Assembly: GCA_001179505.1 (NCBI GenBank)
Contig: CDMY01000571.1
Location: 62,001-126,000 of the forward strand
Direction of reading: 5' to 3'
Source: Vitrella brassicaformis CCMP3155
Lineage: Eukaryota > Protista > Chromerida
DNA: 64,000 nucleotides
Shown here in pieces: positions 1-64,000 of the stretch. Position 1 is the first letter of the stretch, and each line of letters opens with the position of its first letter. The position numbers were made by a program, and so were the translations under genes. Under the pieces are notes generated by a model that saw only the letters and a program-made list of their open reading frames with translations, had not been told where the DNA came from and ran no database searches.

Positions 1-767
1 TCTACACCTATCTGGTGAAGAAACGCCTGTGGCCTGATTGTTGGGACTATCTCTGGTTTGTGCGGCATCTGAAGGTGGTTATTCTGACGTGCGGCGCGAT
101 GGATTTTTTCTCTGACTGGCTGGTGGCCTTCGATCTCATGTTCGTCCCCCAGGAAGACCCAGAGTGGCGGTCGTCTTTCGCAGTGGCGCACATATGGAAG
201 CCGCGGCCCACTTTTGCTGTGGGATTGAGCATCATGGTCTTGTCGATCTGCGATCTCATCTTCATCAACATACACGACAGTGTCGGGGAGCTCTCTCTGA
301 GGCAGCGGGTCTTCGTCCTGGCGATCACGGCTGGGGAGGCAGTCATCTTCGTCTTGACGGTCATCTTTGCCCAAGACAAGAGCATGTGGGTCTATGTCGT
401 CTCTGCCCTCATAACCCTCGCGACGGTGCTGATTCGGATCGTCAATTTCACTATCGACTTCCCTCGGCTGACGCAGAAAGGTAAACCATCAGTCGGCAAG
501 AGGGAGGGGGTGACTCGCATCATCTGTTCTTGGCGTGCATGTCTTCCAGGCCGAAGCAGCCCGCGTGGCGCGCCATCACCTCGTTGCGCATTCTCGTGGC
601 CAAGGCTGGTGCGCAGGCAGCCGAAGCGCCATCCGTCCCTTGCCACCATGCCCACCACGTCGACGCGGTGCTCAGAAACCGATCTCTCAGCAGGCGACAG
701 AGAGAAGGGGGCCGAGGGGAGACGTCAGGATGGTCATGATGGGGAAGCGGGTGGGGGCATTGGTTAG
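1..767 (+). CDS. 5'-truncated multi-pass membrane protein of unknown function
   Basis: Frame is open from the window edge. Several hydrophobic helices (e.g. VFVLAITAGEAVIFVLTVIFA, MWVYVVSALITLATVLIRIV). Probable in-frame 69-nt GT-AG intron at 481-549. Confidence 0.55.
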   Translation, partial: YTYLVKKRLWPDCWDYLWFVRHLKVVILTCGAMDFFSDWLVAFDLMFVPQEDPEWRSSFAVAHIWKPRPTFAVGLSIMVLSICDLIFINIHDSVGELSLRQRVFVLAITAGEAVIFVLTVIFAQDKSMWVYVVSALITLATVLIRIVNFTIDFPRLTQKGKPSVGKREGVTRIICSWRACLPGRSSPRGAPSPRCAFSWPRLVRRQPKRHPSLATMPTTSTRCSETDLSAGDREKGAEGRRQDGHDGEAGGGIG

Positions 768-1327
768 GTCAGTTAGTTATCGTCCTTAGCGGCTCGGTTC
801 GTAGCGGTAGCAATCAGCTTACGTACGAATAAGCGTGGCTTGAGAGCATTTGTCTGTCTGTCTGTCTGGTCCTTTCGGCTGCATTGCATCGTCCTTTGGT
901 TGTCTTGTCGTGTGGTGAGGCAGAGGCAGAGAGGCTGCCTGGTAGCGTATGGGTGCATGTCAGTCAGTGTTGCTGGCAGTTTTGGGTGGGTTTTATGTGT
1001 CGGTAGCGTAGCTGTGTAGTCGTAGGATGCTCAGCTCATTTCGATCTGAACATGACTCGATCCAGGTGTGCATTCGGCAGCACGGTAGGGCCTAAACGAT
1101 ATGGTCTTCATGACGCGGAAGGTGTCACCCGTTTACTCAATCGTGCATCCACAAGCAATCGTCTACTTTGTCTGTCTGCATCTCGCACACACGGTAGCTA
1201 AGCGACGTCCGTTAGCAGTGAGTGAGTCAGCTCCCATATGCACATCCACACATAAGTAAGGCACCATGCGCCATCTCTTGTCTCTCGCTCTTTCTGCCCT
1301 TGTCTATCCATCCATCCATCCACCCTA

Positions 1328-4300
1328 TCATCTGGGAATCTTGCCCTCGACGGCCTTGAGTGCCTTGCCCGTCAGCCCCAGGTGCGCCTTGATGGCGCCA
1401 ATCAGGTCGCCCACAAACCCACACAAAGGCCCGTAGATCAGCGACAAGGGCGACAGCGTCTGGTAGAGGTACACCACATCGAAGGCATAGCGCTCGGGCG
1501 GCGACGGCAGGTTTGGCACTGCTGAAGGGGGCTGGGGGGACTGTGCCTGCTGCTGCTGCTGCTGCTGTGTGCCGCTGGGAGAGGGGAGGGGGGACGGCTG
1601 TTGGCCACTGAGGTGGCGATCAAAGCGCTCTGAAATGTCATGGAATGAGCGGGCGAAGATCTTCTTGGTGTGCTCCGGATCGAGCACCTTGACCAACACC
1701 TGCACCGTCCATCCACCCACCCATCCACAGGTGTGTCAACTTGTCTGTCTCTGTGTCTGTCCCACCTTGTAGAGCGCATTGACGTCCTTTGCGAAGGCCG
1801 CGACGGCCTCGTGTGGCGGCATCACCTTGCCCTCATCGGACGCGGTGATGTCGCCCGGCTCCCCTCCCTCTCCCTCCCGATCAGCCTCACTCTCGCTCTC
1901 TTCGTCGTCGTCTTCGCTCTCATCCCGATCGCTGTCCCGCGCGTGCGGCCATGAGAACCACTTCTGGGCATGGAAAGTGTACCTCTCAGTGAGGATGTCG
2001 CCCAGCTTCTGGAAGACCTTGGAGCGGTGCTCCAGGAACTCGCCATTGATCTGGTGCAGCTCGCTCAGCAAAGACGGGCCGGCCTCCTGCATCGCCGATG
2101 TGGTCGTGCTGGTGCTGGCGACGGTCTTGGTGAGCCGCTCGTGGAGCCTCGGGAGCACTGCGGCGATGCAGCCGAGCGTCTGTGCGGTGAGAGCCAGGTT
2201 GAGGGCTGTGATCTTCTTGAGTGACTTCTTGGTGGTGGCCGCCTGGCCGCCCAGCACCAGGGCGAGCGTCTGGCGGTTGAAGAGCTTGACCGTGTGGCAC
2301 AGCCGCTGCACCACCTCTAGCCCGACCACCGGCAGCCTCTCACACACATCCACATACTCGTGACACACCTGCAGCAGCACCAGGCACGACGCCACAACAG
2401 GGTAGGAGGCCCCGTCGATGACCAGCGACTTTGCCGACGTCTGGGCCGGTGTCCCATTGGCTGCCACAGAGCCGTTCTCCATCGCGGCATCGTCAGCAGG
2501 CACCAGCCGCCTCACGACGCTCTTGACGAAGTCGTCCTGGACGTCCGCGCGCTCCCACCGCTCGTTTTCGAGGATGACGTTAACCTGGGCCACCTTGCTC
2601 TGGTGGAACTCCTCAATGATGCCCTTTGCCTGCTGGTACAGAATCGCCCGCACAGTGCCGCCCATCGCCCCCGCAAGAGCCGGCTGCAGCCCACCACCCT
2701 CCTGGCTGCCCACTGCCTGCGCCACTCGCTCGCGCGTCTCGTCGTGTAGGCGTGTCGCCGTGTCTAGCGCGCCGATGGCCGTGACGTATATCGGCTGAAA
2801 GAGGGCGGGCGAGAGGGCATAGTGAAGGTCGCTTCTGCTCTGCAGCAGCACGCCACTCTTGGCCAAGAGGGTCGACAGGGTGACCTCGGCCAGACGGACC
2901 AGATCGGCAGCGACCGTCACGAGCTGCTCTCTCGTGTGCACTGGGGTGGAGGGGGCTCCCCCCTCGCCCTCTTGCTGCTGCTGCTGCTGCTGCTGCTGTT
3001 GGGGCGATTGCCCGTCAGCTGCCGCTTGAGCGAGCTGGCGGTTGATGGCGTGAAGGATGAGCAGGGAGAGGACCTGCACGCGCCGGCCGACGGTGAGGCA
3101 GAAGCCGAGTATGGCCCGCCAGAAGACGCAGAAGACGTCGTGAGAGAGCTGCTCCACCTGGTCACCCAGCAACACCCGATCCTTCCCACCTGTGTGCCAC
3201 ACAGGCCAGGCTATGAGTGCTCTCGTTGTATCGCTTCGCATGGGTGTGGACGTGATGTACCTGATGCTTCGCTCTCCTCATCAGGTTCATTCTCGTCTCC
3301 GTCCGTCTGTGCGGCGATGGCCTCGTCGGCCCTCTTCCTGCTCTCCCCGGCCGCCAGCACGGCCTCGGCAGACGCCACCACACGCAGCGCCTTCTTGGTC
3401 TGCTTCAACAGCACGTCGCGCAGCGAATGCACGGCTTGCTGCAGCAGCTGCCGTCTCAGCAACGTCCCAACCAAGGTGTCGATCTTGGCGTGCTGGTGGC
3501 TGACGGTGTCTGTCAGGGTGTCCGCGGGAGATGCGGACTGCCAGCCATAGGCCCATCTGGGGGTGCCTTCTGACGGCAGGGGGGAGGGGCTGAGGAGAAT
3601 CTCGATGGCCGACGTGACGAAATCTGCCTCGAGCATTCTGTCGATTGACGAGAGGAGGTCTGAGAGCTGGGCGGAGACGTGTTTGGTGGCGTGGACCCGG
3701 GAGAGCTGCGTGGTCAGGACCTTCTGGGTGGACTCGATCAGGTCAACTGAATCAAGGGAGCCAGCCGTATACATCTCCCTCTGTGCGTGGCTGTGCATCC
3801 GATGTGTGCCTTCACCTGCTGTTGAGAAGTCTTGGACCGACAGGAGCATCTGTAGGGAAGGGTGTGTCTGCCTGATGGAGCTGAGCAGCTCCATTAACCG
3901 CACCAGCTCAAGCAGCCGGCCCTTCTTCTCCGTCAGACGCAACACCTACACATAACCACACAACCACATTCATTCAGACACCCATCCACTCTGTTTGTTG
4001 TGACTTCTTTGCCCACCTCGAGGCCAGGTGCAACATCCCTCTCCCTCAGTGACGCCAAATCGCCCCTCAGCGAGCGCAGAGAGTCAACCGCTGACCTGAA
4101 GCCCAGACAGACAGCCGGACCCATTCATCGGTGTGTGTGTGGCACGTGTGGGTGCGGTGAGCGTATCGGTACCTGAGGTCCTCCTGGACGCTCTCCAGAT
4201 TGTTGAGTGCCGAGAAGAACGACTGGAACCGCGACCTTATCTGGTCGAACAGACTCACCTCGACAACATCCAGATAATTCGACAGCTTCTCCTACACAGA

Positions 4301-4876
4301 CACACGAAGGAAAAGGCGTCAGGATGCCGGCCGTCCGATCTGTCATGATTGCATCGGTGCCGTCCCCACCCACCCCACCTGCATGGCCATGCTCGTGTGC
4401 AGGGACTGTCTGAAAATCTGGTGCTTGGCCAGCTGGAAGTCGCTCTGGAAGTACATCTGCGGGACGATCCGAAAGCACCGCGAGAAGTCCTGCACGCGAT
4501 GCAGGCTCCCCCTATCACCGCCCGCCGCATCACTCCCCCGCCGCCTCTCCCCCCTGTGAGCATGCTCCCGCAGCTGCTGCCGTATGCCGTCCAAATACGG
4601 CCGGAAATCCTCCGCTTTGACTTCAGGGATCGGACTCAATGGCGGCGGGGGAGCCTCCCTCTCTCCCCTGATGGTCAACGCTTCCACCACCTCTGACCAC
4701 AGGGATTCGCTCTCGGGGTTGTTGAGCACCGACGAGAGGCTCTGCGTGGTCCGCAGCTCCCGATAGACGTCGGAATAGTCATTTGGTGGGCGCGCAGATG
4801 CTGCTGATGCTGCTGCGGATGAACCAGCTCGTCTTGGCGAGCGAGGGGAAGAGGGAGAGGGGCCGTCTGCCGCCAT
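1328..4876 (-). CDS. VPS54: GARP complex subunit Vps54-like, multi-exon
   Basis: Exons encode FRIVPQMYFQSDFQL, VSLFDQIRSRFQSFFSAL and LENERWERAD. C-terminal KLFNRQTLALVLGGQA...KKITALNLALTAQTL matches the Vps54 signature. ATG 4874-4876, stop 1328-1330. Confidence 0.9.
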
Positions 4877-5589
4877 TGGCTGCGAGTGTTGCCTTCTCGT
4901 CTCGGGAGCTGCTCGGGTACCCTCCATGCGAGACGCCGGGGCAATGGCTGCGCGGCGAAGGCTTGCTCAAACGAGTGTGTGACGCCCGACGAAGATGACG
5001 GTGTCTATCGTTACGCTCACGTACACAAATGGGAGAACGCACATGCCAGCTTAGCTCGCGAGCAGAGGCCAGGGTAAGACGATGACCGCGGCGGCAGTCA
5101 GAAGCAGAAAATCTTTGGAATGCTTCGAAATGCTCTTGTGTGACCGCAGATCTTGCAGCGCACCACGTTGATGGCGTGTTGAATCATGATAGAGGGCCTG
5201 CTTGTCATCGGTGATGGACCTGCCGCGAAAACAGACAGACGACGGCGTCGATATGATGTCATTGATTGAGTTCTGTATCCAGTTCTGCTTGTATTCACCC
5301 AAGTGGCGGCCATGGCTGATCATGGCGCTGCAGCTTCTGCGGGTGACGGCCGTCAGGTGAGGCTGCAGGACGGCGGGATGTCGGCTCATCGTCCACCATT
5401 TGTACGTGTATCGTTGCAGACCAGACGCCTCGGTCATCGTCAGCACCTGCCGCCGGTGGTGAAGAGTGGCGACGCGCAGAGCGGGAGAGGGACCTGAGGA
5501 GAAAGTCTCAGACATGGTGAGTGAGGGAAACGCGCAGACAGAACCGTGTAATGCTTCACTGACTGTCGCTCGCTGTCTTGTTTGCCCTG

Positions 5590-6470
5590 CAGCCTGGTCT
5601 TCGCACATGTATCACAGCCTTCCTGCCCCTCTGTCCACCTCGCCGTCGGCAGCAGAGGCAGAGAGGATCGGTCGTTTTGGCAGCGTGTCCAGCTCGATCT
5701 CGTCACCGAATTGGCCAAGAGGCTCACATAGCTGACGGCAATCACACTCTGCTATCCCGTGGGCGTCTCCCTCTGGCGCATTGATCTGTTCATCACCGTG
5801 GTTGAGGGCCAGGGGGGCGACCGACATGGATGGGAGCACGCTGAGGACAGTCAGATTCAAGGCGGCTCAGCTCAGCTGCCGTCGATCTCTCACGCGAATG
5901 GACTTCAGCCACTGAGCGCACTTCGACATCAGTGTACTCGCCTTCGTGCAGTCGCTCGAGTGGCTGACCGGCACTTGCTCCCGACCCGACGCCAAGCCAT
6001 CCCTCCCGGGCTGGCCTTCGACCTATCTCTCTTCTGCAGTGGCGATTTCCCTTCCCAGCCCTCGCCCCTCTTCAAGCAGACCATGCAGCAGCTGGCGCGG
6101 CAGGCCACCTTTGTGGCTTACTGACTGACGCCACACGACCTCAAGCCATCCAGCGATGCGGCCATCGAGCTCGCGTCGAGCATCTCCTTTGATCGCTTTG
6201 CGGACGACCTTCTGATGGCCACATGCGTCGAACCCGCCGCTCCCCTCCGGCATCCCCACATCCCCCTCCTACCCCACCATCGTCAAGCATCTGCGTCCAT
6301 TCCCAAAGACGACCGAGATCCGAATCGCTGTTGATGCGATGGGGGCGTTGGCGGGGGTGGAGAGGGTAAGGGAGTCCGACGTGCGAGAGGTGGAGATCAG
6401 GATAGGCGGCCTGATGGGCGCGGCGGAGGTCATAGCAGCTGCTGCCAAGCTCACCAACTGCCGACGATAA
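5590..6470 (+). pseudogene. Degraded member of a lineage-specific protein family
   Basis: Protein-like segments (FWQRVQLDLVTELAKRLT*LTAITLCYP..WRIDLFITVVEG; MDGSTLRTVRF; YPTIVKHLRPFPKTTEIRI) lie in different frames with in-frame stops. Preceded by a TGCAG acceptor. Confidence 0.5.
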
Positions 6471-7250
6471 GCCAGCTGCGCTTCTTCATTGAAGAGGGTG
6501 GGTGAACAATACACAGACTACACATCCATCCGCCAGTTCATTTCTTCTCTCTCTGTCTGTCTGTCTGTCTGTCTGTCTGTCCGCCTGTGTGCGTGCTGTT
6601 CATCCGTCGGTCAGTGTCAGAGGATATGCGGCGATGACATGGGTGCCATCTTCTCAACCGTATTTCTCTCGGCCCTTCCATAACATCCCAGGGCTGCAGC
6701 GTCCCAGCTGTCGCCGCCATCCGTGCCGCCTTCCCCGACAGCACGACGGTCGGACACTTCTGCGTGGGCATAGAGACGCATGCCGCTTGGTGAGCTTGCT
6801 GGTGTCACAGTGGGCCGACCTGGACACAGTGTCTGTCTGTCTGTCTGTCGTTTATGGGAGGAAGGAGGCCATAGCTGCGGTCGGTCGCTGTGTAGATATC
6901 TGAGCGGCTGCCGACGGACGTACGGCGAGTAGTGTCTGCTGTGGCTTAGCCTGCCTGTGCTGTTGGGTGGGTAAACCCAGTAGATTGATGCGTCTTTCAG
7001 TGACACACCCGTCAACCAAACATTCAGGTCTGCGCACACAGATAAATTTCATCGCCACGCACGAATGAGGCAAATGTCAACACGCACACTCACACACACA
7101 TCATATCAAGCAGTCGACCCGATGACAAAATAGATGGATGATGCACTCTCTCCGATCCCATCTCTCTCTGTCAGAAGCACACGGCAGCACTCGGCAGCTG
7201 AATAGCCCCCAACCCACACACACACACACCGCCCTCCCTCCCTCTCCCTC

Positions 7251-8976
7251 TCAGTTGATGCCGAGTGTCACCCACTGCCCCCGCTCGTCGATGCGGCGCA
7301 GCTGCTGCCACCCACCAAACTCACAGTCGTCATTGCCCAAATGGTCGTTGAAGCCCTTGTTGATGGCCCCCTCCTCTATGCCGTGTCGGGCCGCCTCGTC
7401 CAGCCGGGCCCTCTGCACCACCTCACGCACACCCACACGGCCCCGTGTGTGGACCACCTGGTGTGGGCGGCTGTCGGCCAAAATGGCGAAGCACTGCAGC
7501 GGCACCCGCACCGTCACGCCACCCACATTGGCCGTCCCGCCCACCACCTCCCTGTTGCTGCTGGCATACAAGGCCGACTGGATGAAGTGGTGGACGGCCG
7601 CACACACACGGCGGGCAATGTCGCTGTTGCGGATGGTCAGTGTGCTTGTGATGGTCTGTTTGGCGGCCTGCATGTCGAAGCACATGGCGGCGATGCGCCA
7701 GCCGATGGCCTCTGCCTCGTGTGGGCCGTATCCAGCGGGGGCGGGGGGCGGACTGGCCGCAGGTGTGCCAGGGGGCTGCAGCAGATGGGGTAGGAGGGTG
7801 GGGAGGGACCTCATAAGGAAGGCCGCCAGCGACCTCTGGGGGGCGAGTGCCGCATTGACGGCCGCCATCGCCCCCGTGTGGATGTCGTTGAGGACTGTCC
7901 TGCATTGGGTCAAGACCAGCTGGCGACGACGGCGCCGCTCTGGGGTGTCTGTGGGCATGCGGCCGATGTCCGCCCCGTTTCGCAGCAAGCTGCGGATGGT
8001 GGCCTCGCGGAGCGGAGTCTGACTGGCGGCTCGGTCCCTGCCGAACTGCGGCCTGTTGACGTCCTGCGAGGCGTCAATTCCTGTTTCGAGCTCTATGGCG
8101 GCCGAGTACAGCGGGGATCTCCTTCCTCTGTTGATGTCCCCTTCTGGCACGTGGCGGCCCAGGTAGTCGACCACACAGGGAGAGCTCCACTGTGCCGCCA
8201 CGTGCAGCGGCGTCAAATTCAACGCCAGTGCATTAAGGTCGGCCCCGTTAGCCACCAGCAGGTCCATGTAGGCATCGATGAAGGCCTGGGAATAGTGCGC
8301 TCGCTCGCTGCGGGCCGCCAAGTGGACCGGAGTGTTACCGTTCTCGTCTGGTTGCGTGGCGAGTGTGGCGTCATGATCGATGAGCCGCCGGTACATCGAT
8401 CGACAGCAGCCGCTGCTCGTAGCCGGGGGACACCTGATAGACGATTCTGCCGGTGACGGACCTGGGCAGCTCCATGCCAAGCCCATGATCATCATGCACC
8501 GCAGCGCTGGGCGCCAACAAGACGGTCACAGCGCTCTCATTGCCCCCACAGATGGCCATCCTGATGGGCCGGTCGTCCGTAGAGGTCGGCTCGTTGACGT
8601 GGGCGCCGCCGTCGATGAGGGCATTCAAGATGTCCGCCTCAAGCTCAGGAGACGACCAGTGAGGCAAGAAGAGAGGCCGCCGACTGTAGAGGCTGGCCTG
8701 TGTGGTTTGCAGGGTGCCGTCACTGAGGTTGTCAATGGCAAGCGATAGCAGTCGATACGGCCGCCCATGGCCGCCGCTGCCTCGCACCCGCAGCCGGGCC
8801 GCACTGTTCGGGTCAGCACCATCCTGTATGAGGTCCGTCACCTGCTGCGGATCAGTGAAGGTCCGACGGACGATGCCGTCAGCCAGCCGTCTGGTCGCAT
8901 CGTTGGTGTGCCCGATTTCGATGTCCTCGAGCTGTAGCCATTCTTCGGGCTGCTGTGGTGGCGCACTGGAGGTCAT
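7251..8976 (-). pseudogene. Ankyrin-repeat protein (copy 1), frameshifted
   Basis: Ankyrin motifs GNTPVHLAA, LTPLHVAA, LLVANGADLN. ORFs 8371-8988 and 7251-8495 together align with the intact paralog at 45201-46967. A 4-nt duplication (ATCGATCG, 8395-8402) breaks the frame. Confidence 0.85.
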
Positions 8977-9368
8977 CGGTCGCCTCACGCCATCATTTTA
9001 AGCTGCATGCATCGTCACGCACAAACAGCAGAAAATCACACACGGGATTCCTCCCTCTCTCTCTCTTTCCATCCATTCGCACCTTAACGAGTGTGTGATG
9101 CGTCGAGTCCTCCTTGCCGTCAGTCACCGACATCAGCGCACATCAGCGAAGAAGGAAGCACCATCGACAGACGCATTGGCGTCCTGCAAAACACATACAA
9201 CACAACACAGTGCATCAATGCTCTGGGCTTCCCTCTCGCACCTCAATTGGACTAAAAAGACACCCGCATTCCCTGCTGCCACGCTGCTGGGGTTCAGGGT
9301 TTAGGGCTCGAACCCTGCGTCCAGGCACCCTAATTGCAACAGCCCGAGGAAGGGGATCTTCCCAGCGG

Positions 9369-10997
9369 ATGGCGTGGTTTCGTAGCCCGTTGGCGCTCCT
9401 CTGTGACTTCCTGTTCATTGCCTGCTCCTTCTTGCTGCTGTTTCCACTCGACAAAAACATCACGCTCACGTCCTTCCGCCAGATCCCTCCCGGCAATGAG
9501 ACCACACGCATTGCTGACAGCAACTGCACTCGGTACAATGCCAGATTCCCTTCAAAAGGAGAGGTACGACAAGCAATCGACACATTCATGAATGGGCTTG
9601 TCTGTCTGTTGGAATAAGTGGATGGTTGGCTGCAGGTGCTGCATGCCTGGGTGTATGTGCCGGACGGCCGGGGCGAGGCCGGACTGCCGGTCATACTCAC
9701 TGCCACCGGCCTGGGCTCACAAAAGGTGACTCCAGATTGTTTGTGGTGCACGCACACACACGACGTACACATCTGTTCTGTGTCTGTCTGTGTGTGCAGG
9801 ATTTGGGTTTAGAGCCACTGGCAGAGGCCCTGTGCGGCGGCGGCCTCGTGGCATTCGTCTTCGACTATCGCTACTTCGGCGGATCGGTACGCTGGGAAAT
9901 CGCGCAAAGACCCCGAGCAGGGCGCCTCACCTGTGTCTGCGCTTATGTGTGTGTGATTGCAGACTGGCTCGCCGCGGCACGTGACTCTTCCGTGGCTGCA
10001 AATAGAGGACTGGATATCCACTCTCACCTACGTGACATCAGTGGACCCCTCAAAGCATCCTCAGGAGAACTCCTGGCAGGCGGCCATCGACCCTTCGCGT
10101 GTGGTGCTGTTCGGCAGCAGCTACGGGGGGGCGCATGTGCTTTCGGTCGGGGGGAAGGTCAACGGCACGGTGGCGGGCAAGGCCGTCAAGGGAATCCTCG
10201 CTCAGGTGTGCTGTGCTTGTGTGTAATGGATGCACGGCTGTCACGCATCTGTGTGGATCGGTGTGTGTCTACACAGGTGCCTTTGCTGGACGGTCGAGTG
10301 AGTTCTCGGCGGGCGCTGAAGAACCGCAGTGCACTCACGAGTGTGCGCATGTTGTGGGCGTTGCTGGCGGACCTGGCGAGGTGAGCAAGCCCCTTGCACA
10401 GACACTGCAGTGCGTCGCACAAACAAATCAATAATACGTTTGTTCAGGTGGCTGGTGGGGATGAATCCTGCGAGCATCCCGGTGGCCGCAAAGGTGTCTG
10501 AGGGGGGCATGGCCGCAATGGCACTCAGCGACGAGGTACGGCCGCATAGCATACACGACCACACGCCCTGTCTGTCTCAATTTGTGACTGTGTCTGTTTG
10601 TCAATCAATCAGGATTACGCCTTGTGGCGTGGAAAGATTCCCACTCGGCCGCTGGGCGGCTGGCAGAACGAACTGCCGGCCAGAGTGCTCATCGGACCCA
10701 TGGCGTACCGACCCATTCGTAAGTGAACCGCTATACACACACATGGATGGATGGATGGATGTGTGTGCGTCTGCTTGCGATTGATCAGAGCATCTGGGTG
10801 AGAATCCCTACCCCACTCTGATCGTATCGGCGACGCAGGACTTCATGCACGATGCGTCGCTGCCGAGGGAGGCCGTCAAGCTGCTGCCGCAGGGGGTGTT
10901 GCACGAGGAGGACTGCACACACTTCGACGTGTACACGGATGCAGTCAGACAGAGAGTGATACAGCGAATGATGGCTTTTGTGGCGGAACACACTTGA
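9369..10997 (+). CDS. Alpha/beta-fold hydrolase with N-terminal hydrophobic segment, multi-exon
   Basis: Spliced exons give FDYRYFGGS, nucleophile elbow GSSYGG, TLIVSATQD and C-terminal HFDVY, consistent with a Ser-Asp-His triad. Stop 10995-10997. Confidence 0.85.
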
Positions 10998-11276
10998 TCG
11001 ACTGAGTCGTCTGCTGTAGCAGTTTTTGTGTAGTGGGGCTGCTCGACGCTTGTGCCGGTTTTTGCTTGTCTGCCTAGGTTGGGTGACCTTCGGGTTGTTT
11101 AGTGAATAGCTTCATTGTCACCTGCTGGGTGCGCTGTGCGGCGTGACATTTGACGATAAGCCGTAGGCTGTTAAAAATCCATAAAATGTCAACACAGACT
11201 CGACATGCATAGCTTCTTATTGGTCCAAAGCTCTTGTCAAAGTGCAAGCAACATGCAAACGAAGAGACATAGCTCA

Positions 11277-13230
11277 TTACTGACTTTTCAGCCCGTTGAC
11301 GACAAGGCAGACCGATATGTACTGAAACTGCCACTCGGCCTCTTGGTTGCCTCCCCACATTTGATACGGTGCTCTGATAAACGCAGAGTGCCCAGGCCTT
11401 CACACCGGAAAAACGTAACTCACGTGTGTTTTGTCAACTCGACACAGCAAAGCGTCCGAATCGCTTTCATCGCCCTCAGCATATTGCTATCGCACAGAGC
11501 AGGAAAAGAAAAGCGTGTATGTTGCTCTGCCTAGTTAGCCAAAGACATACCCGAATTATCTGCGCATCGGCTAGGAAGTTTCTCCAATTCCCGATGGCTT
11601 GATCTCTCTTCTTCGAGATGACGTTCTTCTTTCTCTGGGCCTTCTCCTCTTCGCTTTCCTCTCGACCTTCTTCCTCCATCTTCCACAGCCTTCTTCTTTC
11701 ATAGTAGTCATAGCCGCCGCTGTCAAAGCGCTCCTCGACTTCTGAACGAAAGTTATCTTCCCAATACTTGCGCAGGACGGCATCTTTCTCCTCGTCGCTA
11801 ATGTCCGCTGTCCCTGTCCGCAGGACGTCCGCACCCGCCTCGCCGATCAACGAATATGACGCCGGGTCATCAAACCACTTGTACTCGTTCAGCATCTCGA
11901 AGCTCACATTGAAGTCCCGCGCTAGCAGTTGGTACAAGGCTGCGTCGGTGCCCTTGAGAAAGTCAGGGCCCACCGACGATGGGGTGTAGTCATGCTCAAG
12001 CCGGAAGACAAAGCGGCTGGCCCTTTTCTTCTAGAAAACCCAAACACATGGAAGCAATCCTCACTTCGTCCATCATCTCCTTAGACCGCCCGTGGACATT
12101 GTCTTACGTCTTTCGTCGGTTTGAAGTGTTCCCTCAGCATGTCGACTAAGTCTTGCAATGAAGTGGGCAGCGGCCCGAGCCTCTCCCTCTCCTGATCTGC
12201 AATTCTCTCCCGCCGCAGATTGTACGACAGAACGAGCCGATGGCCCGACTCAACGGGCATCACACGATGAGGGATGTCTGCTAAGAACGTTAGCCATCGA
12301 CATTGGCCGCTTTCGAGTGCAACTCGCGTCTCGTTGTTGAATCTCTCGCCATCGAAGGCATCCCCGTCGTGGAGCAGAAAGTCGCCCCCGCTGTAATCCG
12401 TTGGGAGAAAGACCAGCAGAGACCCGAACATCTCTTTGTTCCGCTGTGTGTCCTTGTGAATGCGAAAATGGTCGCCCTCAGCATAGATAAGCGCCTTGTA
12501 GAAGTCTGCGCTCACTCGGTAGCCCGGCGTCATCTCGTGCTCAACCACACGACAGATTCCATCAATGACATTCTCCCATCGGCCACCCTGACTTCTCACA
12601 GACACTTGGTCAGCATGCACTTCGCGACTGTTTCGGACGTCGGGATCAACCACCGTCTTGTCTTTCACGCCAAAGGGCGACTGGCTGGCATGCTTCTCGT
12701 ACACATCCTGCAGGTCGGCGGGCGAGAAGGGAGCACCTGGCAGCTGGAAGTTGGGCTGAAGAGACCACTGAGCAGACGTGTTGTCGCGAGAGATGATCGA
12801 GGGGACCAGATCACTTGTACCTAAACACACACACACACACACAGACGACACAACACATCCATCCATCCATCCATCCATTTATCTGTCTGTGTGTGTGTAG
12901 GTGACCCGAAACGAAGGGCCTCGGCGTTTCGTGCTTCTTGAGATAGCCCAGGGCGGCATCCACCACTCCACCGGCCCTCTCATGGCTCACTTGCATCGAC
13001 ACAGACACGCCGGAATGTCGCCGCTTGTCAGCCAAACGGATGAATCGATGCGGTTGATGAGAAGCTGGCTGTAAGGGGACGAAGCCGCTCTGCTTGGTGA
13101 GTGCTCCCTCAGTGGATGGCAGGCTCGTCGCAGACAGAACAAGCCGCAGGGCGACAGACAGGACCACAGGAAGGACGCAGACGAGAGAGATCCGGCCACA
13201 ATCTCCTCGGGCCATCGCTGGGCTACGCAT
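11277..13230 (-). CDS. 2-oxoglutarate/Fe(II)-dependent oxygenase (2OG-FeII_Oxy_3-like) with putative signal peptide
   Basis: SPFG..T..D..VR motif; FYKALIYAEGDHFRIHKDT (HxD); PHRVMPVESGHRLVLSYNL (distal H and R). Later exons LEHDY, LKGTDAALY, GNQEAEWQFQY. Hydrophobic N-terminus LVCVLPVVLSVALRLVLSA. Confidence 0.85.
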
Positions 13231-13539
13231 AGTGCAACGCAAGACCGTCTGAGATGGTTGAAAAAAGTGCGAGCCTGAAATCGCGAGCCCTAGATCGCGC
13301 AATTGAGATCGCGAGCTTAGATTGCATGCCAGTCTCGTCTTCCAGCCCCCGGAAGAGAGGCGGGGAACGAGGGTTCAGTCAGATCCACCGCTATCCTTCT
13401 TTGTGAGATCAAAAGACTCATGTCCCACTGGCTCATGTTTGAGACTGACTGTCACACTGTCGTACCATGAGTGCCTGGTAAGAGACGGTAAGTGCAGAGG
13501 AAGGGGCACTCTCTGTGTGTGTACTCTTGTCTTCAGGGA

Positions 13540-15976
13540 TTTTGAAGATGCCTTTGCGCTGGCCGCAGCGTCCGCGCCCCTCTCCTCATCGTCATCGTCC
13601 GCGGAACTACGCCGGCCACAGGTACACATATGAGATGAATTATCCGTGTCCATTTGTGTCTGACAGTGTTTCATTCACTCTTTTCGATTGTAAGGAGACA
13701 CCAGGATTGGTGCCATTATCCTGTCGGGTGTCTCGTCGCTAACAAGAGGGCACTCGGGTGTGGATGGTGACGGATAAAAGGCCACAGGGTGAGCAGAAGT
13801 GGGTGACGGCCGAGGTGTATCGCACTGAGGAGACCGATGGCGGGGTGAGTGCACATCAAAGAGGTCGGCGGCTGTGAGGAGTTCCATGTATTGGTGCCGC
13901 ACGAGCCGGAGACATCACCGCATACCCAACAACAGGTACACGTCGGTGCATCCAGTGCTATACCTTGCGTCTTTCTTGTGTGTGTGTGTGTGTGTGTGTG
14001 TGTTCAGGGTTCTTCCACCGGCGGGCCGCGTGCTGATCATGGTGGTAGCTCTCGTGATCTTCTACAGAAGATTCAGCTGGTGAGCCGGGAAAAGATCTCC
14101 GCATATGCAGCAGAAGTGATGTTGCCGGGCTTGTGTCTTGTTTGCAGATTGCTTCTCAGATTGCCTTTGACGCGGAGAGGGCCCAGCACATGATAGCCCC
14201 AAATACCAACAACAATACATCGGTCCGCACAGACATCATGCAGTCAAGGTGGAGCACTGATTATTCATCTCTCTGTCGTGGCAGGATCCTCAATTTCTGG
14301 CCGGCAACCTGTCTACCATTCTGGGCACTCTCACTGACGCCCACTCGGCCCTCAGCAACCACTACAAGAACATACACATAAGGATTTCGGGACGCCACGC
14401 AGTGGCTTCTACATCTCTACATCTCTCATGACGCTCAGGTGCCTCCTGGTGTCGGCTGCAAGCATAAACACGTGGCCACCTCCGCGCCGGCTGCTGCTGC
14501 TGCTGGTGCTGCTGGTGCTGGTGCTGATGCTGGTGCAGGTAGAGGAGGTATCATGAACCGAGACACACACGTGCACGCTAAAAAATTGCGGACATCTTGG
14601 TGGCCATGTTGTGTTGTGTGCTCCGTTTAGGTGCTTCGCGTGTCTTCAGGTCGTTCGATGTGCCTGGTGCTGAAACGTCCACGCTTCAGCATTACCGGCA
14701 GACGGTATACAGCCGGGCAAGACACGAACCGGCCCTCTATTGGTTTCCTTTGCGCTTCAGGCCCGCAAGCAGTCTCCTGTGTTTAGTGTGCCGAAGGAGG
14801 TCGAAGAGGAGGTCCTGTTTCCCCTACTTTGGGGCGGTTTGGCCATCAGCCTCGCCAGCCTCCGCAGCAGCTGCCGCCTCGGTCGACAGCGGGTCTCAGC
14901 AGACTCACTCAGATTCCAAATTGACGCGCAGTTGACCACCAAGTACATTGACCACATCATTATCTATGATCTCAACTCGGTCAGCCTCCTGCTGCGGCTC
15001 CTCTACATCATTGAAAACAGCGGCGAGTGGGTGGGGTGGGAACCAATCATGAGGGTGGCGATGCATCAGGGGCGGGGGCCGGGGCGGTTGCCCATAGAGC
15101 TGGGCAGTGCTGCTATGGAGGGTGTCGACAGTCGACAGGTCTTCGACGGGCGGTGCGAGGCGCTTCGTCAGCTCTCACTCATCTGCCGCCACCTCAACAG
15201 CCCTGGCCGCCGCAACGACATGAGGCTGCAGCGAGTCAACAACGAGGAGCGGCTGGGCAGATGTCCGTTGTACATCAACACGCTGCAGTCCCTGCCTCCG
15301 AACTGTCCCTTCCGCGATGAATTCGACCAGAACAACCCCGTGTGTGAGCATCCCGGTGAGGAGTGGAGGGTGACAGAGGGAGAGCTGTGGGCGCTGTGTC
15401 CTTTGCAGATGACTATTGCGCTTCGATTCAAGACGCTGTGCTGTTCGAGTAGACAGATGGGCAGAACAGAGACACATTCTTGTTAACACTCTGGTATGAC
15501 TTGTTTGGTCAGGATGGATGGACCGGTGTTCCATGTGCCAGAATTCCAGCCCCGCGCAATGCCATCGGTCAGAGACAGAGAGACCGACACACATAGATAC
15601 ACACATACAGACGGACGGACGGACGGACAGACAGACAGCCATGTTCCTTCAGATCATGGACCTCGTCAAGCAGCAGCCGCCACTGTGGAACAGCTGCTAC
15701 ACTGTTGCCACGCGCCAATCGCCAGAAGGCTACCTCCGGCGCGTCGTTATTGTATTGACAGGGGATCAGCCTCAGGACACATTCGAGGTCCACCTGTATA
15801 TCAACAGCAAGTTCCCCCCCCTGGGCCTGTCGGCTGCTCGCACAAAGTTGTGCACGACGGAGCGCCCCGTGACTGGCAAGCAGGGTGCGGCGGCGTTCCC
15901 GCTGACAGTGAGGGTGGTGCGCGAAGTGATGGGGGCCGACGCGGAGGGGGCGTTCGACCATCAGCCGGCTTTGTAG
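13540..15976 (+). pseudogene. Tandem unit A: disrupted F-box-like lineage-specific gene
   Basis: Paralogous to 16843-18937 (GTRVWMVTDKRP.GEQKWVTAEVYRTEETDGGV; VP.EV..EVLFPLL; FPLTV.V.REVMGADA). In-frame TAA at 13740-13742, TAG at 15450-15452, and frameshifts. Confidence 0.7.
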
Positions 15977-16197
15977 ACAACTCGTGGCCACCTGCAACCG
16001 TGGCCGTGGACAAATTGACTCGCCTCTGTCTGTTTGCCCTAGTAATACCACCGATGGCAGGCAGCCATACGCGGAAGACCGGCGGACATATGTGTGTTGT
16101 CATAGCATGTTGCGACCTCGAATGTGGAGACAGTAATGGAGCACGAAAACAGTCATCCTCAACATGCGGATGTGTGTCTCGCGTGCGAGACACCCTC

Positions 16198-16214
16198 AGA
16201 GAGAGAGAGAGAGT

Positions 16215-16246
<32 letters not shown>
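16198..16246. repeat. (GA)n microsatellite between units A and B
   Basis: Interrupted GA dinucleotide run is directly visible. Confidence 0.9.
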
Positions 16247-16249
<3 letters not shown>

Positions 16250-16753
16250 CGATCTGATCAACGGCCGGCATCCGACCGACACACACACACAGAGCGTGTA
16301 TGGAGGTATGGTCGTTCCACTCGTTCGTCTCGACGGTCTCGCTGTCTGTATATGCATTTGCTCGCGGCGATGGTGGGTGTAGCATTGTCTGTCTCGGGAT
16401 GTCTGCAGCATCAAATCATCTCAAATCATGCGTCGAGCCGAGCTTGATCATGAATGAGCATTTTTGTTTCATGATTGGTCACGTATGTCTTGTCGCCATA
16501 CAGAGCAGGAAATCAGGACACAAACGAAATACAGTAGATGACGGAAGATCCTTCTTGCCACATTTCTGATCTTCCGTGGCAGGAAGGAAGAGAGACCGAG
16601 GCTGCGAGCTGAGTTGCCCCAGTCTCAGGTCGACCGAGGCTCGAGCATGGCTCATAGAGTCAGAATGAGAGGAATCATAGGAAGAAGGTGAGCAAGATCC
16701 CACATGAGTACGATCACACATTCGCCCATTCGTACACATGTTCGTTTCATCCA

Positions 16754-16808
16754 TCAGCCTTGAGACTGGGGGCTTAGAGACTCGGCCCCCAGTCTCAAAG
16801 GGCTGAGC
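16754..16808. other. Inverted repeat / hairpin upstream of unit B
   Basis: Perfect 14-bp arms TTGAGACTGGGGGC (16760-16773) and GCCCCCAGTCTCAA (16785-16798) with an 11-nt loop. Extends imperfectly to ~20 bp. Confidence 0.8.
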
Positions 16809-16842
16809 GGCCGGCCTGAGGATAAACTCCAGTGAAAGAGGT

Positions 16843-18937
16843 ATGGCAGCTTCATCACCGTCGCCTGCTGCTGGCAGTGCAGACTTGCGCCGACCACAGG
16901 TGCGTGTACGTATCGCGTGCGTCTCTCATTATGATCCTCAAGCTTATTCTTCGTTGGGTCATTCGCATTTTCTGCAGCGGTCGAGCGCCGACGAAGAGGA
17001 CAAGATGGACACGACGACGGCGCTAACAACGACGAGTGGAGAGACTTGTCCGCTCGGTGTTGAAACGGTCCCTCACATCAGCAACGACGAGGACCGCATC
17101 AGCGACGACATGGAATGCGTGCGGAGCGACTTGCGTCGATTTTTGTGTCAATGGAATGACCAATTCCTCTACGGGTGCGTTCAGATGTCGCCGCCATTAT
17201 TCTTCCATGCGGCTCGTCGGTACCAAGAGGGCACTCGTGTGTGGATGGTGACGGATAAGAGGCCACCGGGCGAACAGAAGTGGGTGACGGCCGAGGTGTA
17301 TCGCACTGAGGAGACCGATGGCGGGGTGAGACTTTTCATGAGGGAGGTGGACGGCCGCCATGAGAAGTTCGAGGCGCTGGTGCCTTACCAGGCCGATCTA
17401 TCGCTGCATGACCAGCGGGTACATATGGAGACATCCCTGCATTCACACAGCCATTCACTGAATTATCCCTTGTGTATGTGATGCTTTGTGTGTGTAGGAG
17501 CATGAGAGCTTCAGATTCGTCTGCAAGGCGCCTGTCAAGAGGCCCCGGCTGCCATCGTGCTTTCCGTCGTGTATGTCTGCACCTTTTCCGGCCCCTTCTA
17601 CTTCCTTGGCAAGCGCGGCGTTGGCTCCAGGGTGACGGCTCCAGGGTACACACAGCACAGCCACACGGAAGACACACAAAAACAAAGTGCCTTCTCCTAC
17701 CTTCTCTCTTTTGTTGTCATTTCGGTTCAGGCCGGCTGGCAGCATCCTCTCTTCAACGTGCCGCAGGATGTCCAGAGAGAGGTCCTCTTCCCTCTGCTCG
17801 GCGATGACCTGGCCATCAGCCTCGCTCACCTCCGCCGCACATGCCGTCTTGGCAATCAGCGGGTCTCAGCCGACATCTCATCGATCATCGACCACCAGCT
17901 CATCGACAAGGGCATCCAGCGCATCATCAGCTACGACCTGACAGCTACCAACCTACTGCTGCGGCTGCTATGCTTTATCGACAACGGCAGCGACTGGGCG
18001 GTTTGGGGGCCTATCATTAATGTGGCCAAGCATCACGGGCGGGTGAGGGACCTGCCGATGACCGTGACCAGCAATGATGTGGAGGGTGTGGGCAGCCGGA
18101 GGCTCTTTGACAGCCGAATCGAGGCCCTTCGACAGCTGTCCCTCATCGGTCGGCACCTCTACCAATCGGACAACAGCAGCCTGAGGGTGGAGCGCATCGA
18201 CAATGAGGAGCGCTTGAGTGGACGGCCCCTCCCTATCCGCGCAGTGCGGACGTTGGGTGAGGCCAAGGGAATAAACGGGGGCGCCCACCGGGCGGCTGGA
18301 GTGGTCGTGTGTGTGATTGTGCCCCTGCATGTGTGTTTTCTGATAGATTTCGAGTATGCTTCGGTCCACGACGCTGTGCTCCACAGGTACAAGAAAGGAC
18401 GAGTGAAATACACAGACTCGCACAGATACACAGCTGTGTGGGTCTGACCAGGACGTGTCACGGAGGTCCAGGAATGTCGATGGTCGCCTCCAAGTCATCA
18501 CACGATTTCAGAAATGTCCGACACTACACTCGTATGGTCAGTCAGCCAGCCACCATTATAATATTCACCCGCGGGTTGCCCCACCCTCTTTCTCTCCATC
18601 TCCCTCTCCCTCTCCCTCTCCTCTCTCTCAGTGGGTGCTCGCCACGCAGCCGCCGCCCATATGGAATCGGCACACGGTCAGCACGGGCAGCCATACGGCA
18701 TTTGGCTACTCTCACCGTATGATTGTGCTGCACGGCGACCAGCCCGACGACCACTTCGAGGCGCACATCATCGTCCACCGATACGACAGCTACACTAGCG
18801 CCACCCTTTTCAGCACCGAGCGTCCAGTGGAGGGCAGGGAGGGGGCCGCCAGGTTCCCGCTGACGGTGCAAGTGGCGCGGGAGGTGATGGGGGCCGATGC
18901 TCAAGTGGTGTTTGGCAATCAGCTAGCTGTGTTTTGA
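16843..18937 (+). CDS. Tandem unit B: F-box-like lineage-specific gene, possibly disrupted
   Basis: Multi-exon paralog of unit A containing LFNVPQDVQREVLFPLLGDDLAISLAHLRRTCR. A TGA at 18445-18447 falls in the expected frame, so intactness is uncertain. Confidence 0.6.
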
Positions 18938-20884
18938 TGAACACGGGGTGGCATGAGGATGTCTGTGATGACTGACAGGTGTGTGTGAGGGGAGCGAGCA
19001 TGTCTGGATGGATGCTAGACTGACTGCATCTCTGTGGCGTTTTGTCCGTCAATGAATGCGATGACACGAAAGCCCATCCACACCATACACGAGCACCTAA
19101 GTGCACCCACGATCAATGGTACATGGACATCGACCGACAGAGACACGACTAGCAAATACAAAATGTAGGCAACGATGCCTGTCAGCCCCTCCTCTGCACC
19201 TCGCTCATCACTCACATAAAGTCACGCAGGAGCGTAATCGACCAGTCAGTCAACCAATGCCATGCGGTCACTGCCGTGTGTTTCTTAGGGCGGGGGACTT
19301 GGCCGAATCGATGACTGCACATGGTTAGCCAGCCGAACATAGTCATGACGTCCGCACCAGACGAGCACCAGGCAGTGCGGGAGTAGTGAAACGGTCGGAC
19401 AGATATGAAATGTGGACAGCGATGGAGGAGAGCTGCACAAACACACAGGACAAAACAAAGCCGCGTGGGCAAACAATCAACTGAGGACTCGGCGACCCTT
19501 TGTTTTTCTCACCTTTTCTCCGCCTTCAGTCACTTGTTCTGTCAGTCGGCCTTCCCCTCCTTTCTCCTCTCGTCCGTATGCTTGGCTGGCTGCTCTGCAT
19601 CAATCATTTCTCTCTGCCTCACTTGAGTCTTCTCCCCACCTCTCCTCACTGAGCTGATGTGTTGTGTCGGATTGCCCCTACTGATCGACAGTGCCGTGCG
19701 CCACCGATGACCGGCAAACACCCGCGGCGACCCTCTCACACCGAAGGAAATACGCTTTAGGGCCGACTTTGGGTGCGCAGCGACACGCAAGACATCACTC
19801 AGTGGGGAGAGGGGCTGCAGCCCCGCCCCCTCCCACAACGATCTGATCCCCACGCAGTGGGGCTGCCGGGCAGCAGCAGCACAAGAGAGTGGCAATGGCC
19901 TCCCAGATTGTAGGCTGCCTCTTTGCCTGCGACACACATGAGACACATCGATGGTCAGATGAAGACTGAGAGCTTGGCTTTCCCTACCGCCGCCTCAGCC
20001 GCCGCCTCGGCCCGCCTCGCCCTCTCCGTGGCCTCCTTTTTCTTGTGCCGTGCTGCCAAACGCGTCAAGAAGGCCATCATGAAGGTGCACAAAGCGCTGA
20101 GAAGGAAGGCGATGCCTTAGGCTCCCGCCCCGGCCGGACGACTTGCGCCGAGAGGACGTGCGCCGAGACTTATTCGTTCTCTCCTCGATCAGAGCCCACC
20201 TGTCGGCAAAGGCACTTCCTCAACATTACTCAATTCTGAGTCTTTCTTCTGTGTCACCAAACTCACATATTGGTCCGGTAGGTGTCGACGAGGGCGTTTT
20301 TGACAACGTCCTTGTTTTCGATGGCCGTCTGGAGGTCTGCTATCCTGCTTTTGAGGGCCTGCACATGAACGATGCATTCCTTTTCGCTAGTACTTGCGTG
20401 GTCTGGTCTTCCATGGCCTCCTCCTGACTGCCCTCACTGATGGCCTCCCGGCCCCCCAGCGAGTCGGTCTTGTAGGCCCTGTGTGCCTTGATGGGGTTGT
20501 GTGATTGCATGATCAAGGCCACCTCGGACTTGTGCGCCCTTTCGGCCACTCTGTTGGACGGCATTGCCTGCATTGCAAACAGGCACAGAGGAGACAGAGA
20601 CGGCAGGTCTGAGTGTCCACTGCAATGCCTCTCGGCCCGGCTCACCTGTCACCCATCCATCTCACCTTCATTCTGAGCTCATCTCTGACGATCTGGTGAC
20701 GTACCCTTTCGCCAACTCCTCCCGACGCTTCGCCATCCAAGCAGGCTCTGCGTTGCTGCTCATCGGACTCATCTTTCAGCAGCATAGCCATCGAACAAGT
20801 TGGCGAAAAAGCCTGACTTCTCCGGCTAAGGGCACGACACACAGACACACAGACACACAGACAGAGACACAGACAGACAGACAG

Positions 20885-21150
20885 ACAGACAGACATCGGG
20901 TGTGGGCGTCTGCGTGAATGAGATTGAAGTGCCTACCAGGCTGGCACCCTCTTCTCTGACCAGTCCACCGTCTTCCTCCCGTAGTGGTCGGTGCAGACCG
21001 ATACTTGCGTCGGCGGCTCGTGGCGCTCCACATGCACAACACGCCAGCCCCCCTTGCCGTCGGGCACCTTGGTGCGCGTCTCGACATGGAAGCCGACTGT
21101 TGGCGGGGTCGACGGACAGAAGCAGGTGGGCTTGCAGTGCTTGGCCATAG
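20885..21150 (-). pseudogene. Partial duplicate of the adjacent kinase pseudogene
   Basis: VVHVERHEPPTQVSVCTDHYGRKTVDWS matches 22240-22350. The flank GACAGACATCGGGTGTGGGCGTCTGCGTG is shared with ~21340-21375. Confidence 0.7.
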
Positions 21151-21349
21151 CAGGAGGGGCAAAGTGGGCGTAGGGGAGGGGGTGGGGGCCGACAAATGGC
21201 TGAGGGGGTGGGGGTGGTGGGGAGAATGGCTGAGGGGGAGGGGGGAGGCAGCTACAGCACTCTCAGCCTCCTCTCTCTCTCATGCAGCCACCAGTGCGAC
21301 GCCGCCTCGCCGGCTGTTTGTTTGCGCACAGACAGACAGAGAGACAGAC

Positions 21350-22515
21350 ATCGGGTGTGGGCGTCTGCGTGGATGCGATTGAACTGCCTACCAGGTGGTC
21401 TGTGGACAGGATCGTAATCCATGAGCTCCTTGGTGAGTTTGACAGCGCCCTCCCATTTCCTGTCAACTTCCGCAAAAGTGGGGGGGTGCTGAAAAGAAAA
21501 AGAAGGAGCGAATTCACGTATGAGCGTGTGGGCTTGGGCCCGTCCCCCTCCCGTGCGTGTGTGTGTGCGCTGTTGATGTGGTGGTGGCGCTCTTCCCTGT
21601 CCGTGATGCCCTTCAATTCAGGGAAAGGAAGGTCCTTATAGAGCAAAGCTTGCCTGCACACACAACAACAACAGCAACAGCAATTCCACCCACACGATGT
21701 CGGTCAAGTGCAGGTGTCCTTTGTACAACATGACCCCAACTGCCCATAGATCGGTCTCCGCTGTGTAGCCGGTCAAGTGCTCCTCGGGCGCCTGCTCACA
21801 CCACACAGAGCAGCACACATAGGAGTTTTCCCTCTCCCCCCGCCCCACTTGCCTCTTGCATGCATCACACTTACAGTGTATTCGCGCGTGCCGCCGCGGT
21901 CCTGATTGCCTGCGATGCGCCATGCCTTGAGGGCCCTCTCTGTGGCACACAGCTGGTAGTCGACCAGCTTGAGGCATGTTCCATCGAACAGGCAGTTGTC
22001 GGCCTTTATGTCGGCATGAACCAGCTGAGTGAGTGGAGAAGGGACACACCCGGCCACACATCAAATGAATGGCTTTGGCCAGTGAATACCCACCTTGCTG
22101 GCATGCATCCGATTGACAGGGAGCAGCAACTGCATGACGATGGACCGGCGGGCGTCGAGGCTGAGGCCGCCCTCCGCCCACCACTCAGGCAGGGGCACGC
22201 CGTGGCACCTCTCCATCACGACATACACGCATTCTGGCATCCTCTTGTCGCGTGGCTTTGCGGACCAGTCCACCGTCTTGCTCCCGTGGTGGTCGGTGTG
22301 GACCGATACTCGCGTTGGCGGCTCGTGGCGCTCCATATGCACGACGCACCTTCGTGCGCGTCTTGAGATGGAATCGCCCACGTCTCGCGAAAGACGTCGA
22401 TTATCTTCGCGAGTTTGGGATGGTCCGTGACGTTGAGAAGATAGGCGTGTGCCTCCGACATCTGGTGACTGTGAATGACAGACAGCACAAGCGAAAGAGC
22501 ACGCAATGCCTGCAC
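21350..22515 (-). pseudogene. Ser/Thr protein kinase remnant
   Basis: HPKLAKIIDVF, YVVMERC, HADIKADN, LKLVDYQL, GTREYT/APE, DLWAVGVMLY and LMDYDPVHRP are present. Frameshift near 22370. No Gly-rich loop or VAIK lysine found. Confidence 0.8.
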
Positions 22516-22729
22516 AGCATCGCGGCCACCATCTAGCTCTCACGTCCACCGCCCGATGGCCTTCAGCCCGTCCTGATGTCCACGGTCTCGTGGACGCTTG
22601 AGCTAATTGCAAGGCTGAAAGTACGCAGGTCGGATGAGCCGAAAGGTCCCCAAGCAGATATAAAAAGTAGACAGCGATGATGAGGGCTGCGGCACGACAG
22701 TCAACTCATCCAAGGCACCTCGCGGGAGG

Positions 22730-23830
22730 ATTTGTGTGTGAAGGTGCTACCGTGTTGCTTTGGGTGCCCCTGTCGGCGGCAGATTCCTGAGGCGGCTACA
22801 AGCGCACAACAAGAGACACCAGCAGACAGACGGATCAGGGCACGGCACGGCACTCAAGCTTTGGGGGGAGGGCAGTGTTCTGTATATGCGTACCTTCTGA
22901 ATCTGAGTGGTCTTGTCGTTCTTCTCCTTGGTGTCGGCCTGCCTTTTTCTGTGGGCAAAGGAAATTGGCAGGTGTGTGTGCATGATGTCTCATGGATGTG
23001 TGTCCGTGTACTTGGCGGCCCCGTGCTGCTCCAGCTTCTGGTCGGGCAGGGAACAGGGAGGGAGACATGAGTGGGAGAGATATGCGACTCATTAATCGGG
23101 CCTCACCTTGTGGATGCCGTCCATTCGTTTGGTGACCTCCTTCAGGCCGCTTGTCATGCTCACCTGCGGGAAGGCAAGGCTAGATGGGTCCCCCACCTAA
23201 TTATGGTGATGTCTCCCTGTCTCCCTCCTCGATACCCACCCTCAGGCCGCTTCCCACGGGGGTGGTGTCCTCTTTCTTGGCCCCAGGAGGACGGCGCTTG
23301 ACGGCACCACCACCACCGGCAGCAGCGGCAGCAGCGGCAGCGGGCTCCGCATCCTGTCGGACAGTCGGCACGCAGCCGTGCAAGACTCAGGGTGATACAC
23401 ATCCACACAAGAGTCTCTTCCCCATTTCCTTGGTGGTCACCATCTCCGTCTCGTACAGTTCCTCGTCCATATTCAACCAACCTGTGGCGCCGCCAGCAGC
23501 GGCAGCGGCAGCGGCAGGCTCCTCAAAGAGGGTCTGCACCACACACACGGAGACTCAGCAAGGACCCAGGGGGTCTATCAGGTTCTGTCTCTCTCCCACA
23601 GGCAACATAGTCCCTCGGCCGTTGAATGTCCCTCGGCTCTCCCTCTCCCTGCCCCCTCGGGCCCTCCCCTCCCGCCGACGTCCCAGGCTCTCGTCAGCGC
23701 GGCGGCACCTTTCGAGGTACGCCTGGATCTCCCTGGGGGACGTCGGCGGCGAGGGGTTGGGGTACCCCCCATTCCATTTCCACGCGGCCGGCTCGCTGCT
23801 CACACACAGACACACAAGACAGACACGGCG
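22730..23830 (+). repeat. ~1.1 kb dispersed repeat, inverted relative to 40340-41450
   Basis: Shared tracts include CTTCTGGTCGGGCAGGGAACAGGGA, GCAAGACTCAGGGTGATACACATCCACACA and GGAGACTCAGCAAGGACCCAGGG, found as reverse complements near 40.6-41.05 kb. Confidence 0.85.
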
Positions 23831-24809
23831 AGACAGCCTGACAGACAGCTGGCACAGCCTTCTCCCTCTCTCCCTTATGTGGCCTTTGGTCGGAGGGCAA
23901 GGCTCTGCATCATGATCTGCACCGTCGGCAAGCAGCGCAAAGGCCAGCGGTTCGACCGGAATTCGATCTCTTTTCCCTCACACCACACAAGACAAACCTC
24001 TCCCGTCTTTCAGGGCTTGTGGTTTTGGGTATCCTCCTTCTTACCGGCGTCTCTGTCGCCTGGCTGCGCTCATAGAGCGCAATATCGTCGAGGGGCGGAT
24101 GCCGCTCGACCTTCTCCTGCAACTCTGCTGGCCACTCAAAATGCGTCACCTGCTGTTGGTCTGATAGCCAGGGGATCTCGAGGAGGTCATCCACCAGGCA
24201 GTGCAGAACGGGAAGAAGATGAGAAAAGGCCAGGCAGATATAAAATGTAGACGGCGATGAGGGCTGCAAGGCCAACTTGTTGAACCGACTGCGCACACAT
24301 ACAGATACACACACACACCACAGTGTTAAGCTGTGCCATTGATGCGCCCCAACCACCCCTCCCTCTGTGGTCGCTTACGTGTTGGCCTGCTTGATGACTC
24401 CCCGGCCCATTCATTCACGCAGTCATGGTTGTGTCCTCTCTTGGTGTGCACCTGGCTGGTCTGCTGGCCTTGCCCATTTCGAGGAGGGAGCACCACACGG
24501 CAGGGCCGACATTCAGTGCGCAACGACACACACACATCACTCAGTGGGGAGAGGGGGGGAAGCCCTCAGCCCCGCCCATCCCCACAACGATCTCTGGCTC
24601 GTGCAGTGGAGTGGAGGCAGCAGCAGCAGGTGGTGAAGGCGGTCGTGATGCTAGTGTACAACTTGGCGAGCCAGCTGGGCTTCGGAGGCTGCAGGGACAC
24701 AACAGAGAGAGACATGTGATATGACACGATGCGCCAGCAAGCACAGGCAGCTCGCCAGAGGCCCAGTGTGTGTTTGTGTGTATACTGTGTCTGTTTGTGT
24801 GGATTTGTG

Positions 24810-25010
24810 CCGCAGGTTGGCAAGTTTCTCCAAGCCCTTCTGCCACGCTTCAGCCACCTCCCGCCTAAAGTGGGAGACAGGTGGGGTGTGGTGAAGTAGA
24901 GAGGGGAGGGCTTTGGTGTGCATGATGTTCCACCCACGGCTTGTCAGTGTACCTCCTTCTCTCATCAATGTAGTCGCGGTCGAACTTCTGCTCACACCGA
25001 CAGACAGACA
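24810..25010. repeat. Dispersed repeat with a second copy at 44730-44885
   Basis: Both copies contain GCATGATG(T/C)TCCAC..ACG.CTTGTCAGTGTACCT and read FDRD.IDERRRYTDK..VEHHA.Q on the minus strand. Confidence 0.8.
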
Positions 25011-28000
25011 GACAGACAGACAGAGATGGCTGATTTATGCGATCTGCTCGCTCAGTGGCGCCTACCCGGTGCGCTGGCTCCGGCCGAGGCACCGTAGTCG
25101 TCACAACATACGCAGGGGCCTGTGACGACAAGAAGTTCGCGTCGATGGTTGCCCAGAAGTGGTCGTGTCCCCCTCTCTCTGATGCTCACGGCCTTGGGTT
25201 TGGGCTGCGCAGCTGGCGCCAGGTCTTCCGTCTCTGCCCCCGGTGGCAGCACCTTGATGGCAGCGGCGGCGGGACCATCCATGCAACGCACCGCCTGCAC
25301 AGCACACGCAATGCAGACGAAGGCATGTAGAACTCAGCTGTCATTGGCTTACTGGCCCGACAAAACGCACCTGGGGGAGACGCGGCCTGCACACACAGCA
25401 CAGCAAATAGGTGGATGAGCCCATCCTTCGTCAAAGCCATGCCGTGTTGGCTCTTACCACTGCTTTTAGCTGCGGCACCTTGGGGTTCGGCCGGCAGCCG
25501 CCTGTTGAAGTCAATCTGCCTCCGCGAAGAGCGGGGCGATGTGGGCGGCGAGAGTTCGCGATGTCCCAGTTCCATTTCCAAGGGGCGGGACTCCTGCTCG
25601 CACAATAAACAGGACAGGCAGAATCCGATGCACACTGACTGCTTGCCCAGCTGCCCGTCTCCCGCTCGCCATTTTCGAGTCTCACGTGTCCTTTCCGCGA
25701 AGCGCGGGGCCCTGACCGTGGTCGTCTTGCATCATCTTTCGCAGCTGGGAGGCACTGGTGCAAACACCGTAGATATCGCAGCAGAAGAAGCAGACGTGGG
25801 CTGAGACTGCCGGGCTCTGCTCACACAGCAAACACAAAATAGGCAGTAAGGTAGACACACGACTGGCTGCGTGGTTGTCTTCCTCTCGTCCTTTGCGAGT
25901 CTCACGTAGATGGAGTAAGCCTCCTGCATCATGTGCACGTCGCGGGGTGGGAAAGATGCAAGCAGATATAAAATGTAGACACCGATGCGGGCCACCTGGC
26001 TGAGCAAGGCCAAGCTTGGCTCGCCACGTGGCCTCTCCATCATCCTTGGTCTCGCCGTCTGACTCGTCGCTGTCGATGAAGACGGAGAATTGGTTGCCCG
26101 CCAGTTTCTTCTTGCCCTTGGTGGGTGAGGCCGCGTAGGGGGAGCGAATTGGGGGCCACCCAGCCGTCAGCGTTCGCAGCACGCTCGCGCCGGGCCATCT
26201 GCACACGCGCACCAGCAGGCCAGACACACAGACAATTAGTCAGGCGTCCATGTGGTCGTGTGTGTGTGTCCATGCCTACCAGATTGACACAGGCTCCGCT
26301 GCGGATGGTATCCTCCTTGAGGAAGGGCAGCGGTATCAGCACAGGCATGTGGATCCGGATCTCCCACTTGGTGATAGCTTCAAAGGAGGGAAGGTGGCCC
26401 TTTATGAAGGGAATCTTGGGGCCCTTGAAGTCCGACGGCAGCTTTGCCCACCTGACGTAGTCCTCTGCCTGCGACTTGCCACTCTCCCACGTGCCGTGGC
26501 AGCTCTCTGAACGAAACAGGGAGGTGAAGTTGCGCGATTCTCTGCACACACGCACACACATGAAGAGGCAGATGACAGCCGGTAAAGCAGACCGAACAGT
26601 GCTACCTTGGCACTTCCCGAAGGTAGGTGGTGAGCTCATCCATCGCGGCCTGCATCCCCTGCCCACCGACGGATGCACTGGCACGCACACAACCTGACAG
26701 CATGGTGAGGGAGCATGGCCACAGAGGCAAACAGACATATGATGACGGCATCAGAAGCTGACCTCAGCTATCTCTGGCGTGAGGAGAGGGCCTCTTGTCA
26801 CGGCAATACGATAGCAGAAATTGTCACCATTCCGCCCACTGCGGGCAGCAACAGCAAAACAAGGCCGTCATGGCCTCCCACACGGTGGGCTTATTCTTTG
26901 CCTGTGGCACACATGAGACACATCCAGTGGTGGGTCAATAGTCGCAGCTTTGCTTTCCCTACCGCCGCGTCGGCTCTGGCCTCGGCCTTTCTGGCCTTTT
27001 ACTTTGCTGCCGCCAAGGCTCGCCTACACAAACGTACACACAGCAAGGTACGGCACTCCTGTCTCTTCTCAATCTGTCTGTCTGTCCCCCACTCACTTCT
27101 TCGCCCAATATTGGCCTTCAACGGCGTCCAGTGTGGCATCCTTGCCGGCAATGACGCCGTCCTTCTGGGCAATGGTCGCCTTGAGGTCAGCAATGGTGTC
27201 TTCCAGGGCCTGCATGGCAACCGAGAGAAGCCAACGAATGCATGGCATCTTGCCTTGGTTGCTGAGGTGTGGGTCAGTCACCTTGATTTCGGCCTCCTTC
27301 CTCGCGAGATAACTGGGGGGCTTCTCCACCCTCTCCCCGTTCCAGCCCTCCGCCTGCATTGCAACGAGGCAGACAAACGACAAAAGGCACTTACTCAGTC
27401 TCCGTGAGCTGGAGGGAAGGTGGTCGTGTCTGATTATGTGTCTAATTCGGGCCTTCCTTACCCCAAACTCCGTACAAATGAGGTACTGCCTGCAGCATAC
27501 CAGCAGCGCAGCACACAGGAAGGAGGCCAGTCGCGAGTCTCCACCACTGTCTGTACGTGTGCAGACAGTCACTCCGAAGCCGCTCACCCGTCAATGAAGT
27601 CCGGGGGCAGAACGTAGTGGCGGTCTTCAAGTGCCATCTCGTCACACCACAATGGACACGCAGCAGGGCAGGGGCGCTCAGTGTGTGTCCGCTGCGCAAA
27701 CGAGGATTCATCAAGAGGACAGCAAAAAGTGTTTGTCCGTCTCCGTTCTCGACGGCACTTGGAATTCTAGAAGGTCGCTTGTTCGCCCAGTATTGGCCTT
27801 CTACGGCGTTAATGTGGCGTCTTTCCGAGCGATGACGCCGTTCTGGCGGGCAGTGGTGGCGTTGAGCTCCGCAATGTGTCCTCGAGGGCCTGCAGGGGCA
27901 GCAGGGTAATGAGGAAAGCCAATATCTTGCCACGACTGCTGGAATATCACTCAGTCACCTTCGTCTCGGCCTCCTTTCTTGCCAGGTACCTCAGTGGCTC

Positions 28001-29563
28001 CTCCACCGTCTGCCCGTTCCACCCTGCCCACATGACAACAGACCAGAGATAAGAACTTCTTTCTCCACCGTCTCCATCCATAACACTTACCCATCGGGAT
28101 GAAGGCATGAGCAGAACACGTCGCGAACAATGGGCACACACTGGCAGAGGGCACCGGCGAGTGCACCCCACGCGTGGGCGTTTCTGGGGCCCGGCCAAGG
28201 TCGTCCTCACCGGCCAGACTGTGTTGGGTGAAGAGGCGCTGTGTTGGGTGATAATATGATGTGTAATTGGTCTGACGATGTCGAAAGGCAATTGCGGCTT
28301 GATGCGGCGAATTACAAAAGAAAGAGGAAACCGAAAAAGGCTCCGCGTCTCCAGCCTCCGTTCTCGACAGGATTTACTGGAGAGATTGCTCTGTGTCTTG
28401 CCTCCTCTTGCCCTCTCCCCGTTCCGTCCCTCCTCCTGCACCTGCCTGCATCACAAGAAGCCAAAGAGCAGAAGACGAGAGCACTCACGCAGTTGGCGTG
28501 AGGTGGAAGGAAGGCATCTGTCGCCAGTTTCCGTACCGCGATACAGCTTCCTCACCGCGAATCCCGTACACATGAGGTGGCTCATCAATGAAGTCCTGAT
28601 GCAGGACTCGTCAGAAAGCAATGGGCACACAGAAGGGCAGCGGTGGACGAGTGCGGGCGCTTGGGGAGCCGGCCAAGGTCGTCAGTGCCGGCCAAGACTG
28701 CTGCCGTCGGCCAGGCTGAGCGATGCCGTGTTCGGGTGATGAGACTAATAGCCACTGGTGGTCAGCAGGCCAGAGAGATGACCAGACGCTGTAGAATGGC
28801 GATCGTCGGCGAGTTGCGGCTTGACGCGAAAACAAACAGAAAAAAAGCCGTCTCCGTCTCCGAATCTCGCCGGGATTCATTTGGTTCTAACAGCCGCTGC
28901 GTGCAATGGGGTGTGACACGTACATCGATGTATTGAGGAGAAAAATCCCTTGCAACACCGAGAAACAGTCAATAAAGCGATCATGAATCAATAAAGCCAC
29001 AGAGAAAGTTCTCCCCTATACACACATGCCCGCCCATAGAATGAATGCAACCAAGTGCGACCACCACTGTGTGTGCGTCGCTCACGCGCCCGTTCGCACC
29101 TGAGCACGCCATGCATACCCACATCGTCTGTCTGTCTGTCTCTCTGCGACAACAAATACAATGTGCATCCTTCATCATCCATTCATCGCTCCACAAACTT
29201 AGTGCCTCCCTGTCTGTCTGTCCATGCACTAGTGATAAAGAGACACGTACATGCACCATGCACCCACACAGGCCAGGCGCAGGCATGCCTCACCTGTGCC
29301 ACCGGTGGCAGCACGTCTAGATATCAGCCATCCATCCATCCATCCATCCACAAACCCATAAAGCGCACCAAATCAGCACGGTAGGTTGATAGATGTCAAA
29401 AAACGACTTGCTGCCACCCACACGCACCTGAACAAAACGGTGACCGACCTCCCCACCCACGCTGCCACTCAATCACACGCACCGAGGGAATACGCCATCG
29501 TGTGCTGCGTGTACCAATTCACCCATCCGCCATGGCTCCATCCATCCGCCATCCAAATGACAG

Positions 29564-31796
29564 TCACCAGAATAGTGGCCATTTCCTCCGTGGCGACAGG
29601 TTGTTGATGAGCAGGCCGACGACGCCCAGCACCACCCAGCCGATGAAGAAGGAGAACAACCACATCGACAGCTCCACCTTGGGCGTCGCCGCCACAAAAG
29701 CCACGGCCGCACTCGCCGCTGGCGGACAGGTGATGCCTGTAGGTGAAAAGCATACCCGGGTTGGCGTGTCTGTGTCCGTGTCTTCTGTGAGTACCGAAGA
29801 AGGCCATTCCTGCGATGATGATAGTCATGGTGAGGCTCACGCCCAGCCAGTAGGGCAAGAAGGCTGGCAAGACAAACGTGTCACCTGATTCGATTTCACG
29901 TGCGCATCAAAACACCCACACACATGACATGAGTGGTGGACAAACCGACATACGACCTCACGAGCTGAGCGTGTCTGTCAGTGTGCGCACCTTCGTCACC
30001 GGTAAGCAGCACTTCCAGCGGTTCGTCGCGATGCGGCCCGATGCCGTGGGTGAAGAAGGCAAACACCGACGCAACCGTCAAGGCATACCTGCACACACAC
30101 ACACACACACATATTTCTGTCTGTCTGTGTGTCTGTCTGTGTTGAGGACACCCAAACACTTACAGTGTTGAAAGCAGCAGGATCCGTGGCTGGCCAAATG
30201 GAGACGACGGCGCCGTGAAATACATGGTCGCCTGCGAGCCCGCATCAGCAGACAGGTACACACATCCACCTGTGTCCCTCCCTCGCAGCCTGTGTCAGTC
30301 TCACCATGGCTCCAAACGGCCCAATCAGGTGGAAGGAGCTCTCGTCGATGAACGCCCCCTTGATGACGGCCGTCAGCAGGCTGAACGTGACGAAGACCTC
30401 CAGTGCAGCCAGCAGGCAGTGCCCCCCATCCAGCGGCCTCGCCCGCTGCCCCTTGCCGCCCCGCCATTTCTTGATGTATCGCCGGCAGTAGGCCCGCGGG
30501 TGTGCCGACAGCTTCCTGTACCGCTCCCTGATGTAGTCCGCCCAGCTCAGCTGCTGGGTCCGCGCCTCCCAGCTGAGCAGCCGCTGTGCCGACTTCGCTG
30601 ACTCATCCAGCGTGGGTTTTCTGGTCGGGGGGACAGTAGATGTGGAGGGTGCGGGCGCGGGCAGGGCGGTGGGGTGCTGCGCCTCCTGCTCCCGCAGCTC
30701 TTGCAGCCTCCTCGTGTGCCAGACGATGTGGTGCAGCTTCCGCCACCCATAAGACACCACTGCCGCCCGATGCCGCCTCAGTGCCGTCCTGGCAGCGCAC
30801 ATCCGCAGCTCCCACTGGAGGGCTCGCAGGGCGGTGTCGAGGTAGGCCTCGACCATGGGGCTCTTGACGCCCACTTTGTCCTCGTCGACGCGCCACTCCT
30901 TGCGGGTGTAGAAGACGAACACGGCCACGAGGGCCCGCTTGTCCTCAAACACGGGGAGGCTGTCGTAGTGGAAGTGGCTGGCCATCAGCAGCGGGCTGTT
31001 TGCCGCCATCTCCCGCTCCAGCTGCTCCATCCCCGAGATGCGCGGACCACTGGTGTTGTTGTTTGACCCCGCCGTAACGCCCAGCCGCCTGCGCATCGAG
31101 AAGATGGGGACGGCCAGGCTTGTGTGGAAGAGCTCGCCCGCGAGAGTGTCCATGGGCGTGGAGGGGTTCTCGGGGTCATCGAACAGCCTGTCGAGTATGC
31201 ACCACTCCCTGGTGCCCTGCTGCCATGCCCGGCCGGCGGGGCCCTGGCCAACGGTGAGGGTGACGTCTTTGTCCTGCGGCATTGACGCGAAGGCCTGGAG
31301 CTTCTCTGGGTCGTCCCCAGCGCCGCTGTTGTGCCGGATGACCACACTGTTGGGTGCCTGCCGCAACGCACCGGGCTGCTCATGATCGGGCTGCCACATC
31401 TCGCCGTAGATAAAGCCGCAGTCGTGCAGGATATTCTCAAGCTGCACCTGCAGGCACCGTTGAACCTGATCACACACACACACACACAGGCACGAACACA
31501 AGTATAGTGTCTGAGTGGTGAGACCACCCCAGCGCGTCTACCTGTGTCACGTCATCTTTGCCGACCGCCTCATTGGACGCGCAGCCGAGAGAGGGGTGTG
31601 AGGGCAGCCTTGGGCTGGAGGGCGGATCACGCGGCGAGTCGACTTCGTTGACTGTGAGCACAAAGGGCTGAGATGGCGGTGGCGGGATGTCGGGGTCAGA
31701 CAGCAGGGGCGTCGTGATGCTGCCACTGGACAAGGTCGACGCGCTGCCTGTGGAGAAGGCCACTGACGCAAATTCCGTCGTTCGGCTTCTGAGCAT
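29564..31796 (-). CDS. GAF-like domain fused to an HPP-family membrane domain
   Basis: N-terminal part has GFIYGEMW, VGQGPAGRAWQQGTREW, FHTSLAVPI and LVAVFVFY (GAF-like). Spliced C-terminal exons give GPFGAM-ATMYFTAPSSPFGQPR, GITCPPAASAA and LLINNLSPRRKWPLFW (HPP family). Stop 29564-29566. Confidence 0.8.
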
Positions 31797-32021
31797 GAGG
31801 ACTGTGTGACAAAATGGGCGGATCTGAGCATTCAGTGATCCGTCCCACGCCCTCGGTGACCTGCGTCTGCCGTTGAAACACCTGAAGTGCGTCACATTCG
31901 TTTTGACGCCGATCCGAGCTCGGGCAAGGCGCGAAACGCTGCTGCCCCTCAAGCTCGCATTTCGAGAGGAAGAAAAGTAGAGAAGGGAGGGCGTCATAGG
32001 GGTGCCTGAGGCCGCCAGGCC

Positions 32022-35000
32022 ATGGATCCAGCTGAAAACCCCGCAGGTAGCGAAGTACAAAGCGCCTTTCGACAATTTGCCGCGTTTGACCGCTGCGTGC
32101 TCTTTGTTGCTCAGGAGCCGGGCAGGGTGGCGGCCCGTCGCTGCTCGAGCGCCTGCGAGAGACGCTCGCCAAGATCCACTCGGTGAGACCAAGTATTTCA
32201 TTTCAGGCAAGGCGAATGCATGTCTGTGCCGTCAGGTTGCGTCATGTGTAGAGGAGGCCGAGAAGGTCATCACAGATACCATTAATGCAGGTGTCAGGCA
32301 GAGAAAACACCGGGCACGTCATGCCATTGTGTATGCGTGTGAGCATGTGTGTGTGTGTGTATGCAGGAGTGTGTGTTGCCGGCCGGCCGTCTGTCGGCTC
32401 TCCAGACCACTGTGAGCGATGCCCAGACGTCACTCAATGACGCTGCGGCTCAGCTGTCCACTCTATCGCCCCCACACACAGACGCCGACACACACGTATG
32501 GGCGGCCCCCGGCACTTGCACACGGATGTTGGTGACTGACTTCCATTGCTGTGTGTTTGTGCTCATTCAGCGATTTGATGGTGACGGCAAGTTGTTTCGG
32601 TGCATTCATCGGGCCAGCAGGTCGGTCAGTTCGAATGAGACCGCAAAGGCGGCACAGCAAACAAGGGCAGTAAGTGCATCCCTCCTTTGCCAATCACCAC
32701 ACAAGGGGGCTCGCTCACACAAGGATGTCCTTTCTGTTGATGTGACGGATGTGTCTCAGGTGTCCACAGGCGATGGGAAACGTGCACGTGTGACCACAGG
32801 CCCTCCGGCTGCTGCTGCTGCTGCTGCCGCTGGTGCTGCTGCTGGAGGTCCGCACATACAGCAACGCACCCACACGCTCACACAGATCGACCATCGTATT
32901 CTGTGTCGTCTTCAGGTGGCTCGGCTGGTGTAGCCGGTGCTGTGGCAGAGGAAGTGGAGAAGAAGACCACCACTATCGCTAAGGTAGACGACCTCCCCCA
33001 GACGCCACACACGCACGCACCTGTCGGTCACCGTGCCCATTCTCCTGCTGTATGTCAAAAGTACGGCCGCCCGTGTCTGCCGGGTCTGCCTGAGGCCGTC
33101 ATGGGCTACATGGGCTCCTTCGTCACCACCAAGACGGCAATTCGGCTGTCCAAGGTCAACAAGGAGACCCACCAGAAGGCCACCGACGAGACATTCGGGG
33201 TATTCCGCTTCTTCTCTGTCGACACACATGAGAGCCACGCATACGCCAAGATCAAGAAACTCCAAGATGTCAAACGTCTGGTGAGGGAAGGGCAGCAAAG
33301 GGAATGCACTCACACCCTTCTCTCTGTATGGTGCAGGGGAAGATCCACACAGCGCGCGTTGATCTGCACGCACCGAGTGTGTTGCCCTGTGTGGCACAGT
33401 GCCTTGAGGCGTCCAGGGCGACTCTGACGGAGCTCCGCTGCTTCTACGTGTCGTCCTCCTTCAACTCGCCGACCCCTGCCGCCCCTGGCGCCCCGGGCAT
33501 GTGCATTGACTTCCCGAAGCTGACGCACATAGAGGCCTTGTCAGTGGAGTGGCTCAAATACTTCAGGTACGTATACCCGAACCGAGAAGGGCATGTGGGT
33601 ATCCATCCGTTGACGCCGTTTCTCTGTCGCAGCACGCGGCGGTGGCGGTTTCCCGCCCTGACGACCCTGGAAATCGGCCATGAAGGCCATCAGGCGCCCA
33701 ATTCCGTCGTGCAGCTGCTCAAGGCTTCGCCCAACATTCGACATCTCTCTTTGAGCCGGGCCAACCTGCACGAGGACAGCACATGGGCCGGCTTCATCGC
33801 GGCCCTCAAGAACTGCCCTCACATCACCACCATCACCGGCCTGGAGCTGGAAATCGACAGCACCGACCGCGTCAGCCAGCTGATGGATGCTCTGAGCCAC
33901 TGGAAGAAGCCGGAGAACAAAGGTGAGGTTGTCTCCACGCCGACGGCCTGATGCGGCATCATGCTGGTCCTGTCCTGTCATGTGCTGCATGGTCTCAGAT
34001 GTGCGTAAGCAGCTGGTTCTCTGCTCGCGAGACCCGCTCATCAACTGGGAGTACGGCCAGGAGGGGCCGGCCCCAGCCGACATCAACAAGTGGGCGGCCG
34101 AGGTCGGCTGCGACATCTGCTGGTCTGCCTACTCGGTGACGGTCGACTGCAGCTTCACCCCCGAGACTGCCCACCCCGCACCCGACAACGTCATTGGCCA
34201 GGTCACAAAGGAGCTGGCAGAAGGGGCGCAGGTGGTGAGGGAGGGAGGGAGGGAGGGAGGGAGGGAGGACAGGTGTGAGGCCGCTCCATCAGACAAGGAA
34301 TCCGCCCTTCTCTGTCTGTCTGAGTGCTTTGTGTTTCAGGTTGAGGTGAATCTCGGCGGCACACCTCTGCACGAGAGTTGGCGTGACAAGCTCGTCTTCC
34401 CGAACGCCGAGTCGCTCAGGATACGCGCTGAGCAACCAGCAGTGCTGGATAGCATCCCAGGCTGGCTCGTCGACGACGAGGGGGCAGTGAGCCGGCGCTT
34501 CCCGGCAGTCGAGAGTCTGGATGTTTCTCTGGATTCCCCCACCTTCGCTGACATGCCTGCTGCCCCCAGCAAGCTCAGCGTGCTGTTCGGGGGCCTGACC
34601 TCAGTCAGAGAGCTCAGTTTCAGAAGTTTGCATAGCCTAGCTGTCGCCTGCGAGGTCCTGTCCTATCTCTCTGTCAAACAGCTAGAGCGTGTCAGTTTTG
34701 ACGAGCAAGCTGAGATGGAATCCACCGAGTGGCCTGCTGCTGTGCCTGAGCAGTGGGCCCTCAGCTGCCCCCACATAGACAGCCTGTGGGTAGGCCGACT
34801 AGCCAGCAAGGTAGCCGTGCGGTCGTTCATCAAGCTGATTTTGACCCTGCGGCCAGCACAGGCAAAGCTCTATGCGTGTCTGCCTTCTGACGAGTTGGAG
34901 GGCCCTGACGGGCTCACAGCCATCCGCGCCTTCGCGTGGGAGTGCTATGAGCAAGTGCAGGCACACTACTCGATGAAAGAAGACAGTCGACGTGCCGGTT

Positions 35001-35086
35001 ACTGGTACGGAGCATCCAACAGGGCTGAGATGCAGTGTTGGGGCACCGACGGCCATCTCGACCTGAATCTGGTGCGTATGTCCTAG
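32022..35086 (+). CDS. Hypothetical F-box-like / leucine-rich-repeat-like protein, multi-exon
   Basis: LPEAVMGYMGSFV..IRLSKVNK resembles an F-box motif. It is followed by LxxLxL units (FPKLTHIEAL, FPALTTLEI, SPNIRHLSL, CPHITTITGL, FPNAESLRI). The 5' exons are tentative. Confidence 0.6.
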
Positions 35087-36123
35087 TGAAGTAGCAACTT
35101 GAAGCAATAGTGACTAGCTATGGCCAGCTCTTCGCTGATTACGCTTCTTTGGCTCCATTCGTATTCGTGTTGCTCAAGTCGATGTGCATACGTGTATTGG
35201 ATGGATGGGGATCGTCGGGCTATGTCTGCCTTTCACGCAGAAACGTGTACCTGCGCAAACTCTGTCCACTTGTGTGTCCGTCGCCACAGGGACAATGAAC
35301 GAGCCAAACGAAAACACACTAAATGGCCAACCACGCGGCCGCCTTTCCCCGCAGCTGTACATTCCATGCACCATGGCCGATGCTGACAGGCTCATGTTCA
35401 GTCAGTCTCTCTCATAGAGACAGAGTCACTGTTGGCTGGCGGACTGCCGGACGGCATTGTCTTGCCGGTGCAGCCGCGACATGTTACAGAACTTGGAGCC
35501 TATCAAAGGAGGCCTCAGCTGATGACCACACGCAGCGGCAGACACACACACAACATACTGATCTCTGGTCTCTCTGTGTGTGCCTGACTGTACCTGAGGG
35601 AGCCGCGGATTGCCCAGCCTTGTGAGCTCCTCAGGCCTGCACACACACACACACACAGGCAGGCAGACAGACAGACCGACATGCAGAAGGCACTCCAAGA
35701 CAGCGAACACTCAGTGCGACCATACCGTTTCGACTTGATGCCCACGTAAGGCGTCCTCACCATCCACCGGTGCAGACACCACCGAATGCGCGGCTTCGGC
35801 CGATGGATGCGCAAACTGCACCGTGGCAACCACACACAGAACCGACAGAGCAAAGATTCGCATGCGTGTGCGTGGCTGTCGCGCGCTGTGCGTCTGCCTG
35901 GTCACTCACCTTTTGCAGAATGTGCCTCTGTAGTTGGGATGAGGGCCGAGAAGCGCCAAACTCAGCCGCATCGGGAGGAAGCACAAATATCAGCACAGAT
36001 CTCTCACAGACCTCGGCCTCTGGCTCCTCCGGCAGAGCCTGCTGCTGCAGGAGGGAGGATCGCTTTTGCGAGCTGAAAAAGGGCGAGCTTGAAAGAAGGC
36101 AGCTACGCGTTGATCCCCTTCCG

Positions 36124-36795
36124 ATGGCCGATGCACAAGAGACACGTCGCGCGTTTCACGTGCAGCGTAGGAACCGGCAAGACGTGGTGGTGGACGACCT
36201 GGGCAGAGAGATCATTCCTTTCCAGAGCGGCATCTCCACATCGGACCTGAAGCGTCTCATCAAAGACCGCTTTACCCGCTCCCTTGCTGATGTGAAAATT
36301 GCTTCTCTGCGCTTCGACCCTGACATCGGCCTTCAGTGGCATGTGACTGACGAGACCTTTCCCGACCATGGAAGGGAGGGCCAGCAGCCTATCGTCGTCT
36401 GGGCTGTGGATCCGTCAAAGGGAGAATGCTCCTTTATCGCAGCGGCTACACAACACTACACAACCATGAGGTGAGGCAGGCGATCCGATACATGTGCATC
36501 CCATCAATCTGCTGCTTCTGCGTGTGTATGTTTATGTATGTGCGCCTTCAGGACAGCAACCACTGCGGCAGTTGAGGGCTTCTCTGCGTCCTGGCGTTCG
36601 TTGCGTGGGTTATTCTCGGGGTCTTCAAGCAGCACTCCTTCGCAGGCTACATCCTCTCCCTCATTCCATCCACCCTCGCAGGGGCCCTCTCGATCGGCGC
36701 CTTCAAGAGGCACTTCGTCCAGCGGTGCTGCAGCGAGCAGCCTTGATTGTTCTGAGAAGAGTACCAGGGTGCCATTGCTCGCGGACGTGCATTGA
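36124..36795 (+). CDS. Small hypothetical two-exon protein with Ser-rich tail
   Basis: MADAQETRRAF...WAVDPSK exon, GTGAG donor at 36471, acceptor at ~36550, then a Ser-rich exon. Splice phase is consistent. Confidence 0.45.
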
Positions 36796-37436
36796 CATGC
36801 TCGTGACACATGGAGATGATCAACGAAGGTTTGTTTTGTAGTGGTGTCCTTGGGCGGAGGGAGAAAGGGACGATAGGGTGTGTATGACGATGCGTGTACA
36901 GTACGTTTTGGGGGCAATCGGTGGAGGCATGGTGACTGGTGACGTAGCCGCATGTGGATTGGGTTTATCGTTTGTGTTGATCTGAATGTTCTGTGGCTTC
37001 GTGTGTGGTATAGACGACTGCTCTGTCTCTCCTGCCAATCAATGTGTCATTTTTCTGCAGCACAGACGCATGCGCGCAGCTCAGAGACGCAGAAGAATGT
37101 CTACGAATGTGCCTCTGCAGTTGGGATGAGGGCCGAGAAGCGCCAAACTCAGACGCCTCTGTGATAAGATGAAAGCAGCAACATAAATCTCAGCTCGGAT
37201 CTCTCACAGCAGTCAACCCTGGCTCTGACCTCACACAGACCCTTTCTTGCGTATCCCTTCGGGGGGCCGGGGGGCAACTTTCAAGGTCCCCGTGAGGTTA
37301 ACGAACGAACGAAGGACCCCCCGATCCCTTTTGCGAGCTGGAAAAAGGTAAGAGGAAACAGCGAAAAACAGTTTTGAAGGGCGAGGGAACATTGAAATAG
37401 CGAAGAGAAGCTTCTCATCACTTCCCAGCCACAGGG

Positions 37437-39316
37437 ATGCAAGATCTGGCGCAGCGGCTCGGCAACCGCGGTGCGGCTTTCTTGGGTGAGAAGCTCGATT
37501 TCGTCAAGAAGCAGATAGCCAAGATCCAGAAGCCCGGAGAGGGCGAACTGGGAGCAGACGGCTTCGAGGGCTCTTTTGGCTCGTCGGGCGGCGAGGACTC
37601 GCCCACCGCGCCCATCATGATCACATATCTCCTGCAAAACGTTGATGGCGAGGACGAGGAGAACGTCTTCTGTGTGCCGGACGCTTCGTCGGCCTCGCGA
37701 GTGACGCTCGACAAGATCAGGCGGCGGTTCCCCGTGCCGGGCCACTTCTGGTTTCGATTCAAGACGGCATACGTGGCGGATGGCGGTGGCGACGGCGACT
37801 ATCTGTGGCTGGATCCTATCTACCCAAGCGAGCCGGTGCCCACCTACAAGGGCCAGATAGTCATGAAGGTCCTCTCTGTCCCGGCAGACGTCCTCCCTCC
37901 CCCACCACCACCCGCACCCACACCCATTTCAACCCACCCACACCATCTGGCATCAGCAGAAGGGTCACCACCAGCAGTGGTCAGACGCCGGGCGCACACA
38001 CCCGGCCCATCGCGGGACGGCGCTGCGACATCTCCCCGGCGGACGCTGTCGAGCAACGAACAGGCGAGGGAGTCTGTGAGCGAGACGCCCGGCGTCATCA
38101 TGGGAGGGGGCGGGGAGCGCATGAGGCACCACGGTGTGCGTGGGGGCGGCAGCGAGAATCTGTCGGCGGGAGGGGCCAAGTCGCACCCGGCGAGCCCATT
38201 GCAGCCGTCAATCAGCCCCTCGATGGAGCACGACGACCTCCTTGACTTCGGCGCCGGTCAGTGAGCCGGGATCTGCATGGCTGCATCGTTTATCTGCACA
38301 CACTGATTGTGTGTGCAGGTGAGAGGGATGACGATAATCTGCCTGCGAGTGCGGCTGGTGGTGTGCCAGTGCAGCAGCTCGACCGTGACGAGCTGGTTCG
38401 GAAGAGGCTCGAGGCCAAGCACCAGAGAGTCGCTGAGGTCTACACCGAACACAATGGTGAGCGTGAGCGGGCTCATCTGCTGTGTGTGTGTGTGTCGACA
38501 CGTCCACTTGACATGAGTGGTGTCATTGATGCTCAGAGCGTCGGCAAAAGGAGGCCACCAAGTTGCAGGAGAAGATCGAAGCTGGATGTGAGTGTACCAT
38601 GCACCGCACTCAACCACACTGACACACACACTGATGTGCTGCGCATGCGCGTGGCTGTGCGGCTGTCTGGGTGGCTGCCTGCGATGCTTGTTTGTGATGT
38701 GAATGTGAGCAGCTGAGCTGTCGGGTCAGATGGACAAGTGGGCCAAGACATCCGACGGCTCTTACAAGGACATACGCAGCCTCCTCAGCACACTCCAAGA
38801 CGTAAGCAATCACGCCAACAGACCAGACAGAGACAGCCGCACACACACACCTTGTGCCGTGCAGACAGACCTTCATGTGTGCTGTGCGTTGGGTTCGATG
38901 GATGTGTGTGCAGGTGTTGTGGGAGGGCCACGACTGGAAGCCCATCTCGCTGTCGACTCTCATGATGAGCTCAGCCGAAGTCAAAAAGGCCTACAGGTTA
39001 GTGACGAACCGCACACAGCACAGCACAGCACAGCACAGCACAGCGCAGCGCAGCGCAGCACAGCACAGCCCCGTGTGAATGCGTAGCCTGTGTGTGTGTT
39101 GGGCCACATCAGGCTGGCGTTGATATTGGCTCATCCAGACAGACACCAGCACGCATCGGCCGACCAGCAGGTGCTCACACTCGCCCACACCGGCAGTGAC
39201 ACACACACGCCCGGACACGCACTTGTTTGTGTTGGTGTGTTTGATGGATGGATCAGTATCGCGCTGAGAGGGTCTTCCAGGCCATCAACGCGGCGTGGAA
39301 GAACAAACAAAACTGA
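37437..39316 (+). CDS. DIX-like domain plus auxilin-type C-terminal J domain
   Basis: N-terminal VTLDKIRRRFPVPGHFWFRFK..WLD..EPVPTYKGQIVMKVL (DIX-like). C-terminal KDIRSLLSTLQDVLWEG..WKPISLSTLM..EVKKAYR..LAHPDR..AERVFQAINAAW with an HPD motif. Confidence 0.85.
39012..39070. repeat. (CACAG/CGCAG)n pentamer microsatellite inside an intron
   Basis: About 11 tandem pentamers are directly visible. Confidence 0.9.
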
Positions 39317-40339
39317 CTGACAACGAAGGTAGCGTCGGCACACACACCGTGTGCATCAGACAGGCCATCCACAGCACAATGGCTGCCTGCCAGTGATGAG
39401 AACACACCTTTGTTGTTGACTGAGTTGACACAGTGAGGTCAATCAACACTCCTTATCTATCTTAGCTGAGCGGCCAGCCAGCCCGAACGACAGACAGACA
39501 GACTGTCGCATGATAGCATGAGGGCGCGATGATGAAGGTTTGTGTGCATTGGCACCTCTATCTATCTGCTGCTGTCGTTTGTGTGTGCGTCAAGGCGTCG
39601 CCCGGTGCTGTCCATCCGGCCATCGCACGTCTGGGTGCATCTGCGTGTTCCTGCATGACATTGTGTACCGGACAGCGCGACAATCGACATCGGTGTGTTC
39701 TGACGCAATGTGTCTTGCATGTTCCCTCACACCAGCCAGCGCCGCGCCGAGATCGCTTCAGCCTTTCTTTCCAGTTGTGAAATGCGCAGATCCGCTGGCT
39801 TTTCCACAAGTCAGTCACCTCCGATTGGCATGCTTGGCAATGCACAAGATTTCAGTTCATTCATCACCTTGGGCCTGTCGCAACACACGAACTGCCGAGC
39901 TTGACCGTGGATCTATGGACGTACCATCTCTAGGCATCTCTACGCTATGGGCTGCAATCGTCGAGCGCCAGCATTGAGGGTGGACAGCAGCCGGGGCAGA
40001 AGTGTGGGCAGCTTCCGCAAGGGCACCTGCAGTGCATATGGAAGTTACGGATGGGGGAGGTGAGACTTCATATGAGCCATGCAAATGTGACATACCTGCC
40101 GGCAGAGACCACCCAGGTCACGTGAGGAATCCATCTACGCTCTTCAACACCAGTGTACTATCCCGGCCAAGTGGCCTGCAGACTGGGGTCCACGAGTCTC
40201 AGCCCGCAGCCTTTTCCAGCACAGCACACCTTTCCTTCGTTGCGAGAAGAACAATCGGCTTCAGTGACACGATGTCCCACCCGCCGAAGCCCACGTAAGG
40301 CTTGAAAGACTGGAGAGGGAGACCAATTGAGGGAGACGG

Positions 40340-41450
40340 CTACATCGGCTGTCTGTCTGCCTGTCTGTCGTGTGTGTCTGTGAGCAGCGAGCCAGTTGCG
40401 TGGAAGTGGAACGACGGGTACGCCACCCCACGCCGCCGACGTCCCCCAGGCAGATCCGAGCGTACATCGAAGCATGCGGCCGCGTCAGCCAGAGCCTGGG
40501 GCGTCGGCGGGAGGGGCGGGCCCGAGGGGAGAGGGAGAGGGAAAGCCGTGGGACGTTCAACAGTGGCCGGCAGACGCTGACGCACGCGACTACGTTGCCT
40601 GTGAGGGAGAGAGACAGAACCTGATACAAGCCCTGGGTCCTTGCTGAGTCTCCGTGTGTGGGGTGCAGACCCTCCTTGAGGAGCCTGCCGCTGCCGCTGC
40701 TGTCGATGTTGCCGGCTGGTTGCATGTGGACGAGGAGCTGTACGAGAAACACATGGTGATCACCAAGGTAACGAGGGACTCATGTGTGGATGTGTATCAC
40801 CCTGAGTCTTGCGCGTGTGCGTGTCGACTGCCCGCTGCCGCTGCTGCCGCTGTTGGTGGTGGTGAAAGTGGCTTCAAGCGGCCCTCTCCCGGCGCCAAGC
40901 CAGAGGACACCAGACAATCAGGAGGCGCCGTGGATGTGGGTATCGAGGAGAGAGACAGAGAGGGAGACATCACCATAATTAATGAGTCGCATCTCTGCCT
41001 CACTCCTGTCTCCGTCCCTGTTCCCTGCCCGACCAGAAATTGGAGCAGCACCTCGCCGCTAAGTACACTGGCGCACATCCATGAGAGGTCATGTACACAA
41101 AGCTGCATATTTCCTCTGCCCACCATCAGAAAGAAGCAGGCCGAGACCAAGGAGAAGAACCACAAGGCCACCCAGACCAAGAAGGTAGGCACATGCATAA
41201 TCTTGACTAGCCCCTCCCCCACACCTTGAACCCCTGGCGAGCTGCCTGTGGTCACTTGCACCTGGTGTTTGCTGTCATTGCCTTGTAGGTGCTGCAGCAA
41301 CCTACTCTCAACAAGGCCAGCCAGACCAACACGGTGAGTACTTCCACATACAAATCTCTGCCGCGGTGCCTGAATGGCTTGACTGTCGGTCTGCGTGGTG
41401 TTTCTTGTTGTGCGCTTGTAACCGCCGCAGCGACCTGCCATCGACATGGC
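40340..41450 (-). repeat. Inverted copy of 22730-23830 (decayed gene fragment)
   Basis: Reverse-complement similarity to 22730-23830. The + strand here reads EPVAWKWNDGY...PTSPRQIRAY and EEPAAAAA..GWLHVDEELYE, broken by stops and frameshifts. Confidence 0.85.
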
Positions 41451-41908
41451 CACCCAAACCAACACGGTAAGCACCTCCGCACACAAGTCCTCCGGCGAGG
41501 TGGCTTGAATCGCCTGACTATCGTGTCTTGCCTCCCTCCCTCCCTCCCTGCCTCCCTCCTTCTCTCCCTCTGTGTGTGTGTGTGTCTGTGTGTGTCTTCC
41601 CATCATAGCAGCCGAAGCCAGGCTTTTTTGCCAGCCTGTACATGAATGTCATGAGTGCATGCTCATTGTGGTTACGGATAGCGCTCCTACTGAGGTGCTG
41701 CAAAAACTCTCCAGAAAGCCCAGTAGGAGCGACTTATCGCTGCATCATCACGTGGAAAGAACCGATGTGTGCTCGCTGGCGGCACTCGATTCACGCAGAC
41801 TGGAGTGGAGGGGAGAAACGAACCGGAAAAGCAAACTAAAAGCCGCAGCGAAAAAAGTAGGGCTTTTGGGGTTTCGTCTCAATTCTCGAAGCGGGAGGAA
41901 AGACAAGA

Positions 41909-44639
41909 ATGACGGGAATGAAGCGGCGTGTGTTTCCTAGCATTGATCTCACACAAGATGCGTCTGCTGAAGACCCGCTTGATCTCACCCAGCAGGACGA
42001 TGCGGCCGATGCGGCTGACCAAGCAGAGCCCGCTCCCAAGAAGGCGAGGGTGAGTAACGCTGCGTGGCTGTGGCGGTGCCAGCCCTTCTACCTCAACGCG
42101 ATAGTCGATTACGGGCGCGATAGCGAGGGCAACGAGAGCTGTTTGAGCATTCGGGACATCGTCGATGGGCCTGTGCAGGAGGTGAGTGGTGTCAAATGAG
42201 CCTTTGGGCGTTGGTGCAATGGGCTGCTTGACGTGTTTGTTGTCTTTTGCAGATGCTGCTTGCCGGCATGAGGTTTGACTTGGTCGGTGAGATGAGGAGA
42301 GGAGAGGAGAGGAGAGGAGAGCAGTCTGTACTACACAGAACACACACATACATTGGCTCTTGCCGTCTTGATGTGTCAGCCGTGGCTGGTGGCCGAGTGT
42401 CCAGTGATGAAGACAATGAAGCGCATCACCATACTCATCGGCGACCCACTCAACAAACCCGAAAAGAAAGGTGCTTGGCTGACCAAGTGAGGCAAAGATG
42501 ATCCATTTCTGTGTGTGGCTCCGTGTGTGTGTTGTGTGTGTGCAGTGGCCAGGGTGAAGGCCCTTCGGCAGGCTGCTGGTGATCTTGAATTGCATGGGCC
42601 GACGGTGACGGTGGATCTTGCCCCCCTGGGTGACGCCTTCGCCACGTTCCACCCCAAGCTGTTTTTGCTGACGTACGCTGACCGCATCCGTGTGTGCATC
42701 TCGTCTGCCAACTTCACATACGGCGGCTGGTACGTGGATGGGTCAGAAAGGGGGTGGGCAGACGCACAGGGCGTATGCAGCGTCGGCTTATTGAGCAGGT
42801 GGCGGAAGAACCAGGCCATCTATGTGCAGGACTTCCCCCGCAAGCAGCCCCAGCAGGGCAGTCAGCCACCAACAGACATGGAGATGGAGGGTGAGAGAGA
42901 TATACCAAGCAAATGCTCCATGCTCTCTTGTGTGCGTGTTGGTGTGCTGGTGTGTGTCAGATGAGCTGGTGGCCTTTCTTCGCGCCACGACCAAGGCCGG
43001 CGACTGGTGCGACAAGATCCGCCAGTTCGACTACTCCACCGCCATTGGCAAGATAGTCGCATCAGTGCCGGTGAGCGTCAGCCAAACAGAGAGGCCGTAT
43101 TCGTGGTCCATCGGCTTGTGCTCTATGATGTGAGTTACACACAGGGCACTCACGCGGGCCCGGATCTCCATTGCTGGGGCCACATGCGGATGCGCCGCCT
43201 GCTTGAGAGCCAGCCAGACCCACAGGGCCTGCAGGAGTGAGGAGACTGCATGGTGGCTGCACCACTGTGATGTCCGCTTGTGCCGAATTTTGTTTGTGTC
43301 GTTCGTCTGTCAGTCAGGCTGTGGTGTGTCAAGTGGCGTCGCTCGGCAGCCTCGATGAGGACTGGATAGAAGAGTTCATCGGTGAGCGGTGCGTTTGTGT
43401 CACGTGTATCCGTCTGACGTCTCGCTGATTGATGGATCGCAGGTAGCCTGTGTGTGAGTCCGTCCCATCCTGAGATAGCGGCAGACATCGACTGGAAGCT
43501 CATCCTGCCCACAGTAGATGAGGTATGCACACCGAAGACAGAAACGTGGGTGGACGCTCGGACAAGCGCATGACTGACTGCGTGCAGGTGCGAACTCACT
43601 GGAGGGATGGGCGGCCGGCGAGTGAGCATCCATGAGAGAAGAGCGAGAGGGCTGATAGACGCGCTACATCCCATTCTATCGGTGTCCTTTTCTTTTATTC
43701 AGGGCGATTCACGTCACGAGCAAGGAGCTGATGATTGCCGACAAGGAGGACGGCACCAAGTCGCCCATGCCACGGGGCATCCTGCAGAGGTGGGGCTATC
43801 ACAAAGCCAACGGCGAGCCGGCGTGCCGCGGCGCCACCATCCCTCGCCCGCCCAACAGGACGTCGGCGTGCCCCCACCTCAAGACGTTCCTCAAGTGAGG
43901 GAGCTGCACACACACATACACAATGGCAGCCAATGGCAGCCAATGTATTTCGCTGCAGGTATGGCCGTCGGTCGGGTGACGTCAGCAAGCGCCGGGAGGT
44001 GGCGTGGATATACGTCGGCAGCCACAACATCAGCAAAGTGAGTGAGCCGAGAGAGCTGGTGCGACCATTCAGTCGCTCTGTCCATCTGTGTGTCTGGACC
44101 AGGTGGCGTGGGGCCAGCTGAGCAACCACGACTCGCAGCTATACATCCGGTCGTACGAGCTGGGCATCCTCATCTCACCACACACACTTCGCGGCCTCAT
44201 CCCTCTGACCCCACCCCATACCACCCCACACACACCGCCGACCGGCTCATCGTCTTCCAGCAGCAGCAGCAGCGGCGCCGCCACGCCAATGCGGTCCTTC
44301 ATGTGGCACAAGCGCGATGACGCAGGTCGGTCGACACAGACGCAGCGCGGCTATCGCGTCTTGCTTATGTGACGTGTGTGTGTCGGCCTGCCTGTGTGCA
44401 CCTCAGGGCCCTCTCCCCTTCCCCGTATGTATGCGGCCACAGCACGGTGCCCGAGCGGTCCGCCTGGTGTGCCACTTGTTGGTGTGCCTCTGCCCTACCC
44501 CCTGCCACCGGTGCCCTACGGCCCATCGGATGCGGTGTGGACCAAGGACGGCACGCATACAGGGCGGGACAGCCTTGGGCGGGCGTATGATGCCGACCAG
44601 AAGAGTGTGCGGGAGGGCTTTTCGCGGGCTGACTTCTGA
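41909..44639 (+). CDS. TDP1: Tyrosyl-DNA phosphodiesterase 1-like, divergent copy 1 with an apparent 1-nt deletion
   Basis: HKN motif 1 FHPKL..ISSAN; WRKNQAIYVQDFP; ASLGSL; HKN motif 2 PHLKTF..GSHNISK; IRSYELG. Exon at 43588 reads gtg cga ac- tca ctg gag, a frameshift relative to copy 2. Confidence 0.85.
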
Positions 44640-45200
44640 GTCAGGGCAGATACATTCACACATACATCCAGCAATCAGTTGTATGGGTGCGAGTGCAACT
44701 GAGTCGGTCTGTGTGGCTCTGTTCGTCTGGCTTGCAAGTTTCTCAATCCTTTTGTGTCTGGCCTCGGCAGCCTCCCGTGGTGCAGTAGAAAGGGAACGGC
44801 CTTGGTATGCATGATGCTCCACGCACGACTTGTCAGTGTACCTTCGCCGCTCATCAATGTTATCCCTGTCAAACATCTTTTCACCACCCGACGGGTGCGG
44901 CGAAAAGCTGGACAGACACTCACAAAGCCAACCAGTGGCTTTGGACAAGCAGAAAATTCCCGATGCGTGTTTGGGAATAGACAGTGCTCGTTCGTGATGA
45001 GTTGCGGTACACCACACACACACTGCAGCCAGCCATTCAACTTTAGATGTCTGTGAGTCCATTTGCGAGTCATTCTACGCGCGCAAACAAACCGACAGCC
45101 AAAAAGTCCCGGCCAGCTTCCACCACACAAGAAACCACGCACCTTAAGGTAGCCCCCCACACACACCAACCGGCCCTCCCTCCCTCCCTCCCTCTCCCTC

Positions 45201-46967
45201 TCACTTGATGCCGAGTGTCACCCACTGGCCCCGCTCGTCGATGCGGCCCAGCTGCTGCCACCCACCAAACTGACAGTCGTCATTGCCCAAATGGTCGTTG
45301 AAGCTCTTGTTGATGGCCCCCTCCTCTATGCCGTGTCGGGCCGCCTCGGCCAGCCGGGCCCTCTGCACCACCTCACGCACACCCACACGGCCCCGTGTGT
45401 GGACCACCTGGTGTGGGCGGCTGTCGGCCCTGATGGCGAAGCACTGCAGCGGCACCCGCACCGTCACGCCGCCCACATTGGCCGTCCCGCCCACCACCTC
45501 CCTGTTGCTGCTGGCATACAGCGCCGACTTGATGAAATGGTCGACGGCCGCACACACACGGCGGGCCATGTCGCTGTGCCGGATGACGATGTTGGCAGCG
45601 ATGGCCTCATTGGCGGCGTCTTGGTCGAAGCACATGGCGGCAATCCGCCAGCCGATGGCCTCTGCCTCGTGTGGGCCGTAGCCATTGGGGGCGGGGAGGG
45701 CGGTGGGGGACGGACTGACCAGAGGTGTGCCGGGGGGCTGCAGCAGGTGGGGGATGAGAGTGGGAAGGGACCTCATCAGGAAGGCCGCCAGCGACCGCTG
45801 AGGGGCGAGGGCCGCATTGACGGCCGCCATCGCCCCGGTGTGGATGTCGTTGAGCACTGTTGTGCACTGGGGCAGCACCAGCTGGCGGCAACGGCGGTCC
45901 TGCTCAGTGGCTGTGGACATCCGGCCGATGTCGGCACCGCTTCGCAGCAAGATGCGGATGGTAGCCTCGCCAGGGGGCATCCTGCGGATGGCTCGGTCCC
46001 TGGCGTCTTGCGGCTCGGTGACGTCTTGCGATGCCTGAATCAATCCATAGAGATTGCAGGCGGCCACAACCAGCGGCGTCTCGTTGGGGTTGACCGTCGG
46101 CCCTCTGTTGATGTCCGCTGCTGGCAGGTGGCGGCCGAGGTAGTCGGTCACACACGGAGAGCCCTGAGATGCCGCCTCGTGCAGAGGGGTGAAATAGTTG
46201 CCACTCACTGCCGTCAGACTCGCCCCGTTGTTCACGAGCAGCTCGAGATACGAATCGATGAAGGCCTGCGAATAGCTTCCTCCCTCGCTGCGGGCTGCAC
46301 CGTGGATCAGATTGCCGTTCAAGTATTGTTCGGTTGCGAGTGTGGCGTCATACCGAATGAGCCGCCGGTAGATCGACAGCAGCCGCTCCTCATAGGCGGG
46401 AGACACGATTCTGCCGGTAAAGTAAAGGGACCAGGGCAGCTCCATGACAGCGAGCATTCCATGACGGCGCACCGCAGCGCCGCGTGCCAATAAGACCCTC
46501 ACGGCACTCTCGTTGCCGCACCAGACTGCCACCTTGATGGGCAAAGACCACTCGTCAAAGATCAGTGGCGTGTTTATGGCGGCACCTCCGTCGATGAGGG
46601 CGTTAATGATGTCCGCCTCGAGCTCACGAGACGACCAATGAGGAAAACGGACGGGCCGCGGAGGACCGCTGCTGTCTGCTTTGTGGGTCGACAGAGTGCC
46701 GTCGCTCAGATTGTCGACAGCGAGCGAAAGCAGCCGATACGGCCGTCCACGAGCGTCGCTGCCGCATACACGCAGCCGGGGAATACTGTCCGGGTCAGCA
46801 CCATCCTGTATGAGTTGCGTGACCTGCTGCGGGTGAGTGAAGGTCCGATGAGCGATGCCCTCAGCCAGCCGTCGGGTCGCACCGCTGGTGCCGTTCACGT
46901 GCCCGATCTCGATGTCCTCGAGCCGCAGACAGTCATCAAGCTGCTGGCTTTGCGCACTGGAGGCCAT
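45201..46967 (-). CDS. Ankyrin-repeat protein (copy 2), intact single-exon 588 aa ORF
   Basis: GNLIHGAA, FTPLHEAA, ETPLVVAA, LLRSGADIG, plus a family-specific C-terminal domain. Colinear with 7251-8976. Confidence 0.9.
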   Translation of the reverse strand: MASSAQSQQLDDCLRLEDIEIGHVNGTSGATRRLAEGIAHRTFTHPQQVTQLIQDGADPDSIPRLRVCGSDARGRPYRLLSLAVDNLSDGTLSTHKADSSGPPRPVRFPHWSSRELEADIINALIDGGAAINTPLIFDEWSLPIKVAVWCGNESAVRVLLARGAAVRRHGMLAVMELPWSLYFTGRIVSPAYEERLLSIYRRLIRYDATLATEQYLNGNLIHGAARSEGGSYSQAFIDSYLELLVNNGASLTAVSGNYFTPLHEAASQGSPCVTDYLGRHLPAADINRGPTVNPNETPLVVAACNLYGLIQASQDVTEPQDARDRAIRRMPPGEATIRILLRSGADIGRMSTATEQDRRCRQLVLPQCTTVLNDIHTGAMAAVNAALAPQRSLAAFLMRSLPTLIPHLLQPPGTPLVSPSPTALPAPNGYGPHEAEAIGWRIAAMCFDQDAANEAIAANIVIRHSDMARRVCAAVDHFIKSALYASSNREVVGGTANVGGVTVRVPLQCFAIRADSRPHQVVHTRGRVGVREVVQRARLAEAARHGIEEGAINKSFNDHLGNDDCQFGGWQQLGRIDERGQWVTLGIK

Positions 46968-47676
46968 CCCTCACGCCATCATTCTAAGCTGCATGCATTG
47001 TCACACACGAACAGCACACAGTGCCTCCCTCCTCTCTCTCTCTCTCTCTCTGTCCATCCATCCATCCATCCATTCGCACCTCATCAGTGAGTGGGCGATG
47101 CGTCGAGGCAGTCTTCCTTGCCGTCGGTGAAGGGACACGTCGCATAAGCGAGATCGCCTGCAGAGCACACAGAACAACACACACAGCGTCATCCATGCCT
47201 CTGCCCTCGTCCCTCTCTGCGTCCCTTCTCGCACCTCAATCAACTGGTCGGAATGGCGTCCCTCAGAGATGGGGATGTCGCAGATGGCTCATCTCGGCAG
47301 CACCTGGCTCATCAGGCCTCACGGGAAAGCAATTACCGGGAAGCAGATAAACACACCAAGCCCCCTCACCGAGCCCTATCCACCAACGGGCCGGTCCTCC
47401 CTCTCATTGCGAGCTTGGATGAGATCACCAAGAGCTTCCCAAAGCATTGCGGGACCAGCAGGGCTGTGCCAGTGCATCACCCCATCCGGGTAAGCTCAGA
47501 TCTGACACATGCACACACACCTGCCTTGTTGATGATCTCAGTCTTCTCGCTTTCTTCCCGGGTGGCTGGTTCAGGCCGCCTTATCGGACATTCGTCGGAG
47601 CGCGGGGCTTCCCTCACGCCCATGTGTTGGCCGGTGTGACTGATTTATTCATCAGCAGCAGCCGAAGCCGCTCTCA

Positions 47677-50044
47677 ATGGATGGCATCGTATGGATCAGC
47701 TGTGCTATCGTGACGTTCGTCGGTGCGGCCTTCTCGGCGGGGGGAGGCATCGGCGGCGGGGCCATCTACATCCCCACTTATATGGTCATCTTCGGGACGG
47801 CGCATTTGGCGGTGCCGCTGAGCAAGGTGACCATATTCGGGCTGGCGCTGGCCTCCAACTTGTTCAATGTGCATCAGAGGCACCCGAAGAGGGACAGGTG
47901 AGAGAGGGAGGGAAAGAAATGGTCCTGATGCACTGTGTGTGTGGTGTGCCTGTTTGTGTGCCAGGCCGTTGATCAACTACGAGATGTGTATCATGCTGGA
48001 GCCTGCAACTCTCATCGGTGCGTCAGCATTGCCGGCCTTCCTGCATTTACTCTGGATGGGTGCTGTAGGTGCGATGATCGGCGTCTACCTGAACGTGGTG
48101 ATGACGTCGATCGAGATCCTCGGCTGCCTCGTGGTGGTCCTCTCCATCACTTCCTACAAGACCTTTGTCAAGGGCGTCAAGCAGTACCGGCAGGAGTCCC
48201 TCACACACACACGGATACCCCACACAGAACTGCCGGCCATCGCCGTCCACCCACACACGCAAGACACTATGAGGACTGACCAGGCCGACCAGCCAGAAGA
48301 CACACAAGACCGAGAGGGAGGCAAGATGCCCCTGATTGTGACGTCGACCGACCCCCTGCTGGCCTCCCTCCCTCCCAGCCATGGCGGCCATGGCGACGTT
48401 TCCCCCGCCGGCGTGAGCACCGGCATGCCCAGCGACACCTCCCCCCTCTCTCTGCGCATGGCAGACGTCAAGACACCAGGCGGCAGAAGCCACCAAGTAC
48501 AACAGCAAGAGCACCAGGAGAGTGAGAAAGCGGCTCTGCTGCCGCGAGGGAGAGAGGGACAGGGGGAGGAGGGGAGGGGTCGGCAGCCGCTGGAGATAGA
48601 AGAGGAAGTTGGTGACGAGAAGAACACAGACGAGGTGCGGCGGTACCACAGGTGGGATGCGTGTGTGCCGTGGGGGTGGCTGGGTGTGCTGGTGGTGTGC
48701 TGGGCCGTCAACTGCGCGGCACTCGTCTATGCGGGCGGGCCGACCGGCATTCTCTGCGGTCAGTGAGGCAGCAAGGCAGAGAAAGGGAAATGGGATTATG
48801 TGTGTTGTGTTGTGCAGGCGATTTGCTGCAGAAGATTGCTCTGTTGACACTGATTGTGGTGCTGGCGTCGTTCACATTATGGTTCCGCCAAGTGCTGCTC
48901 GCATACAGAGTGGGTGGGAAGGAGCATGTGCACCGCCACCTTGCTCATCGTTTCTCTATCTGTCTGTCTGTCGATCGATCAGCGTGACCGTGAGGTGTGC
49001 GGCTTCCACACACACGCCATCGACGAGGGCGGATTCGGATGGATCACCGCCAGAAACACACGTACCTTTGCACACACACACACGATGCCTTCACTCCATC
49101 CATCCATCCTGTTGCTGTGTCAGTGGTGTACCCGTTTTGGTCGATGGTGGCTGGCGTGGCGGCGGGGTGCCTCGGTAGGCATCTATGTGTTTGTTGGTGT
49201 GTTGGGGGTGCTCGGTGGTCATTCATGCCGTCAGTGCAGTGAGGATGTGACCTTATCGCAAGCAGCGACTGGCCTGTCTGTCTTGCTGGCCGTCGCGATG
49301 AGCTTTGCAAAATTCCAATTGATACTTCTGAACCAAAGAGGCAGACAGACAGACAGACAGCATAGCTGCCCATTTCATTGTCCATGGCCAGATTTGTTTG
49401 CTGTGTGTGTGTGTGTGTGTGTGTGCAGGTATTGGTGGTGGTCTTGTGAAGGGCCCCTTGATGCTTGAGATAGGTAACTGGGAGAGAGAGAGAGAGAGAG
49501 AGAGAGAGCGACGACGCAGTTCGTTCATTCGCACGTTGGTCTCTCTCAGGTCTGCTCCCCCACTCGGCCGTCGTCTCGTGAGCAACACGCCACTCCTACA
49601 CACACACACACACACACACAGGCGTGTGTGTGTGTGGTGCAGTGCGACGTTCATGATCCTGTTCACCTCGTCGAGCACCTCGCTGCAATTCGGCCTCATG
49701 GGTGGGTCGGTGGACAACCAACCAACCAAACAAACCATACGCTCATTCTGGCATTCTGTCATTGTCGTGATGCGTGTCACACAGGCCGCCTCGAGATTGT
49801 TTCGTCCCTCATCTTCTCGCTGTGCGCCTTCTGCGGAGCGGTGAGCGGACAAACAGCCAACCAGCCCAAAAGAGCTGTGTGTTTGTCACACCAATCAGCT
49901 GGTGGGGGTCAAGCTGGTGTCTGCCGCCGTGCGGCGGTTCAAGCACGGCCAATCGGGGGTCACCTTCCTCCTCGGCACACTCATCCTTGTTAGGTAACCC
50001 CACCAACCCCTCACACACACACACGAAATGGCTGAATGCTCTCC

Positions 50045-50078
<34 letters not shown>

Positions 50079-50247
50079 CAGTATGTGTTGCATGGTGGGT
50101 GTGAGCATCCACGAGGAGCTGCACGGGGTGAGGAAGCGGCCGCCCTTCTCTGTGAAGAACCTGTGTGAGGCCCTGCACAAACACCCACAGACCCCCGAGC
50201 TGCCACAGATGTTCTCCTGGCACAAGTGGCAGAAATGGCACCACTGA
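47677..50247 (+). CDS. TauE/SafE (sulfite exporter-like) membrane transporter, multi-exon
   Basis: AGGGIGGGAIYIP, AVPLSKVTIFG, HP...PLINYE....LEPATLIG, GIGGGLVKGPLMLEIG and SATFMILFTSSSTSLQF are TauE/SafE family motifs. Confidence 0.9.
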
Positions 50248-50479
50248 CTTACGAACAGAGAGGGAGGGAGGGAGGGAGGACTGAGTGTGCGGGTGCGTGG
50301 GGGTGGGGTGTACAGAAAGATCGAGGTCCTTTTTCATATGAATGAAAGTGTTCTGTTGAGAGGAATGAGTGTGTGCTGAGTCTGATGTCTGCATGGGAGG
50401 TGGGGGGCGGAGGGGTGCACACACATTCTTTGTTCCCATGATTCATTCGAGTCGTCCTTGATAGATATGGATGTCCTTT

Positions 50480-52505
50480 ATGAGTATCGACCGGCCGTCG
50501 CACGTGTGTGCGTGTAGACAGATACTGGCATGCATGCGTCACGACAAAGCTCTAAACCCGCTGAAAAAGGGGTGATCTGCCGCCCCCTTCGGCGCCTTCT
50601 CCACCACCCACTCAGCCACCCATTTACACTCTATCTCCATCTGCACATAGCCGTCTGCCCCACACAGTGCGATTCGTATCACTCGCTGCCCCCTGCCTCC
50701 TGCCCCATATCACCCCGCCCGCAATCGGCCGCTCCCTCGCTGCATGAAGGACGGCTGCTGCTGCTGTGGCTGTGGCTGTGGCTGTGTAGGCGGCTGTGCT
50801 GGTGGTGGTGTTGGGGGTGGGGGTGTGTGTGGTTGTCCGATAGGCTGTCCGCAGTAGACGGCCTTGTAGGCGGGCTCGGTGAGGACGTAGTGCTCGCACT
50901 CGTCGTATGAGTGGAACAGCTGCTGGCCCGTCTCGTTGTCCTCGTGCAGGGACCACCTGCACCCATCCATCCATCCATGCGCACACACACACACACACAC
51001 AGAGAGATCAGGGTGCGTGTATGTGTGTCTCATGATTCAGTCACTCAGCTCACATGGAGAAATCCAGCTCACAGCCTTCAGCAGCATCTGAAAAGGATCA
51101 CACCACCAATCTCTGTCCGCCTCTCTGTTGTGTCTCATTCGCCGCCTCTTACTCGGTAGTTCTAGCGGCATGAACAGCTCCCTGACAGCACTTGCGATGC
51201 TCTCGTTGCCCCTCACCGCCGCCACACACCCCTCCACCGTGTTATTCCAGTAGGCACCGAACACCTTCCACACCGGGGCATTCGCACACGTGCGCGCCAC
51301 CTGGTGCGCCAGCTTCTCGGCACACTTTTCCGCCATTGCACCTCCTGCAGTTGCAGTGGCATTAGTGCCAGCCCCCGGCACATTTGCCCCCGGTGCGAAT
51401 GTGGGCACGTGTGTATGTGTGTGGTGGAGCGGCTTTGGCGTCACGAACGACGTGTCGCCGCTGCTGGTGTTGGTGTTGGTGGGAGGGAGAGGGGGCGGGG
51501 GAGGTGACTGGCCTGGTGCTGGTGATGGCGGCCCTGGTGGCTGGGAGAATGGCTGAGGCGGCATGCCGGGCGGTGGCGGTGGGGTTGAAGACATAGATGG
51601 ACCTGGCACTGCACACAAACAGAGGCATGGGTGAGTCCGAGAGTTGGGACCATTGTCGCTGCTCACTTGGGGGATTATTCTGCATAGGGCCAGGTGGTGG
51701 TGGTGGTGGTGAGCCTGGTGACCCCGACGGCCCATCAGGGAGAGGAGGCCCCATAGGTGCCATAGGTGGCGCATGGGACGTGATATTTCCATCATGAATC
51801 GGCGGCGCCATGCTGTCCACGGGCGGTCCGGGAGGGCCTGGTTGGCCTGCGAATGGCTGCTGTGGTGCGGGAGGGGGAGGGCCTGACGGGCCCCCGACAC
51901 CCGGCGCTACAAGAAAATGGACAAAACACCAGAAGAAGAGATCTACATGCCTTTCTGCCGATTCTCTGTGGGCCGTTGTGGCGCGGAGTGAGTACCTGCA
52001 GTGGTCGGCTCGTTCGGCATCGGTGGGACACCCACACCTGCATCCGTGCGCCAACACAACAAAGGGGAGAGGGAACATGACAAGAGGAGAAGAGATCTAT
52101 CTCTCGCTATGGATGGCGTGCCTGTGCCAGGAGTCGGTCCTGGTGGCGCGGGAGGAACTGATAGAACACGACAATCGCACAAACAAGAGAAAAAAACCCC
52201 AGATCTCTTCAACCTGCCATTGCAGTGACTTCATCACCCATCATACCAGCTTGATTAGCGTCGGGCGGTGCTGTAGTCGGCTGTAGGGGGCCTTCTGGCG
52301 CAGGTGGCATGCCGGTTGGCTGCACCGCCTGGATCTTGGCTAATTCCATGCTTTTGTTCACCATTGTCGACGTCGACGTCGCTCGGCTGGCCTTGAAGAG
52401 TGAGTGCTGCCCCGGCTCGATGAGGCGGTCGGCGCCGCCTCGGTTGACGGCATGGGCAACAGAGGCGACCGACAGCAGACACACAAGCGCACTGCAAACC
52501 TCCAT
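50480..52505 (-). CDS. Putative secreted proline-rich protein, multi-exon (3' end uncertain)
   Basis: Signal-like MEVCSALVCLLSVASVAHA. Pro/Gly-rich exons, then a Cys-containing segment (KCAEK..RTCAN..GCVAA; YDECEHY..VYCG). Confidence 0.55.
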
Positions 52506-52839
52506 CCCCCCTTGGAAACCGGGATCTGACCCTAGTCCACCGCACTTTGCGAGCGGTGGACAGCCGGTTGACTCCATCTGTCCACCGGTGATCTTCCCCC
52601 CCCGGGTGTCAGAGGGTGATTGGGGCAGCACCTTTCCCCCCCGTCGCCCCTCGGCCGTCCAGAACGCCCTCTCTGGCCAGCCAGGTGCGTCCCGTCCTCC
52701 GCGGCTTGAGTCCCGCCTCTGGGGGCCTGATCGCTCTGTCGTAGGCTCTGCCGCGCCGCCTCTGCACTCTGCAGTGCGTGCGGCTTTTGTCTCGTGGTTC
52801 AGCCATCGCTACCTGCTGTTTCAGTAGCTCATTGACGCC

Positions 52840-53385
52840 ATGCCAAGCGAGTGGAGGAAGGGCAAGGGCGGCAAGCCAGAGCGCAAGGGCGCCATGCCAG
52901 AGAGCGACTGGGTGGAGCGCGTCACGAAGTACCACAACACGGGAGGCCACGAGAAGATCGAAAGGCGTGGCTTCAAGAACACCTTCTTCAGGACCCATGT
53001 GGACGACCGCATTGCCCATTGCCCTTTCTACCTCTTCGTGGAGCAGGATTACGGCAATCTGCAAGGTGAGAGGGAGCGGCCACGCCGCCAGAGAGACGGG
53101 GTGGGTGGGTGGGTGCACGGCCGGATGGCTGGCGAGGCGCTTTCTGTGAGGAGGGGGATGGATGCCTTCATGCATGCATCTCTCCTGTGTGTGTGTGTAT
53201 GTGTGTGTGTGGCCCCTCAGGTCGGGAGCTTGATCTGCTCCGCACCCTTTGCAACTGCTGCTGGGCGCTCAAGTACAAGGTCGACCTGTCGTGGGATCTG
53301 CTCTTGGGTGCCGCTTCCGGCACCGTCCTCTTCGGCCGCGGCCTCCCCGACCTCGCCTACACCCAGCCCGAGGCCGTGGAGGGCA
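52840..53385 (+). CDS. Hypothetical protein that runs into the tandem array
   Basis: Exon MPSEWRKG...EQDYGNLQ, GTGAG intron 53067-53220, exon GRELDLLRTLCNCCWALKYKVDLSW. No normal 3' end is found before the array. Confidence 0.45.
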
Positions 53386-53477
53386 GGCCATCCATATATC
53401 ACACACACACACACACACACACACACGGACAGGTGGACGGATTCCACAACCGCCGAGGCACAACGGCGGGCACAGCC

Positions 53478-54230
53478 GCCGAAGCACCACGGCGGGTCAA
53501 ATGGCGACGCAGATGCCACCAGGAGGGCCGGGGGGAAACATTTCTCGGTCGGCACCGTCGCCAGGACGTCTTCCACAAGCGCCGAAGCACCACGGCGGGT
53601 CAAATGGCGACGCAGATGCCACCAGGAGGGCCGGGGGGAAACATTTCTCGGTCGGCACCGTCGCCAGGACGTCTTCCACAAGCGCCGAAGCACCACGGCG
53701 GGCCAAATGGCGACGCAGATGCCACCAGGAGGGCCGGGGGGAAACATTTCTCGGTCGGCACCGTCGCCAGGACGTCTTCCACAAGCGCCGAAGCACCACG
53801 GCGGGTCAAATGGCGACGCAGATGCCACCAGGAGGGCCGGGGGGAAACATTTCTCGGTCGGCACCGTCGCCAGGACGTCTTCCACAAGCGCCGAAGCACC
53901 ACGGCGGGCCAAATAGCGACGCAGATGCCACCAGGAGGGCCGGGGGGAAACATTTCTCGGTCGGCACGTCCAGATCTGCAGCCTTCACAAGCGCCAAAGC
54001 ACCATGATGGGTCAAATAGCGACGCAGATGCCGCCAGGAGGGCAGGGGGGAAACATTTCTCGGTCGGCACCGTCGCCAGGGTGTCCAGATCTGCAGCCTT
54101 CACAAGCGCCAAAGCACCACGGCGGGTCAAATGGCGACGCAGATGCCACCAGGAGGGCCGGGGGGAAACATTTCTCGGTCTGCAGCGTCACCAGGGCGCC
54201 CAGATCTGCACATCCCGGGAAAGGGGGGGA
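53478..54230 (+). repeat. Tandem array of a 103-bp GC-rich unit, about 7 copies
   Basis: GCCGAAGCACC / GCCAAAGCACC unit starts at 53478, 53581, 53684, 53787, 53890, 53993 and 54108. The first five are near-identical and the later ones diverge. Confidence 0.95.
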
Positions 54231-54430
54231 AACTTTTGCGAGCCGGAGGGTTGCTAGCGTTGCGGTGGCAAGGCTGCATCTTCCTGGGTACTCCGGGCCC
54301 ATGTTCAGGCGCGTAGGGGGGAAACTTCTCCGTTTCCCCCCGTTCCTGCCTGTTTTCCGGTGCGTGGGGGGGAAACTTTGGTGGCGGGGGGGAAACACGC
54401 GAAGCCGCCGCCAAAAAGTTTCCCCCCCGA
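54225..54430. repeat. Cluster of direct and inverted GGGGGGAAAC motifs
   Basis: Perfect hairpin GGGGGGAAAC-TTCTCC-GTTTCCCCCC at 54316-54341. Further direct copies near 54226, 54367 and 54387, and an inverted copy near 54418. Confidence 0.85.
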
Positions 54431-54511
54431 ATATCACATCCTCAAAAATTCCTCCGCCCCGAAGAGGGCAATGTTTACAGATGGGAAGCTCGCGGTGTGC
54501 AAAGGGGGAAA

Positions 54512-57177
54512 ATGGCTGATTCTGGTGAGGAGCATGCCTCGAAGAGGCGGCGGGTAGACGGTGAGAAGGTAGATCTGACGAAACGCGATGAGCAGCGGTC
54601 ATCTCTGCCTGCGAGTAGCGGTTCACAGACCGCCGCCTCGACAGGGTGGCTGTGGCGGTGCCAGCCTTTCTATCTCAACGCGATAGTCGACTATGGGCGT
54701 GCAGGCGGTGCGAATGAGGGGTGTCTGAGCATCCGGGACATCATCGAAGGCGAATCGGGGCAAGTGCAGGAGGTAAGTGAGCATGACCGCCATGGTGTGT
54801 GTGTATGGTGCTCCCACACGAACTCTCTCTGTGTGTGTGTCTGTGTTGGGTTCTGATGCAGTTGTTGCTGGCCAACTTCATGATTGACCTCGACTGGATG
54901 GTCTCAGAGTGCCCCGTGATGCGGAAGATGCAGCGCATCACAATACTCACTGGCGAAGGTCTGTCTACGGCAGAGAACACAACACAGACACACACACACA
55001 CACAGACACAGACACACACCATGGTGTGACCTGATGTGACCTCCTCTCTCTCTCTCTGGGTGGTTGGTGTGTGTGTGTTTGTGTGTGTGAATGTAGGCAG
55101 TGCCCTCGACCAGTCTGCCGGCCGTCTGCGGAAGACCGGACCGCGTGTGGAGGTGTACCGGCCCCCCTTGCCCATCGCCTTCGGGTCGTTCCACGCCAAG
55201 ATGATCCTGCTGACGTTCAATGACCGCATCCGTGTGTGCATCCACACGGCCAATTTCATCTACCCCGACTGGTGAGCAGGCCCATGCAATCATGTGTGTG
55301 TGAATGGTGAGTGTGGTGTGGTGCGGTGTGGTCGTGTAGGTGGCGGAAGAATCAGGCCATCTATGTGCAGGACTTCCCCCGGAAGCAGCAGCAGCAGGGC
55401 AGCCAGCCATCGACAGACATGGAAGACATGGAGGGTGAGAGATACCAAGCAAATGCTCCATGCTCTCTTGTTGTGTGCGTGTTGGTGTGAGTCAGATCAG
55501 TTGGTGGCCTTTCTCCGCGCCACGACCAAGGCGGGCGACTGGTGCGACAAGATCCGCCAGTTCGACTACTCCACCGCCATTGGCAAGATAGTGGCGTCGG
55601 TGCCGGTGAGCGTCACAGCCAAACAGAGGGGCCGTGTTTGTAGTCCATCGGTTGTGCTCTATGGTGTGAGTTACACGCAGGGCGCTCACAAGGGCTCGGA
55701 CATCAACCGGTGGGGCCACATGCGGCTGCGCGATGTGCTCAGTAGCCAACCTGACCCCCAGAATCTGCAGGAGTGAGTGGGATCCCGTTCACTGTATCCG
55801 TCTCTGTGTGTGTGTAATGTGTGTGTGTCGTCGTCTTCAGTTTCCATCTGGTGTGTCAGTTCTCTTCTCTCGGCAGCCTGAGCGACAAGTGGCTGCTGGA
55901 GGAATTTGCCGGTGCGTCAGTGAATGCGTGTGCGACGCCCACACGGACGGCATGGCACTCTGCTTCTGTCCGTCTGTCTGTCTGTCTGTCTGTGTCAGGT
56001 ACGATGGTGTCTAGCTCTTCCCACCGCCGGCCTGCCCGTCCGAGTGTGCCGATGCACATCGTCCTACCCACAGTGCAACAGGTGGGTGCGGGGAGTGTGA
56101 GGGATGGTGAAGTGTCCTGGCTGGCTGCTATGGGTGTGTGTGTGGACTTCTGTGTGCAGGTGCGGACGTCCATTGAGGGCTGGGCGGCGGGCAGGTCAGT
56201 CAGCATCGATAGCATCAGTCATTTAGACTCCACCGGAACCAATATAAGTGCTGCATGTCCGTGTGTCTTGCCCTGGAGTTCCATCCCGATCCCCAGCAAG
56301 AACCTCAAGCCGTTCCTGCAGCCGATGCTGCACAAGTGGGGCACGCACACCAACACCTCCAGGGCGGGCGCATCGTCGACGTCGGCCTGTCCCTCCGTCC
56401 CCCACCCACCCGGCCGATCGAACGCCATGCCGCACATCAAAACGTTCCTCAAGTAAGGGAGATACGCACAGACACACACACACACTGACAGCACAGTACA
56501 ACACACAGCTTAAGCTTCCTCAATTGGTCCCTACCCGGATGTGTGCGTGTGTGTGTGTCAGGTATGGTTATCGGAAGGATGACACCGATCGGTCTCCCGA
56601 GCTGGCATGGGCATTCCTGGGAAGCCACAACCTCAGCAAGGTGGGCGCAAGCACGACATCGACGAGGAAGAAAAACTGACCAACGGAGCTCTGTTGGTGT
56701 GATGGCATGAAGGCCGCGTGGGGCGAGCTACAGAAGAACAACTCTCAGCTGTCCATCCGGTCATACGAGCTCGGCGTGGTGGTGTCGCCGTCCACGCTGC
56801 AGCAGCTCAGCCCCCTCCTCCCACACCCATCACTCATGACGCGGTCGTCCGGGCCATCTTCATCCGCCGCCGCCGCAGCAGCATCACCACCTTCACCGCC
56901 AACCGTGCGCTCCTTCCTGTGGCACAAGACATCCGATGACACCACCAATGCGCCGCTTCCCCGTCTCTACCCAGCCACCGCCCGTCCGCCCAAGACACCA
57001 TCCGGCTGTCGTGCCATCGGTGTGCCGGTGCCCTACCCGCTGCCGCCAGTGGCCTATGTGCAGGTGCGGGATGAGCCGTGGTGCGTCGATGGGAAGCATA
57101 GCGGGGTGGACGATATGGGACAGACCTGCCCGAGCCAGCTGACCAGGTTCTATGGCAATGGGCGGGCGGACTTCTGA
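54512..57177 (+). CDS. TDP1: Tyrosyl-DNA phosphodiesterase 1, copy 2 (appears intact)
   Basis: ANFMIDLDW, FGSFHAKM..IHTAN, QFSSLGSL, VRTSIEGWAAG, RSNAMPHIKTF, GSHNLSKAAWG, IRSYELG, PVPYPLPP..Y, DEPW. Confidence 0.93.
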
Positions 57178-57446
57178 CTGACTGAGTAGCTAATGGGCGA
57201 GTGGCTTAGTACAAGGGTGTTGCTGATACTCTGTGTGGGGCTGGGCGATTGGTTCGGCGTATGTTTGTGGTTTGATAGATCGACCACATCCATCAAGTCA
57301 GTGCTTCGCACTTGCACGCACACATCCATCCATCCATCCATTCGTCCATCCATTGCTGCCCCCGTCTCTCCAGTCCATCCAATGCATCCATACGTGTAGC
57401 CACCGCCACCCATCTACCCCACTCCTCAGTTGAGCACCCGCGGTGA

Positions 57447-59015
57447 GTGGGCAGCCGTACATCAACACACAGCATCCATTGGGTATGTCACGTGGGCCGT
57501 CTATGTGTGTGTGTGTGTCAGTCGGTCCCTGGTAGGTGTTGGTTGGTGGGCTTGCCTGAGGATGTGGAGAAGCAACTGCTGGCCTCCCTCACGGCCGACG
57601 ACTGCGGCCCCCTCCGAGCCTCATCCAAGAGCGTCGGCTGCCAGCTGGTCAGCGAGGCCTACCTGACGGACCGACTCGACGCTGCTATCCGCGATAAGGG
57701 CCTCAGTGGAGTGCTCACGTACCAGAAGCGCTGTGAGACGGTCCTGCTGGTCCTGCTGCAGTGGATCACGGCCATCATCAGCGTGGCTTCCACTTTCGTT
57801 CAAGGTCTCGTGGGTGTCGGCATTCTCTCGATGGTTTATTTGGTCATCCTCGCCTGTACCGGCGTCGTGATCTGGAAGCCCCTTGATTGTCTGATGCAGC
57901 CGCTGCGTCTATTACCGTGGATTCAGTGGAGCATCAAGCTGCTTACTGTCTTCGTGGTCCCGTTTCCCGTGATCGCAGTCAATTGATCGCAGTGGTCATT
58001 CGATTGCTCGGGGAGGCTTCCCTCATTGTGCGAGCGTATAGGCAGTTTTGGGTGGCATTCTACGACTTACCTCACCATCAGCGGTCTGTCGAGCGCCGTG
58101 TCAGGAGTGGGCTGCGCGCGGCGCTGGCGATCGGCAGGCATAGCTTCGAGTGTGGGGCGGCATTGTTCGGCATCACTGTCATTTACACCGCCTGGTGCAT
58201 CGCGTGGCTCTGGTCCCCGCCCGAGGAGTTTTCAGTGCAGCTGGGCGAGAAGAGATTTCTGGACCAGCTGAGCGGCCGCGCACTACTCATCGATGTGGTC
58301 ATCCCGTGGCTGTTCTGCATCTTCACGCCGGTCTGCTTGGTCATAGTGTGCATTCTAATCTGGAGCGAGCTGATGCATAAGCTGCTGCTCATCGACGACA
58401 GGGTGGGTTATCTGTTGCGGGTGCTGTACGTGATCGAGGAGGGCGGTTGCTGGGACCGATGTGTGTCGCTCATCCACTACCTCAAGAACAGCAGCCGCTT
58501 CCTCCCCTCTCTGCCCATCATCATCACGGCATACGACCTGCAGCAAGCGGGCGGCCGGGCGGGGTTCAGCTCGCGACCACAGGCGGTTCGTCAGTACTCA
58601 CTCTTTGGCCACCGTCTCTCGATCATTGGCCGGCGTGTGGGTCTCATCTTTGCCAACGGCCGAGACTATATGGGCGGCTCAGACCCCGACCCGACCCGCC
58701 GACCAAACGTGAGCAGCCGGGAGAACGAACACACACTTGGGAGGGAGGGAGGGAGGGCGGGAGAGAGATGAGCATGTGGATTGTTTGTTTCCTGTCTGCT
58801 GTCTGTCTGTCTGCAGGTGGCAACAAAGTATACTCTTCGTTCACGGATATCATCGTCTTCCTGGTCGATTCGTGCAGCTGGATGGACCCTCGTCTGCGCC
58901 CCCACTTCACGCACCCAAGCCCACTCATCACTCCAACTCCCAGCCAGTACCAGCTCACGCAGGACGTCATACTGCACGCAAGGGGCCAGTGGAACGGCTG
59001 CCGCAAAGCGGGCGC
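57447..59015 (+). pseudogene. F-box-like family member with an internal multi-TM segment, frameshifted and 3'-truncated
   Basis: LVGLPEDVEKQLLASL..LRASSK start; YLLRVLYVIEEGGCW and RPQAVRQYSLFGHRL resemble units A/B. A 14-nt insertion at 57970-57983 breaks the frame. Confidence 0.7.
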
Positions 59016-59296
59016 CCAATGTGGGCGGCGTGACGGTGCGGGTGCCGCTGCAGTGCTTCGCCATTTTGGTCGACAGCCGCCCACACCAGGTGGTCCACAC
59101 ACGGGGCCGTGTGGGTGTGCGTGAGGTGGTGCAGAGGGCCCGGCTGGACGAGGCGGCTCGACACGGCATAGAGGAGGGGGCCATCAACAAGGGCTTCAAC
59201 GACCACTTGGGGAATGCCGACTGTGAGTTTGGTGGGTGGTGGAAGCTGGGCCGCATCCACGAGCGGGGGCAGTGGGTGACACTCGGGATCAACTGA
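59016..59296 (+). pseudogene. 3' fragment of the ankyrin gene family
   Basis: NVGGVTVRVPLQCFAI...GQWVTLGIN* is nearly identical to the C-termini at 7251-7530 and 45201-45480, and is followed by the same GA/GT-rich 3' flank. Confidence 0.9.
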
Positions 59297-59675
59297 GGGA
59301 GGGAGGTGTGGTGTGTGTGGGTGTGGCACCCACGGGGTATGTTGGGCCGCGGAGTGTTGGCAGCAGAGCGGGTGGAAGGGATGCATAATTCATGTGTGTG
59401 GACTGTGTAGAGTTATCTGTGAGGGTGTGGTCTGACTGTGCGATGCATGTTTTGTGTTGCTGTTTTGAATTCTTCGACCAACTGAGTCGAATTCCCTGCG
59501 TGACTTGGAGAGTTGATGGGTTGCCTTCTTGGCACTCTTTGGCGTGTTATGCGTGCCTTCCGGAAAGAAAAAAAAAGGAGCGCAAGGAGAGCGGCTGTTT
59601 ACGCGCTCTGTAAACACAGCTGCCAGTCGAGATGCTGGCTACGGCGTCATTGTTGACGACGATGAGCTGCCGGCG

Positions 59676-61668
59676 ATGCATCGTGTCGGGCCGCACCAGC
59701 GATTTATGGTGCTGGAGGTCATCGGCTCGGGCTCGTTCTCCACCGTCTACCGCGGCTTTGACACCGTGACGAAAGACGAGGTGGCCATCAAGATGGTCAG
59801 CGGATGAGATCAGAGATGCGCCGTCGGCTGCCGCAGACCTCGGTCTTTGTTTGTTTACAGGAGCCGAAGAGCATCAAGATCCCTCTCCTTGCGCACGAGA
59901 GTAGGGTTTATCGCAACCTCGCCACATCCGACGGTCAGCCCAACAGCCAGCCAACAAAAGCCGCCGCCACCATCTCCCCTCCCTCTCTCCTTATCTGTAT
60001 CTCTGTGTGCTGTCTTTCTCGCGTCTGTCTGTCTGCAGCGCCGATAGCAGCGGTGCCGCGTGTGTACTGGTATGGCGAGGAGGGCGAGTACAGCGTGCTG
60101 GTGCTGGAGCGGCTGGGCCCCTCCCTCGACCACCTGCTGATGCACCTGACCATGCGGCAGGGGCGGCAGGCCATGTCCCTCAAGACCGTCCTCATGATTG
60201 CTGACCAAGTGGTATGAATGGGAGCCACTAACACATTCCAATGGACGGATGGATGGATGCGTGTGTATGGCCTCTCTTGCCTCATCAGTTGGAAGCTCTG
60301 AGGTGTGTGCATCGCAACGGCTACGTGTACCGCGACATCAAGCCCGAAAACTGCCTCATCGGGATGCGCGGCCAGGCTCACGTAGGGACCAACCGCCACC
60401 CCATTGCGCATCATTCAGCTGATATGCCATGGCATGGCATGATTGGCCTCCCTCTTGCCCTTTGTCTGTCGGTTGCAGCGTGTGTATATTGTGGACTACG
60501 GCCTGGCGAAGCGCTACGTCGATGTGTGTCGTATGGGGCAGCATGTGCCGATGAGGGAGGGCAAGAAGCTGGTGGGGACGGCCATCTTCGCCAGCCTCAA
60601 CAACCACATGGGCAGGGAGTGCAGCAGACGGTCGGGGGCTTATACACACACACATACACACACACACAGAGGGATGGGAGATGGGGGGTGTGAGGCATGC
60701 GTGTGTGTGGATGTTTGTGTGCAGTGACGACGTGGAGTCGCTAGGCTTCATGCTGACGTACCTGGCGATGGGCAAGCTGCCATGTGAGGAGGACAAGAAG
60801 CCCAAAGGATGCATGTGTCTGTGTGTGAGTGTGTGAGTGTGTTATAAATGTGTGTGGTGTGGTGTGCAGGGATGGACGTAGCCGTAGATGACCGACTAGA
60901 GCTGTACGACGCCATCAAGAGGGGCAAGATAGAGTGCGGCATCACACATCTCTGCGCGTCGCTGCCAGGTACACCCACACATAAGCCACGCAGACGGCAT
61001 TAGTGTGTGGCTTTCTCCCTCCCTCCCTCTGTCTGTCTGTCTACACACACACTACAGATGAGTTTGCGGCCTGGTTCCACCACTGCCGCGCGCTGAGCTT
61101 CGCGCAGCAGCCCGACTACGCCTACCTCAAACAGCTCATACTCAGGTGCTTCATCAGGTCAGTCAACTGATCAGAGACAAGAAAGACCAAGTGACAGACA
61201 CACAACACACACTCGAATGGCACTCGCTCTTGGGTTCTTCCTCCTGTTTTTTTTCAGGCATCAGCTGCACTTTGACCGCCTATACGACTGGAGCAGAGCA
61301 CTGGTACGCAGCCAGTGGCCTCCTCGCCGTGAATCAAAGCAATGCATGTCTGTCTGTCTGTCTTTTGTCATCAGTCGCCCCAGCAGCGCCCCTTCTCCAT
61401 GTCTCTGTGCGACGTAGAGCACCGGGGATTTGACTGGACCACACCCCCACCACCCACACCAGCAGCAGCAGCAGCATCCGCCTCATCCCCACACACCACA
61501 ACAGCGACAGAGGACACGAACAACCAGCCGCACAAACGCCCCCGCCCCCTGCCGGCCCCTCCGTCCCAGATCCTGCCGACCACCCCGTCACCTCAGGCAG
61601 CCGTAGCGATGGACGGAGGGGAGAGCCCACCAGACTGTGGGTGGGGCGGCGGGTTGACATGGGGGTGA
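59676..61668 (+). CDS. Casein kinase 1 family protein kinase (divergent), multi-exon
   Basis: [87 protein letters not shown]. Start and 3' end are tentative. Confidence 0.9.
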
Positions 61669-61685
61669 CGGGGACAAATCGTGGC

Positions 61686-61720
<35 letters not shown>

Positions 61721-62076
61721 TGTGTAGCTGCTGCCTCATGGATGGATGGATGGATGTGCACGTGTGCGTGGTAGTCGGTGGTCTGATGCTTGTAAAGAGG
61801 GAGACTCGCGTGGTGTGTAGATCGAGCCAGCCACGGTCGTGAAAGCAATCTTGATGCGTGAGGACATTCATTGGTCGAGTCACGTCAACACATGTTTGTA
61901 TGCACCATTCACAAAGGGCGTGTCAGCGGTTCCCGCTGCACCCTCTCTCTCTAACACAGCACACACATGAGGCAAAAGTCGCCTCAAATCACAATCACAC
62001 ACACGTCGCATCCATCACACAGCCAGCCATAGAAGCCGCTATCAGCAGCTGGTGCAACCAGCAGCCCTTCGTCTGC

Positions 62077-62900
62077 TCATGCCTCATCAGGCGGGGCCTC
62101 CTCAACGCCCTCGCCGAGTTTGAAGATCTTGAAGTCCTTAACCTTGATGGGGCCGCCCACCTCGCCCTCGGCATCCTTGAGCACCTTGGACACCTTCCTC
62201 TTCGTGTCGTCCAACATCCACTCCTGCACCGACACACCACACACACACACACAGGCAGACAGAGGGGCATCATCGATTTGTGTGAGTGTGCCAGCTATGT
62301 GACTCGGCTCGGCTGACCTGTTCGGTGAGGACGACTTGTTCGTAGAATTTGCGCAGTCGCCCCTCGACCATTTTGTCGATGATCTCCTCGGGCTTGCCGC
62401 TCTCGCGCGCCTGCTCCTTGAGCACCGCCCGCTCCTTCTCCAACTTGGAGACATCCAAGCCGCCCACATCCTGACCACAACACACGACCCGCAAGTGCCC
62501 ATGCATCCTCTCCCTCTTCTGTGTGACTTTGCTTACCACTGACTCAGGCCTAGCCACCGAGATGTGCATGGCGACCGTCTGGCCGACCTCTCTCAGCTTG
62601 GCCTTGTCGCCGCCCGACTCGAGAGCCACCAACACGCCGATCTGGCCCATGTTGCCACTCAGCGGATTGTGCAGGTAAGTCGCAACCACCCCATCTGCGC
62701 CATCAAGGCTCACGCCGGCCGACCGACGCAAGTCGAGCTTCTCGCCAATGACGCCTGTAAGTGCGGGCACCTCCTGCTCAACGGTCTTGCCCTCTGTGCC
62801 CTCTGGGTATTCCGCCGCCTTGAGAGCGGCGAAGTCGCCCCCCTTGTCAAAGGCGATGTCGGCACAGGTGAGGGCGAACTTCTGGAACTGCTCGTTCCTC

Positions 62901-62931
<31 letters not shown>

Positions 62932-63328
62932 CGAGCACCCCCTTGGCGTCGTCGGCCTTGACCACCACCAGGCCCTCAGATGCCTTGCGCCCCGCCCGCT
63001 TAGCGGCCGCAGCCAGCCCCTTCTTCTTGAGAATGTCCAGGGCGGCTTCCATGTCGCCCTCTGTGTCTGTCAGCGCCTTCTTGCAGTCCATCATGCCCGC
63101 GCCGGTCTTCTCGCGAAGCTCCTTGACCAATGTCGCTGACACAGCTGCCATCTGCAGGGACGTTGCTGCTGATCTTGGTGCTCGCCTCAGCTGCCTCAGC
63201 TGCTGCAGAGGCCCTGCATGTGTTGTGAGCGGCTGGGTGGAGGGGGAAAGGGGCAGCGGGCGAAGCTGGAAGCATTGGGAGGGCGTAAAGGCCAGCAGAA
63301 TCGTCGGCAGCAAGAAGAGGCGCTTCAT
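62077..63328 (-). CDS. tsf: Organellar translation elongation factor Ts with bipartite (signal + transit) presequence
   Basis: [50 protein letters not shown]-terminal [24 protein letters not shown] followed by a Ser/Arg-rich transit region. Three introns. Confidence 0.95.
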
Positions 63329-63526
63329 CAACGATGCTGCCGGCAAGAGATGAAGACACTTCATTACGTAGACCACGGTCAGAGCAGATCTGAACGAGAT
63401 CTGGCACACCCTGAGGCAGACAAGTCAGCACCAGCCTCTGCCAGCCTCTCAGACCGTCGGGGACCGTTCGTGGTCAGTGCGCGCTGTTCATGCGATCCTC
63501 ATCTGCAAGCTTATCACGCATTCACC
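63329..63526. promoter_or_regulatory. Candidate 198-bp bidirectional promoter
   Basis: Short non-coding gap between two divergently oriented ATGs. Function is inferred from position only. Confidence 0.5.
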
Positions 63527-64000
63527 ATGAAGCGCCTCATGCTCTCGACGATTCTTCCCCTGTTGCTGTCCCTTACACCCTCCCAGTGCTTCCAGCTTCG
63601 CCCCTTGCCCCCCTCCCCCTCCCTCTCCCAGATCAGCCCATCGCACTCATCAGCCCTAAGGCGTCATGCGCCACCTACCGGCCCTCTCACCCTTGCGCAC
63701 GCCGCCGTCACAGCAGATCTGGCGGAGAAGGTGTCAGCGGAGCTCGGCCGGCCTGAGGGCATGTCTGAGGAGGAGTTCCATCGGATGCTGGAGAGCGAGT
63801 CGAATGACATCGAGTACGGCGTGGCTGTCATGGTGGGCGGCATGACGCGCGAGCAGTTCGCGACCTTCAAGGACCTCATCCTGACTTTCTGGGAGGATGA
63901 GTCGCTCAAGGGTGCAGCTGGTGGTGCGGGAGATGACATGGGCGAGTGGGTGCTGGTCCACGACCTGCCTGTCGCGCGGATCACCAAGCGGATGCTCGTC
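63527..64000 (+). CDS. 3'-truncated putative plastid-targeted protein (not in the ORF track because it runs off the edge)
   Basis: Open from ATG 63527 to the window end: [35 protein letters not shown]...GVAVMVGGMTREQFATFKDLI...LPVARITKRMLV. Mature part is faintly DUF3783-like (unverified). Confidence 0.75.
   Translation, partial: MKRLMLSTILPLLLSLTPSQCFQLRPLPPSPSLSQISPSHSSALRRHAPPTGPLTLAHAAVTADLAEKVSAELGRPEGMSEEEFHRMLESESNDIEYGVAVMVGGMTREQFATFKDLILTFWEDESLKGAAGGAGDDMGEWVLVHDLPVARITKRMLV

What the first reader, a model, noticed from the sequence alone, without database searches (positions are those of the whole stretch)
29564..31796. GAF-HPP fusion: candidate nitrite/nitrate transceptor
Seen: one gene joins a GAF-like region (GEMW..GQGPAGRAW..EW..SLAVPI..VAVFVFY) to a complete HPP-family membrane domain. 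Known: HPP proteins include the cyanobacterial NitM and chloroplast NITR2 nitrite transporters. The GxPGRA/V.....EW GAF-like motif resembles the N-terminus of plant NIN-like proteins, which sense nitrate. Inference: a ligand-gated nitrite transporter or membrane nitrogen sensor in a single polypeptide. I cannot tell whether this architecture is already annotated elsewhere.
Basis: partly seen in the sequence, partly recalled or inferred. Interest (0 to 1): 0.8.

Follow-up and report, generated by a model that had tools for sequence, protein, structure and literature searches.

The report
GAF sensor fused to HPP membrane domain
One expressed gene of the alga Vitrella brassicaformis joins a cytoplasmic GAF-type sensor domain to an HPP-family membrane domain, a rare pairing also found in cryptophyte algae; its suggested link to nitrite or nitrate is untested, and the Vitrella copies lack both signature histidines of the HPP family.

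Summary
Window 31796-29564 (minus strand) is a six-exon gene of Vitrella brassicaformis. It encodes a public 614-aa protein annotated only as "HPP transmembrane region domain-containing". All the GAF-like motifs and the first HPP helix lie in one 1161-nt exon. Spliced contigs from three studies carry all six exons as one mRNA, so the fusion is real.

The C-terminus is a clear HPP domain (Pfam 71 bits, cut-off 27). The N-terminal domain misses Pfam's GAF threshold. It is still a GAF fold by profile search, hhalign (97.6%), language-model features and an AlphaFold model (pLDDT 79.5; Z up to 13.5 against solved GAF domains).

The same fusion occurs in a Vitrella paralogue, in the cryptophytes Guillardia and Hemiselmis, and in a few uncultured protists, and almost nowhere else among 1.84 billion protein representatives.

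- NitM is an FNT protein, not HPP.
- The NLP likeness is that of a broad GAF subgroup. NreA, the nitrate-binding GAF, scores no better than other GAFs.
- Both Vitrella copies replace the two family histidines (H to T, HPP to CPP).

The best reading is a GAF-regulated HPP membrane protein of unknown ligand and substrate. The scan earlier noted GAF-bZIP fusions elsewhere in this genome.

The parts
29564..31796 (-). Whole coding span of the GAF-HPP gene. It has six exons and encodes 614 aa plus a stop, equal to the public protein P0001 of Vitrella brassicaformis.
   Evidence: Spliced contigs cover it.
31542..31796 (-). Exon 1 (residues 1-85). It is a Ser/Pro-rich, probably disordered N-terminus with no hydrophobic signal peptide. 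It holds a 'TTPLL' motif that recurs at the N-termini of related HPP proteins.
   Evidence: The motif is seen in P0002, P0025, P0027 and P0009.
30305..31465 (-). Exon 2 (residues 86-472). This single exon holds the whole GAF-like domain, the linker, the first HPP transmembrane helix and the GPFGAM block.
30767..31465 (-). GAF-fold domain (residues about 86-318).
   Evidence: Pfam GAF_2 is below threshold. The profile search hits bacterial GAFs at E 1e-6. hhalign gives 97.6%. All ten best named Atlas clusters are GAF. The AlphaFold model has pLDDT 79.5. Foldseek and VIA match solved GAF domains at Z up to 13.5.
30935..31093 (-). Vitrella-specific insertion of about 50 residues (about 210-262) between the last two GAF strands. 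It is absent from cryptophyte and bacterial relatives.
   Evidence: Alignment A9. pLDDT is low there.
30425..30766 (-). Basic linker (residues 319-432, inside a stretch with 28 K/R against 10 D/E). It continues the C-terminal GAF helix. It holds a conserved R-x-V-V-x-x-G-W-R/K motif (30734-30775) and the juxtamembrane Y-x-x-K-W-R/K-G motif (30458-30478).
29576..30421 (-). HPP membrane domain (residues 434-611, spread over exons 2-6). It has four hydrophobic helices at residues 435-453, 489-507, 541-559 and 583-601.
   Evidence: Pfam PF04982 scores 71.2 bits. Hydropathy is and the alignment is A7.
30166..30168 (-). Codon of T494, at the position of the conserved G-x-H histidine of HPP proteins.
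   Evidence: 21 of 22 relatives have H, and both Vitrella paralogues have T. The transcript contigs show no differing letters.
29726..29728 (-). Codon of C561. The name-giving HPP motif reads CPP here.
   Evidence: 19 of 22 relatives have H and 3 have N, while both Vitrella paralogues have C.
31466..31541 (-). Intron 1 (GT-AG, rich in CA/GT repeats).
30232..30304 (-). Intron 2 (GT-AG).
30089..30163 (-). Intron 3 (GT-AG, contains a microsatellite).
29885..29990 (-). Intron 4 (GT-AG).
29737..29794 (-). Intron 5 (GT-AG).
31797..31873 (-). 5' untranslated region covered by the transcript contigs. It contains an upstream ATG at 31831.

Best explanation
**What it is.** The gene encodes a 614-aa membrane protein made of four parts:
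- a disordered N-terminus;
- a cytoplasmic GAF-fold domain of the 'GxGLPGRxW...W...DPE' subgroup, the subgroup that also holds bacterial tandem GAFs and the NLP and MYC N-terminal domains;
- a basic helical linker that continues the last GAF helix;
- a four-helix HPP membrane domain whose two ends both face the cytoplasm.

**Where it occurs.** It belongs to a small eukaryotic family of GAF-linker-HPP proteins. The family is found in the chromerid Vitrella (two paralogues), in cryptophytes and in a few uncultured protists.

**How it most likely works (inferred).** The GAF domain is the regulatory input. It would respond to a small cytoplasmic ligand or a partner protein. Through the conserved linker helix and juxtamembrane motif it would then control what the HPP domain does in the membrane. 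By analogy with AtNITR2;1, that is most plausibly passage of a small anion such as nitrite. In logic this resembles other membrane transport domains that carry cytoplasmic sensor domains. My recollection, not tested here, is that many bacterial HPP proteins carry CBS pairs.

**The Vitrella twist.** In the Vitrella lineage the HPP domain evolved fast and lost both family histidines before the gene duplicated. It has been conserved since. Its membrane activity is therefore probably altered, either in substrate or mechanism or by reduction to a signalling anchor.

**Shown versus inferred.** Shown here: the gene structure, the single mRNA, both domains, the fold, the taxonomic spread and the substitutions. 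Inferred: the topology, the regulation, the ligand and the substrate.
For: - **One exon, one mRNA.**
- **HPP domain.** Pfam gives 71.2 bits for P0001 and 90.4 for P0002.
- **GAF homology by sequence.** A profile of the two paralogues was run against 1.84 billion representatives. Besides the paralogues it finds only bacterial GAF proteins and eukaryotic relatives. A profile of the eukaryotic family alone against a bacterial GAF profile gives 97.6% and E 3e-12. All ten best named Atlas clusters are GAF.
- **GAF fold.** The AlphaFold model has pLDDT 79.5 and pTM 0.76. It matches solved GAF domains at Z 11.3-13.5, with rmsd 2.7-3.8 A over 130-153 residues.
- **Same architecture elsewhere.** It occurs in Guillardia theta XP_005826486 (P0013), in P0009 and P0021, in a Hemiselmis tepida fragment (P0022) and in the environmental genomic contig L082.
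- **Conserved linker and juxtamembrane motifs.**
- **Topology.** The segment before the first helix has 12 K/R against 1 D/E. The loop between helices 2 and 3 has 1 against 6. The tail has 3 against 0. This fits an N-in, C-in arrangement.
- **The model's last helix runs into the linker.**
- **Vitrella HPP domains.** They sit on a long stem (1.42 changes per column), inside the group that holds all fusion-type rows, yet are 62% identical to each other.
- **Histidine replacements.** They are shared by both paralogues.
Against: - No experiment or expression condition links the gene to any ligand or substrate.
- Pfam GAF models stay under threshold.
- The good AlphaFold model came from an alignment made mostly of bacterial GAF domains. 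A shallower alignment gave pLDDT 47. The fold evidence is therefore not independent of the sequence homology.
- The top structural matches include the MYC3 and EGL3 N-terminal domains, which bind proteins rather than small ligands.
- Loss of both family histidines may mean that the Vitrella HPP domain does not transport at all.
- No neighbouring long ORF in 18-44 kb matches any Pfam family, so genomic context gives no help.
Confidence: 0.55

Rival explanations
1. The GAF domain binds nitrate or nitrite, as NreA and NLP7 do. It thereby gates nitrite transport by the HPP domain, or reports nitrogen status. The protein would be a single-chain 'transceptor'.
For: AtNITR2;1 is an HPP protein with nitrite transport activity, and HPP genes rise under nitrite limitation in Kuenenia (PMC4137279 and PMC7438415). 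NreA is a GAF protein that binds nitrate, and NLP7 is reported as a nitrate sensor with an NreA-like pocket (PMC9731675). NreA chains are among the structural matches at Z 11.5-12.5. The nearest bacterial relatives also match Pfam GAF_NLP.
Against: NreA scores no better than cNMP-, haem- or protein-binding GAFs. GAF_NLP does not hit the protein. NreA reaches only E 0.5 against a mixed profile, and nothing at all is hit by the family-only profile. The pocket residues were not compared. Both HPP histidines are replaced in the Vitrella copies. There is no plastid-type leader. No nitrogen-assimilation gene was recognised nearby.
Confidence: 0.15
2. The GAF-like domain is not a small-ligand sensor. 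It is a protein-binding or dimerisation module, like the MYC3 and EGL3 N-terminal domains. It would tether or regulate the HPP domain through a partner protein.
For: The best Foldseek E-values and joint-top VIA Z-scores go to EGL3 and MYC3 N-terminal domains, which bind JAZ and MYB partners. The bacterial relatives also match bHLH-MYC_N. Several family members carry very long inserts in the N-terminal half of the domain, or seem to lack that half (P0013, P0006, P0009). That is hard to reconcile with a fixed ligand pocket.
Against: The Z-scores tie with those of ligand-binding GAFs. The invariant G..G..W...W...DPE...LF...P block is conserved from bacteria to these algae, which suggests a conserved site. 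No partner is known.
Confidence: 0.2
3. The Vitrella copies no longer transport anything. After losing both family histidines, the HPP domain would serve only as a membrane anchor or signal-passing module for the GAF domain. The cryptophyte orthologues, which keep GxH and HPP, would remain transporters.
For: T494 and C561 replace histidines that 21 of 22 and 19 of 22 relatives keep. The Vitrella pair has a long stem branch. Its Pfam scores are lower than those of typical members, 71-90 against 110-172 bits.
Against: The other family blocks are kept: AP.SP..QPR, PPAA and NNL..RR..P.FW. The two paralogues are 62% identical in this domain, so the membrane domain is under constraint. Three other HPP proteins have N at the second position, so that histidine is not absolutely required by the family. 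The role of the histidines has not been tested, as far as I could find.
Confidence: 0.2
4. The fusion is an artefact of gene prediction or assembly, and two separate genes were joined.
For: None was found.
Against: The GAF domain and the first HPP helix share one uninterrupted exon. Single spliced contigs from separate studies span all exons. A paralogue and orthologues in other species have the same architecture.
Confidence: 0.01

Closest known systems
AtNITR2;1 and NITR2;2 and their cyanobacterial homologue (HPP family, PF04982), reported nitrite transporters of the chloroplast inner envelope (Maeda et al. 2014, as cited in PMC4137279 and PMC13170786)
   Same: The membrane domain family is the same. 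It has four helices, the AP.SP..QPR block, the PP(A/G)(A/G) block, and the NN...R.YP..W tail.
   Different: Those proteins are HPP-only and plastid-targeted. The Vitrella protein carries a 430-residue cytoplasmic N-terminal extension with a GAF domain and has no signal-peptide-like leader. It reads T and C at the two family histidines.
Guillardia theta XP_005826486 (P0013), the Hemiselmis tepida HPP protein (P0022), and environmental P0009, P0021 and L082
   Same: They have the same GAF-like core, linker motif, K-W-K/R-G juxtamembrane motif and HPP architecture. They are the true family of this gene.
   Different: They keep GxH and HPP. They lack the Vitrella insertion before the last GAF strand. 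Several carry long inserts in the N-terminal half of the GAF domain, or seem to lack that half. Identity to the Vitrella protein is only about 20-30%.
Bacterial tandem GAF proteins with the GxGLPGRVW motif, for example P0010 (three GAFs plus an adenylate/guanylate cyclase domain) and P0003. The genome-contig scan confirmed 564 related stretches.
   Same: They are the closest recognisable relatives of the N-terminal domain, at E 1e-6 and hhalign 97.6%. The order of secondary-structure elements is the same.
   Different: In the examples checked, the GAF domains stand in front of cyclase or kinase outputs (P0010, P0004), not an HPP domain. None of them is fused to HPP.
Plant NLP N-terminal GAF-like domain (Pfam PF22922) and the MYC and EGL3 N-terminal domain (PF14215)
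   Same: They belong to the same broad GAF subgroup, as judged through the bacterial intermediates. The G.PGR...(E)W and (A/G).P(I/V)(F) motifs are shared. MYC3 and EGL3 are joint-top structural matches.
   Different: Neither Pfam model gives a significant direct match. The Vitrella protein has no RWP-RK, PB1 or bHLH domain. It is a membrane protein, not a transcription factor.
NreA, the staphylococcal nitrate-binding GAF protein (PDB 4IUK, 6IZK)
   Same: It shares the GAF fold, at Z 11.5-12.5 with rmsd about 3 A over about 134-140 residues.
   Different: The match is no better than for other GAFs. Sequence similarity is not significant. The nitrate-pocket residues were not compared.

Membership tests
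HPP family (Pfam PF04982, TM_HPP) | Match to the family profile above the curated cut-off. | tested here: met
   71.2 bits against 27.2, over residues 434-611 and profile positions 8-157 of 157. The paralogue scores 90.4 bits.
HPP family (Pfam PF04982, TM_HPP) | Four transmembrane helices. | tested here: met
   Four hydrophobic 19-residue segments lie at 435-453, 489-507, 541-559 and 583-601. This is a simple hydropathy scan, not a dedicated predictor.
HPP family (Pfam PF04982, TM_HPP) | The name-giving His-Pro-Pro motif. | tested here: not met
   It reads C561-P-P in both Vitrella paralogues. 19 of 22 relatives have H and 3 have N. The two prolines are kept.
HPP family (Pfam PF04982, TM_HPP) | The conserved G-x-H histidine in the second helix. 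| tested here: not met
   T494 stands there in both paralogues. 21 of 22 relatives have H.
HPP family (Pfam PF04982, TM_HPP) | Nitrite transport activity, known only for AtNITR2;1 and a cyanobacterial homologue. | not testable with these tools
   This needs an uptake assay or complementation of a nitrite-transport-less strain.
GAF domain (Pfam clan; PF13185 GAF_2, PF01590 GAF) | Match to a Pfam GAF profile above the curated cut-off. | tested here: not met
   GAF_2 gives 20-23 bits against a cut-off of 28.6, at E 1e-4 to 9e-4. The paralogue gives 14 bits.
GAF domain (Pfam clan; PF13185 GAF_2, PF01590 GAF) | Significant homology to bona fide GAF domains by profile methods. | tested here: met
   The profile of the two paralogues hits bacterial GAF proteins at E 1e-6 to 2e-4 in a library of 1.84 billion. 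hhalign of the family against a bacterial GAF profile gives 97.6% and E 3e-12 over 69 columns.
GAF domain (Pfam clan; PF13185 GAF_2, PF01590 GAF) | The GAF fold, an antiparallel sheet flanked by helices with N- and C-terminal helices on one face. | tested here: met
   The AlphaFold model has pLDDT 79.5. VIA gives Z 11.3-13.5 over 130-153 residues to many solved GAF domains, and all top Foldseek hits are GAF-fold. The caveat is that the alignment behind the model was mostly bacterial GAF domains.
GAF domain (Pfam clan; PF13185 GAF_2, PF01590 GAF) | Binding of a small ligand in the pocket. | not testable with these tools
   This needs binding assays on the isolated domain.
NLP-type GAF domain (Pfam PF22922, GAF_NLP) | Match to the GAF_NLP profile. 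| tested here: not met
   There is no hit at E up to 10 for P0001 and P0002, and none at E up to 1 for seven family members. Only the bacterial intermediates match it, for example P0010 at 57.8 bits.
NLP-type GAF domain (Pfam PF22922, GAF_NLP) | Company of RWP-RK and PB1 domains. | tested here: not met
   Pfam finds only TM_HPP and a weak GAF_2 match.
NreA-like nitrate receptor | Closer likeness to NreA than to other GAFs, and a conserved nitrate pocket. | tested here: inconclusive
   NreA chains score Z 11.5-12.5, tied with about 50 other GAF entries. By sequence, NreA reaches E 0.5 against the mixed profile only. The pocket residues were not compared.
   NitM is an FNT protein (PMC4390861). 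P0001 has no FNT match in Pfam.

The most novel reading that the evidence does not exclude
The GAF domain of this family would be a cytoplasmic nitrate or nitrite receptor, or a receptor for another nitrogen-status signal, that directly gates an HPP anion pathway. That would make these proteins the first single-chain, ligand-gated members of the HPP family. It would also be an algal counterpart of the NLP7 and NreA sensing principle, wired to a membrane output instead of transcription. The histidine-less Vitrella pair would then be a transporter turned receptor.
Probability: 0.12. Interest if true: 0.8.

Novelty: new variant of a known kind. Interest (0 to 1): 0.45.

Why it matters
**A handle on a poorly understood family.** I found no solved HPP structure by sequence. 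The only assayed function I found is nitrite transport by AtNITR2;1 and a cyanobacterial homologue. A natural fusion to a sensor domain says that, in some algae, the activity of an HPP domain is worth regulating from the cytoplasm.

**An experimental route.** The isolated GAF domain can be screened for ligands. Whatever it binds is a strong hint to what HPP domains handle.

**A natural experiment.** The family offers orthologues with the two family histidines (cryptophytes) and paralogues without them (Vitrella). That is a direct test of whether those residues matter.

**Domain shuffling.** The family extends the reach of the NLP/MYC-like GAF subgroup to membrane proteins. Together with the GAF-bZIP fusions noted earlier in this genome, it suggests that Vitrella has shuffled GAF inputs onto several outputs.

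**If the nitrogen link fails.** The finding would then remain a modest addition to the list of domain architectures.

Tried and rejected
1. **PDB by sequence.** N-terminal profiles made of Vitrella or eukaryotic family sequences alone gave nothing useful. Only a mixed profile that included bacterial GAFs hit GAF entries, which is circular.
2. **First AlphaFold run.** It used a 14-sequence alignment that misplaced the last strand. It gave pLDDT 47 and was discarded.
3. **Word-index protein searches.** They returned few family members. The exhaustive profile search was needed.
4. **Locus scans.** The metagenome scan that did run found one locus, L082.
5. **Other protein libraries.** NCBIfam found nothing. 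The Atlas feature search of the linker found nothing.
6. **Genomic context.** Ten long neighbouring ORFs at 17.5-42.7 kb match no Pfam family, so there is no visible nitrogen-assimilation cluster. This is a crude test in an intron-rich genome.
7. **Source paper.** Maeda et al. 2014 is not held in the library. Its content is cited second-hand from PMC4137279, PMC7438415 and PMC13170786.
8. **Gene-model artefact.** Considered and rejected.
9. **IQ-like calmodulin site.** I considered this for the linker motif R-x-VV-x-x-GW-R/K. The spacing does not fit the IQ consensus as I recall it, so I make no claim.
10. **Joined exons.** I used the public protein record P0001 and checked each exon against it separately.
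Full report
**Observation.**
The window is GC-rich eukaryotic DNA with short introns full of CA/GT and CTGT repeats. The same frame continues into '...YIKKWRGGKGQRARPLDGGHCLLAALEVFVTFSLLTAVIKGAFIDESSFHLIGPFGAM', which is the start of an HPP membrane domain. The join of the two parts therefore lies inside a single exon and does not depend on a splicing model.

**Identity of the gene.**
A word-index search with that exon returned a 614-aa protein of Vitrella brassicaformis CCMP3155 at 100% identity (P0001). UniRef names it only 'HPP transmembrane region domain-containing protein'. The search also returned a 601-aa paralogue from another contig of the same species (P0002), which is 43% identical over 595 aligned positions.

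**Gene model and expression.**
The gene has six exons: 31796-31542, 31465-30305, 30231-30164, 30088-29991, 29884-29795 and 29736-29564.
- All five introns are GT-AG.
- Each exon, translated on its own, is a substring of P0001.
- The exon lengths add up to 1845 nt, which is 614 codons plus a stop.

I laid the contigs of four public runs from three studies on 29450-31900. Spliced contigs skip all five introns. Single contigs of 2456 nt (run X6) and 2492 nt (run X7) run from beyond the stop codon to 31873 and 31838. No letters differ from the window. The runs' library type is not on record, but intron-less contigs can only come from RNA. The condition 'transcripts show two separate genes' is therefore not met.

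I used the public record P0001 and checked the exons one at a time.

**The membrane domain.**
Pfam TM_HPP (PF04982) matches residues 434-611 at 71.2 bits against a cut-off of 27.2, covering profile positions 8-157 of 157. The paralogue scores 90.4 bits.

A hydropathy scan finds four helices, at 435-453, 489-507, 541-559 and 583-601. Charge counts for the flanking segments are:

| Segment | K/R | D/E |
|---|---|---|
| Before helix 1 | 12 | 1 |
| Loop between helices 2 and 3 | 1 | 6 |
| C-terminal tail | 3 | 0 |

By the positive-inside rule this puts both ends, and so the whole N-terminal extension, on the cytoplasmic side. This is an inference. The first 60 residues hold no hydrophobic stretch that could act as a signal peptide. 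A chromerid plastid protein would, to my knowledge, be expected to have one.

**The histidines.**
I aligned the two paralogues with 22 other HPP domains.
- The family blocks are kept: AP.SP..QPR, PP(A/G)A and NNL..R.YP.FW.
- The two family histidines are not.

| Position | Vitrella (both paralogues) | The 22 other HPP domains |
|---|---|---|
| G-x-H in helix 2 | T494 | H in 21 |
| The HPP motif itself | C561 (reads CPP) | H in 19, N in 3 |

The transcript contigs show the same letters.

In a quick maximum-likelihood tree the Vitrella pair sits on a long stem of 1.42 changes per column. It lies inside a group (SH-aLRT 89) that holds every fusion-type sequence. The two paralogues are 62% identical in this domain. 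Typical HPP proteins score 110-172 bits on the Pfam model.

I read this as a burst of change before the duplication, followed by constraint. That points to altered function rather than decay.

**The N-terminal domain.**
Pfam GAF_2 matches residues 141-220 at only 20-23 bits against a cut-off of 28.6, so Pfam alone leaves the domain open. Four further lines agree on GAF.

1. *Exhaustive profile search.* A profile of the two paralogues (residues 84-345 and 95-372) was run against 1.84 billion representatives.
   - It found only 11 proteins at E up to 1e-3.
   - Apart from the paralogues, these are bacterial multi-GAF proteins at E 1e-6 to 2e-4, whose matched stretches lie in Pfam GAF_2/GAF domains, and a handful of eukaryotic relatives.
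2. *Profile against profile.* A profile of the eukaryotic family alone, compared with a profile of six bacterial GAF domains, gives 97.6% and E 3e-12 over 69 columns.
3. *Language-model features.* The ten best named Atlas clusters are all GAF, at a score of 0.93.
4. *Predicted structure.* In a 55-sequence alignment, the Vitrella-specific insertion of about 50 residues falls out as an insert and the last strand and helix align.
   - With it, AlphaFold2 gives pLDDT 79.5 and pTM 0.76. The element order is helix, two strands, helix, strand, helices, strand, insert, strand, long helix.
   - All top Foldseek hits are GAF-fold proteins.
   - VIA-align gives Z 11.3-13.5, with rmsd 2.7-3.8 A over 130-153 residues. 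The hits include the MYC3 and EGL3 N-terminal domains, PDE2A, PDE6 and PDE10A GAFs, DevS GAF-B, fRMsr and NreA.

There is a caveat on the fold evidence. The alignment behind the model is mostly bacterial GAF domains, and a shallow alignment gave pLDDT 47. The fold evidence therefore leans on the sequence homology and is not independent of it.

**Which kind of GAF.**
The bacterial relatives carry 'GxGLPGRVW...W..DV..DPNFPR'. The genome-contig scan confirmed 564 related stretches. These bacterial proteins also pass Pfam's GAF_NLP and bHLH-MYC_N models. It is a real subgroup signature, but it is not specific to NLPs.
- The Vitrella protein and its eukaryotic relatives do not themselves reach GAF_NLP, even at E 1-10.
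- They carry no RWP-RK or PB1 domain.
- NreA, the nitrate-binding GAF, is one of about 50 tied structural matches. By sequence it reaches only E 0.5 against a mixed profile.

I did not compare the pocket residues.

**A family of fusions.**
The architecture is not a Vitrella oddity. The following all join the same GAF-like core to an HPP domain:
- Guillardia theta XP_005826486 (P0013, 571 aa);
- two transcript-derived proteins from a JGI sample (P0009, 586 aa; P0021, 597 aa);
- a Hemiselmis tepida fragment (P0022);
- an environmental genomic contig with an intron (L082).

The shared core reads GEGLPGxxW...W...DDPE.P...LFHAS.A.PIFD...LVAV...Y.PHE. These relatives keep both family histidines.

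Between the two domains, all share a basic helix with 'R-(I/A)-V-V-x-x-G-W-x-(R/K)'. Just before helix 1 they share a 'Y-x-x-K-W-(K/R)-G' motif. In the model, the last GAF helix runs straight into this linker. From my own knowledge, not tested here, this is the arrangement through which GAF domains pass signals to their output domains in cyclases, phosphodiesterases and kinases.

The family is rare. The exhaustive search found nine distant hits, and the metagenome scan found one extra locus.

**Literature.**
- AtNITR2;1 is an HPP protein of the plastid inner envelope with nitrite transport activity (Km 13 uM in the NA4 strain). This is from Maeda et al. 2014 as summarised in PMC4137279. See also PMC13170786 and PMC7438415.
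- NreA binds nitrate at a Kd of 22 uM. NLP7 is reported as a nitrate sensor whose pocket mutant (HLY/AAA) loses the response (PMC9731675).
- No paper in the library holds both 'GAF domain' and 'HPP family'. By sequence, no HPP structure is in the PDB copy.

**Mechanism.**
The best-supported reading is a GAF-regulated HPP membrane protein. A cytoplasmic GAF input is coupled through a conserved helical linker to a four-helix membrane domain, which by family analogy handles a small anion. I put this at about 0.55.

The specific nitrate or nitrite transceptor idea stays possible but unsupported, at about 0.15. A protein-binding GAF, as in MYC and EGL3, is about 0.2. A transport-dead Vitrella HPP domain is also about 0.2. 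These two can each be combined with the main reading.

Genomic context gives no help. Ten long ORFs at 17.5-42.7 kb match no Pfam family.

**Verdict.**
The architecture and both domain assignments are right. The NitM premise is wrong. The NLP and nitrate link is a lead only.
- The fusion is a new variant of a known kind. The proteins are already in public databases under the HPP name, but the GAF domain is below Pfam's threshold and I found no description of the pairing.
- An earlier follow-up in this scan reported NLP/MYC-type GAF-like domains fused to bZIP modules elsewhere in this genome (s1-205532, s1-080125). I did not test those. They did not appear among the relatives of this domain.

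Noticed in passing
window 31547-31831 (minus strand): An upstream ATG at 31831 lies inside the transcript contigs, which reach 31838-31873. It opens a 94-codon ORF in another frame that runs across the main ATG at 31796. Both ORFs begin with the same nine letters, ATGCTCAGA. It may be a regulatory upstream ORF, or the main start may be reached by leaky scanning.
   Followed up: partly
P0001 residues 28-32 (window about 31701-31715, minus strand); also P0002, P0025, P0027 and P0009: A short '(T/V)PLL' motif followed by acidic residues recurs near the N-terminus of both Vitrella paralogues and of stand-alone or fused HPP proteins of the same clade. Examples are MAGVTTPLLPDD, SLETPLLLDSD and DRVPLLSNG. 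It may be a dileucine-type sorting signal. It also supports the annotated start codon.
   Followed up: no
L082:118-1093 (environmental contig Ga0209555_10091472): This is a genomic contig of an uncultured eukaryote. An intron separates the GAF-like core from the linker and first HPP helix. The database proteins P0008 and P0015 from the same kind of organism end in intron read-through, so they look like stand-alone GAF fragments but are not.
   Followed up: partly
L002-L081 (bacterial genome contigs); P0003, P0004, P0010: A very widespread bacterial GAF subtype carries the GxGLPGRVW and A(I/L)GSQ(I/V)GQF motifs, and the scan confirmed 564 related stretches. It occurs in Acidobacteriota, Nitrospirota, Planctomycetota and others. 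Examples checked stand in tandem before cyclase or kinase outputs. Pfam's plant-named models GAF_NLP and bHLH-MYC_N match it above threshold.
   Followed up: partly
window 32022-32186 (plus strand): An ATG-initiated ORF on the opposite strand starts about 150 bases beyond the 5' end of the GAF-HPP transcripts. The two may be a head-to-head gene pair sharing a short promoter region. No Pfam match was sought for it.
   Followed up: no
window 29300-29360, 30083-30145 and 31461-31501: Microsatellites, (CCAT)n, (CTGT)n and (CA/GT)n, fill the 3' flank and introns 1 and 3. The reads tool skipped the two intron stretches (30083-30145, 31461-31501) as repeats.
   Followed up: no
P0013 (Guillardia), P0006 and P0012, compared with P0009 and P0021: Family members differ greatly in the N-terminal half of the GAF-like domain. 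Some have inserts of 100-150 residues between the first and second strand. P0009 and P0021 show no recognisable first helix or strand at all. Only the core from the GxGxPG motif onward is common to all.
   Followed up: partly

What the first reader, a model, noticed from the sequence alone, without database searches (positions are those of the whole stretch)
63235..63630. Two head-to-head genes share an inverted-duplicated plastid-targeting presequence
Seen: EF-Ts (minus, ATG 63328) starts [32 protein letters not shown]. An unrelated + strand ORF (ATG 63527, missed by the ORF track) starts [35 protein letters not shown]. The DNA arms form an imperfect inverted repeat across 198 bp. In the [12 protein letters not shown] core the differences are synonymous (acg/aca, caa/cag, ccg/ccc, ctg/ttg). 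The mature proteins share nothing. Known: signal peptide + Phe at +1 + transit peptide targets complex red plastids. Inference: one gene gained plastid targeting by copying its neighbour's presequence through a local inverted duplication, and both copies are under selection.
Basis: partly seen in the sequence, partly recalled or inferred. Interest (0 to 1): 0.9.

Follow-up and report, generated by a model that had tools for sequence, protein, structure and literature searches.

The report
Neighbouring genes share copied plastid leader
In the alga Vitrella brassicaformis, two unrelated back-to-back genes (a bacterial-looking translation factor EF-Ts and a DUF3783 protein) begin with the same ~30-residue leader. 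A ~96-base piece of one gene's start was copied in reverse onto its neighbour, a rare direct view of how a gene can pick up a likely plastid address label.

Summary
The organism is Vitrella brassicaformis CCMP3155. EF-Ts (minus strand) and a DUF3783-family gene (plus strand, ATG 63527) are head-to-head. They share a 90/96-nt inverted repeat, 63239-63328 and 63527-63622, with alignment score 89 against 19.8±2.9 for shuffles.

- **What is shared:** the signal peptide, the SQC|F cleavage site and the first ~12 transit-peptide residues. The 198-nt spacer and the distal transit peptides are not homologous, so this is a short, sharp-edged patch.
- **Transcription:** both genes are transcribed. The EF-Ts mRNA 5' end is at 63476 and the partner contig starts at 63525.
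- **Relatives:** two environmental Vitrella lineages (dS 0.18 and 0.39) keep the EF-Ts copy, and the closer one also keeps the partner copy and the head-to-head layout. Paralog-specific synonymous differences are fixed, so the copy slightly predates their split and is not being homogenised.
- **Copy number:** two whole-genome contig sets showed no clear third copy at ≥80% identity.
- **Correction:** EF-Ts probably starts at the upstream in-frame ATG at 63364.
- **Direction:** probably partner to EF-Ts. Partner homologues carry bipartite leaders, and the EF-Ts is 57-60% identical to Rhodospirillales EF-Ts.

Plastid import is untested. Unchecked scan notes report similar pairs elsewhere in this genome.

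The parts
63239..63328 (-). EF-Ts copy of the shared leader module ([19 protein letters not shown]|[11 protein letters not shown]). The predicted signal-peptide cleavage lies between Cys 63274-63272 and Phe 63271-63269.
   Evidence: Conserved in L005 and L006.
63527..63622 (+). Partner (DUF3783-family gene, P0002) copy of the shared leader module (MKRLMLSTILPLLLSLTPSQC|FQLRPLPPSPS). Cys is at 63587-63589 and Phe at 63590-63592.
   Evidence: Conserved in L005.
63329..63526 (.). 198-nt spacer between the two mirrored ATGs. Its halves show no mirror symmetry. It holds the EF-Ts 5'UTR and a stretch of at most 48 nt between the two transcript ends (63477-63524), likely a compact bidirectional promoter.
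   Evidence: Spacer halves score 15 against 15.6±2.5 for shuffles. Transcript ends.
63329..63364 (-). Upstream in-frame ATG (63364) plus 12 codons ([12 protein letters not shown]). This is the probable true EF-Ts start and extends the signal-peptide n-region.
   Evidence: It is the first AUG in the mRNA, with no ATG in the 5'UTR. It is conserved in L005 and L006, whereas the 63328 ATG is ACG in L006.
63365..63476 (-). EF-Ts 5'UTR. It contains a conserved element with two AGATCT palindromes at 63385-63404.
   Evidence: mRNA contigs L002-L004 and X4 record 17 end at about 63476. 86-88% identical in L005 and L006.
63152..63238 (-). EF-Ts-specific distal transit-peptide-like region ([29 protein letters not shown]). 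It is not homologous to the partner. It is followed directly by the retained bacterial-type start Met at 63151-63149.
61720..63476 (-). EF-Ts transcription unit. Exons are 63476-62536, 62469-62317 and 62222-61720. Introns are 62535-62470 and 62316-62223. The stop codon is at 62079-62077.
   Evidence: Mapping of mRNA contig L002 to the window. Pfam EF_TS, E 6e-47.
63623..63706 (+). Partner-specific distal transit-peptide-like region (residues 33-60). It is partly alignable with the N-terminus of the Chromera velia orthologue.
63525..64000 (+). Partner transcript and CDS as far as the window reaches. The gene continues beyond the window (367 aa, one 84-nt intron).
   Evidence: RNA-run contig (1366 nt) starts at 63525. 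Gene model from L001.

Best explanation
A short inverted copy of about 96 nt (possibly up to about 115 nt) placed the first ~30-33 codons of one gene onto its divergently transcribed neighbour about 200 bp away. Those codons are the start codon, the signal peptide, the SQC|F cleavage site with Phe at +1, and the proximal transit-peptide residues FQLRPLP(P/L)SPS. The most likely process is a replication template switch or a similar patch-copying event.

The event happened inside the Vitrella lineage, only shortly before the three sampled lineages split. Both copies have since been kept by purifying selection on the peptide, without gene conversion between them.

Each gene then continues with its own unrelated transit-peptide-like stretch. 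Both proteins therefore carry a bipartite leader of the kind used for import into red-derived complex plastids. They are expressed from a compact bidirectional promoter.

The likelier direction is from the DUF3783-family gene, whose relatives in other algae already carry such leaders, to the EF-Ts gene. The EF-Ts looks like a bacterial (alphaproteobacterial) acquisition that still keeps its bacterial start Met behind the leader.

Shown: the homology, its sharp limits, its age relative to the lineage splits, transcription of both genes, and protein-level constraint. Inferred: the copying mechanism, the direction, and plastid import.
For: - **Homology and limits.** The arms align at score 89 against 19.8±2.9 for shuffles. 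The spacer halves (15 vs 15.6±2.5) and the distal transit-peptide parts (17 vs 16.3±2.4) show no similarity.
- **Uniqueness.** It is the only such inverted repeat in the 64-kb window and the only two SQCFQ peptides in six frames. Contigs of two whole-genome runs (116 and 143 Mb) laid at >=80% likeness gave no clear third copy. The same call did place 41-95-nt pieces of 84-93% identity elsewhere on the stretch.
- **Comparative data.** L005 (EF-Ts dS 0.18) has both leaders head-to-head, and L006 (dS 0.39) has the EF-Ts leader. In a 57-nt block, 3 differences are fixed between paralogs, 5 are derived in the Vb/L005 EF-Ts lineage and 6 in the L006 EF-Ts lineage. The copy is therefore only slightly older than the split, and there has been no later conversion.
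- **Selection.** dS 0.37, dN 0.084, Fisher p 0.017. The core is invariant apart from one Q>H change.
- **Transcription.** The EF-Ts contigs reach 63476. The partner contig starts at 63525 at equal depth, 35 vs 36.
- **Leader features.** MKR n-region, hydrophobic core with 9-residue Kyte-Doolittle maximum 2.3-2.7, S at -3 and C at -1, F at +1. The transit part has 4-5 K+R, 0-2 D+E and about 20% S+T. A Phe after the cleavage site is reported for chromerid plastid proteins (PMC6668581).
- **Direction.** Partner homologues P0126, P0127 and P0129 have signal peptide + A/S|F leaders, and the partner's distal region aligns with the Chromera orthologue. EF-Ts is 57-60% identical to Rhodospirillales EF-Ts. 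It scores 346 bits there, 171 against E. coli and 84 against bovine mitochondrial EF-Ts. It starts with the bacterial MAxxSAxLVKELRE right after the leader.
Against: - No localisation data exist, and no dedicated predictor (SignalP, ASAFind) could be run.
- The search for further copies only reaches >=80% nucleotide identity. The protein word search did not even recover the known partner, so it is uninformative.
- One unlisted short piece in run X1 adds depth over about 63572-63639. It is probably an assembly bubble of the same locus, but this is not proven.
- The partner RNA contig has only 2 nt before the ATG, so its true start site is unknown.
- The direction is inferred. The Chromera orthologue model lacks a signal peptide and may be truncated.
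- EF-Ts has its own upstream 12 codons and its own distal region, so it may already have had a leader.
- No junction microhomology was evident by eye. A formal test was not run.
Confidence: 0.7

Rival explanations
1. The same patch copy occurred, but it changed nothing about targeting. Both genes already had working bipartite leaders, and a short ectopic inverted conversion or template switch merely overwrote about 96 nt of one leader with the other's. This would be a neutral replacement.
For: - EF-Ts has an SP-like 12-codon extension upstream of the patch ([12 protein letters not shown]). It is conserved in three lineages and is the only start left in L006.
- EF-Ts has its own 29-residue transit-like region downstream of the patch.
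- The patch has sharp edges on both sides.
Against: - Such a replacement would normally need prior homology.
- The upstream 12 codons alone are not a signal peptide with a cleavage site.
- The bacterial-like EF-Ts must have gained a leader at some point, and the patch supplies exactly the parts that matter: h-region, cleavage site and Phe.
Confidence: 0.17
2. The leader belongs to a multi-copy leader family that heads many unlinked plastid genes in Vitrella, for example as a mobile 5' exon or cassette. Its presence on two neighbours would then be incidental.
For: - Unchecked scan notes report other shared leaders in this genome (s1-233248, s1-197300).
- One unexplained extra short piece lies over 63572-63639 in run X1.
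- The protein-level search was insensitive.
Against: - No clear third copy was laid at >=80% identity from two whole-genome contig sets.
- There are only two copies in the window.
- The orientation is mirrored and the copies are adjacent.
- The copy is only slightly older than the lineage split.
Confidence: 0.06
3. The inverted repeat is kept for a nucleotide-level role, such as a symmetric regulatory element of the bidirectional promoter or an mRNA localisation signal. The peptide identity would then be a by-product.
For: The two genes share a very short promoter region and have equal RNA depth.
Against: - Differences between the copies are concentrated at synonymous sites, at a rate like genome-wide dS (0.37-0.64 vs 0.39). 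The constraint is therefore on the peptide and not on the DNA.
- The arms lie on two different transcripts.
Confidence: 0.03
4. The similarity is due to chance, convergence of signal peptides, or an assembly artefact.
For: Signal peptides share composition. The poly-C stretch is hard to assemble, and run X6 has a gap at 63586-63631.
Against: - The alignment lies about 24 standard deviations above shuffles.
- Identity extends to synonymous positions.
- Both arms are seen in the genome assembly, in separate RNA contigs and in independent metagenome contigs.
Confidence: 0.01

Closest known systems
Presequence acquisition by duplication of an existing targeting signal in plants: rice rps11 (Kadowaki et al. 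1996) and Populus rpl32 in a duplicated Cu-Zn SOD gene (Ueda et al. 2007), as summarised in PMC7488351
   Same: An organelle- or bacterial-type gene carries a targeting leader that is homologous at the nucleotide level to the leader of an unrelated gene already targeted to that organelle.
   Different: - Those cases involve simple mitochondrial or chloroplast presequences.
- They arose by insertion into a duplicated donor gene or by exon shuffling with an intron at the junction, and the genes are unlinked.
- Here the leader is bipartite (signal peptide + Phe + proximal transit peptide), there is no intron at the junction, and only about 96 nt were copied in inverted orientation onto the immediate head-to-head neighbour.
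Proposed exon-shuffling or recycling origin of bipartite leaders in algae with secondary plastids, as cited in PMC3017844 and for Euglena in PMC2920757
   Same: [quoted passage not shown]
   Different: That literature argues mostly from intron positions. Here the donor-recipient pair is still recognisable at 84-86% nucleotide identity, is physically adjacent, and can be dated against sister lineages.
Short template-switch (quasi-palindrome) mutations that create local inverted repeats (own knowledge, not tested here)
   Same: The copy is in inverted orientation, lies a few hundred bp away, is about 100 nt long, and has sharp edges without flanking homology.
   Different: Such events are usually described as mutation clusters or hairpin-perfecting changes. 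They are not described as the source of a functional N-terminal targeting module on a second gene. No junction microhomology was evident by eye.
Head-to-head paralogue pairs from whole-gene inverted duplication, for example GSIIB in Chlamydomonas (PMC2978018)
   Same: The genes are divergently oriented and have similar 5' ends.
   Different: In those pairs the whole genes are paralogous. Here only the first ~30-33 codons are shared, and the mature proteins (EF_TS vs DUF3783) are unrelated.

Membership tests
Bipartite targeting sequence of red-derived complex plastids | N-terminal signal peptide with a positive n-region, a hydrophobic h-region, and small residues at -3 and -1. | tested here: met
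   MKR n-region. The 9-residue Kyte-Doolittle maximum is 2.67 (EF-Ts) and 2.27 (partner). S is at -3 and C at -1. This is a heuristic check only, because SignalP was not available.
Bipartite targeting sequence of red-derived complex plastids | Phe (or another aromatic residue) at +1 of the signal-peptide cleavage site. | tested here: inconclusive
   F follows SQC in all five sequences, and a Phe at +1 is reported for chromerids (PMC6668581). The cleavage position itself is predicted and has not been measured.
Bipartite targeting sequence of red-derived complex plastids | Transit-peptide-like region that is net positive, acid-poor and rich in S/T. | tested here: met
   EF-Ts: 40 aa, 5 K+R, 0 D+E, 20% S+T. 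Partner: 47 aa, 4 K+R, 2 D+E (both at the mature end), 21% S+T.
Bipartite targeting sequence of red-derived complex plastids | The leader directs import into the plastid. | not testable with these tools
   This needs presequence-reporter fusions or proteomics.
Presequence acquired by duplication of an existing targeting signal | Nucleotide-level homology between the leaders of two genes whose mature parts are unrelated. | tested here: met
   Arms score 89 against 19.8±2.9. Mature parts are EF_TS versus a DUF3783 family.
Presequence acquired by duplication of an existing targeting signal | The donor gene was already targeted to the organelle before the event. | tested here: inconclusive
   Homologues of the partner in other algae carry SP + A/S|F leaders. 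The Chromera orthologue model starts without a signal peptide. The pre-event state in Vitrella is unknown.
Presequence acquired by duplication of an existing targeting signal | The recipient is a transferred (organellar or bacterial) gene that needed a leader. | tested here: inconclusive
   EF-Ts is 57-60% identical to Rhodospirillales EF-Ts and keeps the bacterial start Met. No phylogeny with eukaryotic EF-Ts was possible.
Short template-switch inverted duplication | Inverted copy close to its template, with sharp edges and no flanking homology. | tested here: met
   198 nt lie between the copies. The spacer and the distal regions are at shuffle level.
Short template-switch inverted duplication | Microhomology at the switch points. 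| not tested
   None was evident by eye at the ATG edge. The distal edge is blurred by divergence (CCCAG is shared after a 3-nt offset). No formal test was run.
Elongation factor Ts (PF00889) | Match to the EF_TS dimerisation/core domain and the N-terminal UBA-like domain. | tested here: met
   PF00889 at E 6e-47, 160 bits against a cut-off of 27. PF25025 is weak at 25.6 bits against 33.2. E. coli EF-Ts 1efu_B matches at E 3e-49.
DUF3783 (PF12646) | Match above the Pfam gathering score. | tested here: not met
   P0002 scores 19.8-20.4 bits against a cut-off of 27. Its homologues P0129 (42.1 bits) and P0126 (31.2 bits) pass, so family membership is likely by transitivity only.

The most novel reading that the evidence does not exclude
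Vitrella has a recurrent mutational process that makes inverted patch copies of about 100 nt across bidirectional promoters and so moves N-terminal leaders between head-to-head genes. In this instance it would have re-addressed a horizontally acquired alphaproteobacterial EF-Ts to the plastid. The EF-Ts was perhaps previously untargeted, or was mitochondrial via its Arg-rich distal region. The patch would have put a signal peptide and Phe in front of that region. This would be a one-step mechanism for recruiting foreign genes into a complex plastid.
Probability: 0.25. Interest if true: 0.85.

Novelty: new variant of a known kind. Interest (0 to 1): 0.62.

Why it matters
How transferred genes acquire the two-part leaders needed to cross the four membranes of red-derived plastids is a long-standing question. 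It has mostly been argued from intron positions and leader composition.

Here the two copies of the module are still adjacent and 84-86% identical. The event can be dated against sister lineages. The copied piece is exactly the part known to matter most: signal peptide, cleavage site, Phe and proximal transit residues.

This makes the question testable in one locus. The module can be swapped or deleted, both proteins localised, and the pre-event state sought in relatives. If similar mirrored starts elsewhere in this genome hold up, it would point to a general route for leader spread and for domestication of horizontally acquired genes.

Tried and rejected
- **Protein word search with the EF-Ts leader.** It returned only EF-Ts itself and missed the known partner. 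It is too insensitive to say anything about a leader family.
- **Two scans of JGI metagenome contigs.** The leader alignment gave 51 pattern matches and the partner alignment gave 600, with none confirmed. Neither Vitrella transcripts nor relatives seem to be in that collection.
- **Mirror symmetry of the 198-nt spacer.** It is at shuffle level, so the idea of a large palindrome with a diverged centre was rejected.
- **Homology of the distal transit peptides.** It is at shuffle level for both DNA and protein. Only the His at position 37/39 is invariant.
- **The 12 upstream EF-Ts codons as a 36-nt tandem copy of the first 12 leader codons.** Identity is 19/36 nt and 7/12 aa, with mono-shuffle p 0.0007. 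This was left open, leaning towards not a recent copy: the segment is over 90% conserved among lineages yet only 53% like the leader, and the ATG was chosen by eye.
- **Chromera genome context of the partner orthologue.** The protein is not on record.
- **Cluster look-up for the partner of the L006 lineage.** It was not found. Contig L006 stops about 35 nt short of the partner ATG.
- **Supplements of PMC6668581 searched for EF-Ts predictions.** Nothing was found.
- **Literature searches for an identical phenomenon.** None was found in the held library. This is not proof of absence.

Full report
**What is there.** The window comes from Vitrella brassicaformis CCMP3155, contig CDMY01000571.1. 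On the minus strand lies an EF-Ts gene with Pfam EF_TS at E 6e-47. Its annotated product is P0001 (363 aa) and it has two spliceosomal introns. The exons are 63476-62536, 62469-62317 and 62222-61720. On the plus strand, starting at ATG 63527, lies the annotated 367-aa gene P0002. It runs off the window end, which is why ORF lists miss it.

**The repeat is real and sharply bounded.**
- The repeat finder reports arms 63239-63297 and 63564-63622 (59 nt, 86%) and ATGAAGCGCCTC on both sides, with 198 nt between the ATGs.
- A gapped local alignment of the arms (90 nt against 96 nt, from the ATG to ...SPS) scores 89, against 19.8±2.9 for 500 dinucleotide shuffles.
- The halves of the 198-nt spacer show no mirror similarity: 15 against 15.6±2.5.
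- The distal transit-peptide parts are at shuffle level for both DNA and protein.
- The shared unit is therefore a patch of about 96 nt. It holds the start codon, the signal peptide, the SQC|F site and FQLRPLP(P/L)SPS. A few weaker matches may extend it to an invariant His at about 115 nt.
- It is the only non-microsatellite inverted repeat of at least 40 nt within 1.5 kb in the 64-kb window. SQCFQ occurs only twice in the six frames.

**Transcription.**
- Three transcript contigs carry the spliced EF-Ts mRNA with 101-151 nt before ATG 63328: L002 and L004 from JGI-held assemblies and L003 from Logan ERR558152. The longest genome-matching 5' end is at about 63476.
- In an RNA run (X4), the EF-Ts contig ends at 63476. 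A separate 1366-nt contig begins at 63525, two bases before the partner ATG. Depths are equal at 35 and 36, and nothing lies in between.
- Both genes are therefore expressed, and the partner ATG is on its mRNA. At most 48 nt separate the two assembled 5' ends, which points to a compact bidirectional promoter (inference).
- The exact partner start site is not fixed by an assembly end.

**A correction to the EF-Ts start.** The EF-Ts 5'UTR contains no ATG before 63364. That ATG is in frame with 63328 and adds [12 protein letters not shown]. In the environmental lineage L006 the 63328 codon is ACG (Thr), while the upstream ATG is kept. The upstream ATG is therefore probably the real start, which gives a signal peptide with a long n-region.

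**Relatives.**
- The EF-Ts search returned two ENA metagenome proteins, 99% and 95% identical over about 55% of the query. Their contigs were fetched as L005 and L006.
- EF-Ts exon 1 gives dS 0.18 (Vb-L005) and 0.39 (Vb-L006), with dN 0.007 and 0.022. These are separate lineages and not re-samplings of the strain.
- L005 carries both leaders in the same head-to-head layout. L006 carries the EF-Ts leader but stops about 35 nt before the partner ATG.
- In a 57-nt ungapped block around the cleavage site, 3 positions are fixed differences between the EF-Ts copies and the partner copies. These include the synonymous ACG/ACA and CAA/CAG. A further 5 are derived in the Vb/L005 EF-Ts lineage and 6 in the L006 EF-Ts lineage.
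- Two conclusions follow. First, the copies have not been homogenised since before the L006 split. Second, at that split they differed at about 3 of 57 positions at most, so the copying event is only slightly older than the split. That is far younger than the Vitrella-Chromera divergence, where the partner orthologues are 33-38% identical.
- Orthologous spacers are still 86-88% identical. Flanks copied at the same time should therefore still be recognisable. Their absence means the copied piece really was short.

**Selection.**
- Over 29 aligned codons the paralogs give dS 0.37 and dN 0.084, from 7 synonymous and 5 non-synonymous differences. Fisher p is 0.017.
- In the 12-codon core all four differences are synonymous. 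That core was picked after the fact.
- Synonymous divergence is like genome-wide dS, so the constraint acts on the peptide and not on the DNA.
- The EF-Ts leader still evolves much faster than mature EF-Ts, as targeting peptides usually do.

**Is it one of many?**
- Contigs of two whole-genome runs (116 and 143 Mb) were laid at >=80% likeness. They showed no clear third copy on either arm. The same call did place 41-95-nt pieces of 84-93% identity from bacterial EF-Ts genes of the non-axenic culture on 63035-63129, so short matches were detectable.
- One unlisted short piece adds depth over about 63572-63639 in run X1, with no listed mismatches. It covers partner-specific sequence and is most simply an assembly bubble, but this was not proven.
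- Copies below 80% identity cannot be excluded.
- The protein word search was uninformative, and two metagenome scans were empty.

**What the leader is.** Both leaders have an MKR n-region, a hydrophobic core, S at -3 and C at -1, and Phe at +1. They continue with an acid-poor, S/T/P/R-rich stretch. A conserved Phe just after the cleavage site is reported for plastid proteins of both chromerids, though it is less strict in Vitrella. Presequences are otherwise said not to be conserved in sequence (PMC6668581). Import was not tested and no predictor could be run.

**The two proteins and the likely direction.**
- *The partner.* HMMER against 1.84 billion representatives found a Chromera velia orthologue (Cvel_14502, E 2e-32) and short algal homologues. 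Two of these pass the Pfam DUF3783 threshold, while P0002 itself does not at about 20 bits against 27. Three homologues begin with a signal peptide followed by A|F or S|F...TVNA|FIRPP in Tribonema gayanum...GSYA|FAPSP, and ...FSTS|FLVRR. The family therefore seems plastid-directed in algae with red-derived plastids. The partner's distal region aligns with the N-terminus of the Chromera protein.
- *The EF-Ts.* It is 57-60% identical to Rhodospirillales EF-Ts, and no eukaryote appears among the best 120 hits. It scores 346 bits there, against 171 for E. coli and 84 for bovine mitochondrial EF-Ts. Its bacterial-type start ([15 protein letters not shown]...) follows the leader directly.
- *Inference.* The EF-Ts is a bacterial acquisition that needed a leader, and the partner was the donor. 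I put this direction at about 60%.
- *Precedent.* A nuclear-encoded EF-Ts serving a plastid-encoded EF-Tu is established in Plasmodium (Biswas et al. 2011, cited in PMC4042851).
- *Open question.* Whether the event created targeting or overwrote part of an older leader is open, because EF-Ts has its own upstream 12 codons and its own 29-residue distal region.

**Comparison with what is known.** Acquisition of presequences by duplicating an existing targeting signal is established in plants: rice rps11, and Populus rpl32 in a duplicated SOD gene (PMC7488351). Reuse by exon shuffling has been proposed for secondary plastids (PMC3017844). This case differs in four ways:
- The module is bipartite.
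- There is no intron at the junction.
- The copy is a short inverted patch.
- The two genes are immediate head-to-head neighbours sharing a promoter region.

Searches of the held literature found no such case. I file it as a new variant of a known kind.

**Leads from the scan.** Unchecked notes on other pieces of this genome describe similar things: mirror-image start codons on unrelated head-to-head genes (s1-226962), a 101-bp in-frame inverted repeat at two GH26 starts (s1-201966), a shared signal-peptide exon on head-to-head genes (s1-233248), and a 116-bp template-switch insertion (s1-248734). I could not read those loci. If they hold up, the process is recurrent in Vitrella.

Noticed in passing
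window 62077-63151 (EF-Ts mature part): The nuclear, intron-containing EF-Ts is 57-60% identical to Rhodospirillales EF-Ts and far less similar to E. coli or bovine mitochondrial EF-Ts. No eukaryote is among the best 120 hits. A fairly recent horizontal acquisition from an alphaproteobacterium seems likely.
   Followed up: partly
window 63385-63404: The element CAGATCTGAACGAGATCTGG, with two AGATCT palindromes, lies in the EF-Ts 5'UTR. It is nearly invariant in L005 and L006, while the surrounding spacer is 86-88% identical. It may be a promoter or UTR control site.
   Followed up: no
L005 (ENA ERZ893784), L006 (ENA ERZ893782); runs X9, X14-X17: ENA metagenome assemblies and marine sediment metagenome runs hold Vitrella-like lineages. 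Those on contigs L005 and L006 have synonymous divergence of 0.18 and 0.39 from CCMP3155, which suggests undescribed species-level diversity of vitrellids in the environment.
   Followed up: partly
window 63035-63129: In the Vitrella genome runs, high-depth contigs of 19-26 kb match only the conserved EF-Ts N-domain, at about 84-93% identity. They are probably bacteria of the non-axenic culture.
   Followed up: no
window 63527-64000 and beyond (P0002): The partner belongs to a small DUF3783-related family seen here only in Chromera, Tribonema and unnamed algal-like sequences, several with bipartite leaders. This is a candidate conserved plastid protein of unknown function.
   Followed up: partly
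window 62931-62966: A 2069-nt contig in the RNA run matches 36 nt of the EF-Ts core with 5 mismatches. It could be a second EF-Ts transcript of Vitrella or a bacterial one.
   Followed up: no
window 63176-63202 (minus strand): The EF-Ts distal transit-like region contains a 9-nt tandem repeat, CAGCTGAGG twice, which encodes QLRQLR. In L006 the same place carries a CAG/CAC run (HHQQQQHQ). This suggests slippage-driven turnover of that part of the leader.
   Followed up: no
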